Source: Dehalococcoidia bacterium (lineage in GTDB: Bacteria; Chloroflexota; Dehalococcoidia; DSTF01; JACRBR01). Taken from it: a stretch of DNA of 41,282 nt. The notes under the pieces are model-generated. The model searched no databases. It was not told the origin of the DNA and worked only from the letters and a program-made list of their open reading frames with translations. A program made the position numbers and the translations under genes. Positions 1 through 41,282 of the stretch are shown here, piece after piece (within the stretch, counting starts at the first letter, position 1; each line of letters starts with the position of its first letter). The stretch spans positions 1 through 41,282 of the forward strand of contig JBGQBE010000027.1 in NCBI GenBank assembly GCA_041494685.1, written 5' to 3'.

Positions 1-726
1 ACCAAGCAGACCACCAAGGTCAACCACACGAATCCGGGCGGTACGGTCTGGTACGAGATCATCGTCCACAACCCGAACCAGGGCGAGGGCGACACCCTCG
101 ACCTCAACTGCATCACCGACACGTTGCCGGAGAACTTCAGCTACCAGCAGGGCAGCACGAGCGGCAACCCTACTGACCCCGGGGAGCCCGGCAGCCAGGA
201 CTGCCCGCCCTTTGGCTGGTTCTACGACGGCGAGGCGATTGGTCCGGGCGACTCCATCACGCTGCAATTCGCTGCTGACGTGAGTACGGACGCGTCGCCG
301 GGGGTCTACTGCAACGAGGCCAGCGCGCTGTGGGACGAATCGTCGGCCAGCACGGGCCCGACGGCGCCCGTCCAGGTGACCGAGCTACAGGCGGAAGCAG
401 TCCAGCCGCTCACCTGCGAGCAGCCGGCGCCGACGTCGACGTCGACGCCGCCACCGCCGCCCGAAGTCGCCCGCTCCGCCACGCCGACCCGCACCGCCAC
501 GGCCCGCGCAACAGCTACGGTGCCCGCAGCGCCGCCGACGAAGACGCCCGCGCCGCAGAGCACGGTGCTGGCCGCGCAGGCGACGCCAAAGGCGCAGCAG
601 CCGGCAGCGCTGCCGAGTACTGGCTCGGGCGGTGGCAGCGGTCATGGCACGAGCACCTGGGTGCTGGCGGCGGCGCTGATCGTCGCTGGCGCCGGACTGA
701 CGCTGGCGGGACGCAAGCGCGCGTAG
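1..726 (+). CDS. Cell-surface protein, 5'-truncated by the window edge: DUF11-like Ig domain, Pro/Thr linker and LPXTG-type sorting signal
   Basis: Frame is open from base 1 (TKQTTKVNHTNPGGTVWYEIIVHN...ITDTLPENFSY, a DUF11-like pattern). The C-terminus has LPSTG, a hydrophobic helix and a basic RKRA tail. Confidence 0.75.
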   Translation, partial: TKQTTKVNHTNPGGTVWYEIIVHNPNQGEGDTLDLNCITDTLPENFSYQQGSTSGNPTDPGEPGSQDCPPFGWFYDGEAIGPGDSITLQFAADVSTDASPGVYCNEASALWDESSASTGPTAPVQVTELQAEAVQPLTCEQPAPTSTSTPPPPPEVARSATPTRTATARATATVPAAPPTKTPAPQSTVLAAQATPKAQQPAALPSTGSGGGSGHGTSTWVLAAALIVAGAGLTLAGRKRA

Positions 727-752
727 GCTTCTGGTGTCAATCAGATTGGACG

Positions 753-781
753 AAGAGCCCGGCAGGGACGCCGGGCTCTTT
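753..781 (+). terminator. Putative intrinsic terminator hairpin
   Basis: AAGAGCCCGGC-agggac-GCCGGGCTCTT(T), an 11-bp stem just after the stop codon at 726. Confidence 0.65.
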
Positions 782-890
782 GGCGTCCCTGCGTGGCGGC
801 GCCGCTGCTTGTCCGCGTGCCGATGCCGCCCCATACTGGGCCGCGACCGACCGGGCAGCGACCACAACTCACGAAAGCCCCCGATACCCC

Positions 891-1616
891 ATGCCGTTCC
901 TGCGGTTTCGCAAGCAAGAGCTACGTGAGCGCTTCTACCCGCCGCGCTTCCGCGGCATGTACGACCGCTTCTCGGACGTCATCCACGATTACGTCCGGCG
1001 CGGCGACGTGATGCTCGATGCGGGCTGCGGCAGCGGCCGCGTCTTCCAGTACCACTTCGACGAGCACCAGCGGCCGCGGCTGATCGTCGGCGTCGACGTC
1101 ACGAATGAGCCGAAGGGCAACCAGAACATCGATGCGGCCGCCCGCGCGAACCTGGCGGCACTGCCGTTCCGCGACGCCACCTTCGACATCGCGGTCTCCA
1201 GCCACGTCGCGGAGCACCTGACGCAGCCCGAGGCCGTGTTCCGCGAGCTGGCGCGCGTGCTGAAGCCGGGCGGCCGGCTGCTGATCCTGACGCCGAACCG
1301 CTGGCACTACGTCGCCATCAGCTCCGCGCTGCTGCCGCACTCGTTCCACCTGAAGTTCAACCAGTGGCGCGGCGTCGACGCGCACGACATCTTCCCGACC
1401 GTGTACCGCGCGAACACGGCGAAGCGCATGCGCTCGCTCTACGAGGGCGCCGGCATGGACGTCGAGCGGCTGTACCAGTTCGAGACGGAGCCGGAGTACC
1501 TGGCGTTCAGCACGCTCACCTACGCGCTCGGCGTCGGCTTCGAGCGCGTCGTCAACCGCTTCGGTGCGCTGAAGCACCTGCGGGTCAACCTGCTCGCCGT
1601 CGGCCGCAAGCGCTGA
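891..1616 (+). CDS. Class I SAM-dependent methyltransferase (Methyltransf_11-like)
   Basis: Motifs LDAGCGSG, LPFRDATFD, HVAEHL and ARVLKPGG. Start reassigned to the ATG at 891. Confidence 0.85.
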   Translation: MPFLRFRKQELRERFYPPRFRGMYDRFSDVIHDYVRRGDVMLDAGCGSGRVFQYHFDEHQRPRLIVGVDVTNEPKGNQNIDAAARANLAALPFRDATFDIAVSSHVAEHLTQPEAVFRELARVLKPGGRLLILTPNRWHYVAISSALLPHSFHLKFNQWRGVDAHDIFPTVYRANTAKRMRSLYEGAGMDVERLYQFETEPEYLAFSTLTYALGVGFERVVNRFGALKHLRVNLLAVGRKR

Positions 1617-1716
1617 CGCATCTCTCGCGTCGTGCAATTGCGGGGGCGTGTTGCCGACAGGAGCCTGTGCGCCATGTACTCAACACAGTCGCTGTCTGCT
1701 TGGCGCCAGCGCCGCC

Positions 1717-2187
1717 TCAGGCAACCAGGCCGTCGCCCTTGCGGAGGAACTCCTCGACGAACCATGCGTGCTTCTCGTGCGTCTGCACGCACGTGGCGAA
1801 CAGGTCGTTCGTGCCGGGATCGCGCTCCTCGTCGGCGACGCGCGCCGCCTCCCGCATCTCAGTGATGATCTTGCGCTCGTTGGCCAGCGCGTCACCGAGC
1901 ATGTCGGAGGGGGCCTGCGACCCGTCCGCGATCTTGACGGTGGCCCACGCCTCGATCTCGCGGGGCGCGGACAGCGGCTCGGCGCCGAGCATGCGGAGCC
2001 GCTCGCCGAACGGGTCGACCTCGGCCAGCGCGTCGGCTGCCATCTCGTCGAAGAACAGGTGCAGGTCGCGGAAGAGCGGGCCGTAGGTGTACCAGTGATA
2101 GCGTTTAGTGTTCAGGTACATCGCGAGCGCGTTCGCCTGTGCATGCTTGAGCGCGAGAACCACCCGGGTTTCAGTCGTCGTCACCAT
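1717..2187 (-). CDS. dps: Dps family ferritin-like DNA starvation/stationary-phase protection protein
   Basis: Ferroxidase pattern YHWxxxGPxFRDLHLFFDE...ER, with DPGTNDL and HEKHAWF at the C-terminus. Strong AAGGAGGT SD before the ATG at 2187. Confidence 0.9.
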   Translation of the reverse strand: MVTTTETRVVLALKHAQANALAMYLNTKRYHWYTYGPLFRDLHLFFDEMAADALAEVDPFGERLRMLGAEPLSAPREIEAWATVKIADGSQAPSDMLGDALANERKIITEMREAARVADEERDPGTNDLFATCVQTHEKHAWFVEEFLRKGDGLVA

Positions 2188-2528
2188 GGTGAACCACCTC
2201 CTTGTGGGATGGCGCTGCCTACAAGACCAGTCTAGACCTAGCGCCGGATTCGCGGACAGAGCCGGTTGGCGGGATTCTCCAGAGATCTTCATCGTCTGAC
2301 GAAACAACCGGGACACTATCGGCCGCCGAAACAGGCCGATAGTTGTCGTCTCGCGCGCCTACGGGTTGGTGGTGAAGTGTGGTCAGCCGCGTGGTGGGCC
2401 GGGCGACCGGGGTCCCGCGTCGTTGCACGGACAGAGGTTCACTCTGCTCTTTCTCAGGGCGCAGTATACGTACCGGATGGCGGCGGCTGGAGGGTCGCGG
2501 CCCGGCCCGTCTGCTACCATGCAGCACC

Positions 2529-3287
2529 ATGCTGACGAAGCGGATCATCCCGTGCTTCGACGTCTCAGAAGGGCGCGTCGTGAAAGGCGTGTCGTTCGTA
2601 GAACTGCGCGACGCCGGCGACCCGGTAGAGCTGGCGAAGCTGTACGACGCGCAGGGCGCGGACGAGCTAGTGTTTCTCGACATAACGGCAACCAGCGACG
2701 ACCGCACGATAACGTACGACATGGTCGGCCGCACCGCGGACGAGGTCTTCATCCCGTTCACGGTCGGCGGCGGCGTCCGCAGCGACATGGACGTCCGCGT
2801 GTTGCTGGAACTCGGCGCCGACAAGGTCTCGCTCAACAGCGCCGCGGTCGCGGATCCGAAGCTGGTAGGGGTGTGCAGCGAGCGCTTCGGCGCCCAGTGC
2901 ATCGTCGTCGCGATCGACGCGAAGTCCGCCGGCCCCGGGAGGTGGGAGGTCTACACGCACGGCGGCCGCCGCCCGACGGGCCTCGACGCGGTCGGGTGGG
3001 CGAAGCGCGTTGTCGAACTGGGCGCGGGCGAGATCCTGCTGACCAGCATGGACACCGACGGCCACAAGGACGGCTACGACCTGCCGCTCACGCGCGCGAT
3101 CAGCGACGCGGTCGAGGTGCCGGTGATCGCCAGCGGCGGCTGCGGCACGCCGCAGCACATGGTCGACGCGGTAGAGCAGGGGCATGCCAGCGCCGTGCTC
3201 GCGGCGAGCATCTTCCATTTCGGCGAGTTCTCGATCGGCGAGACCAAGCGCTACATGGCGGCGCATGGTCTGCCCGTCCGGCTGTAG
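2529..3287 (+). CDS. hisF: Imidazole glycerol phosphate synthase cyclase subunit
   Basis: [44 protein letters not shown]. Confidence 0.97.
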
Positions 3288-3362
3288 CCCGCCCGCGCGG
3301 CGCGCCGCCCGGGCGGGCGTCCGGATCCGGCAACATCATCGTAGCAGCAGAAGGATAGTGAC

Positions 3363-3686
3363 GTGACGCTCGAATACAACGCGCAGGGGCTGATCCCGGC
3401 GATCATCCAGGACGACGAGACCGATGCCGTGCTGATGCTCGGGTACATGAACCCTGACACGCTCAAGATGACCCAGGAGATCGGCCAGGCGGTGTTCTGG
3501 AGCCGCAGCCGCCAGGAGGTGTGGCACAAGGGCGCCACCAGCGGCGACTACCTTGAAGTGCGTTCGATCCGGCAGGACTGCGAGGGCCGCTCGCTGCTGG
3601 TGCGGGTGAAGATGCTGGGCGGGGCTGTCTGCCACACCGGCGCCAAGACCTGCTACTTCACGGACATCGAAGCCGCGGCGGGCTGA
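3363..3686 (+). CDS. hisI: Phosphoribosyl-AMP cyclohydrolase (stand-alone)
   Basis: GLIPAIIQD, MLGYMN, FWSRSRQEVWHKGATSG, CHTG..TCYF. Confidence 0.92.
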   Translation: MTLEYNAQGLIPAIIQDDETDAVLMLGYMNPDTLKMTQEIGQAVFWSRSRQEVWHKGATSGDYLEVRSIRQDCEGRSLLVRVKMLGGAVCHTGAKTCYFTDIEAAAG

Positions 3687-4579
3687 CCCGCCGCCGCGAC
3701 GCCGGTTTCGAGTTCGATGACGTAGCGCAGCGCGGCGATCGCGACTTCGATCTGCTCGTCGTCGGGATCGCGCGTCGTCAGCCCCTGCAGCCAGAGGTTG
3801 GGGCGGTAGAGCAGCGCGAAGACGCCACGCTCGCCGAACCGCTGGCCCAGCCGCAGGATCTCGTACGCCAGCGCCGCGACCACCGGGATCAGCACGATGC
3901 GCTCGACCAGGCGCAGCCAGATCGGCGGCGTGCCCAGCAGCACGAACAACACGAGCGAGATCACCATCACGGTGAGCAGGAACGCTGTGCCGCAGCGCGG
4001 GTGCGCGTTCGGATACTCGCGCACGGCGGCCGGCGTCAGCTCGCGGCCATGTTCATAGGCGTGGATCGCGCGGTGCTCCGCGCCGTGATACGCGAACACG
4101 CGCTGGATCTCCTTCATGCGGCCGATCAGCCAGATGTAGGCCACCAGCATCGCCAGCCGCAACACGCCCTCGGCGGCCACCTCGACGTAGCCGTTGCCCG
4201 TGACGCGGCTGATCCAGCTCGTCAGCAGCACCGGGCCGGCGAAAAAGATGGCCGCGACGAACACCAGCGTCAGCGCCAGCGAGAGGAAGAGCTGCGCTTT
4301 GCTGACCTCCTCGGCGTCGCGGCCCGTCGCCACCTGCGACGACCAGGTGAGCGCCCGGACCCCCAGCGCCAGCGTCTCGTAAAGCACGATGACGCCGCGC
4401 ACGATAGGGATGCGCCGCACGGCGCCGGTGTAGACGCCTCCGAGCGTCTCGCCCCGGCGGACGATGTTGCCGTCGGGCGCGCGGACGGCAACGGCCATGT
4501 GGCGCGGGCCGCGGATCATCACGCCCTCCATTACCGCCTGGCCGCCGTAGTACAGGTTCGGCTTCGCTGCGTCCGCCAC
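3653..4579 (-). CDS. DUF1385 family membrane protein
   Basis: YGGQAVMEGVMIRG, YHGAEH, HPRCGTAF, LTTRDPD..QIEVAI. Confidence 0.9.
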   Translation of the reverse strand: MADAAKPNLYYGGQAVMEGVMIRGPRHMAVAVRAPDGNIVRRGETLGGVYTGAVRRIPIVRGVIVLYETLALGVRALTWSSQVATGRDAEEVSKAQLFLSLALTLVFVAAIFFAGPVLLTSWISRVTGNGYVEVAAEGVLRLAMLVAYIWLIGRMKEIQRVFAYHGAEHRAIHAYEHGRELTPAAVREYPNAHPRCGTAFLLTVMVISLVLFVLLGTPPIWLRLVERIVLIPVVAALAYEILRLGQRFGERGVFALLYRPNLWLQGLTTRDPDDEQIEVAIAALRYVIELETGVAAAGQPAAASMSVK

Positions 4580-4583
4580 GAGG

Positions 4584-5366
4584 CTACAACTCCTGTCGTT
4601 CGAACATGACTACCGCGCCCGCGAACGCCAGCACGGCGATGATTGCCGACGCGATCGGAACCGTTGCGGTCGTCGCCGACATCTCGTCGACGGCTGCCGC
4701 CGTTGCCTCGAGCGGCAGATACGCGGGGAGGACGTGGTACGTCCAGCGCAATGCGCTGATGGACGGGACGAACGTCGGCATGAACCAGAGCGCCAGCGCG
4801 ATGATCGCGATCGGTGTGACGGAACGCAGCGGCACGCCAAGTGCGACCGTGAACGCGGACAGGAACGCCATCTCCAGGCACAGGATCGACGCGGCGATGT
4901 AGACGGTAGCGAACGGCACGCCGGTGAAGAGCGCGGCCGTCACGACGAACCAGACGATCGACGGCGCGATGACGAGCGCCAGGCAGGCGACGAGCGTGTG
5001 TGCCGTGGCTTTGGCGAGCAGGTAGGAGAGCCGCGAGACCGGCTTCGTAACGATCCACGCCGCGATACCCATCGTCCGTTCCCGCGTCACGGCATCGACC
5101 GTCGACGCGATCACCATCAGCGATCCCAGGTAGCCGACGAGCACGGCCCAGCTGCCGAGCATTGTGTGCATGTCGTGGTCCGTCACCGTGTGGCGGCCGT
5201 CGCTGCCGTAGTTGTCCAGGTTGTAGAATCCGAACGCAGGGACCAGCAGGCACACGCTCGTCATCACGACCGCGAAGATCACCAGCCGCTTCGAACGCAG
5301 CGCCTCTGCCAGCTCCTTGCCGAGCAACACGCCGAAGCCCGGAAGCAGTCCTCCGTTACTCGGCAT
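4584..5366 (-). CDS. ABC-2 type transporter permease
   Basis: KELAEALRSKR, about 6 hydrophobic segments, ERxxG..TKPVSR..YLLAK, C-terminal FERQEL. Overlaps the end of the ATPase gene. Confidence 0.85.
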   Translation of the reverse strand: MPSNGGLLPGFGVLLGKELAEALRSKRLVIFAVVMTSVCLLVPAFGFYNLDNYGSDGRHTVTDHDMHTMLGSWAVLVGYLGSLMVIASTVDAVTRERTMGIAAWIVTKPVSRLSYLLAKATAHTLVACLALVIAPSIVWFVVTAALFTGVPFATVYIAASILCLEMAFLSAFTVALGVPLRSVTPIAIIALALWFMPTFVPSISALRWTYHVLPAYLPLEATAAAVDEMSATTATVPIASAIIAVLAFAGAVVMFERQEL

Positions 5367-6303
5367 GGTCTTGCACCGACTCCATGAAGATGTCTTCCAG
5401 CCGCGACCGCGCCGGTTCACACCCAATCAAGACGTAGTCCGCGTCAACGACCGCGCGAGGGAGCGCGCGCCGCGCGCTGTCGTCGTCGCGGACGTCCACC
5501 ATCAGCGACAGCCGCCCATCGTGCGCTTCCGGCGCCGATACTGCGCGCACGCCGGGGGCGGCGGCCAGTACGCGCTCGATGCCGTCCGCCGGCGCCTCAA
5601 CCGTCACGCGGAAGCGGCCAAGCCCGCCCGAGGTGAGGTCGCGCATCGTCCCGGTGCGCACGACGCGCCCGGCCTTCATGATCGCCACGTGGTCGGCGAC
5701 GCGCTCCACGTCGTCGAGGATGTGCGTCGAATAGAAGACGGCGATGCCGCGGTCGCGCAACGCACGCAGGATCGTCAGGACGTCGCGGCGGCCGATCGGG
5801 TCGAGCGAGGACGACGGCTCGTCGAGCACTACTAGGCGCGGATCTCCCATCAGTGCCTGGGCGATGCCGAGACGCTGTCGCATGCCGGCGGAGTAGCCGC
5901 CGCAGGCGCGGTCGGCCGCGGCCTCCAGGTCCACGAGCGCCAGCACTTCGCGGGCGCGTTCGTCGACGGGGCGGGCCGCGCCCGGATAGAGCTTGCCGAC
6001 GAACTCCAGCACCTCGCGGCCAGTCATCCAGCGCGGGTACGATGGGTCCTGCGCCAGGTAGCCGACCTCCCGCCGCGACTCGGCGCGGTACTGCTCGACC
6101 GGTACGCCGCTGATCCAGCAGTGCCCGGCCGTCGGCAACGCCAGTCCGAGCAGGATCTTGATCGTCGTCGTCTTGCCCGAGCCGTTGGGGCCGAGGAACC
6201 CGAAGATCGAGCCCGCGGGCATGGACAGGTCCACGCCATCGAGTGCGCGCACGCGGCCGTACGACTTCGTCAGGCCCTCGCAGCGGATGGCGGATTCCGT
6301 CAC
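5356..6303 (-). CDS. ABC transporter ATP-binding protein
   Basis: Walker A GPNGSGKTT, signature YSAGM, Walker B VVLDEP, H-loop STH. Confidence 0.95.
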   Translation of the reverse strand: MTESAIRCEGLTKSYGRVRALDGVDLSMPAGSIFGFLGPNGSGKTTTIKILLGLALPTAGHCWISGVPVEQYRAESRREVGYLAQDPSYPRWMTGREVLEFVGKLYPGAARPVDERAREVLALVDLEAAADRACGGYSAGMRQRLGIAQALMGDPRLVVLDEPSSSLDPIGRRDVLTILRALRDRGIAVFYSTHILDDVERVADHVAIMKAGRVVRTGTMRDLTSGGLGRFRVTVEAPADGIERVLAAAPGVRAVSAPEAHDGRLSLMVDVRDDDSARRALPRAVVDADYVLIGCEPARSRLEDIFMESVQDHAE

Positions 6304-6347
6304 GCGCTCAGGATCGGGGGCGTGGCTGCGCGCGTCAAGCGGTGCGT

Positions 6348-7577
6348 TCAGAACGGACAGACCTTGTCAGGATCGAACTTCGGGTTGCCGTAGCCGAAGT
6401 CCCAGAACTTCGCGTACTCGTCGAGGTTCGCGTGCACGTCGTCGCGTGCGGCGGAGCAGCCAATGCTGACGCTGCCTTTAGCCGCGTACGCAGCCGAGAA
6501 CGATCCCGCGAGCTGGTGGTTCAGCGTTCCGTTCAGCGCGCTGCCCTGGTCCAGGTACCCCTGCGCCTTCGCGTGGTCGCCGCCCGCAAGCAACTCTGCC
6601 ACGCCGGAGCGGAAGAGCGCCCACGCCGTCAACTCGTCGCGCTCGTTGTTTTTCGTCCAGACGAGGAGCGACGCATCGCCAACGGCCGCCAGATACGCGG
6701 TCTCCGCGTCTGTGAACTTCCCAGCGTCGAAGAGTGCGTCCGCGTCCGTAATCGCGTGGTAGAGGTACACGGCCCTTGCCGGCGCGCTGGACACGAGCTT
6801 GAAGGCGCTCCCGTCCCACGCCCAGGTGTCGGTGCGGTCGCGCGGCGGCCCCGCGCCGGCGCTCTGGACCGAGCCGCCTGTCAGTACGATCTGCTTCCCC
6901 CGTCCGCCCTGCGCGTCCTGGACCGAGATCGACGTTGCGCTCTCGATGCTGATGCCGTCCGTTGGCGCGACCGTCTCGTACGTTGATGCTGTGCCGCGCA
7001 CGACGTGAACCGTCGTCGTGCACGTGCTCGCCCCGCATTCCGATGACGTCCACGCCAGGGCGCCGCCGCCGTCGCCGAGCAGATCGCCCGCGAACACCAC
7101 CGGCTTCAGCGGCCCCGGTGTGCCCGCCGGCGGCGGAACGTTCATGACAGGAGTCTCGTAGGCGACGCGGTAGCCGCTCGCGGTGCCCTTCAGAATCGCG
7201 ATCTCGTACTGGACGATGTGCGACGGGTCCTCGGCGCTGAACACGGTCACGATCTCGCTGCCCGGCTCCGCGTCCGTGTTCGCGGCGCGGCAGCCGTCCG
7301 CAGCGGTCACCAGCGGCATGCTCCAGGCGGAGTACAACTGCGCCAGGCAGTCCCGCGCCGCACCGGCGTCCGACGAGAGGTACTGCGCCGCGGTCAGGGC
7401 GTAGTCTTTCAGCGAAGCGGGCCGGTCAGGCACCGGGGCGCGCGTGGCGGCCGCTGTAGGTGCGACCGTAACGACGGCGGCGGGCGTGGGCGTCGCGGTC
7501 GTGCTCCCGCCGCCGCTGCACGCGAGGGCGCCGGCGGCGAGGACGCACATCCCTGCGACGATGCCTCGCTTCTTCAC
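6348..7577 (-). CDS. Putative lipoprotein of unknown function
   Basis: Basic N-terminus KKR, hydrophobic stretch, lipobox-like ALAC, Thr/Pro linker and a helical (TPR-like) C-terminal region. GTG start is inferred. Confidence 0.7.
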   Translation of the reverse strand: MKKRGIVAGMCVLAAGALACSGGGSTTATPTPAAVVTVAPTAAATRAPVPDRPASLKDYALTAAQYLSSDAGAARDCLAQLYSAWSMPLVTAADGCRAANTDAEPGSEIVTVFSAEDPSHIVQYEIAILKGTASGYRVAYETPVMNVPPPAGTPGPLKPVVFAGDLLGDGGGALAWTSSECGASTCTTTVHVVRGTASTYETVAPTDGISIESATSISVQDAQGGRGKQIVLTGGSVQSAGAGPPRDRTDTWAWDGSAFKLVSSAPARAVYLYHAITDADALFDAGKFTDAETAYLAAVGDASLLVWTKNNERDELTAWALFRSGVAELLAGGDHAKAQGYLDQGSALNGTLNHQLAGSFSAAYAAKGSVSIGCSAARDDVHANLDEYAKFWDFGYGNPKFDPDKVCPF

Positions 7578-7622
7578 GCCGTCAGCGTACATGCACGCGG
7601 CCATCCCCGCACGGCGGCGTGC

Positions 7623-9203
7623 CTAGGCGCGGCGATACACGATCTCGCCCGCAACAATGGTGACGTCTGCGCGCGCATCGAGGATCCGCATCGGGTCGCG
7701 CTCGGTGAGGATGTTGTGCGAGAGCAGCACCGCGTCCGCGTGGCAGCCGGCGGCGATGCGCCCAAGCGTGGCTTCCTCGCGCACGGCGACGGCGCAGCCG
7801 CGCGTGTACGCGCCCAGCGCGGCCTCGACGTTGACGCGCTGCTCCGGGTGCCAGCCACCGCGCGGCTCGCCCGCGGCGTTCCGCCGCGTGACGGCGGCGT
7901 GGACGCCGGCGATCGGGTCCATCGTCTCGACAGGCGTATCGGATCCGAACGCCAGGTTCACCTCCGCGGCCTGGAGCGCCGCGAAGGCGTACGCGCCACT
8001 GCCGCGCTCGCCCCAGGAGCGGCCCACCTTCGCCATGTCCTGCGTCGCGTGGATCGGCTGTACCGACGCCGTCACGCCGAACGCCGCGAAGCGCTCGACA
8101 TCGCCCGGTGCCAGCAGCTGCGCGTGCTCGATCCGTCGCGGCAGGTGTGGTGCGAGGCTACGTGCCCGCGCGATGATGTCGAGCACTTCGCGGTTGGCGC
8201 GGTCGCCGATCGCGTGGATCGCCGGCGCCAGGCCGTGCTCCAGGCACGCGCGCACCTGTCGCTCCAGTACCTCCGCCGGCTGCAGCGCGAGGCCCGTGGC
8301 GCCGCCGCCGGCGTACGGTTCCAGCATCCACGCGGTCAGCGAGCCCAGCGCGCCGTCCGCGAAGAACTTGACGCCGCCGATGCGCATCATCTCGCCGCCG
8401 TCGCCCGTCTGCACGTTGCGCTCGAACCATTCCTCCAGCCGCGAAGCCGAAAGGAACGCGCGGATGCGGAGCCGGAGGCCGCCGCCGTCGTGCAGCGCGT
8501 GCATGGCCTGTAGCTCGCCGCGGCCTACGTCCATCGCGTGTACGCCCGTCACGCCGAGGCTGTGGGCGTGCGCGATCGCATCCTCCATCGCCGCGATGCG
8601 CTCCGGCTGCGTCGGATTCGGCGCCGCGTCGGTGACCAGCCGCATCGCCACGTCACGCAGGATGCCCGACGGCTCTCCGTCATCGTCCCGGTCGATCGCA
8701 CCGCCGTACGGGGCGGCAGTCGCGGCGGTGATGACCGCCGCTCGGAGCGCGGCGCTGTTCACCCAGGAGCAGTGTCCCGACGTATGTACGAGCACTACCG
8801 GATGCTCCGGTGCGACCGCATCCAGGTCCTGACGACACGGGAAGCGCGCGCCCGGCCAGTCGTTCTGGTCCCAGCCGGCGCCGCGTATCCAGCCGCCCGG
8901 CGCTGTGACCGCGACGCGTTCGGCGACGCGGCGCACGGCTTCCGCGACGCCGGCGACGCCCTTCAACTGCACCGACCGCATCGCGGCACCGGTGCCAAGC
9001 AGATGCGCGTGCCCGTCGGTAATTCCAGGCACGAGCAGTCGCCCGTCCGCCTCCAGCGTCTCGACGCCCGCCGGCGGGTTCAGGTCGTGTGCTGCGCCCA
9101 CGAACGCGAAGCGGCCGTCCACGACGAACGCGGTGTCAGCGTTGGGCGCCGATGCGTCGCCGGTCCAGACGTGCGCGTTGCGGATCAGCAGGTCTGCGGG
9201 CAT
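7623..9203 (-). CDS. Amidohydrolase 3 (YtcJ-like) family protein
   Basis: PGITDGHAH, GWDQ, KFFADGALGS, HAIGD, IEHAQ, FGSDTP. Confidence 0.92.
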   Translation of the reverse strand: MPADLLIRNAHVWTGDASAPNADTAFVVDGRFAFVGAAHDLNPPAGVETLEADGRLLVPGITDGHAHLLGTGAAMRSVQLKGVAGVAEAVRRVAERVAVTAPGGWIRGAGWDQNDWPGARFPCRQDLDAVAPEHPVVLVHTSGHCSWVNSAALRAAVITAATAAPYGGAIDRDDDGEPSGILRDVAMRLVTDAAPNPTQPERIAAMEDAIAHAHSLGVTGVHAMDVGRGELQAMHALHDGGGLRLRIRAFLSASRLEEWFERNVQTGDGGEMMRIGGVKFFADGALGSLTAWMLEPYAGGGATGLALQPAEVLERQVRACLEHGLAPAIHAIGDRANREVLDIIARARSLAPHLPRRIEHAQLLAPGDVERFAAFGVTASVQPIHATQDMAKVGRSWGERGSGAYAFAALQAAEVNLAFGSDTPVETMDPIAGVHAAVTRRNAAGEPRGGWHPEQRVNVEAALGAYTRGCAVAVREEATLGRIAAGCHADAVLLSHNILTERDPMRILDARADVTIVAGEIVYRRA

Positions 9204-9239
9204 GCGACGTGATAGCACGCGCCGTGCGAGAGAGACAGA

Positions 9240-9263
9240 GACGCCCGCGCGATGGCGGGCGTC
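9240..9263 (-). terminator. Putative terminator of the rplU-rpmA-rpmE operon
   Basis: GACGCCCGC-N6-GCGGGCGTC stem, followed on the minus strand by a pyrimidine run (TCTGTCTCTC). Confidence 0.5.
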
Positions 9264-9288
9264 GAGGTGACCCGTGTCAGGACTCGAG

Positions 9289-9516
9289 CTAGCCGGGCCG
9301 CTTGGCCTTGACCGCGGCGGACTTCTCCAGCCGCTTCGTGAAGCGCTCGACGCGGCCTGCCGTGTCGACGATGCGCTGCTGCCCCGTGAAGAACGGGTGG
9401 CAGTTGCTGCAGATCTCGATATGCACGTCCGGCCGGGTAGACCGCGTCTGCCAGCGGTTGCCGCAGGCGCAGTGGACGGTGGCTTCGACGTAGTTAGGGT
9501 GGATCTTGGCCTTCAT
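9289..9516 (-). CDS. rpmE: 50S ribosomal protein L31 (Zn-binding C+ form)
   Basis: [31 protein letters not shown]. Confidence 0.97.
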
Positions 9517-9527
9517 AGTGGAGGATC

Positions 9528-9806
9528 CTAGCTCGCCACGGCCTCAGCCGCGGGCGGGTAGACGCTGACCTTCTTGCGGCGGCCCTTCGCGAACGGCTCG
9601 AACTTCACCGTGCCGTCCACGAGCGCATGCAGCGTGTGGTCGCGGCCCACGCCGACGTTGCGGCCCGGGTGGACCCGGGTGCCCCGCTGCCGGATGATGA
9701 TGGTGCCTGGGCGGACGATCTCGCCGTCCGAGCGCTTGACGCCAAGGCGCTGGGAGTTGCTGTCGCGCCCGTTGCGGGAACTTCCTACACCTTTTTTGTG
9801 TGCCAT
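9528..9806 (-). CDS. rpmA: 50S ribosomal protein L27
   Basis: [29 protein letters not shown]. Confidence 0.98.
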
Positions 9807-9812
9807 AGCGTC

Positions 9813-10277
9813 CTACTCTGCCTTCTTGCGGGTGCGCTTAGGCTTCTCAACAGCAGCGACATCCGTGGCAGCCGCCTTGGCGCGGCTGCGCCGCTTCGGG
9901 GCGGCCTCCGCTTCGGGGGCCGCTGCCTCGGCCGGTGCCGCCTTCGTCAGCTTCGGCTGCTCGCCCGGGGCCAGGATGTCACTCACAACCAGCCGCGTGA
10001 AGAGCTGCCGGTGGCCGTTCTTCTTGCGGGAGCGCGTCTTCGACTTGTACTTGAATACGAGAATCTTCCTTGCGCGGCCCTGCTCGGCGATCGTGCCCAG
10101 CACACGCGCGCCGGCGATCACCGGCGTCCCGACCGTGACGCTCCCGGCGTCATCCAGCAGGAGCACGTCGTTCAGCTCGATCGACTCGCCAGGCTCGCCC
10201 GGCAGCCGCTCGACCTTCAGGGCGTGGCCTTCCTCGACGCGGTACTGCTTGCCTCCGGTGCGGACGACGGCGTACAA
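9813..10277 (-). CDS. rplU: 50S ribosomal protein L21 with an Ala/Lys-rich C-terminal extension
   Basis: MYAVVRTGGKQYRV..GHRQ. TTG start with an AGGAGG SD. Confidence 0.97.
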   Translation of the reverse strand: MYAVVRTGGKQYRVEEGHALKVERLPGEPGESIELNDVLLLDDAGSVTVGTPVIAGARVLGTIAEQGRARKILVFKYKSKTRSRKKNGHRQLFTRLVVSDILAPGEQPKLTKAAPAEAAAPEAEAAPKRRSRAKAAATDVAAVEKPKRTRKKAE

Positions 10278-10328
10278 GGCATCCTCCTGGACAACACAAC
10301 GCCTGCCGAGCGGCAGGCGTCGCGAGTG

Positions 10329-10358
10329 ATTCTATCTGCCGCTCCTGAACTCTGTCAA
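10329..10358 (-). promoter_or_regulatory. Housekeeping sigma-70-type promoter of the rplU operon
   Basis: Minus strand TTGACA-N18-TAGAAT, followed by a 10-bp leader hairpin (10299..10320). Confidence 0.7.
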
Positions 10359-10410
10359 ACCGGGCAGATTCGGGAATCCCGGATTCCCCGGAAATGCCGC
10401 TCGCTGCCCC

Positions 10411-10437
10411 TAAAGCACGCAGGGCGACCGCCGACAA
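10411..10437 (+). promoter_or_regulatory. Putative sigma-28 (FliA/WhiG-type) promoter of the archaellin gene
   Basis: TAAA-N15-GCCGACAA versus the consensus TAAA-N15-GCCGATAA: one mismatch and exact spacing, about 120 nt upstream of the ATG at 10559. Confidence 0.7.
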
Positions 10438-10558
10438 TCCTAGGGGAATCTCCTAGGGTCTCCTAGGCGAATCGCCAATGGTTGGAATCGCGGGAAGTTG
10501 CACCTGGTCCTGGCGGGCCGGCCGGCGCACACGAGCTCCGCAGGTTGGAGGTGGCCGC

Positions 10559-11134
10559 ATGAGGAAGCTACGAGCAGTCCTCAGTCGCGTCCGGGAAGAG
10601 AACGGAATCACGGGTCTCGAGACCGCGATCATCCTGATCGCATTCGTCGTGGTAGCGGCCGTGTTCGCGTTTATCGTGCTGAGCACGGGGCTCTTCAGTT
10701 CGGAGCGAGGCAAGGAAGCGGTCTACGCGGGTCTGGCGAAGACCCGCGGGACGATGGAGTTGTCAAGCAACGTGGTCGCGCTGTCCGACGGGACGAAGAT
10801 CACGTCGCTGGGGTTCGATCTGGCCCTCGCGGCGGGCGGTGACTCCGTCAACCTGGACCCCACGGCGACCGCGAACCGCACCGTCATCAGCTACATCGAC
10901 GCTGGCACCGTCGTCAACGACGTGGCCTACACGACTACGATCGTAAGCGGCAACGCCAACCAACTGCTGGAGCCTGGCGAATTGATCCGCATCAATATCG
11001 ATATGGTGGCCAACGGCCTGACCGTCCCGACGAACACGATGTTCACGCTGGAGATCAAGCCGCCAAGCGGTTCGTTCATGGTGATGCAGCGCACCACGCC
11101 AGCCGCGTACGCGTCGGTGAACATCATCCCGTAG
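10559..11134 (+). CDS. Archaellin (archaeal flagellin, ArlB/FlaB-like) with a class III signal peptide
   Basis: REENG|ITGLETAIILIAFVVVAAVFAFIVLSTG N-terminal helix, then LLEPGE and FTLEIKPPSG motifs typical of archaellins. GGAGGT SD. Confidence 0.88.
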   Translation: MRKLRAVLSRVREENGITGLETAIILIAFVVVAAVFAFIVLSTGLFSSERGKEAVYAGLAKTRGTMELSSNVVALSDGTKITSLGFDLALAAGGDSVNLDPTATANRTVISYIDAGTVVNDVAYTTTIVSGNANQLLEPGELIRINIDMVANGLTVPTNTMFTLEIKPPSGSFMVMQRTTPAAYASVNIIP

Positions 11135-11166
11135 CGCTTCGACCCCCGGAACGGGTCACTGCTCGA

Positions 11167-11196
11167 GGGGCGGTCTCGGTAGCTCGAGACCGCCCC
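11167..11196 (+). terminator. Hairpin downstream of the archaellin gene (putative terminator)
   Basis: GGGGCGGTCTCG-gtagct-CGAGACCGCCCC, a 12-bp stem with a weak U-tract. Confidence 0.55.
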
Positions 11197-11241
11197 GAGT
11201 GCTTCTCGCAGGGACTTCCGGCGACAGGCAGAAGCGAAACC

Positions 11242-11275
11242 ACGAAGGGCTCCCCGGTCACGGGGAGCCCTTCGT
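11242..11275 (-). terminator. ftsH terminator hairpin (possibly bidirectional)
   Basis: ACGAAGGGCTCCCCG-gtca-CGGGGAGCCCTTCGT, a 15-bp stem between convergent genes. Confidence 0.7.
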
Positions 11276-11295
11276 TGACGTGCGAGATCGGACGA

Positions 11296-13287
11296 TCAGC
11301 GTTCGAGGCTGTCCGCGTCGAGCATGGTGTTCGACTGGCTGCCCCAGGCGAGGCCGGGCGGGCCGAGCTTCGGCTGCGGGCCGGAAGTGTCCTCCGCTCC
11401 GCGAACCTCTTCGGTGGCTGCGGGCGGCGCCGGCGGCTCCGGTGCGGGCGGCGGCGCCGCGTCGAGTCCGTCCAACACCCGGCGCAGGTCGTCGCCCTCG
11501 ATGTTTTCCACCTCGAGCAATACCTTCACCAGGCGGTCCAGGCGGTCGCGGTTCTCGACCAGGATGTTGCGCGCAGTCTGGTAGGCGTGATCGACGAGGC
11601 GGCGCACCTCCTCGTCGATCTCCTCGGCCACCTTCTCGCTGTAGTTGCGCTGCTCGCCAATTTCGCGGCCGAGGAACACAAGCTCCTGCTTGTTGCCAAA
11701 CGTGCGGGGACCGAGGCGCTCGCTCATGCCCCATTGCGTCACCATGTTGCGCGCGATGTTCGTGGCGCGCATCAGGTCGTCGCTAGGGCCGGTGGTGGAC
11801 TCGCCGTCGAGGATCAACTCCTCCGCGCAGAGGCCGCCGAGGCTCGTCGCCAGCACGTCCTTGAACTGCGAGCGGGCCATCAGGTGCCGGTCCTCCTCGG
11901 GCAGGAAGCGGGTGAAGCCGCCGGCCATGCCGCGGGAGACGATGCTGATCTTGTAGGGCGGGTCGGCGTTCGGCAGCAGGTGGCCGACGAGCGCGTGCCC
12001 TCCCTCGTGGTAGGCGATGATCTCCTTCTCACGAGGGGTGATCACGCGGCTCTTGCGCTCCGGACCGGCGATGACGCGGTCAACGGCCTCGTTGAACTCG
12101 CTCATGCTGATCTTCTTCTTGTTGCGGCGCGCCGCCAGGATCGCTGCTTCGTTCACCAGGTTCGCCAGATCGGCGCCCGAGAAGCCCGGCGTCTGCTTGG
12201 CCAGCACCCCCAGCTCCACGTCCTTCTCGAACGGCTTGCCCTTGGTGTGGACCTCCAGGATCATCGCCCGGCCCCTGCTGTCCGGTCGGTCCAGAATCAC
12301 CTGGCGGTCGAAGCGGCCCGGGCGCATCAGCGCCGGGTCGAGGATGTCCGGGCGGTTCGTCGCGGCGACCACGATGACGTTGGTGTTCGTGTCGAAGCCG
12401 TCCATCTCCACCAGGATCTGGTTCAGGGTCTGCTCACGCTCATCGTGCGACCCGCCGAGCCCGGCGCCGCGCTGCCGCCCGACGGCATCGATCTCATCGA
12501 CGAAGACGATGCACGGCGCATTGCGCTTGGCCTGGTCGAAGAGGTCGCGCACGCGGCTCGCGCCGACGCCCACGAACATCTCGACGAACTCGGAGCCGCT
12601 GATCGAGAAGAACGGCACACCCGCCTCGCCCGCGACGGCCCGGGACAGCAGCGTCTTTCCGGTACCGGGAGGTCCCACAAGCAGCACGCCGCGCGGAATG
12701 CGCGCGCCGAGCGAGGCGAACTTCTCCGGGTACTTGAGGAACTCGACGACTTCCGCCAGCTCCTCCTTGGCTTCATCGACACCCGCCACGTCCTGGAACG
12801 TGACGGTCGTCTTGTTGCCGGTGAACATGCGTGCGCGGCTCTTGCCGAAGCTCATTGCCTGGCTGTTGGAGCCCTGCGCCTGGCGCATCATGAAGATGAG
12901 GATGGCGCCGAAGACGAGGATGGGCGCGAAGTTGATCAGCAGGCTGATCCAGCTGCCGTACGCCGACGGCGCCTTGTACTTGATATCGACGGCCTGGTCG
13001 CCGCCGCCGCCGATGACGACCTTGTTGTCCTGCAGCACCTTCTCGACATCGGTACTGTTGCCGACGCGCGACGTGTACTTCGTCGCGTCGTTCTTCTTCA
13101 CCACGTTGAGCGTCTGTCCGGAGATCTCGATGCTCTTGAGCTGTCCGTCGCGGCCGGCTGCCACGACGTCGCTGAACGGGAGATTCTTCGTATTGTCGCC
13201 GCTCTTGAAGAACGAGACGACGATCGCGATGACCGCGACCAGGATCAGGAGGTAGATGAAGCTGTTTCGCAGCCAGCGGGAACTCAT
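11296..13287 (-). CDS. ftsH: ATP-dependent zinc metalloprotease FtsH
   Basis: Two TM segments, Walker [35 protein letters not shown]. Confidence 0.98.
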
Positions 13288-13538
13288 GGGTGTAACCTAG
13301 CCTTTTCCCCCCAATGGACGGCGGGGTGTTGGGGTGCGTGAAGCCAGTATATCAGAGCCCCGCGTGCCGTAAGGCGAATCCGCCCACGCACGATCCGGTG
13401 GGCCTTGACACCTTCGCCGCCGCACAAGCCACGTTCCGAGGCGCGCAGCGTGCGCGCTCCCGCGTCCGACGCGGTTGCGTGCTGCATGAGTATCACCGCG
13501 ATGCGGGTCTCGCCCCATCGGCAAGAACCCTTACTTAG

Positions 13539-13727
13539 TCACTCTTCGTCCGAGGCCAGCTTGCCGCCCTGCGCCCAGTTCTCCCGTTCGACGTCCGTGA
13601 AGATCACGATTGTGGCGTCCTGCGTCGTGTGGGCTATGTTCGCCACGGCCTCGGTGATCGCGCGCGCCAGTTCCTGCTTCTGCGCGTGCGTGCGGCCCGC
13701 GAACATTTCGATCCTGACGATGGGCAT
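13539..13727 (-). CDS. 4-oxalocrotonate tautomerase family protein
   Basis: 62 aa, N-terminal catalytic Pro (MPIVRIEM..GRT..QK), ENW.QGG. AGGAGG SD. Confidence 0.9.
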   Translation of the reverse strand: MPIVRIEMFAGRTHAQKQELARAITEAVANIAHTTQDATIVIFTDVERENWAQGGKLASDEE

Positions 13728-13902
13728 GGCGTCCCTCCTGTGCCGCTGCATGTGTGCTGATCCGCCGGGAGCATACGGTACGCGCATCGCCCGCACGAGA
13801 AGCCGGCGGCGTACGGCGCCGGGCCATACGCCGCCGGCCGAAGCGGCGCCACCCTTCCGCGGCCGCTTTACAGCGCCTCCGCCCGGTGCTAGCATCGCGC
13901 CG

Positions 13903-14559
13903 ATGGGCCTTTTCCAGGCGGTGCCCACGCTCAACGCCGAGATCTCTGCATGGAGGCAGGGCTACCGCCACGTCGCCGGCGTCGATGAGGCCGGCTGCGG
14001 CCCGCTCGCTGGCCCGGTCGTTGCCGGCGCAGTGATCCTCGAACCCGGCCGCGCCGCCGACTGGTGGGCCGACCTCCGCGACAGCAAGCTGCTCTCCGAA
14101 CCCGAGCGCGACCGCCTGGCGGCGGTGATCCGCGCCGACTGCGCCTGGGGCGTCGGCAGCGCCCCGCACGGCTACATCGACGCGCACGGTCTGACGGCTG
14201 CCCGCAAACACGCCATGCGCCAGGCCGTGCGCGCGCTGCCCTGCCGCCCGGACATGCTGCTGATCGACGCCGTCTCGCTCTCCGACTACCGCCACCGCGC
14301 CATCGTCCACGGCGACGCGCTCTCGGCTTCGATCGCTGCTGCATCGATCCTGGCGAAGGTGGCGCGCGACGCGATGATGGTGGCCTACCACGCCGAGTAC
14401 CCGGCGTACGGATTCGACCAGCACCGCGGCTACGCGACGCCGGAGCACAAACGGGCACTGGAGGAGCACGGCCCTTGCGCGATCCACCGGCGCCTCTTCG
14501 CGCCGGTGCGTGCCGCGCTCGAAGCGCGCGGCCCGGCGCTGGCGCTCGCGCGTGCCTAG
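13903..14559 (+). CDS. rnhB: Ribonuclease HII
   Basis: GVDEAGxGPLAGPV, DSK, GDA..SIAAASILAKVARD, HxGY.T..H, IHR..F.P. Confidence 0.93.
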   Translation: MGLFQAVPTLNAEISAWRQGYRHVAGVDEAGCGPLAGPVVAGAVILEPGRAADWWADLRDSKLLSEPERDRLAAVIRADCAWGVGSAPHGYIDAHGLTAARKHAMRQAVRALPCRPDMLLIDAVSLSDYRHRAIVHGDALSASIAAASILAKVARDAMMVAYHAEYPAYGFDQHRGYATPEHKRALEEHGPCAIHRRLFAPVRAALEARGPALALARA

Positions 14560-14926
14560 CGAGCGGCAACACCTCGGCGACTTCGGCGAGCGCACGGCCG
14601 CCGCGCACCTTGAGGCGAAGGGCTACCGTATTGTGGGCCGCAAGTTCCGCGTGCGCGACGCCGAGATCGACTTGATCGCGCGCGACGGCGACGCGCTCGT
14701 CTTCGTCGAAGTGCGTACGCGGCGCGGCGCCTACCCGGGCATGGCGGCGCTCTCCATCACCCGCACGAAGGCCGCGAAGCTGCTGCTGGCGGCGGACCGC
14801 TACATCGAACAGCACCCGGACGCCGCCGACCTGCCGCTGCGTATCGACGTGGTCGCGGTGGAGATGGAGCGCGGCGGCGTGCTGCGCGATGTGATCCACA
14901 TCGAGGACGCCGTGCGGCCGGCCTGA
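14552..14926 (+). CDS. YraN (UPF0102) family putative nuclease
   Basis: LG..GE..A..HL..KGY.I, EIDLIA, LVFVEVRTR, RIDVVAV. Typical position after rnhB. Confidence 0.9.
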   Translation: MPSERQHLGDFGERTAAAHLEAKGYRIVGRKFRVRDAEIDLIARDGDALVFVEVRTRRGAYPGMAALSITRTKAAKLLLAADRYIEQHPDAADLPLRIDVVAVEMERGGVLRDVIHIEDAVRPA

Positions 14927-14933
14927 CGGCCGG

Positions 14934-14997
14934 CAACAGACAGCAGACAACAGGGGTGTCGGTCGCCATCCGGTTGTCTGCTCTCTGTTGTCTGTTC
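14934..14997. repeat. Palindromic intergenic element built from 7-bp tandem units (copy 1)
   Basis: Left arm CAACAGA-CAGCAGA-CAACAGG, 15-nt spacer, right arm CCGGTTG-TCTGCTC-TCTGTTG-TCTGTTC. Confidence 0.8.
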
Positions 14998-15022
14998 TGG
15001 CTCCGCGTGTTATCGCTAACCG

Positions 15023-15388
15023 ATGCCGATCTACGAGTACCGCTGCCTCGCCTGTAAGCGCCGTACCTCCGTATTCGTGCGCAGCGTGTCATCGTCGGTC
15101 AGCGCCGCTTGCGAGCACTGCGGCAGCGCCCGGCTGGAGCGCATGCTCTCGCGGTTCGCGGTGCACCGCGGCCGCATCGACTTCGACACCCCGGACTCGT
15201 TCGCGGACCTCGACGAGAGCGATCCGAAGGTCATGGCGCGCATGGCACGGCAGATGCGCGACGAGACGGGCGAGGACCTCGGCCCGGAGTTCGACGACAT
15301 GGTGGGCCGCATCGAGGCCGGCGAAGACCCCGAGTCGGTCATGGGCGACGGTGGCGAAGATGGCCTGTCCCCCGATTTCGACGATTGA
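15023..15388 (+). CDS. FmdB family zinc-ribbon protein with an acidic helical C-terminal extension
   Basis: MPIYEYRCLAC...CEHCGS..L.R.LSRF. Confidence 0.88.
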   Translation: MPIYEYRCLACKRRTSVFVRSVSSSVSAACEHCGSARLERMLSRFAVHRGRIDFDTPDSFADLDESDPKVMARMARQMRDETGEDLGPEFDDMVGRIEAGEDPESVMGDGGEDGLSPDFDD

Positions 15389-15432
15389 CGCAAGATCGAG
15401 CGTGGCGCGCGGATTTCCTATACTGGTGAGCG

Positions 15433-15768
15433 ATGCCGATCTACGAATACAAGTGCAAGAAGTGTGAGCGCCTGACGAGCGCGTTCGTGCGCAACGTTGA
15501 CAACGAAGTCGCGCCGGGCTGCCAGCATTGCGGCGGCAAGACAACGCGCACGTTCTCGCGGTTCGCCCATCACAAGGGCGAGCAGCGCGTGCTGGAGGAG
15601 TACGGGGCGATGCCGCGCACGGCCGAGGAGTACAAGGACCCGCGCCAGATCGGCCGCTGGGTCGAGAAGAAGTTCGACGATTACGGCATGGAGCTTCCGC
15701 AGGAGGCCCGCAACATGATCGACGCGGCGCGCGAAGGCGAGCTGCCCGACGCCGTGAAGGACCTCTAG
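15433..15768 (+). CDS. FmdB family zinc-ribbon protein (tandem paralogue)
   Basis: MPIYEYKCKKC...CQHCGG...FSRFA. The C-terminal DP..R...G.EL region resembles that of the upstream paralogue. Confidence 0.88.
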   Translation: MPIYEYKCKKCERLTSAFVRNVDNEVAPGCQHCGGKTTRTFSRFAHHKGEQRVLEEYGAMPRTAEEYKDPRQIGRWVEKKFDDYGMELPQEARNMIDAAREGELPDAVKDL

Positions 15769-15803
15769 TTGACTCTCGCTGGCATACAGTCCACAGTGCG
15801 ACT

Positions 15804-16454
15804 GTGAATCCAGATTCCGACATCGCCCGGATCCTCGACTCCATCATGGAGCGCGTGCGGGACGAGTTCGCCGCGAAGAACGTGGCGCGCGAGAAAGCGC
15901 TGCCGCTTTGCCGCGAGGCCATCCGCTTCTCCGCGAACGCCATCCGCGCCGTCCACCGCGCTGATTTCGAGACGGCGGAGCAGCTCGCCGGGAAGGCGGG
16001 CGCGCAGCTCAAGGTCGCCAAGGAGTCGCTCTCCGGCCACGACGATATCTACCACGCGGGCTTCGTCCACGACGCGCAGAAGGAGTTCGCGGAGGCCTCG
16101 ATCACGCTGGCGCTGATCGCGGGCCGCGATCTGCCGACGCCGGGGTCGCTCGGCGTCGAACTGCCGGCGTACCTGAACGGCATGGGCGAGGCGGTCGGGG
16201 AACTGCGGCGCCACCTGCTCGATACCCTGCGTTCGGGCGACGTGGAGCAATGCGAGAAGTGGCTCTACGACATGGACGAGATGTACTCCGTCCTGGTGAC
16301 TGTCGACTATCCCGACGCGATGACCGGCGGCCTGCGTCGCACGACCGACAGCGTCCGCGGCATCCTCGAGAAGACGCGCGGCGACCTGACGCTCTCCGTG
16401 CAGCAGCGGCGGCTCGAGCAGCGGCTCGACGAGTTCGGCGCGAAGCTCGGCTAG
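15804..16454 (+). CDS. Translin/TRAX-like protein (prokaryotic translin family)
   Basis: All-helical pattern RE.AL...R..IR.S..AI.AVH, AQKEFAEA, YLNGMGEAVGELRR, LRR.TD.VR.ILEKT. Confidence 0.85.
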   Translation: MNPDSDIARILDSIMERVRDEFAAKNVAREKALPLCREAIRFSANAIRAVHRADFETAEQLAGKAGAQLKVAKESLSGHDDIYHAGFVHDAQKEFAEASITLALIAGRDLPTPGSLGVELPAYLNGMGEAVGELRRHLLDTLRSGDVEQCEKWLYDMDEMYSVLVTVDYPDAMTGGLRRTTDSVRGILEKTRGDLTLSVQQRRLEQRLDEFGAKLG

Positions 16455-17041
16455 CGGGACTGCCGGTCCGTCACTCCGCGCAGCCAACGCGCCCACGGCA
16501 GCCGGTACAGCAAAAAGACGCTGAGCAGGCTCAGCGCCTGCAGCGCGATCGCCGTCGGCCGGCCGAATGGCCCTTCGAAGAGCGCGCCCAGGCTGTGGAA
16601 CGCGCGGTCCGTCGTCCACACCCAGAACGTGTCCGCCAGGATGCGCCCGGTCCAGAACCCCGCCATCACCCAGGCCATATTCACGCCTACCATGCCGGCG
16701 GCGATGAACAGGTTGTTCGTCGGCAGCGGCGTCAGCGTGTAGAGGAACGTCGCCGGTGCTGCGACCGTTCGGTGCGCGTCGAGGAATCCGGCGAGCGCGT
16801 TCACGTCCGGATCGTCGCCCGGCATGAAGCGCCGGCGAAACGCCGCGCTGCCCTTCGCAAGCGCCAGCCGGCCCAGCCCCGACACCAGCGCGCCGCCGAC
16901 TGTGAGCGGGAGCAGCGGTAGGTCGTAGCGGATGTAGAAGAACGCCAGCACCATCCAGGTCGATGGCATGAACGCCGGGACAAGATTGACCAGGAACGCG
17001 AGCGCGAGCGCCGCCGCAAGCCAGAGGAGCGTCTCAGCCAT
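16451..17041 (-). CDS. Membrane protein (DedA/VTT-like)
   Basis: Several hydrophobic helices with NLVPAFMPSTW, TPLPTNNLFIAAG and GFWTGR. Confidence 0.65.
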   Translation of the reverse strand: MAETLLWLAAALALAFLVNLVPAFMPSTWMVLAFFYIRYDLPLLPLTVGGALVSGLGRLALAKGSAAFRRRFMPGDDPDVNALAGFLDAHRTVAAPATFLYTLTPLPTNNLFIAAGMVGVNMAWVMAGFWTGRILADTFWVWTTDRAFHSLGALFEGPFGRPTAIALQALSLLSVFLLYRLPWARWLRGVTDRQSR

Positions 17042-17135
17042 GCGCACATCGTAGCCCGCCGCGGGAAGTACCGCCCGCTGCACGGCCCGGCCGCGCGACG
17101 TCTGCGCCGCACGACCGAGAGCGTCTAAGCTCGGG

Positions 17136-17705
17136 CTAACCCGGCGCCCCTCGCGGCGCAGCTAACGTCCGTGCGAGCTCGGCGAGCTTGAGGACGGTGT
17201 TCCAGTTGCGGCCGGTCACGCGCGTGCCGAGCTTGTCTTCGATGAGCTTGTTCGTGAGCTTCGAGCGACCGATGCCCGCCGGGTAGACGACGTGGAGCTG
17301 CTTGCCGTCCGCGCGGATGATCTCCGGGCCCTTGACGACCCCTTGCAACGCCCTCACATCACCCGGTTCCGGCGCGTCCTTCAAGCACAGGAGCACGAGG
17401 TGAGCGGGATCGCTCGCCGCCTCGTCGGGGAACGGGTTGCGCGCGATGACGGCGTCCCACTCTTTCGCCGTGCGGACGAAGAACGCGGTGCCGAGCCCCA
17501 GGCGCTCTTCAGCTTGAGCTTCGAGTAAGCGTTCGAGATTCGTGCCGACTTTCGAACCGCCGCGGAACACGAGATTGCCCGTTTGGAGCAGCGAGCGCAC
17601 ATCCTCGAAACCGAGGCCCTCGAGGAGGGCCCGCAGCTCGGACATGGTGACCGGGTTGCGGCCTCCTACGTTGATGGCGCGGAGGAGGGCGATGTGTGCG
17701 GTCAT
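17136..17705 (-). CDS. DUF1697 family protein
   Basis: ALLRAINVGG, SLLQTGNLVF, NPF, TGRNWNTVLKL. Confidence 0.92.
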   Translation of the reverse strand: MTAHIALLRAINVGGRNPVTMSELRALLEGLGFEDVRSLLQTGNLVFRGGSKVGTNLERLLEAQAEERLGLGTAFFVRTAKEWDAVIARNPFPDEAASDPAHLVLLCLKDAPEPGDVRALQGVVKGPEIIRADGKQLHVVYPAGIGRSKLTNKLIEDKLGTRVTGRNWNTVLKLAELARTLAAPRGAPG

Positions 17706-17741
17706 CGGGAACGCTCCTTTGGGGGGCGCCAACTTACTAGG

Positions 17742-19103
17742 CTACACCGCCCGTCCGCGCGACGTCTGCACCGAGAGCCGGCCCAGTTCCGTCGCGGGCG
17801 GTGCGCCGTCGATGTACTCGCGCACGATGGCGCGCCACGGGCCCTTCGCTCCCAGGTTGGCGAGCAGCCCCGACAGCCCGAAGTTGATGCGCGTCAGGAA
17901 AATCATGCCCTCCGGGACGTTGCACTGCTGGTTGATGCGGCCACCGATGCCCGTCGTCTGCGTGTTCCGGCGCACCATCTCGGCGGCGAGTTCCGGCGTG
18001 AACGCGACTTCGTCGTCCAGGATCGGCGCCCAGTACCAGTGCATGTGGTCGTACAGCTCCTCCGTCGTGAACGGCGCATCCGGACGCAGAATGCCGATCG
18101 CCTCGACCGCCGCGCGCCACTCTTGGAGGTCGCCCGCGAAGAGTGCGCGAATGACGCGCTTGAAGCCGTCGATCGCCGCCTGGGAGAACTCCGCGACGCA
18201 GCCATAGTCGACGAACGCGACCGAGCCGTCGTCGAGCAGCAGATAGTTGCCGGGGTGCGGGTCGCCGTTGAACAGCGAGAGCTGATAGATCGAACCGAAC
18301 GCGTAGCGGAAGACGATCTCGCCGATCCGGTCGCGCGTCGCCTGGTCCATCTCCATCGCCGCCGAGAACGGCCGCCCGCGCATGAACTCCTGCACGAGTA
18401 CGTTCTCGGTGCTGTGCTCGTGATAGACGCGCGGCACGCGGATGAACGCGTGCCCGGCGAACTCGTCGTAGAAGCGCTGCTGCGATCGCGCCTCCTTCTT
18501 GTAGTCGAGCTCCGCGAGGATGCCCTCCTTGAGGTCGCGCACGATCGGCCCCGCCTCCAGCCCGCGTGAGACGGCGCCCGCGAGCGTCACCATCATCCCC
18601 ACGTTCGCCAGGTCGTGCCCGATCGCGTCGCGTACGCCGGGATACTGCACCTTCACGGCGACGTGCGTGCCGTCGTGCAGTTGCGCGCGGTGCACTTGGC
18701 CGATCGATGCTGCGGCGAACGGCGCGTGCTCGAAGCGGCGGAAGACGCGCGAGGGAGGTGCGCCGAACTCCGTCTGGAAGACTTGCTCCACCAGCGAGTA
18801 CGCCATTGGAGGCGCGCTCGACTGGAGCGTAGCCAGCTGGGCCGCCATGTCCGTGGGGACGATGCCGCTCATCAGTGACAGGATCTGGCCGAACTTCATG
18901 ACGGCGCCCTTCATGTCGCCCATGGTGCGCGTCACGTCTTCGGCCGTGCGCAGCACGAATTGCTCGCGTTTCCGCTTGCGGGCGTCGCCCCACGCGGCGT
19001 AGGTGCCCGCCCAGCGCACGGCCGCGCGCCCAGCCAGCCGCGCCGGCTTCAGCGAGCGGGTCACGCGGCCGCCGCCGACCGCCCGCTTCCTGGTATCGCT
19101 CAT
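17742..19103 (-). CDS. ABC1/UbiB (AarF) family atypical kinase
   Basis: MKGAVMKFGQ, FAAASIGQVHRA, VAVKVQYPG, ELDY..EA, GDPHPGN, DYG. Confidence 0.92.
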   Translation of the reverse strand: MSDTRKRAVGGGRVTRSLKPARLAGRAAVRWAGTYAAWGDARKRKREQFVLRTAEDVTRTMGDMKGAVMKFGQILSLMSGIVPTDMAAQLATLQSSAPPMAYSLVEQVFQTEFGAPPSRVFRRFEHAPFAAASIGQVHRAQLHDGTHVAVKVQYPGVRDAIGHDLANVGMMVTLAGAVSRGLEAGPIVRDLKEGILAELDYKKEARSQQRFYDEFAGHAFIRVPRVYHEHSTENVLVQEFMRGRPFSAAMEMDQATRDRIGEIVFRYAFGSIYQLSLFNGDPHPGNYLLLDDGSVAFVDYGCVAEFSQAAIDGFKRVIRALFAGDLQEWRAAVEAIGILRPDAPFTTEELYDHMHWYWAPILDDEVAFTPELAAEMVRRNTQTTGIGGRINQQCNVPEGMIFLTRINFGLSGLLANLGAKGPWRAIVREYIDGAPPATELGRLSVQTSRGRAV

Positions 19104-19110
19104 CGCGTCA

Positions 19111-20892
19111 TCACCCGGTGAGGTCCGGCCCCGCCTCCTCCGGCTCCATCGCCGTGGCGATCTCGTCGCGCAGCCGGTCGATGAACTGGAACACGGGCAT
19201 CGATTTGAGGTCCTCGCCGGCCCGCGTCCGCACCGCGACGGCCTGCGCCTCCGCTTCGCGGTCTCCGACGACCAGCATGTACGGAATCTTCTGCAGTTGC
19301 GCATCGCGGATCTTCGCGTTCATGCGCTCGCTGCGCGTGTCGATCTCGGCCCGCAAGTCGGCGGCGCGCAGGCTCGCGAGCACCTCGTGACCGTACTCGA
19401 TGTGCCGGTCCGCGATCGGGATCACGATCGCCTGCACCGGCGCGAGCCACGCCGGGAACGCGCCGGCGTACAGCTCGATCAGGTATGCCAGCATCCGCTC
19501 CATCGTGCCCAGGATGCCGCGGTGCACCAGCACCGGCCGGTGGTGCGCGCCGTCCTCGCCGATGTACGTCAGGTCGAACTGGTTTGGCAGGTGGCGGTCC
19601 ACCTGGATCGTGGCGAGCGTCTCCTCGCGGCCCAACGTGTCGCGGATCTGGATGTCGATCTTCGGGCCGTAGAACGCCGCTTCACCGATGCCGTCGTAGT
19701 AGTTCAGTTTCAGCGACTCCAGCGTGTCCCGCAGCTCGCCTTCGGCCTGTCGCCAGAGGTCGTCATCCTGGACGTACTTCTCCATGTTCGCGGGGTCGCG
19801 CAGCGAGAGACGGTACGTGTAGTCGGTGATGCCGAGCGTGGCGAAGGCGCGCTCGACGAGGCGCATCACGCTCGTGACCTCCACCTTGATCTGGTCCGGC
19901 CGGCAAAAGATGTGCGCGTCGTTCAGCGTCATGGCGCGCACACGGCTCAGCCCGCCGACGACGCCGGACTTCTCGTAGCGGTACATCGTGCCCAGTTCGG
20001 CGATGCGCACCGGCAGGTCGCGGTAGCTGTGCAGCTTGGCCTGGTACACCAGGATGTGGTGCGGGCAGTTCATCGGCCGCAGCACCATCTCCTCATGCTC
20101 CAGCTGCATCGGCGGGAACATGCCGTCGCGGTAGTGCTGCCAGTGGCCGGACGTCTTGTAGAGGTCGACCTTCGCCAGCACGGGCGAGTAGACGTGTTCG
20201 TACCCGGCCTTGCGTTCCTGGGCGAGGATGTACTCCTCCAGCTGCCGCCGGATCGTCGCGCCCTTCGGCAGCAGCGTCGGCAGGCCGGCGCCGACGAGCT
20301 CGCTCGTTGTGAACAGTTCCAGCTCGCGCCCCAGCTTGCGGTGGTCGCGGCGCGCCGCCTCCTCGATCCGCACCAGGTAGTCGTCCAGCTCCTGTTGCGT
20401 CTCGAACAGCGCGCCGTAGATCCGTTGGAGCATCGGGCGCTTCTCGTCGCCGCGCCAGTACGCGCCCGCAACCGACGTGAGCTTGAACGGCGGCACCTGC
20501 GCCGTCCGCTCGACGTGCGGCCCTTCGCAGAGGTCGCGGAACGCTCCCTGCGTGTAGATCGAGACCTTCTCGTCGGTGATGCTCTGGATCAGCTCCACCT
20601 TGAAGGGCTGGCCGGCAAACGCGCGGAGGGCCTCTTCCTTCGTCATCTCGCTGTGCTCGAACGGCACGTCTGATGTCATGCGCTCGCGCATCCGGTGCTC
20701 GATCTGCGGCAGATCTTCCGGCGTCAGCGCTCGCGGCAGCTCGAAGTCGTAGTAGAAGCCGTAGTCGATCGGCGGGCCGATCGCGAACTTCGCTTCGGGG
20801 AACATCTCCAGCACCGCTTCGGCCATGATGTGCGCGGCCGAGTGGCGCATGCGGTACAGCCGGTCCTCGCGGGGCATCGTCTCCAGGCTCAT
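19111..20892 (-). CDS. thrS: Threonine--tRNA ligase (short form)
   Basis: HSAAH, GFYYDF, DLCEGPH, RDHRKLG, RPMNCPHH, YRYEKSG, AFYGPKID. Confidence 0.98.
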   Translation of the reverse strand: MSLETMPREDRLYRMRHSAAHIMAEAVLEMFPEAKFAIGPPIDYGFYYDFELPRALTPEDLPQIEHRMRERMTSDVPFEHSEMTKEEALRAFAGQPFKVELIQSITDEKVSIYTQGAFRDLCEGPHVERTAQVPPFKLTSVAGAYWRGDEKRPMLQRIYGALFETQQELDDYLVRIEEAARRDHRKLGRELELFTTSELVGAGLPTLLPKGATIRRQLEEYILAQERKAGYEHVYSPVLAKVDLYKTSGHWQHYRDGMFPPMQLEHEEMVLRPMNCPHHILVYQAKLHSYRDLPVRIAELGTMYRYEKSGVVGGLSRVRAMTLNDAHIFCRPDQIKVEVTSVMRLVERAFATLGITDYTYRLSLRDPANMEKYVQDDDLWRQAEGELRDTLESLKLNYYDGIGEAAFYGPKIDIQIRDTLGREETLATIQVDRHLPNQFDLTYIGEDGAHHRPVLVHRGILGTMERMLAYLIELYAGAFPAWLAPVQAIVIPIADRHIEYGHEVLASLRAADLRAEIDTRSERMNAKIRDAQLQKIPYMLVVGDREAEAQAVAVRTRAGEDLKSMPVFQFIDRLRDEIATAMEPEEAGPDLTG

Positions 20893-20917
20893 GGGTCACT
20901 CTCCTCCGGCCGAACAT

Positions 20918-21163
20918 GCAAAACGCGCCTCCATCCCTTGCAGGGACGGGAGCGCGCTCCGTGGTTCCACCCTGGTTCGACGCGCGCGGCGCACGCGTCC
21001 TCCATGCGGCCGGTAACGGGGCCAATCGGCATCGCCTGCGGTCCGCCGGAGCGGACAGTCGGGATGCGGCTCGCAGGTGGTATTCGCGGTGCACCGGTGG
21101 GCGCTTGCACCGTCCGCGCCCTCGCTGGACCGGGGTTCTTCCGCTACTCGTCCTGGTCGTCGC
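20918..21163 (-). ncRNA. T-box riboswitch leader (Thr, ACC specifier)
   Basis: Minus strand has GAGTAG, AGCGAG, a GGTGCAA distal loop, specifier GAAT-ACC-A (ACC at 21081-21079) and the T-box AACCAGGGTGGAACCACGG, then a terminator stem plus TTTT upstream of thrS. Confidence 0.93.
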
Positions 21164-21221
21164 CGTTGGGGCAGCGTAGCATCAGCGCCGCGCGCGTCAC
21201 AAGCGCGCTGCTACGGCGCCG

Positions 21222-22964
<1,743 letters not shown>

Positions 22965-23196
22965 CGAAGCACCTCGTGGAGTGCGCAACGAGGAGGGGGT
23001 TGCGCGGTGTGGCCTAATCTAGCGGACGCCCTGAGACCGGTCAACACGCATTGCCCGCTCGTGGTTGCATGGATAGGATGCGAGCACCCGGTCGGGAGAG
23101 GGTTCGCATGAAGCGTTACCCGCAGCCGAGGCGTTGCCCCGCTGCAGGCGGCCTGCCAGAATGAACGGCCGCCCGTACGAATACAGGAGTCTAACG

Positions 23197-23538
23197 ATGC
23201 CGAGGAAAGACGAACGAGAACCCTTCTACCGCGTGGACGTCGCGGAGGCAAAGGGGATGGTAGGCGACGACGGCGTCGTGGTCATCGACGTGCGCGAGGC
23301 GCACGAGTTCCAGGGCGGCCACATACCCTCCGCGACGCTGCTTCCCGTGAACAGCGTCTTCGCCCGGCGCGAGGAGCTGCCGAAGGACAAGAAGATCCTG
23401 TTCGTCTGCGCCGTCGGACAGCGGAGCGCGCTCGCGGCCGAGATGGCGGCGGCGGCGGGACTGCCGCCGGAGCGGTTGTATACGCTCGACGGCGGCACCG
23501 ATGCCTGGCGGAAGGCCGGCGAAGCCGTCGAGTCGTAG
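23197..23538 (+). CDS. Rhodanese-like domain protein
   Basis: IDVRE..EF..GHIP.A, active-site CAVGQRS, LDGG..AW. AGGAG SD. Confidence 0.9.
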   Translation: MPRKDEREPFYRVDVAEAKGMVGDDGVVVIDVREAHEFQGGHIPSATLLPVNSVFARREELPKDKKILFVCAVGQRSALAAEMAAAAGLPPERLYTLDGGTDAWRKAGEAVES

Positions 23539-23615
23539 CCGCCCCGCGGGACGGCAGATCGTTCGGACGGCCCGGGCTGCGCGCCGGGGCCGTTTCTCAT
23601 AGGAGGGGAGGCCCC

Positions 23616-23744
23616 GTGCGCACCATCGTCCTCTGGGACATCGATAACACGCTGCTCTACGCCGGCGGCGCTGGCAGCCTGGGCGCGCGTTTCACGATCT
23701 GTACGGCGTGCTACAGCTACGGGCTAACCGCTCACCGCTACTAG
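23616..23744 (+). pseudogene. Truncated, frameshifted remnant of a HAD-family hydrolase
   Basis: AGGAGG SD, then MRTIVLWDIDNTLLYAGGAGSL (HAD motif I, DxDxT). The family-like continuation RAFHDLYGV is in another frame, and the ORF stops after 42 aa. Confidence 0.7.
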
Positions 23745-23971
23745 GTCGGCTGTCCGAGGAGCGGGCCGCCGCGGTCTTTGACCTTGCCGTCGATGCCGAT
23801 GACGCTCGGCCGCTCCTCGCAGTATCCGCCCATCTCGCACTTGTCGAAGAGGAACGCCTCGTGGTCGCGGCTGTAGATGATCGTCCACGTCCCGGTGACG
23901 ACGCTGTCGCGTCCGGCGGCCAGCTGCTCTTGCAGGACCTTGATCAGCGCCTCGATCTCTTTGCGACCCAT
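23741..23971 (-). CDS. Small hypothetical protein (76 aa)
   Basis: AGGTGA SD, host-like codon usage and protein-like composition with a CxxxxC pair. Confidence 0.65.
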   Translation of the reverse strand: MGRKEIEALIKVLQEQLAAGRDSVVTGTWTIIYSRDHEAFLFDKCEMGGYCEERPSVIGIDGKVKDRGGPLLGQPT

Positions 23972-24096
23972 CGGCTCACCTCTATGAACGGAAATCGGCT
24001 CTCGATCCAGTATGGCAGACGCCGCTCGGGACGGGACATCGCCGGGCGGCCGGTATACTCATCCGGCCGCCCGTACCTGTGGAGTGAGAGCGCCGC

Positions 24097-25041
24097 ATGA
24101 ACCTCTCCGTCGATATCGCCTCCGGCAAGCGCGCCCTGACGCTGGCGAACCCCGTGATGGTGGCTTCCGGCACGTTCAGCTATGGCATCGAATACGCGAA
24201 GCTCATCGACGTGCAACGCCTGGGGGCGATCGTCAGCAAGACCACGACCCTTCGGCCCCGCGCCGGCAGCCCGACGCAGCGCATCGACGAGACGCCTGCG
24301 GGCATGCTGAACTCGATCGGCCTCCAGAACGTCGGCATCGAGAAGCTGGTGCGCGACCTGGCGCCAACCTGGGCACGCTGGCGCGTCCCGGTCATCGTCA
24401 GCATCCTCGGCAGCAGCGCAGAGGAATACGGCGCCTGCGCCGCGGCGCTCGACGGTGTGTCGGGCGTCGCGGCGCTGGAGCTGAACATCAGCAGCCCCAA
24501 TGCGCAGCGCGGCGGCATGGAGTTCGGCCAGGACCCGGACGTCGCGGCGGGCGTCACTGCGGCGTGCGTCCGCGCCACGACGTTGCCGGTGATCGTGAAG
24601 CTGACGCCGAACGTCACGGACGTGACGGCCGTAGCGCGCGCCGTCGTCGACGCCGGCGCCAGCGCCATCTGCGCCGTCAACACGCTGCAGGCGATGTCGA
24701 TCGACGTCCGGGCGCGCAAGCCCCGCATCGCTCGCATAGTCGCCGGGCTCTCCGGCCCTGCGATGAAGCCGGTGGCGCTCCGGATGGTCTGGCAGGTCTG
24801 CGGCGCGGTCGACGTGCCCGTGATCGGCTGCGGCGGCATCAGCAGCGGTGCCGACGCGCTCGAATTCCTGATGGCCGGTGCGACCGCCGTGCAGGTGGGT
24901 ACCGCCACGTTCCGGAATCCGAACGCCCCGCTCGACGTGCTTGACGGCATCGAGCGCTACATGCGCGACGAGGGCGTCGACGACGTGCGCGCGCTCATCG
25001 GCGCCGCCCGCAGCCACGCGCCCGCTCCCTATCTGGGCTGA
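24097..25041 (+). CDS. pyrD: Dihydroorotate dehydrogenase, family 1-type catalytic subunit
   Basis: NPVMVASGTF, MLNSIGLQNVG, ELNISSPN, VKLTPNVTD, GLSGPA.KP, AVQVGTA. Confidence 0.92.
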   Translation: MNLSVDIASGKRALTLANPVMVASGTFSYGIEYAKLIDVQRLGAIVSKTTTLRPRAGSPTQRIDETPAGMLNSIGLQNVGIEKLVRDLAPTWARWRVPVIVSILGSSAEEYGACAAALDGVSGVAALELNISSPNAQRGGMEFGQDPDVAAGVTAACVRATTLPVIVKLTPNVTDVTAVARAVVDAGASAICAVNTLQAMSIDVRARKPRIARIVAGLSGPAMKPVALRMVWQVCGAVDVPVIGCGGISSGADALEFLMAGATAVQVGTATFRNPNAPLDVLDGIERYMRDEGVDDVRALIGAARSHAPAPYLG

Positions 25042-25259
25042 CTCAGGTCGGAGGCAGGAGCGGGCCGGCAGCCGGCACCCTGCATCGCATCGCGGTGAGT
25101 CGCAGATTCGCCGTGAACGTGACCCCCGTACGGGCGCCCGGCAGCCGATCGCGGCGCTCCGACTAGGGGCGCGCGGCCGCGGAGTCGGGGCGGATCGTGC
25201 CGGGTGCAAGGGTTCTCCCGCATGGCGAGGGGGCTTCGGCGGGGCGAAAGCTACCGGCG

Positions 25260-25502
25260 ATGCTAGTACTAAACAAGCAAGCCGCCCTCGACCGCATGAT
25301 CACGCTCGCGGAGCGCCAATCCGAATCTGTGCCCGAGCCGTTCACGCTGCGGCCCGTACGCTCGCTGCTCGGCCTGCCGCCCGCTTGGGACACGGCCGAA
25401 ACGCCAGCGCTAGGCCCGTTCGCGCTGGGTCGCGCCAACCGGCGGATCAAAGACCTAGCCGGCGTCTTCGGGTTCACGCAACCTTTGGGCGACGAATTCT
25501 AG
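25260..25502 (+). CDS. Possible small hypothetical protein or gene fragment
   Basis: 80-aa protein-like ORF from the ATG at 25260 with no recognisable motif. It overlaps the 3' end of the convergent gene. Confidence 0.35.
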   Translation: MLVLNKQAALDRMITLAERQSESVPEPFTLRPVRSLLGLPPAWDTAETPALGPFALGRANRRIKDLAGVFGFTQPLGDEF

Positions 25503-27083
25503 GAGTCGAGTGAGCAACTCGTCACGAATAGGACGGGCCTGCTCGGACGAGATCGCGCTCCACGTGGCCTTGATGATCTCGATCATCTGATCCGTGACGG
25601 TCTCTCCCGCTTGCTCAGCACCCTCGGAGGGCGGAAGGGCCGCGACGGCTTCACTCACGCGCGTATGGATCGCGCGTTCGAGGTCTGGCGGCAGCTCGGC
25701 CGGAAGAGTCTCGCCCGCGTCTTCAAAAGCTTTCAGTACGGCGCTTAGCACCGTGGGCACGATGGCGGCCAAGTTGGACGCTGCAGGTGTCCTAATCGGT
25801 TGATAGGTAAACGCCGCTGTCTTCACGTACGCCACGCCATTCGGGTTCACGACCGTGACGTCCACGGGAACCTTCGGCGGCGTGTCACCAGCCGGCGCCG
25901 GCACCTTCGCGCTGATCCGCGTGCCGTCGTCCGCCACGCTAACCGGTCCCTCCGCGTCGACGCCGCCAATGTACAATCTCGCGCCCGTCGCGAAACTCGC
26001 TCCCAGAATGGCGATGTCGTCGTGAGGCGGCGCAGTGTCAGGCTGCACGGTCCCGATCGACAGCGCCTCCTCCTTCTTGTCATCGGGCGAGCCGACGACC
26101 AGCCGCGTCATTTCGTAGAGCAAGCTGAAGAACCGTTTGTCCTGCGTCCCCAGTGCGAACGCCACCGCCAAGATCGCGGGTGTAGCGAGAGCTGTCTGAT
26201 TCTGCGCGCTCGCGACGAGTAGGAGCACGTACGTGACGCCGCCGACCACAGCAGCCGAGAACGGCCGGCCGTAGTGCCACAATGCATTGGACTTGTCCCA
26301 ATCGTTGGCGTGGTCGTAGATCCCCTTCAAGCTGGCGGCCACCCCGCCCAGCGCACCGAACCACACCGCGTACAGCGCCAAGCCGTGCAGATCCTCCGGC
26401 AGCCAGTCCTTGAAGCCCGACCAGCGGCGGCGCGCCGCATCTTCTGAGGTGATCTCGCCGGGTGCTGGCTGGTGCGGAGGTGCTGCTGTTCCCGCCGTGT
26501 TAGCTTCGGGCGTCGCCGCCGCGCCAGTGATCACCGAAGTCGCAGCCACGCAAGGCACTGCCGTGGCGCTGACGAGCCCCACCTGGCCGCCGCCGCTGGG
26601 AGAAGGAGTCGCCGACGGTGTATTCGTCGCCACCAAGCTTTGTGGCGGAGTTGCGGTCGCCGTGCCTGTTGTGATGGACGTCAGCGCCGACGGCGTCGAA
26701 ACCGCGGTCGACAGGCAGAGCGGGAACGGCGGCGCCTCTTGCAGGTACGCGAACGCGACGAGCGCTAACGAGCCGAGGGCGGTCAGGCTGTAGGTGAAGA
26801 TCGTGCTCCGCTCGCGCAACGCCGACTCGATCCGACTCCAGCCATTCTCGTGCCGGCGCGCGGACGTGGCGAATCGCAGGAGTCGCCAGCCCATCAGCAA
26901 GCCGGCCGCGATCGCAAAGACAATCCAGGTGAGTCTCAAGTGCCCCGCCTTATCGAACTGCCAGAGCGTCAGCCGCGCCGACGCGAATACAGCCACCGTC
27001 GTGAGCGCGCCCTGGATCGCCCCGACCTGCTTCCGGGTCCAGAGTTTCAGGCGTTCGAGCGTCCCGCTCCTGGCCGTAGACAC
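25455..27083 (-). CDS. Multi-TM membrane protein with an IPT/TIG-like domain
   Basis: Three N-terminal TM segments, a Ser/Thr/Pro linker, a second TM block (GALGG..GRPF..AFALG), a TIG-like I..VQP..I.ILG..F..G..DVTVVNPNG...AFTY segment and a helical tail. GTG start is inferred because the ATG at 27155 lies inside a TATGAT -10-like box. Confidence 0.7.
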   Translation of the reverse strand: MSTARSGTLERLKLWTRKQVGAIQGALTTVAVFASARLTLWQFDKAGHLRLTWIVFAIAAGLLMGWRLLRFATSARRHENGWSRIESALRERSTIFTYSLTALGSLALVAFAYLQEAPPFPLCLSTAVSTPSALTSITTGTATATPPQSLVATNTPSATPSPSGGGQVGLVSATAVPCVAATSVITGAAATPEANTAGTAAPPHQPAPGEITSEDAARRRWSGFKDWLPEDLHGLALYAVWFGALGGVAASLKGIYDHANDWDKSNALWHYGRPFSAAVVGGVTYVLLLVASAQNQTALATPAILAVAFALGTQDKRFFSLLYEMTRLVVGSPDDKKEEALSIGTVQPDTAPPHDDIAILGASFATGARLYIGGVDAEGPVSVADDGTRISAKVPAPAGDTPPKVPVDVTVVNPNGVAYVKTAAFTYQPIRTPAASNLAAIVPTVLSAVLKAFEDAGETLPAELPPDLERAIHTRVSEAVAALPPSEGAEQAGETVTDQMIEIIKATWSAISSEQARPIRDELLTRLLEFVAQRLREPEDAG

Positions 27084-27284
27084 CGTCCCCAACGCGCGTC
27101 CTTGAACGCGCACGCGGTTCTGTCGAACCGGCTCGCACGAACAGAGCCAGATCATACACTAAGCTGTCAAGCGTCAGAGATGTCGAGAGTGGCGCGGCTG
27201 TCGTGCGATACCTTCACATGGCGAAGGGGCGTGTTTCGCGCCGGGGTGGGGCGGGCGATCCGGCCCGCTATACTGCGGCGGCCG

Positions 27285-27361
<77 letters not shown>

Positions 27362-27609
27362 CCTGCTCAGGGTCATAGCAGCAGGTGACATAACATTGCG
27401 CGGCGTTGTCACGCACCCACAGGCCCCGGCCGAGTCTGGTACCATGTGGCAACACGTGTGATTGCGGCCCCGGCTCCTCGTTTCCCCGATTGTCGAGTCC
27501 CCCGCCCACATGCTCAGATGACACCGCCGCGCCGACGCGATAGCGTCCGCGTGAGCAAGGCTGCGGCCCGTCCCGCCGGAACGTCGGTCGGCGCGACATA
27601 AGGAGAAGC

Positions 27610-29469
<1,860 letters not shown>

Positions 29470-29502
29470 ACACACCGCCCGGACCTCGTGCATGATCGGC
29501 GC

Positions 29503-30180
29503 ATGGACGTGCATGACGCCGTGGCCGGATTGCGCGCGCTGGCGAACCGTCGAAACGTCGAGGGTATGGCGCGCTACGGTATCTCCTCCACGAACACTCT
29601 GGGCGTGAGCATCCCGCGGATCCGCGCGCTGGCGAAGCGCGCCGGGCGCGACCACGCGCTGGCGCAGCAGCTCTGGGACACCGGCATCCACGAAGCGCGC
29701 ATCATGGCGGCGATGGTCGACGATCCGAAGTTGGTCACGAAGCGGCAGATGGACCGCTGGGCGTCCGATTTCGACTCATGGGACGTGGTCGATGGCTGCT
29801 GCGGCGATCTCTTTGACCAGACCCCGTACGCCTACGCGAAGGCGCTCCAGTGGAGCCGCAGCCGCCTGGAGTACGTCAAGCGGGCCGGCTACGTCCTGAT
29901 GGCGACACTGGCCGTGCACGACAAGCGCGCGCCCGACGAGACCTTCCTCGCGCTGCTACCGGAGATCGCCCGCGGCGCGGACGACGAGCGCAACTTCGTG
30001 AAGAAGGCGGTGAACTGGGCGCTGCGCCAGATCGGCAAGCGCAACCGTTGCCTGAACGCCGCCGCCATCGAGACCGCCGAGCAGATCCGCGCCCAGGGCA
30101 CGCGCCCGGGCCGCTGGATCGCCGCCGACGCCCTCCGCGAGCTGCGCAGCGAAGCCGTGCAGGCGCGGCTGAAGTCATAG
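29503..30180 (+). CDS. DNA alkylation repair protein (AlkD-like HEAT-repeat)
   Basis: GVSIP.IR.LAK, LW..GIHEARI, FDSWDVVD, DERNFVKKAVNWALRQIGKRN. Confidence 0.88.
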   Translation: MDVHDAVAGLRALANRRNVEGMARYGISSTNTLGVSIPRIRALAKRAGRDHALAQQLWDTGIHEARIMAAMVDDPKLVTKRQMDRWASDFDSWDVVDGCCGDLFDQTPYAYAKALQWSRSRLEYVKRAGYVLMATLAVHDKRAPDETFLALLPEIARGADDERNFVKKAVNWALRQIGKRNRCLNAAAIETAEQIRAQGTRPGRWIAADALRELRSEAVQARLKS

Positions 30181-30263
30181 AACCGAAGCGTCCCCGACCT
30201 TCCGTCTCGCCCGGACATGGCGTACGATTGCGCAGATTTCGCTTCTGATCACGGAGGTGGGCG

Positions 30264-31055
30264 GTGGCTGATGGCAAGACGTTCGATATCTCGCTCGCCG
30301 CGTGGTCGATGCACCGGATGTTCTTCGCGAAGGAGATCGACCAGATGGGCATGGTCGATCTCACGCAGCAGCTCGGCATAGGTGCGCTGGAGCTGGTCAA
30401 CACCTTCTTCCCGTCGCCGCAGTACCAGTACCTGAAGCAGTTGCGGCAGCACGCCGACGACCTCGGCGTCAAGATCCTGCTGATCATGTGCGACGGCGAG
30501 GGCAGCATGGCCGGCCCCGAGAAGGCGGGCCGTATGCAGGCCATCAAGAACCACCACAAGTGGGTCGATATCGCCGCCGTGCTGGGCTGCCACAGCATCC
30601 GCTGCAACACAGGTGCCCGCGACGGCGACCCGGACGCGCTGGACCGCTGCGCCGAGAGCTTCCCGCTGCTCGTGGAGTACGCGGATGCTGCCGGCATCAA
30701 CGTCCTCATCGAGAACCACTGGGGGCCGTCCTCCGACCCGGCATGGCTGATGGCGCTGATGGACCGCGTGAACCACCCGCGCTTCGGCACGCTGCCGGAC
30801 TTCGGCAACTTCCCGGACACGATCGACTGCTATGACGCCGTCCAGCGGATGATGCGGCGTGCGATCGCCGTGAGCGCGAAGTGCTACGACTTCGGCCCTG
30901 ACGGCAACGAGACGAAGATCGACTACGCGCGCATGATGGGCATCGTCGTAGATGCGGGATACAGCGGCTACGTCGGGATCGAGTACGAAGGCGAGCGGCT
31001 GCCGGAGCGCGAGGGCATCCTGGCGTGCAAGGCGCTGCTGGAGCGGCTGCGGTAG
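30264..31055 (+). CDS. Sugar phosphate isomerase/epimerase (xylose isomerase-like TIM barrel)
   Basis: IENHWG, LPDFGNF, SAKCYDF, GIEYEG. Confidence 0.88.
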   Translation: MADGKTFDISLAAWSMHRMFFAKEIDQMGMVDLTQQLGIGALELVNTFFPSPQYQYLKQLRQHADDLGVKILLIMCDGEGSMAGPEKAGRMQAIKNHHKWVDIAAVLGCHSIRCNTGARDGDPDALDRCAESFPLLVEYADAAGINVLIENHWGPSSDPAWLMALMDRVNHPRFGTLPDFGNFPDTIDCYDAVQRMMRRAIAVSAKCYDFGPDGNETKIDYARMMGIVVDAGYSGYVGIEYEGERLPEREGILACKALLERLR

Positions 31056-31068
31056 GGGAGTGCGGGGC

Positions 31069-32106
31069 ATGAGCGACAGGCCACGGATCGTCATCATCGG
31101 CGCGGGCTTCATCACGCGGGTCGGGCACCTGCCGGGATACAAGGCGGCCGGCGCGGATGTCGTCGCGATCTGCGACCTCGTCGAGGCGCCGGCGCGCGCG
31201 CTGGCGGCGCAGTACGGCATCCCGAAGATTTACTCCGACTGGCGCGAGATGATCGAGACCGAGGAGCCGGACATCGTGAGCGTCTGCCTGCCGAACCGCT
31301 ACCACCGCGAGCCGACGCTCTTCGCGCTGGCCGCGGGCGCGCACGTCCTGTGCGAGAAGCCGATCGCCACGAGCGTCGCCGAGGCGCGGGAGATGTTCGC
31401 GGCCGCGGCGAAGGCCGGGCGGCACCTGATGGCCGCGCAGAACTGGCGCTGGGACGCGAACTCGCGCGCGATCCGCCGCATCGTCGACACGGGCGATCTC
31501 GGCGAGATCTACTACGGGGAGGCCACTGCGCTCCGGCGGTTGGGCATCCCGACATGGGGCGTCTTCCATCAGGCGGAGCACTCGCACGGCGGGGCGCTCC
31601 TCGATGTCGGCGTGCACATGCTCGACCTAGCGGTGTGGCTAATGGGCAACCCGGAGCCGGAGCGCGTTTCCGCCCAGACGCAGCGGAAGTTCGGCACGCG
31701 GCCGGAGATCGCGAAGCAGTTGCGCAACGCGTGGGACCCGGCGAAGTTCGACGTAGAGGACTTCGCGGTTGCGATGGTGCACTTCACGAACGGCGCGACG
31801 CTGCTGCTCCGCACGTCGTGGGCGACCCACGTCGACGCCGACACCTTCTCCGTCCGCCTCGTCGGCACTGAAGCCGGCGCGACGACCATCCCGCCGATGG
31901 TATACCGCAACCACGCCGGCATCCCGGCCGACGAGCACCTGCAGGTGCAGCCGATCAACTCCTACGAGCGGGAGATCTCCCACTGGCTGCGCGTAGTCGC
32001 GGGCAAGGAACAGCAGATCGTGACGCCGGAGGAGACCGTCAATGTGCAGCGGATCATCGAGGGGGCGTACCGCTCCGCCGCCGAGGGCCGCGAGGTCCCG
32101 GCGTAG
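31069..32106 (+). CDS. Gfo/Idh/MocA family oxidoreductase
   Basis: IIGAG.I, HVLCEKP, GGALLDVGVH, DVEDFA. Confidence 0.92.
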   Translation: MSDRPRIVIIGAGFITRVGHLPGYKAAGADVVAICDLVEAPARALAAQYGIPKIYSDWREMIETEEPDIVSVCLPNRYHREPTLFALAAGAHVLCEKPIATSVAEAREMFAAAAKAGRHLMAAQNWRWDANSRAIRRIVDTGDLGEIYYGEATALRRLGIPTWGVFHQAEHSHGGALLDVGVHMLDLAVWLMGNPEPERVSAQTQRKFGTRPEIAKQLRNAWDPAKFDVEDFAVAMVHFTNGATLLLRTSWATHVDADTFSVRLVGTEAGATTIPPMVYRNHAGIPADEHLQVQPINSYEREISHWLRVVAGKEQQIVTPEETVNVQRIIEGAYRSAAEGREVPA

Positions 32107-32112
32107 CAGGCG

Positions 32113-33351
32113 CTAGCCGCGCCAGGCGCCGCGGGCTACGGCCGGCACGAAGTCGCCGAGCTCCGCCGGGAACGTGACGGTGCGCCCGTCCTCGGCTGAC
32201 TTGTAGCAGGCCATCAGCACCTCCGTGACGGCGATGCCGTCGTGCCATGTCTCATCCGGCGTGCGGCCCGCGAGGAACGCCTGCACCATGTGGCGGTTCT
32301 CGGCGGTGTAGCCGTACTTCGCCGGCTCGTCCGCGATGACGGGCATCAGCCCCTGCTCCGCGTTCTGCTTCTCGACGAGATCCTCGCCCTCCGAGCCGCG
32401 GATCTTGCGGCCGAGGAACACCGTCAGGTCGGTGGTCAGGCTATCGACCTGCATCGCGTACTCGGGCCCCAGCAGCTCCGCCCGCAGGCGCAGCGCCGGC
32501 CCCACGAAGCTCCACGACGTCGTCGCCTCGATCAGCAGGTGCTCGCCGCCCGGGGCGCGCAGCGTGACGGCGGCGCGGGCGAAGTCCTCCGCCGGGGCCG
32601 TGCCGTAGTCGATGCGGCCGCCGCTCATCTCCTTGAGCAACGAAACGTACTCGGGCCGCGTCCACTTCAGCGACGCGATCTGCGCGTTCACCTCCTCGAC
32701 CTTGAGCGCCGAGCGCGGCTCACCCGGTGCGGCCAGCAAGTGGCGCGCGACCTCGTAGCTGTGGCAAAGCATGTCGTTGAGCACACCGCCGCCCTGGCGC
32801 TCGCCGCTCCAGAACCACGGCATGTGCGGGCCGCTGTGCTCTTCCGCCGCGCGCGCCAGGTACGGCCGCCCGGCGATCGGCACCGCGCGCCGCCAGACGA
32901 TCTCCTTGCCCCGCACGATCGACGGCTCGAACACCTGGTTCTCGAGGTAGCCGTGCAGCAGCGGCGTCGACTCGATCAGCTCGATCATCCGGCGCGCCTC
33001 GGCGAGATTGCGCGCCAGCGGCTTCTCGCACGCGACGCCGATCAGCGCGCCTTTGCCGCTCTTCACCGCATCGACGATCTCTTCGACGACGGCCACGCGC
33101 GTATCGTTGGTCGTCGCGATCCAGAGCGCATCCACGGCCGGGTCGGCGATCAGGTCCGTAATCGAGCGGTGCACCTTCGGCGTGCCGACCCCGAGGTCGC
33201 GCGACGTCGCCGCCAGCAATTCGGCGTTGGCCCGGGTGGGGCTGAATACGCCGGCCACTTCGCAATCGCGCACCCCCACGAGGCTGGCCACGTGAAAGCG
33301 GTTCATGAACCCCGCGCCGACGAATCCGATCCCCAGCGGTTTGCGTGCCAT
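32113..33351 (-). CDS. Gfo/Idh/MocA family oxidoreductase
   Basis: IGFVGAGF, ACEKPL, YLEN, GGGVLNDMLCH. Confidence 0.88.
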   Translation of the reverse strand: MARKPLGIGFVGAGFMNRFHVASLVGVRDCEVAGVFSPTRANAELLAATSRDLGVGTPKVHRSITDLIADPAVDALWIATTNDTRVAVVEEIVDAVKSGKGALIGVACEKPLARNLAEARRMIELIESTPLLHGYLENQVFEPSIVRGKEIVWRRAVPIAGRPYLARAAEEHSGPHMPWFWSGERQGGGVLNDMLCHSYEVARHLLAAPGEPRSALKVEEVNAQIASLKWTRPEYVSLLKEMSGGRIDYGTAPAEDFARAAVTLRAPGGEHLLIEATTSWSFVGPALRLRAELLGPEYAMQVDSLTTDLTVFLGRKIRGSEGEDLVEKQNAEQGLMPVIADEPAKYGYTAENRHMVQAFLAGRTPDETWHDGIAVTEVLMACYKSAEDGRTVTFPAELGDFVPAVARGAWRG

Positions 33352-33557
33352 GGCTGCTGCTCCTCCCGGTCGATGCGTCCTGCTGCGACGCATTGTGCCA
33401 GACGCGTACCTGAGAGGTTACCGGTGCGCGAGGCGTAAGGGGCGAGCGAGGGCTGGAGCGGCCCGCGCCCGCACGCCTATACTGACGCCGCCGCAACCCA
33501 GGCGGACCCGGATGCGGGCGGCGCGGCGTCCGGTATCGAAGGTTGGTCCGCTTCCGC

Positions 33558-34892
33558 ATGGCGACGACGGCGTTCCGCCTGCCCCTTCTGCTGATCGTTG
33601 CGACGCTCCTCGCCGCGGTGACTGCCCTCGCGATCGTCGCGGGGAGCTGGTTTCCCTTGGCGCTCGTGGCGTGCGGCGCCGTAGCCGCCGTCGTCGTGAT
33701 CGTCGCGCTGGCCGCGTGGCTGTTCCGCGGGGTGCGGCACGGCGAGGAGCGGCTCGTCGCGCGCAACCGCCAGATGGCCGCCGTGCAGCTCGCGGCGACC
33801 AGTCTCTCTACCGAGTCCGAGATGCGCGCCATCCTGGACCGCACGGTGGAGCTGAGCCGCGAGATCACGGGCGCGCGCTACGGTGCGCTCGCCGTCCGCA
33901 ACGCCGACGGCTCGATCGCCGAGTTCATCACCTCCGGCATTAGCGATGAGAATCGGCAACAGATCGGCCATCCTCCGATCGGGCGCGGCCTGCTCGGCGT
34001 GATCATTAGCCAGTCCACCGCGCTCCGGCTGCCCGACATGACCGCCGATCCTCGCGCCGCGGGATTCCCGCCCCATCACCCGCCGATGAAGCGCCTTCTC
34101 GGAGTGCCCATCACATGGAAGGCTGCCACGATCGGCAACCTCTACCTGACCGACAAGGTCACGGGCGAAACGTTCTCCGCGGACGACGAAGAGATGCTGA
34201 CGATCTTCGCTGCCCACGCCGCCGTCGCCGTGGCGACCGCGACGATGCAGCGGGACACGCGGGCGCTGGCCGTGCTGCGCGAGCGCGAGCGCATTGCCAT
34301 GGACCTCCACGACGGCATTATCCAGTCGATCTACGCCGTCAGCCTCGGGCTGGACGCGGTCGCCGAGGACGTGGTGGAGGACCCCCCGCGGGCGCGCGAC
34401 GGGCTGGAGACGGCGATCGAGCACCTCGACGGGGTCATCCGCGACGTACGGAGCTATATCTTCGAGCTAAAGCCCGCGCAGCTCACCGAGGATCTCGCGG
34501 CGTCGCTGGTGAATCTGGTGGCGGATTTCCGTGTCAATTCGCTGGTCGACGCCTCCGCGCAGATCGACGAGACGCTGCCATCTCTGAGTGAAGTGCAGCG
34601 CCTGGGGCTATTCCACGTCGCGAAGGAAGCGCTCGTGAACGCGCGCAAGCACGCAAACGCCACGTCGGTGATCCTCTCCCTGTCCGCGAGAGACGGTATG
34701 ATACAACTGGATGTCCGGGACAACGGGCGCGGCTTCGACATCTCGCCCAGCGTGTCAGCGGAGCATCGCGGCCTGCTGAACATGGCGTCGCGGGCGCGGG
34801 AAGCCGGCGGCACGTTCAGCGTCGTGAGCGCGCCGGGCAGCGGAACGACGGTCACCATGGTGATCGGCACAGACTCGGAGGCCGAAGCATGA
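33558..34892 (+). CDS. GAF-domain sensor histidine kinase (HisKA_3, DosS/DosT-like) with two N-terminal TM helices
   Basis: ARYGAL, GRGLLG, GFPPHHPPM..LLGVPI, GNLYLTDK; H-box ERERIAMDLHD.IIQ; N-box EALVNARKHA; DNGRGF. Confidence 0.9.
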   Translation: MATTAFRLPLLLIVATLLAAVTALAIVAGSWFPLALVACGAVAAVVVIVALAAWLFRGVRHGEERLVARNRQMAAVQLAATSLSTESEMRAILDRTVELSREITGARYGALAVRNADGSIAEFITSGISDENRQQIGHPPIGRGLLGVIISQSTALRLPDMTADPRAAGFPPHHPPMKRLLGVPITWKAATIGNLYLTDKVTGETFSADDEEMLTIFAAHAAVAVATATMQRDTRALAVLRERERIAMDLHDGIIQSIYAVSLGLDAVAEDVVEDPPRARDGLETAIEHLDGVIRDVRSYIFELKPAQLTEDLAASLVNLVADFRVNSLVDASAQIDETLPSLSEVQRLGLFHVAKEALVNARKHANATSVILSLSARDGMIQLDVRDNGRGFDISPSVSAEHRGLLNMASRAREAGGTFSVVSAPGSGTTVTMVIGTDSEAEA

Positions 34893-35530
34893 CGCGGATC
34901 CTCATCGTTGACGACCACGACGTGGTGCGCGAAGGCCTGAAGTCGCTGCTGCGGCGGCGGCCCGGCTTCGACGTCGTGTCGCAGGCCGCGAACGTCGAGG
35001 AGGCGATCTCGGAGGCACGGCGGACGCAGCCCGACGTGATCGTGATGGATGTGCGCTTGCCGGACGGCAGCGGCATCGAGGCCTGCCGCGAGATCCGCGA
35101 GGAGCGCCCGGAGACGAAGGTGATCATCCTCACGTCGTACGCTGATGACGAGGCCGTCTTCGCCTCCATCCTGGCGGGCGCGTCGGGCTACGTCCTGAAG
35201 CAGACGCGCGGAAGTGCGCTGGCCGACGCGATCGAGGCGGTCGCGCGCGGCGAGTCGCTGCTGGACTCCGCCGTGACGCAGAAGGTGATCGAGCGCCTGC
35301 GCGGCGCGTCGGAGCGCAAGGCGGACGACCCGCTGGGCTCGCTGACGGAGCAGGAGCACAAGATCCTCGCGCTGATCGCGCAAGGCAAGACGAACAAGGA
35401 GATCGCCGGCGAGGTGTTCCTCAGCGACAAGACGGTGAAGAACTACGTCAGCAGCATCCTCAACAAGCTGCACTTGCGCCGCCGCTCCGAGGCGGCCGCA
35501 TTCATCGCACGGCTCGAGCCGCCGCAGTAG
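34889..35530 (+). CDS. NarL/FixJ-family response regulator (DosR/DevR-like)
   Basis: VDDH.VVR.G, MDVRLPDG.GIE.CR, DEA....ILAGASGYV.K, LuxR HTH TNKEIA..LSDKTVKNYVS. ATGA overlap with the kinase. Confidence 0.93.
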   Translation: MTRILIVDDHDVVREGLKSLLRRRPGFDVVSQAANVEEAISEARRTQPDVIVMDVRLPDGSGIEACREIREERPETKVIILTSYADDEAVFASILAGASGYVLKQTRGSALADAIEAVARGESLLDSAVTQKVIERLRGASERKADDPLGSLTEQEHKILALIAQGKTNKEIAGEVFLSDKTVKNYVSSILNKLHLRRRSEAAAFIARLEPPQ

Positions 35531-35533
35531 CAG

Positions 35534-36889
35534 TTACTCCGGCGGGTTGCCGCGCTCCTTGGCGCGTCGGCCTTCCCACCCGCGATCCGTCGGCCGGTAG
35601 TAGCGGTGGCCGGCCACGCGGTCGGGCAGGTGCTGCTGCTCCGCGACGCCCCCCTCGTAGTCGTGCGCGTACTTGTAGCCCTGGCCGTAGCCCATCTGCT
35701 GCATCAGTCCGGTGACCGCGTTACGCAGGTGCAGCGGCACCGGGTCGTTCCGCGTGAGCTGCACGTCGCGCATCGCCGCCTGGTACGCCGATCCGGTGCT
35801 GTTGCTCTTGGGCGCCAGCGCCAGGTACAGCGCGGTCTCAGCCAGGGAGTAGAAGCCCTCCGGCATGCCGATGAAGTGCACCGCCTGCTGGCACGCCGTC
35901 GCGACGAGCAGCGCCATGGGATCGGCCAGCCCGACATCCTCCGACGCCAGGATCACCATCCTCCGCACGATGAACAGCGGATCCTCGCCCGCCTCGACCA
36001 TGCGGCCGAGCCAGTAGAGCGCCGCGTCCGGGTCGGAGCCGCGCAGCGACTTGATGAACGCCGAGATCGTGTCGTAATGGGCGTCGCCCTGCCGGTCGTA
36101 CAGGTACGTGCGGTGCTGCAGCGCCTCCTCGATGTCCGCGACGGCGACGTGCGCTGCTTCGGGGTGGCGGGCGCGTGCCGCCAGCACTGCCGCTTCGAGC
36201 GCGTTCAGTGCCGTGCGGGCATCACCGCCCGTCGAGGCTGCCAGCGAGGCGATCGCGTCCTCGTCTACCGTGGCACCGGCGCTGCCGAGTCCGCGCTCGG
36301 CGTCGTCGAGCGCGCGGCGCAGGATGCGCTCGATGCTCTCCGGCTCGAGCTGCTTGAGCGCGAAGACGCGGGAGCGCGAGAGCAGCGGGCCGATCACCTC
36401 GAACGATGGGTTCTCGGTCGTAGCGCCGATCAGCGTCACCGTACCGTCCTCGACGAACGGCAGGATCGCGTCCTGCTGCGCCTTGTTGAAGCGGTGGATC
36501 TCGTCGATGAACAGCACGGTGCGGCCGCCGCCCGCGCGCAGGCGGTCGCGCGCCTCGGCGACAACGCGGCGCAGATCCGCGACGCCGGCCGACACGGCCG
36601 AGATCGGCACGAAGGTCGCGTGTGTGTGCTGGGCGATGATGCGGGCGAGCGTTGTCTTGCCGGTCCCGGGAGAGCCCCAGAGGATCATCGACGGCAGGTT
36701 GTCAGCCTCGACGAGGCGCCGCAGGATCTTGCCCTCGCCGACTATGTGCTCCTGCCCGGCGTAGTCGTCGAAGCTGCGCGGCCGCATGCGCGCGGCGAGC
36801 GGTGCGCCGGCGTGCGGGGCATCGTCGCCGCTGTCCGTGGCGGCGGGGTCGAACATCGGGGCGGAGCGCGGCGTCGGTCGGCGTGGCAT
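35534..36889 (-). CDS. rarA: Replication-associated recombination protein A
   Basis: PLAARMRP, GSPGTGKTT, DEIHRFNKAQQD, ATTENP, SAFIKSLRGSDPDA, VPLHLRN. Confidence 0.95.
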   Translation of the reverse strand: MPRRPTPRSAPMFDPAATDSGDDAPHAGAPLAARMRPRSFDDYAGQEHIVGEGKILRRLVEADNLPSMILWGSPGTGKTTLARIIAQHTHATFVPISAVSAGVADLRRVVAEARDRLRAGGGRTVLFIDEIHRFNKAQQDAILPFVEDGTVTLIGATTENPSFEVIGPLLSRSRVFALKQLEPESIERILRRALDDAERGLGSAGATVDEDAIASLAASTGGDARTALNALEAAVLAARARHPEAAHVAVADIEEALQHRTYLYDRQGDAHYDTISAFIKSLRGSDPDAALYWLGRMVEAGEDPLFIVRRMVILASEDVGLADPMALLVATACQQAVHFIGMPEGFYSLAETALYLALAPKSNSTGSAYQAAMRDVQLTRNDPVPLHLRNAVTGLMQQMGYGQGYKYAHDYEGGVAEQQHLPDRVAGHRYYRPTDRGWEGRRAKERGNPPE

Positions 36890-36914
36890 GGGCGCAGTGT
36901 AGCGGGCGGGCCCG

Positions 36915-37763
36915 CTAGATCGTGTTGAAGCGGTCCAGGAACGGCAGATCGCTGAAGTAGCCGTTGAAGACCGTCATCTCGTTGGCCAGCAGCAGCACGC
37001 CGACGAAGATCACGATGACGCCCGCCACGATCTCCGCCACGGGCACGAGGCCGCGGTGGCGGCGCAGGAAGCCTGTGACAGGCACGACAGCCAGCCCCGT
37101 GAGCATGAACGGCACGCCCAGCCCCAGCGAGTACACCAGCAGCAGGTACGCGCCCTTTGCGACATCGGCGGACGTCACCGCCAGGCCGAGGATCGCCCCC
37201 AGCACCGGCCCGATGCAGGGCGTCCAGCCGAGCGCGAAGGTAGAGCCGACCCCGAACGACTTGAGGTACTGGAACCCCCACGCGGGTGACCGCGCCGGAG
37301 CCACGAGGACGCCGCCTCCGCCGCCGGCGCCCACCGTCACGGTCGCAGGCGCGCGGAATGACTCCAGAGAGTATGTGCGGTACAGCAGGGGGATGCGGAT
37401 GACACCGATCACGTTCAGCCCCAGGAAGATCAGGAAGACCGCACCGATCTGCGCCAGCAGGCGCTGGTGGTCGCGGATCAGAAACGCGTGGTTGTCGCCG
37501 AGCGTCGCCGAGAGCAGGCCGACCGATGCCCCGATCAGCGTGAACACGGCCGTGAAGCCGAGGACGAACGCCGCCGCGTGACTGACGGTCTCACGGCGGT
37601 CGTTGCCGCCCGGCTCGAGCGTGGCCGTGGTGCCCGTCAGGTGCGCCAGGTACGCGGGCACGAGCGGCAGCACGCAGGGCGACAGGAACGAGATCACGCC
37701 CGCCGCGAAGGCGAAGAAGATGCCGTACGGTCCCGTCAGGTAATCGACCCAGCCCTCGGTCAT
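36915..37763 (-). CDS. ccdA: Cytochrome c biogenesis protein CcdA
   Basis: SFLSPCVLPLVP and GWTPCIGP redox Cys motifs, multiple TM segments. Confidence 0.92.
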   Translation of the reverse strand: MTEGWVDYLTGPYGIFFAFAAGVISFLSPCVLPLVPAYLAHLTGTTATLEPGGNDRRETVSHAAAFVLGFTAVFTLIGASVGLLSATLGDNHAFLIRDHQRLLAQIGAVFLIFLGLNVIGVIRIPLLYRTYSLESFRAPATVTVGAGGGGGVLVAPARSPAWGFQYLKSFGVGSTFALGWTPCIGPVLGAILGLAVTSADVAKGAYLLLVYSLGLGVPFMLTGLAVVPVTGFLRRHRGLVPVAEIVAGVIVIFVGVLLLANEMTVFNGYFSDLPFLDRFNTI

Positions 37764-37769
37764 GCGCTC

Positions 37770-37994
37770 CTAGTCAAACGGCGAATCGGACGGCTGCGGG
37801 ATGCCCAGCAGCGCCAGCCGCGCCTGGTCGTAGCGTTCCTTGGCGCGCGCCTCACGGTTCAGCAATCCCTTGAACTGGTCGCCGACCAGCGTCTCTGTGC
37901 CGTCGAGAAAGACGGCGTGCAGGTCCTGGAGTTGCCGCTGCCAGTCGTCGTACGCCTTGAGGTACGCTGCCCGTCGCTCGTCGCTCACCTTCAC
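37770..37994 (-). CDS. Small helical hypothetical protein
   Basis: Amphipathic two-helix ORF of about 74 aa, co-oriented just upstream of ccdA. GTG start is uncertain. Confidence 0.6.
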   Translation of the reverse strand: MKVSDERRAAYLKAYDDWQRQLQDLHAVFLDGTETLVGDQFKGLLNREARAKERYDQARLALLGIPQPSDSPFD

Positions 37995-38046
37995 GTGTTG
38001 CCTCCGGGCGAGACCCAGGCCCGCATACAGGCTAGCGCGTCCGAGG

Positions 38047-38178
38047 CTACGGGCGGTAGCGCGCACCTGTTACGGGCGCCGGCAGTTGGCCGCTTTGCGC
38101 GCCCGCTTGCACGACGAACGAGAGCCCGGCCGCCACGGCCATCGCCAGCACCACCAGCACCAGCAGAAACGTCCTCAT
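38047..38178 (-). CDS. Small single-TM or secreted protein (43 aa)
   Basis: Strong GGAGGTGA SD. MRTFLLVLVVLAMAVAAGLSFVV is a signal/TM-like segment. Confidence 0.5.
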   Translation of the reverse strand: MRTFLLVLVVLAMAVAAGLSFVVQAGAQSGQLPAPVTGARYRP

Positions 38179-38364
38179 CACGTCACCTCCGGGTGTGTCT
38201 GTGGGCAGCATCGCGCTGCGGACGCCGCCGCACACTACGCGATGCCGACGGCTTGCCCACGCCCGCCCGTGTCAGACTCGCCGTCGATCTGGCGCCGAGT
38301 CTGTTGCCTGCTCCGCGTACTCCCTACAATGCCCACACGCCGGACGCACGACGAAGGAGCGACC

Positions 38365-39702
38365 ATGGTCCCCGGAACGCCGCCGCGCATCGACTGGGAC
38401 GCCGTCACTGAAGAGGCGACCCGGCTGCTGTCCGAGTTCATCCGCATCGATACGTCGAACCCGCCCGGCCGGGAGCTGGCCGCCTGCGAGTGGCTTGCCG
38501 GCCTGCTGCGGGCCGAAGGCATCGACGACATCGCCTTCTATGACGCCTCGAACAATGGCGAACACGGCGCCGAGCGCATGAACATGACGGCGACGATGGC
38601 CGGCGACGGCACGAAAGCGCCGCTGATCCTGCTCAGCCACACCGACGTCGTGCCCGTCGAGCGCCAGTATTGGGACTTCGAACCGTTCTCCGGCGCCGTG
38701 GTCGACGGCGTGATCTACGGGCGCGGGGCGCTGGACATGAAGTCGATGGGCATCATGGAGCTGATGGCGATGTTCATCATCAAGCGCCACCGGCTTCCGC
38801 ACACACGCGATATCGTCTACATGGCGCTGGCCGACGAAGAGGCGGGCGGCGCGTGGGGCATCGATTGGATGGAGCAGCACCATCCGGAGCTGCTCGACGC
38901 GGAGTACGTGATCAACGAGGGCGGCTGGGGCAACGCCGAGGTCTTCGGCGTGCGCCGGCCCGCCTTCAACTGCTCGGTGAGCGAGAAGGGGCCGCTCTGG
39001 CTGAAACTCGTGGCCGAGGGGCGGCCCGGCCACGGCTCCGTGCCGCACCCGGACAACGCGCTCGATCGGCTCGTACGGGCGCTGGCGAAAGTGCAGGAGT
39101 GGTCGCGCCCGGTGGAGGTGGTGCCGGAATTGCGCAACTACTTCGACCGGCTCTACCGCGGCCGCGTGCTGGACGCGGAGCCGACGCAGACGTCGCTGGA
39201 GCAGCTCGCCGACAGGAACCTGCTTGCGAAGGCGATCCTCACCAACACCGTCAGCGCGACGACCGCACGTGCCGGCATGAAGCACAACGTTATCCCGGGC
39301 ATAGCCGAGGCGACGTTGGACTGCCGCCTGCTGCCGGGCCAGGATCCGGACGCCTTCACGCAGCAAGTCCGCGACATCATCGGCGACCCGAAGGTGCGCG
39401 TGGAGACGGTGTTCGCGTCCAGCACGCCGGCTTCGCCCATCGCGACGGAGCTCTTCGGCATCATCGAGCAGACGGTGCACGACCACGTGGAGGACGCGCT
39501 CGTGCTTCCGAGCGTGTCGGCCGGCTTCACCGACTCGCGCGTCTTCCGGAAGCACGGCATCACGTCGTACGGCTTCATCCCGTACCTGCTGGAGCAGGAC
39601 GAGGCGATGACCGTACACGGGCACAACGAGCGCATCACCGTCGAGAACCTGCGGCTCGGCACGCAGATCCTGTTCGAGACGGTGAGGAGAATCTGCAGCT
39701 AG
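38365..39702 (+). CDS. M20 family metallo-hydrolase (ArgE/DapE/Acy1-like)
   Basis: SHTDVVP, GRGALDMK, ADEEAGG, NEGG, GHGSVP, HGHNE. AAGGAG SD. Confidence 0.92.
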   Translation: MVPGTPPRIDWDAVTEEATRLLSEFIRIDTSNPPGRELAACEWLAGLLRAEGIDDIAFYDASNNGEHGAERMNMTATMAGDGTKAPLILLSHTDVVPVERQYWDFEPFSGAVVDGVIYGRGALDMKSMGIMELMAMFIIKRHRLPHTRDIVYMALADEEAGGAWGIDWMEQHHPELLDAEYVINEGGWGNAEVFGVRRPAFNCSVSEKGPLWLKLVAEGRPGHGSVPHPDNALDRLVRALAKVQEWSRPVEVVPELRNYFDRLYRGRVLDAEPTQTSLEQLADRNLLAKAILTNTVSATTARAGMKHNVIPGIAEATLDCRLLPGQDPDAFTQQVRDIIGDPKVRVETVFASSTPASPIATELFGIIEQTVHDHVEDALVLPSVSAGFTDSRVFRKHGITSYGFIPYLLEQDEAMTVHGHNERITVENLRLGTQILFETVRRICS

Positions 39703-39750
39703 GCGCGGCGAGCGCCGCCAGCATGCGGTAAGGATGGAGGGTCAGAGAAG

Positions 39751-40500
39751 ATGAACGTGGACGACATCAAGCTGGTCGGCGTCATGGGTGGCGGCGTCAT
39801 GGGCGGTGGCATCGCGCAGACCTTCGCGGCGCACGGCTTCAAGACGATCATCCGCGACCTGAACGACGACCTGATCGAGAAGACGCGCGCGTCGATGGTC
39901 GAGGGCCGCTTCGGCCTCAAGGGCTCCGTCGAGCGCGGCAAGATGACGCAGGTGGAGTTCGATGCGACGCTGGCGCGGTTCTCGTTCACGAAGGACGTGA
40001 CCGACCTGCGTGACTGCGACCTCGTCGTGGAGGCCGTACCCGAGAACCTGGACCTCAAGAAGAGCGTGTTCTCGGAACTCGACGCCGTGGTGAAGAAGGA
40101 GGCGATCTTCGCCACCAACACCTCCGGCTTCGCGATCTCCGACGTCAACAAGGCCGTCTCGCGCCGCGACCGGTTCATCGGGTTCCACTGGTTCAGCCCG
40201 GCCTACATCATGAAGCCGGTCGAGCTGATCTACGCGCCCGAGACCTCGCAGGCGACGATCGACACCATGCTCGCGCTGGCCGAGCGCCTCGGCAAGGTGG
40301 CGATCCGCGTGAAGGACGCGCCCGGCAAGTACGGCTTCGTCGCCAACCGCATCTACTTCGCGATGGTCGCCGAGGCGCGCAAGGTGCTGGACGACGGCAT
40401 CGCCAGCGCCGACGACATCAACGCGGCGATGCGGCTGGGATTCAACTGGCCGGCCGGCCCGCTGGAGATGGTGCAGGGCGCGCGCAAAGGCTGGCAGTAG
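39751..40500 (+). CDS. 3-hydroxyacyl-CoA dehydrogenase family protein (short)
   Basis: GGGVMGGGIA, VEAVPE...K, ATNTS, HWFSP, GFVANRI, G.NWP.GPL. Confidence 0.9.
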   Translation: MNVDDIKLVGVMGGGVMGGGIAQTFAAHGFKTIIRDLNDDLIEKTRASMVEGRFGLKGSVERGKMTQVEFDATLARFSFTKDVTDLRDCDLVVEAVPENLDLKKSVFSELDAVVKKEAIFATNTSGFAISDVNKAVSRRDRFIGFHWFSPAYIMKPVELIYAPETSQATIDTMLALAERLGKVAIRVKDAPGKYGFVANRIYFAMVAEARKVLDDGIASADDINAAMRLGFNWPAGPLEMVQGARKGWQ

Positions 40501-40512
40501 GCGCTTCGCGCC

Positions 40513-40594
40513 CAACAGACAACAGACAGCAGACAACAGAGGGAGACGAAGATGTTTGATGCGCGTTCTGTTGTCCGCTGCCTGTTGTCTGTTC
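40513..40594. repeat. Palindromic intergenic element built from 7-bp tandem units (copy 2)
   Basis: Left arm CAACAGA-CAACAGA-CAGCAGA-CAACAGA, 26-nt spacer, right arm TCTGTTG-TCCGCTG-CCTGTTG-TCTGTTC. Confidence 0.8.
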
Positions 40595-40604
40595 TGCTTC
40601 TGCC

Positions 40605-41192
40605 GTGCTGATCGACCTTCACTGCCACACGAAGGTGCACTCCGCGTGCAGCGCGCTGACGCCGGACGCGCTCGTGCGCGCGGCGCAGGCACGGGGCCTC
40701 GGCGGCGTCTGCATCACCGAACACGATGCGCTGTGGCCGCAGGCTGACGTCGAGCGGATCGCCGACGAGATGCGCTTCGTCGTCCTGCGCGGCATGGAAG
40801 TGACGACGGAGGTCGGCCACGTCCTCGTATTCGGCATCCCGGACCACGTCCCCGAGATGGCGGTGCTCGCCACGCTGCATCGCCTCGTGCGCGCCGAGGG
40901 CGCGCTGATGTACCTCGCGCACCCCAGCCGCCGCTACGGTACGCTCCCGCCAGGCGACCTCTCGGCCTGCTTCGACTCTGTCGAGGTGCACAACGGCACC
41001 GAGGGCGTGCTGCAGAACGACAACGCCGCCCGTCTCGCGCGCGGACTGGCGCTGCCCGGCATCGGCGGCAGCGATGCCCACGCCGTGCGCGAGGTCGGCA
41101 TCTGTGCCACGGAGTTCGACGACGACGTGCGGGACGGATCGTCGTTCCTGGCCGCGCTGCGTGCCGGCGCCTACCGGGCGCGGCGCGTCTGA
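40605..41192 (+). CDS. PHP domain metal-dependent phosphoesterase
   Basis: IDLHCHT, ITEHD, GMEV..GH, AHP, GGSDAH. Confidence 0.9.
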   Translation: MLIDLHCHTKVHSACSALTPDALVRAAQARGLGGVCITEHDALWPQADVERIADEMRFVVLRGMEVTTEVGHVLVFGIPDHVPEMAVLATLHRLVRAEGALMYLAHPSRRYGTLPPGDLSACFDSVEVHNGTEGVLQNDNAARLARGLALPGIGGSDAHAVREVGICATEFDDDVRDGSSFLAALRAGAYRARRV

Positions 41193-41282
41193 CGATCGCT
41201 GTGCGCACGCCCCGCGCCCGTAGGCAAGCGTCCTCTTCTCGTCTCAGGTGTCATGAGAGGGTAGGAAAATGCTTCCGGCTCT

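Follow-up and report, generated by a model that had tools for sequence, protein, structure and literature searches.

The window, by which we mean the whole stretch of DNA that was analysed, comprises 41,282 nucleotides and corresponds to contig C27 of the genome of an uncultured soil Dehalococcoidia bacterium (MAG, G000; 3,288,913 bases in 87 contigs, 68% G+C, 97.58% complete, 1.32% contamination). It contains a stand-alone archaellin gene, whose reading frame scores 86.9 bits against PF01917 (cut-off 29.5) and which stands by itself, with a divergent rplU-rpmA pair on one side and a convergent ftsH on the other. The neighbourhood has the following features:

9813–10277, minus strand: rplU (ribosomal protein L21), the divergent neighbour (PF00829, E = 3.3e-36)
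10329–10358, minus strand: sigma-70-type promoter TTGACA-18-TAGAAT for rplU-rpmA (consensus scan, 11/12 matches)
10547–10551, plus strand: Shine-Dalgarno sequence GGAGG, 7 nt before the ATG (read from the sequence)
10559–11134, plus strand: stand-alone archaellin gene, 191 aa (PF01917 Arch_flagellin, E = 2.4e-24, residues 16-177)
11167–11196, plus strand: 12-bp G+C-rich hairpin after the stop codon, a possible terminator (read by eye from the sequence only)

The hairpin behind the archaellin gene was not flagged by the consensus scan because no T run follows it. Within 10200-11320, the rplU promoter was the sole sigma-70-type site found (0.2 expected), and its TGTCAA block is kept in syntenic orthologues; on the archaellin strand of the same interval, the consensus scan gave no sigma-70-type promoter. 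The near-consensus sigma-70 promoter of rplU-rpmA is a useful internal contrast for the archaellin promoter.

Upstream of the archaellin gene, TAAA at 10411-10414 and GCCGACAA at 10430-10437 stand on the plus strand with 15 bases between them. Read one base wider, the site becomes CTAAAGC ... GCCGACAAT, and we assign the following elements:

10410–10416, plus strand: −35 element CTAAAGC with a sigma-28-type TAAAG core (sequence and orthologue profile)
10430–10438, plus strand: −10 element GCCGACAAT with an extended GC and a CGA core (sequence and orthologue profile)
10439–10467, plus strand: three copies of CCTAGG (at 10439, 10452 and 10462) over the predicted start, a conserved element
10445, plus strand: predicted transcription start (GCCGACAA placed at −15 to −8 as in P. 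aeruginosa)

An earlier, sequence-only reading of this DNA had described TAAA-N15-GCCGACAA at 10411-10437 as a sigma-28 promoter one mismatch from consensus, in the correct orientation about 120 nt before the archaellin start. Both points are confirmed: seven of the eight −10 positions match, and with the archaellin ATG at 10559 the −10 block ends 121 nt upstream of the start codon. The weak point of the site is its C at the sixth base of the −10 block, instead of the consensus T (W in the published form). Compared with that published consensus, TAAAGWWY-N11/12-RYCGAWRN (Yu et al. 2006, as quoted in PMC8762339), the archaellin site matches at 14 of 16 specified positions. The fliC promoter of P. 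aeruginosa carries TCTAAAG at −36 to −30 and GCCGATAA at −15 to −8 (PMC12784957). The archaellin site resembles it in the −35 block (CTAAAG versus TCTAAAG), and in the −10 block (GCCGACAA versus GCCGATAA), and it has exactly the same 14-nt gap. Placing GCCGACAA at −15 to −8, as in the P. aeruginosa sigma-28 open complex, we infer that transcription starts at 10445 with a leader of 114 nt; this position falls inside the range 10443-10446 predicted earlier.

Such a site is rare by chance. Allowing up to one mismatch, TAAA-N15-GCCGAYAA has a single match in the window, where 0.03 are expected, and any match appeared in 3 of 100 shuffles. The exact pattern exists once in the whole genome, counting both strands, and this copy is the archaellin site; taken separately, TAAA occurs 888 times and GCCGAYAA 214 times. 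Scored with a matrix built from 14 orthologous sites, the archaellin site reaches 30.8 bits and is the sole place in the genome at or above 18 bits, a threshold passed by 1, 1 and 2 matches in three shuffled genomes.

The two blocks are strongly conserved among close relatives. Archaellins are present in 51 of 61 related genomes, and the tallies of relatives include one unpublished genome (G021; rows L156 and L187) whose removal alters no conclusion. The 15 closest orthologues of the window's archaellin (69-76% identity) all carry both blocks, with identical spacing in 14 and one additional nucleotide in the remaining one. Their common pattern is CTAAAG or a one-base variant, 14 nt (15 in one case), then GCCGA, two variable bases and AT. 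Across 16 ungapped, anchored sites, the −35 block is CTAAA in 15 and CTCAA in one, and the −10 block is GCCGA in 14, with GACGA and GTCGA once each; CGA itself is found in all 16. The information profile of these sites peaks at the two blocks only, and the spacer sequences vary freely. Free spacer sequence at fixed spacing is typical of a two-block promoter.

In a maximum-likelihood tree of 71 archaellins, from which L146 (116 aa), L149 (a fragment) and the first archaellin on contig C33 of the window's genome were omitted, the motif is found in 15 of the 17 genes of the stand-alone clade (support 100/99), the two remaining genes having partial versions. A second, sister clade shows a variant motif in four of five genes. 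None of the other 49 archaellins on the tree has it, including the cluster paralogues and the archaellins of Caldilineaceae, Anaerolineales and Promineifilaceae. The idea that the motif recurs upstream of Chloroflexota archaellins thus holds for 19 of the 22 genes in these two clades and fails elsewhere on the tree. In agreement, the matrix finds the motif in close relatives only among 70 named loci, all from uncultured Chloroflexota and mostly labelled Dehalococcoidia, and in the window's own genome neither the four cluster archaellins (contigs C33 and C51) nor the arlF, arlG and arlJ genes have such a site. For six motif-bearing archaellin genes, no rplU lies within the ~3.5-kb locus fetched, which indicates that the motif goes with the archaellin gene.

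In the four remaining families of the order, 20 regions upstream of archaellin genes yielded one clear case, one distant weak one and 18 with nothing. The clear case (G040, C155:10724-10750) is a perfect CTAAAG-N14-GCCGATAC located ~80-110 nt upstream of an archaellin that is 53% identical to that of the window; apparently, the same promoter type was recruited there independently. A class-wide scan with TAAAG-N14-GCCGATAC matched in 16 of 201 genomes, including 10 places in 9 genomes outside the order. We regard this as background level, because the reversed control pattern also gave 16 matches.

Directly after the −10 block, the archaellin orthologues continue with TAGGG, 6-8 nt and CCTAGGG, within leaders of 57 to 205 nt. 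In the window this element comprises three of the 75 copies of CCTAGG in the genome. RNAalifold recovered no conserved hairpin in it (3 pairs, −1.31 kcal/mol, zero compensatory changes), which makes a protein-binding site over the start the likelier reading; judging from the sequence, 10439-10467 may be a putative operator or a CsrA-type site. No Rfam family matched in the archaellin loci, where only terminator hairpins were scored, as microRNAs. A similar element, TAGGG(A), 6-8 nt and CC(C)TA(A/G)GGG, follows the −10 block upstream of an ECF sigma gene (L150-L170). At C2:93134-93153, two more CCTAGG copies stand 14 nt from each other at the end of a hydrolase-like reading frame, adjoining an unusually A+T-rich stretch.

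The same class of promoter recurs at other transcription units. The pattern TAAA-N16-CCGAYA has three matches in the genome. Apart from the archaellin site, the best of them is located 78 nt upstream of cpaB, which opens a Tad pilus operon (cpaB, tadZ-like, tadA, tadB/C). In relatives, the cpaB site follows a strict pattern in 20 of 30 loci and a loose one in 29; GCCGATAC is kept across all five families, with TAAAG as −35 block in the window's family and TCAAG elsewhere. Upstream of arlH-arlI, 30 relatives' loci yielded 6 strict and 13 medium matches. All 13 belong to the 20 loci of the window's family, which read CTAAAT or CTACAT, 14 nt and GCCGACA, and the motif is absent from the 10 loci of other families. 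By eye, 19 of the 20 family loci have a −10 block of the type GCCGAxA in the same alignment column. The window's own genome has GTCGATA there, and its arlH site as a whole is degenerate (TACA ... GTCGATAT, 3 mismatches). A palindrome, GGTG-N4-6-CACC, overlaps the −35 block of arlH-arlI in most of the window's family (L217-L236; C19:34480-34500 in G000).

A pattern covering these variants, TA[AC]A-N15-G[CT]CGA[CT]A, has five matches in the genome, four of which are intergenic and correctly oriented: those at cpaB, at arlH, at the window's archaellin and at one unrelated gene. Up to two mismatches, 20 matches are intergenic and oriented, as compared to 10, 2 and 8 for three scrambled motifs, in a scan modelled on the method of PMC8325347; above background at this stringency, only the best sites stand out. 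Three further places were set aside. The two-mismatch site at C19:37285, after arlI, is a false lead that precedes a thiolase gene; that at C24:29628 precedes a small reading frame, cysteine-peptidase-inhibitor-like by translation alone, and is likewise a false lead; and the match at C8:71403 looks like chance.

The csrA gene carries part of the motif. Among 41 genomes of the order, 33 have csrA and a FliA/WhiG gene no more than 4 kb apart (hand count from coordinates; C4:75400-79839 in G000, and relatives L076 and L180-L209), and TGCCGATA(C/T)AT precedes csrA in ~26 of 30 loci (hand count), without a TAAA −35 block.

The genome contains five archaellin genes (PF01917) together with archaellum machinery genes. 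ArlH/FlaH (263.6 bits) and FlaI (636 bits) score above their cut-offs and ArlJ below its own (456.7 versus 570 bits); ArlF- and ArlG-like reading frames are present, as is a single A24 prepilin peptidase on C20. These genes are scattered, with arlF, arlG, arlJ and four archaellins on C33 and C51, arlH-arlI on C19 and the remaining archaellin on C27. C33 and C51 are probably contiguous, since the former breaks off inside an archaellin gene and the latter starts with the 3′ end of one. On C33, the first cluster archaellin and a gene for a REC-GerE response regulator are divergently oriented. The cluster archaellins at C33:34320-34729 and C51:945-1364 (L097, L098) have a conserved leader of ~270 nt with several invariant blocks; it matched nothing in Rfam and, from its sequence, could represent an undescribed regulatory RNA or else a group of factor sites.

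Within this genome at its completeness of 97.58%, neither flagellin (PF00669) nor the FlhA-type export gate FHIPEP (PF00771) was matched, and FliW gave no match either. The sequence-only reading had named flgM and fliA/whiG as genes to look for. FlgM (PF04316) has no match in the genome, and sigma factors of the FliA/WhiG family are encoded twice, at C4:79162-79839 (TIGR02479, 190.8 bits, above the cut-off of 189.6) and at C52:10552-11223 (182.5 bits). Both score far higher for FliA/WhiG than for SigB/F/G. Their nearest solved relatives are WhiG structures (6pfv, E = 1.3e-40, and 6pfj), followed by FliA of E. coli (6pmi, E = 4.5e-33) and of P. aeruginosa; 6pfv is presumably WhiG of R. radiotolerans. 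For P. aeruginosa FliA, the residues contacting the promoter have been reported (PMC12784957), and D66, R97, S224 and Q228 are kept in both sigmas, while Y76 is conserved in one sigma and replaced by F in the other, and R101 is conserved in one and replaced by K in the other. With no match to FHIPEP or flagellin, the FliA/WhiG sigmas must have other targets. The notion of a late-flagellar sigma factor at the archaellin gene consequently stands as to family and not as to function: the flagellar genes sought were not matched, and the factor would be WhiG-like in what it does.

A FliA/WhiG gene is found in 60 of the 61 relatives, including genomes without a detected archaellin, and its phyletic pattern thus says nothing either way. 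Two genes flank the sigma gene on C4; compared with solved structures, they showed no informative relative and no RsiG homologue. In the available part of PMC8325347, this anti-sigma factor is described within Actinobacteria only.

On this evidence we think it fairly probable that 10410-10438 forms a functional sigma-28-type (FliA/WhiG) promoter, through which acquired archaellum genes were recruited into a small regulon. RNA polymerase carrying one of the two FliA/WhiG sigmas would bind CTAAAG at −35 and GCCGACAA at −10 and would start near 10445, giving a monocistronic archaellin mRNA with a leader of ~114 nt. The regulon would consist of this archaellin, arlH-arlI (within the same family), the Tad operon (order-wide) and the gene of a Tad-linked ECF sigma; csrA, beside one of the sigma genes, would belong with its −10 part only. 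Part of a horizontally acquired archaellum would thereby have joined a pre-existing alternative-sigma regulon of type IV filament-superfamily genes.

That one of the FliA/WhiG sigmas reads the site is our inference, and the promoter may have another reader. A BldN-like ECF (group 4) sigma could recognise a real promoter at this site and drive its own gene, the Tad operon, arlH-arlI and the archaellin, its likeness to the sigma-28 consensus being convergence; we hold this to be possible and clearly the less probable assignment. Of 30 relatives' loci, 24 have the gene of this sigma directly upstream of cpaB, and 59 of the 61 relatives encode it. The gene's own upstream region reads CTCAAGC, 14 nt and TGCCGATC in every one of 23 loci, after which comes a TAGGGA ... 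CCCGTAAGGGA element resembling that of the archaellin leader. A motif upstream of a sigma's own gene is the classical sign by which ECF promoters are assigned. For the FliA/WhiG gene, in contrast, the 30 loci with the best family match of each genome (28 of these matches being >60% identical to the C4 gene) showed no convincing motif in the 300 nt upstream, and it is for this difference that we took the ECF sigma as the main rival. The spacing from AAG to CGA (16 nt) also fits ECF promoters. However, ECF promoter cores have AAC at −35 and CGT at −10, unlike the AAG (AAT at arlH) and CGA found here, and in their wider sequence, CTAAAG and GCCGAT(A), the blocks are of the sigma-28 type. Moreover, this assignment would leave two FliA/WhiG sigmas with intact contact residues but without a recognisable target. 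Presence and absence cannot separate the candidates, given that FliA/WhiG, the ECF sigma and archaellin occur in 60, 59 and 51 of 61 relatives, respectively. All the data are compatible with a cascade in which the ECF gene is under a FliA/WhiG factor. The best family for the Tad-linked sigma is BldN (TIGR02952; PDB 6dxo, E = 7.7e-27). Streptomyces BldN is an alternative sigma for surface fibres that drives the chaplin and rodlin genes (PMC4125116). The sigma found here is BldN-like and has the motif at its own gene, but it scores below the family cut-off (148 versus 206 bits) and no adjacent anti-sigma gene was seen. The earlier claim that the archaellin is under a bacterial sigma-28 is therefore upheld by the promoter match, the sigma genes and the conservation, and is qualified by this second candidate reader. 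Of the outcomes that the sequence-only reading had named as refuting it, a genome lacking any sigma-28-family factor and a motif not kept ahead of orthologous genes were both checked, and neither was observed.

Two further explanations do without an alternative sigma at the site. The conserved blocks might be transcription factor sites beside a weak, overlapping promoter of the housekeeping sigma, with GACAAT for instance as its −10. GACAAT, GAACAT and GACCAT indeed keep the A at position 2 and the T at position 6 of a sigma-70 −10, and the CCTAGG element directly downstream looks like a factor site. Against this, the consensus scan that detected the rplU promoter returned nothing on the archaellin strand; a 17-nt spacer makes CTAAAG the −35, which matches TTGACA at just 2 of 6 positions; the invariant GCC that precedes GA serves no purpose in a sigma-70 −10; and the two-block pattern with its fixed spacing is found again at four further transcription units (at csrA, its −10 part). 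We consider this explanation improbable. Still less credible, in our estimate, is that the blocks act outside transcription initiation, as an RNA element of a longer transcript or as a remnant travelling with the gene. The long leader, at 57 to 205 nt in orthologues, would suit an RNA element, but there is neither an Rfam match in the locus nor a conserved fold beside the site, and the divergent spacer, with the rplU promoter facing the other way, makes a transcript from upstream unlikely.

If a FliA/WhiG sigma does read the site, the closest described system is the WhiG regulon of Rubrobacter, with its type IV pilus targets. R. radiotolerans WhiG is a flagellar-clade sigma in a non-flagellate host; its type IV pilus targets are transcribed from TAAA/GCCGATAA promoters, the starts of which have been mapped (PMC8325347). 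Here, unlike in Rubrobacter, the putative targets include an archaeal archaellin and arlH-arlI besides the Tad operon, the host belongs to Chloroflexota and not Actinobacteria, and the start is predicted, not mapped. As at the class III flagellin promoters of FliA/SigD systems, the target is the subunit of a swimming filament, set apart from the machinery genes. In contrast to those systems, archaellin is unrelated to flagellin and only one of five archaellin genes has the site. The hook-completion checkpoint that times FliA cannot apply, as FHIPEP, flagellin, FlgM and FliW all lack a match.

Archaeal promoters consist of a TATA box and a BRE, read by TBP and TFB, and are controlled by regulators such as ArnR or EarA. 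Compared with the archaeal arlB/flaB promoters, orthologous genes are controlled, whereas the blocks here are of the bacterial sigma type and no TATA-like element was seen in 10380-10445.

CsrA controls flagellin mRNA (hag) in B. subtilis. The present case resembles it in that csrA lies near a FliA/WhiG gene and the archaellin leader starts with a conserved G-rich element, often with GGA; on the other hand, FliW was not found and GGA is absent from some orthologues, which makes the parallel a lead only. We mention, as a speculation that we rate as doubtful, that the module of FliA/WhiG sigma and csrA might stem from a lost flagellum, have served the Tad pilus and later have been rewired onto the archaellum, with CsrA and/or a response regulator acting on the TAGGG element of the archaellin and ECF-sigma leaders. 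Bacterial flagellar logic, in which a late sigma is combined with CsrA acting on the filament mRNA, would in that case have been transferred to an archaeal machine. PMC12488501 proposes that the phylum had flagellated ancestors whose flagella disappeared before it gained the archaellum, and the survival of a FliA/WhiG and CsrA module would fit this order of events.

Full-text searches of the literature found no paper tying archaellum genes to a sigma factor. That bacterial archaella function was first demonstrated in 2025 in PMC12488501, whose main text mentions neither 'promoter' nor 'FliA' and whose supplements could hold expression data. The suggestion that the link is undescribed accordingly survives for the archaellum and has to be narrowed by the precedent of WhiG and type IV pili (PMC8325347). 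Archaellin and motor ATPase genes that are switched on, as appears to be the case here, from a flagellin-type promoter would be a wiring not yet described. It bears on how a bacterium transcribes and times an archaeal machine and offers, for one lineage, a testable answer in the form of defined promoters at arlB, arlH-arlI and the Tad operon together with three candidate sigmas. It may also illustrate the regulatory domestication of transferred genes through recruitment into an existing alternative-sigma regulon, and would be a natural example of one sigma family controlling flagellin, type IV pili and, possibly, archaellin.

A 2026 preprint on the chemosensory coupling of the archaellum contains neither 'sigma' nor 'promoter'. 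In the window's genome, the cheW-cheA operon (C2:140646; L268:6620-6650, minus strand) has TCAA-N15-GCCGAACA ~150 nt upstream, and TAAA-N15-GCCGACAA stands upstream of the operon in G002 (L270). This che operon is present in just 6 of 41 relatives, and cheW lies directly behind another gene in three of the five other loci.

Follow-up and report, generated by a model that had tools for sequence, protein, structure and literature searches.

The 41,282-nt stretch of DNA analysed here (the window, contig C27 of the assembly) carries an arlB paralog at 10559..11134 on the plus strand. The open reading frame starts with the ATG at 10559, ends with the stop codon at 11132-11134 and encodes a 191-aa archaellin precursor (satellite ArlB), assigned from the ORF itself, its PF01917 match, a PDB match and AF2/Foldseek analysis. 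As the original prediction stated, the gene is located between rplU and ftsH. The gene rplU (L21; 9813..10277, minus strand) is the divergent neighbor, with rpmA (9528-9806) beyond it and rpmE (9289-9516) beyond rpmA, while ftsH (11296..13287, minus strand) is the convergent neighbor; these assignments come from the ORFs. The promoter scan placed a sigma-70-like promoter of rplU at 10358..10329, and the terminator scan placed a terminator-like hairpin of ftsH at 11275..11242. An Rfam search of 9200-11400 found no known leader RNA, and the sub-threshold match to CC2171 (20 bits, gathering score 75) falls on the ftsH terminator hairpin. The satellite arlB has a Shine-Dalgarno (SD) sequence and a downstream hairpin of its own, as had been claimed. 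The SD sequence GGAGG, read from the sequence at 10547..10551 on the plus strand, lies 7 nt upstream of the ATG, and its consensus among the aligned orthologs is GGAGGTGG. Folding of the region 3' of the stop codon gave a GC-rich hairpin with a perfect 13-bp stem at 11167..11196 on the plus strand (z -2.18, with 6/200 shuffles folding equally well), which is a probable terminator or stabiliser and, having no T-run, escaped the consensus scan for terminators.

Profile searches assigned satellite ArlB to the archaellin family. The protein matches Pfam PF01917 (Arch_flagellin) with 86.9 bits and an E value of 2.4e-24 (cut-off 29.5), with residues 16-177 aligned to profile positions 1-161 of 162 and thus to the whole domain, and it matches NCBIfam TIGR02537 (archaellin/type IV pilin N-terminal domain) with 25.2 bits (cut-off 20). 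The match to the NCBIfam euryarchaeal flagellin subfamily NF006325 covers the N-terminal part only and reaches 28.3 bits, below the 210-bit cut-off; since this is a narrow archaeal model, satellite ArlB was left without assignment to it. In the Pfam scan at E<=1, Arch_flagellin was the only family found, with no Flp or N-methyl pilin match. Alignment with ArlB of Litorilinea aerophila indicated a class III signal peptide at residues 1-16 (10559..10606, plus strand), with predicted cleavage between G16 and I17, directly before the hydrophobic N-terminal helix. In this alignment, I17 corresponds to the first residue of the mature chain (I-T-A-L-E) in the solved L. aerophila structure, which supports the predicted cleavage after G16 by homology. 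In the alignment of 29 archaellins, the columns G16, T18, and L20-I24 are invariant, and the translation contains all protein motifs named in the original prediction, namely the G16/I17 site followed by TGLE, the helix ITGLETAIILIAFVVVAAVFA, LLEPGE, and FTLEIKPPSG.

The AF2 model of ArlB, built on 29 relatives (pLDDT 82.9), consists of a helix at residues 19-60 followed by eight strands that form the C-terminal beta domain. In the Foldseek search of this model against the PDB, ranks 1-16 are all archaellins, the first being 9i5h with an E value of 2.3e-14, and no bacterial pilins are found among the top matches. The modeled fold, an N-terminal alpha-helix plus a C-terminal beta-sandwich, is that of the archaellins in solved archaellum filaments. 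HMM searches and structure prediction had been proposed as checks in which best hits to ordinary pilins or Flp proteins would speak against an archaellin, and both returned archaellins.

Archaellum machinery on other contigs

Contig C27 contains only one PF01917 match and no T2SSE or A24 match, and tblastn with the genome's own ArlJ, ArlG, ArlF, ArlH, and ArlI against C27 found nothing, bearing out the original statement that the 41 kb hold no arl machinery or prepilin peptidase gene. The description of the gene as an orphan is therefore accurate within the 41-kb window and does not hold for the genome, where the machinery and four further archaellins lie on other contigs. The genome (3.29 Mb in 87 contigs, 97.6% complete, 68% G+C) has seven PF01917 matches, comprising five archaellins, an ArlG-like protein, and an ArlF-like protein. 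Two archaellins are located at the end of contig C33, the second being cut by the contig end, and two more at the start of C51; C33:34729-35046 encodes an archaellin N-terminus and C51:1-135 an archaellin C-terminus. Since the sequence of C51 begins with the C-terminal part of an archaellin, the two contigs are probably adjacent, and a tandem array of four or more archaellin genes was probably interrupted by the assembly break. The archaellins of C51 are followed by a 234-aa protein (no Pfam match, and weak NCBIfam matches to repetitive proteins only), the ArlG-like and ArlF-like proteins, ArlJ, a 137-aa ORF, and an Amidase_3 protein.

ArlH and ArlI are encoded together in the middle of the 53-kb contig C19 (34639-37143), and the remaining cluster is located at C51:1-5397. 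ArlI scored 636 bits (equivalog cut-off 550) and ArlH 263.6 bits (cut-off 194). ArlJ scored 456.7 bits (E 8e-137), under the NCBIfam equivalog cut-off of 570, which we count against the reading of satellite ArlB as the subunit of an archaellum encoded elsewhere in the genome. Each of the machinery genes arlJ, arlG, arlF, arlH, and arlI is present in a single copy, and the sole A24 prepilin peptidase of the genome is encoded on C20. The genome thus encodes dedicated arlH, arlI, arlJ, and arlF/G genes plus a prepilin peptidase. The full-genome search that had been asked for also found two Tad loci and CheW/CheA genes, and found neither bacterial flagellin nor other bacterial flagellar genes. Of the two roles first proposed, that of a dispersed subunit of an archaellum encoded elsewhere agrees with this inventory.

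The separation of arlH-arlI from arlB-x-arlG-arlF-arlJ is also found in the family members L056, L057, G011, G016, and G018, while the order B-x-G-F-H-I-J is contiguous in other families of the same order. The mid-contig position of arlH-arlI on a separate contig was compared across the loci L056, L057, and L067-L084. Several further genes were observed beside the arl genes. A NarL/LuxR-type response regulator (C33:32686-33438, minus strand) lies divergently beside the first archaellin of the main array and is a candidate regulator of the array. The Amidase_3 protein, an N-acetylmuramoyl-L-alanine amidase encoded after arlJ (C51:5831-6847) and likewise present in the clusters L056 and L057, may open the peptidoglycan for the archaellum. 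Directly after arlI, a 132-aa acidic ORF without a family match (C19:37285-37715; loci L116-L118), whose C-terminal part is kept in three relatives, may encode an uncharacterised archaellum accessory protein or regulator. In the 97%-complete genome G005 (contigs C1 and C17), the rplU-linked archaellin and arlH-arlI are present, and searches for arlJ, arlG/F, and array archaellins found none; this gap is probably an unbinned or missing contig of the MAG, and it could be a true partial loss.

The satellite clade and its predicted promoter

Archaellin matches were found in 36/41 genomes of the window's order, a tally that takes in one unpublished genome (G021) on which nothing rests. The named public loci encoding relatives (70/70) come from Chloroflexota, Dehalococcoidia, Chloroflexia, Anaerolineae-type, or Caldilineaceae MAGs, one of them labelled just 'uncultured bacterium', which fits the mention of Chloroflexota in the original prediction. 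The order rpmE-rpmA-rplU-arlB is present in the best loci of 10/19 relatives and in 15/70 named public loci, and an FtsH homolog is encoded downstream of arlB in 13/70 named loci. In two relatives (L061 and L062), the archaellin gene has kept its place between ftsH and rplU but not its orientation, being inverted and thus co-directional with rplU.

A tree was constructed from 93 non-identical archaellins, for which matches spanning less than 150 residues were discarded and 11 identical rows collapsed. Satellite ArlB belongs to a 19-row clade (SH-aLRT 100), in which 13 rows adjoin rplU and 6 have moved elsewhere. A second clade (SH-aLRT 99) is made up of five further rplU-linked rows, and placing all 24 rows of both clades in one group, a grouping defined only after the tree was seen, was not rejected (p-AU 0.681). 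Both rplU-linked clades are nested in the archaellin radiation of the family itself (48 rows, SH-aLRT 99), showing that the paralog arose by duplication inside these bacteria and not by a second transfer. Comparison of the aligned sequences revealed that 11/13 aligned clade members, satellite ArlB included, have Asn at the position of D127, a metal-site Asp in L. aerophila ArlB, while the array archaellins keep Asp at this position. In satellite ArlB, this Asn lies within GNAN at residues about 131-134. The replacement could mean an altered, not identical, filament chemistry.

Upstream of arlB, we identified a predicted sigma-28-type promoter on the plus strand, consisting of the -35 element CCTAAAG (10409..10415), which agrees with TCTAAAG at 6/7 positions and is conserved in the orthologs, and the -10 element GCCGACAA (10430..10437), which agrees with GCCGATAA at 7/8 positions, with a 14-nt spacer between the two. 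The reference is the sigma-28 promoter of Pseudomonas aeruginosa fliC given in the text of PMC12784957 (-35 TCTAAAG, -10 GCCGATAA, 14-nt spacing). The 16 aligned orthologous upstream regions share CTAAAG, a gap of about 14 nt, and GCCGAnnAT. The pattern TAAA-N14-16-GCCGA occurs within 300 bp upstream in 16/19 clade members, compared with 0.03 per set of 19 in shuffles, and in 0/5 second-clade members and 0/69 other archaellin genes (0/74 outside the clade). The motif stays with the gene after it has left rplU, which assigns the motif to arlB rather than to the ribosomal operon. With a position weight matrix (PWM) built from the orthologs, the arlB site is the top match genome-wide at 29.1 bits, and the next four sites score 17.8-19.7 bits; this regulon scan found no second strong site, and the genes downstream of the weaker matches are not motility genes. 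The main archaellin array and arlH are without a sigma-28-type motif, a weak point of the reading, as the motif gives no sign of co-regulation with the rest of the machinery.

The genome encodes two FliA/WhiG-family sigma factors, one at C4:79135-79950 (TIGR02479, 190.6 bits) and a second at C52:10525-11283 (182.5 bits), the cut-off of the model being 189.6 bits. Such sigma factors are present in 41/41 genomes of the order, including 5 without archaellin matches, so that they do not follow the distribution of the archaellum. In the C52 locus (8942-11283), the gene next after that for the second sigma factor, in the same orientation, encodes a 500-aa HD-domain protein matching the model of a response-regulator c-di-GMP phosphodiesterase family, which hints at c-di-GMP control of this sigma factor. 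The match of both elements and their spacing, the conservation beyond chance, and the two encoded sigma factors together lead us to infer that a flagellar-type alternative sigma factor drives this arlB copy; transcription would start at about 10445 and give a leader of ~114 nt.

Three copies of CCTAGG are found at the predicted transcript start, beginning at 10439, 10452, and 10462 (10439..10467, plus strand). CCTAGG occurs 75 times in the 3.29 Mb, and the only triple cluster is the one upstream of arlB, contained within 29 nt; single or double copies also precede many orthologs, as well as the gene that heads the main array on C33. In the fold, copies one and two form an 8-bp hairpin with each other, and the copies may represent an operator, a second promoter, or a 5' hairpin. 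The predicted 5' UTR (10439-10565) folds no better than shuffles (z 0.44), and no structured leader is claimed on that account.

An ancestral flagellar sigma-28 regulon in the class was also considered. Bacterial flagellin is present in 36/301 genomes of the class. In the flagellated members, the strict sigma-28 motif was found upstream of 0/30 flagellin loci, and a relaxed -10 element upstream of 8/30, compared with 4.0 in shuffles; a few loci look sigma-28-like by eye. These counts do not support such a regulon.

Alternative roles and soundness of the locus

Besides the arlB site, sites matching the sigma-28 consensus with at most one mismatch were found at two other places in the genome, the Tad operon on C9 and C10:67409, the latter being taken as a chance match because no plausible gene lies behind it. 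The C9 site (22660-22686; L120/L122) has the near-consensus form TAAAGC ... GCCGATA and lies at a distance of 39 nt upstream of the Tad operon's first gene. Across the family, the corresponding site lies 37-53 nt before the CpaB-like first gene and is kept in 15/15 loci, L123-L136 among them, and a variant form precedes the Tad genes in 6/9 loci from other families. A weaker element, CCTAAGG ... GCCGATAC, precedes the small acidic ORF after arlI, its -10 part being kept in three relatives.

The second role first proposed for the gene, an archaellin repurposed as the fibre subunit of a Tad-type pilus machine, has to be weighed against these data. The genome has two Tad-type loci with TadA-type ATPases (C9 and C10), the C9 operon shares its predicted promoter class with satellite arlB, and satellite arlB lies physically apart from every arl gene. 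The promoter class is, however, not specific to Tad, since a sigma-28-like element also stands before the small gene after arlI. Satellite ArlB shares 61-65% identity with the cluster-linked archaellins, the N-terminal assembly helix being nearly the same, and both the Pfam scan and the top structural matches returned archaellins alone; in addition, the genomes G025 and G033 of the order have a Tad gene and no archaellin. We therefore disfavor use of the protein in a Tad or type IV pilus and regard it as improbable.

Another explanation is that satellite arlB is a redundant or decaying duplicate that has no separate role and was stranded when the archaellin array was rearranged. The four other archaellins of the array and the scattering of archaellin genes in several relatives are compatible with such an origin. 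Decay would nevertheless be difficult to reconcile with the ORFs, which are intact and full-length in all 19 rows of the clade and likewise in all 5 second-clade rows, or with the conserved signal peptide, helix, and C-terminal motifs. The frequency of the promoter motif in the clade, the presence of the SD consensus, and the retention of the position adjoining rplU across many genera point in the same direction, and we consider this explanation quite improbable.

An assembly or binning artefact joining archaeal DNA to a bacterial contig, for which the 87-contig assembly, the MAG origin of the named relatives, and the archaeal origin of the gene family might speak, is extremely improbable, as contigs from sediment metagenome runs of four other studies span both junctions with zero to few differences and the closest relatives are all Chloroflexota. 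The rplU-arlB junction is bridged by X3 record 13 (10212-10582) and X4 record 21 (10062-10664), and the arlB-ftsH junction by X2 record 3 (10538-11447) and X3 record 14 (10641-11644). A chimeric contig had been named as an outcome that would overturn the original prediction; the junctions bridged in independent runs and the recurrence of the gene order in other MAGs indicate that the locus is not chimeric.

Proposed role and comparison with known systems

We consider it likely that satellite arlB encodes a real and functional archaellin subunit for the archaellum encoded elsewhere in the same Dehalococcoidia genome. In the proposed mechanism, the ArlB precursor would be inserted in the membrane, and its 16-residue class III signal peptide would be cut after G16 by the sole A24 prepilin peptidase (C20). 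The ArlJ platform (C51), together with the ArlI/ArlH ATPase pair (C19), would then build the mature ArlB into the filament, with ArlG/ArlF presumably serving as stator. Satellite ArlB would differ from the tandem archaellins by arlG/F/J in its regulation, having its own putative sigma-28-type promoter, SD sequence, and hairpin. With these elements of its own, its share of the filament would be set separately, and satellite ArlB may be a subunit that is minor or confined to one segment, or one that is produced under different conditions.

An evenly balanced proposal, in our judgment, is that a FliA/WhiG-family sigma factor took over one archaellin paralog and the Tad operon in this flagellum-less family, so that an archaea-derived gene would have been wired into an old bacterial motility regulon and would provide a separately timed filament segment or variant. 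This proposed promoter capture is the sole part of specialist interest beyond the 2025 survey (Sivabalasarma et al. 2025, PMC12488501). Archaella in bacteria were discovered only recently, and the switching-on of genes that arrived with archaeal promoters is not addressed in the text of PMC12488501. If the sigma-28-type promoter is real, it offers a testable case of regulatory capture after inter-domain transfer, and it would explain why one archaellin copy has been kept off the cluster across the whole family. In addition, cluster-based detection can under-count the archaellum parts of Chloroflexota, as satellite arlB and the split arlH-arlI lie outside the main locus.

Archaellin paralogs of Euryarchaeota are usually adjacent and have archaeal promoters, and Methanococcus and Halobacterium have minor and hook-like archaellins. 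Satellite arlB differs from the euryarchaeal paralogs in being detached and in having a promoter motif of the bacterial alternative-sigma type. The distinction between major and minor subunits, each with its own role, is carried over from the multi-archaellin filaments of Euryarchaeota, and here it is applied to genes alone. The presence of several paralogous archaellins per genome resembles the ArlB1/ArlB2 heteropolymer of Methanocaldococcus villosus (PDB 7OFQ), whose chains 7ofq_A/B are matched by the ArlB model in Foldseek with E values of about 1e-9.

Comparison with P. aeruginosa fliC, as described in the text of PMC12784957, shows similar promoter elements (TCTAAAG versus CCTAAAG and GCCGATAA versus GCCGACAA) at the same 14-nt spacer. 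As in sigma-28-dependent flagellin genes, the gene concerned encodes the filament subunit of a swimming organelle, and a FliA/WhiG-family sigma factor is encoded in the genome. Unlike in P. aeruginosa, the gene behind the predicted promoter is an archaellin unrelated to bacterial flagellin, in a genome where no flagellar genes were found. A literature search for the archaellum with FliA returned no paper on the topic as judged by title, and the text of PMC12488501 has no promoter or regulatory content for the L. aerophila archaellum.

The closest known system is the archaellum of L. aerophila, which swims and whose archaellum filament structure was determined at 2.7 Å (PMC12488501). Satellite ArlB matches L. 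aerophila ArlB (PDB 9I5H/9SIE/9SII) with a phmmer E value of 1.4e-36 and at Foldseek rank 1 with 44% identity; the two share the mature N-terminus I-T-x-L-E in the same cleavage register, and the metal-site glutamates of LLE.GE are kept in satellite ArlB. Both hosts are flagellum-less Chloroflexota with arlG before arlF (arl2 order). L. aerophila is an isolate of the Caldilineales, whereas the host here is a Dehalococcoidia MAG, and satellite ArlB has a 5-residue deletion around D121 and N in place of D127. According to the text of PMC12488501, L. aerophila arlB heads a single complete locus, while satellite arlB stands alone between rplU and ftsH, and here arlH-arlI and arlJ are on different contigs. 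The same survey found archaellum loci in 243/3,780 Chloroflexota genomes, from the Dehalococcoidia and Anaerolineae, and its text describes the machinery genes as all lying within one locus, in contrast to the Dehalococcoidia family studied here, in which arlH-arlI is split off. Satellite arlB thus belongs to the published kind of bacterial archaellum, and an archaellin gene alone is ordinary for Chloroflexota; what goes beyond the text of PMC12488501 is the conserved satellite clade, the predicted sigma-28-type promoter, and the split arlH-arlI.
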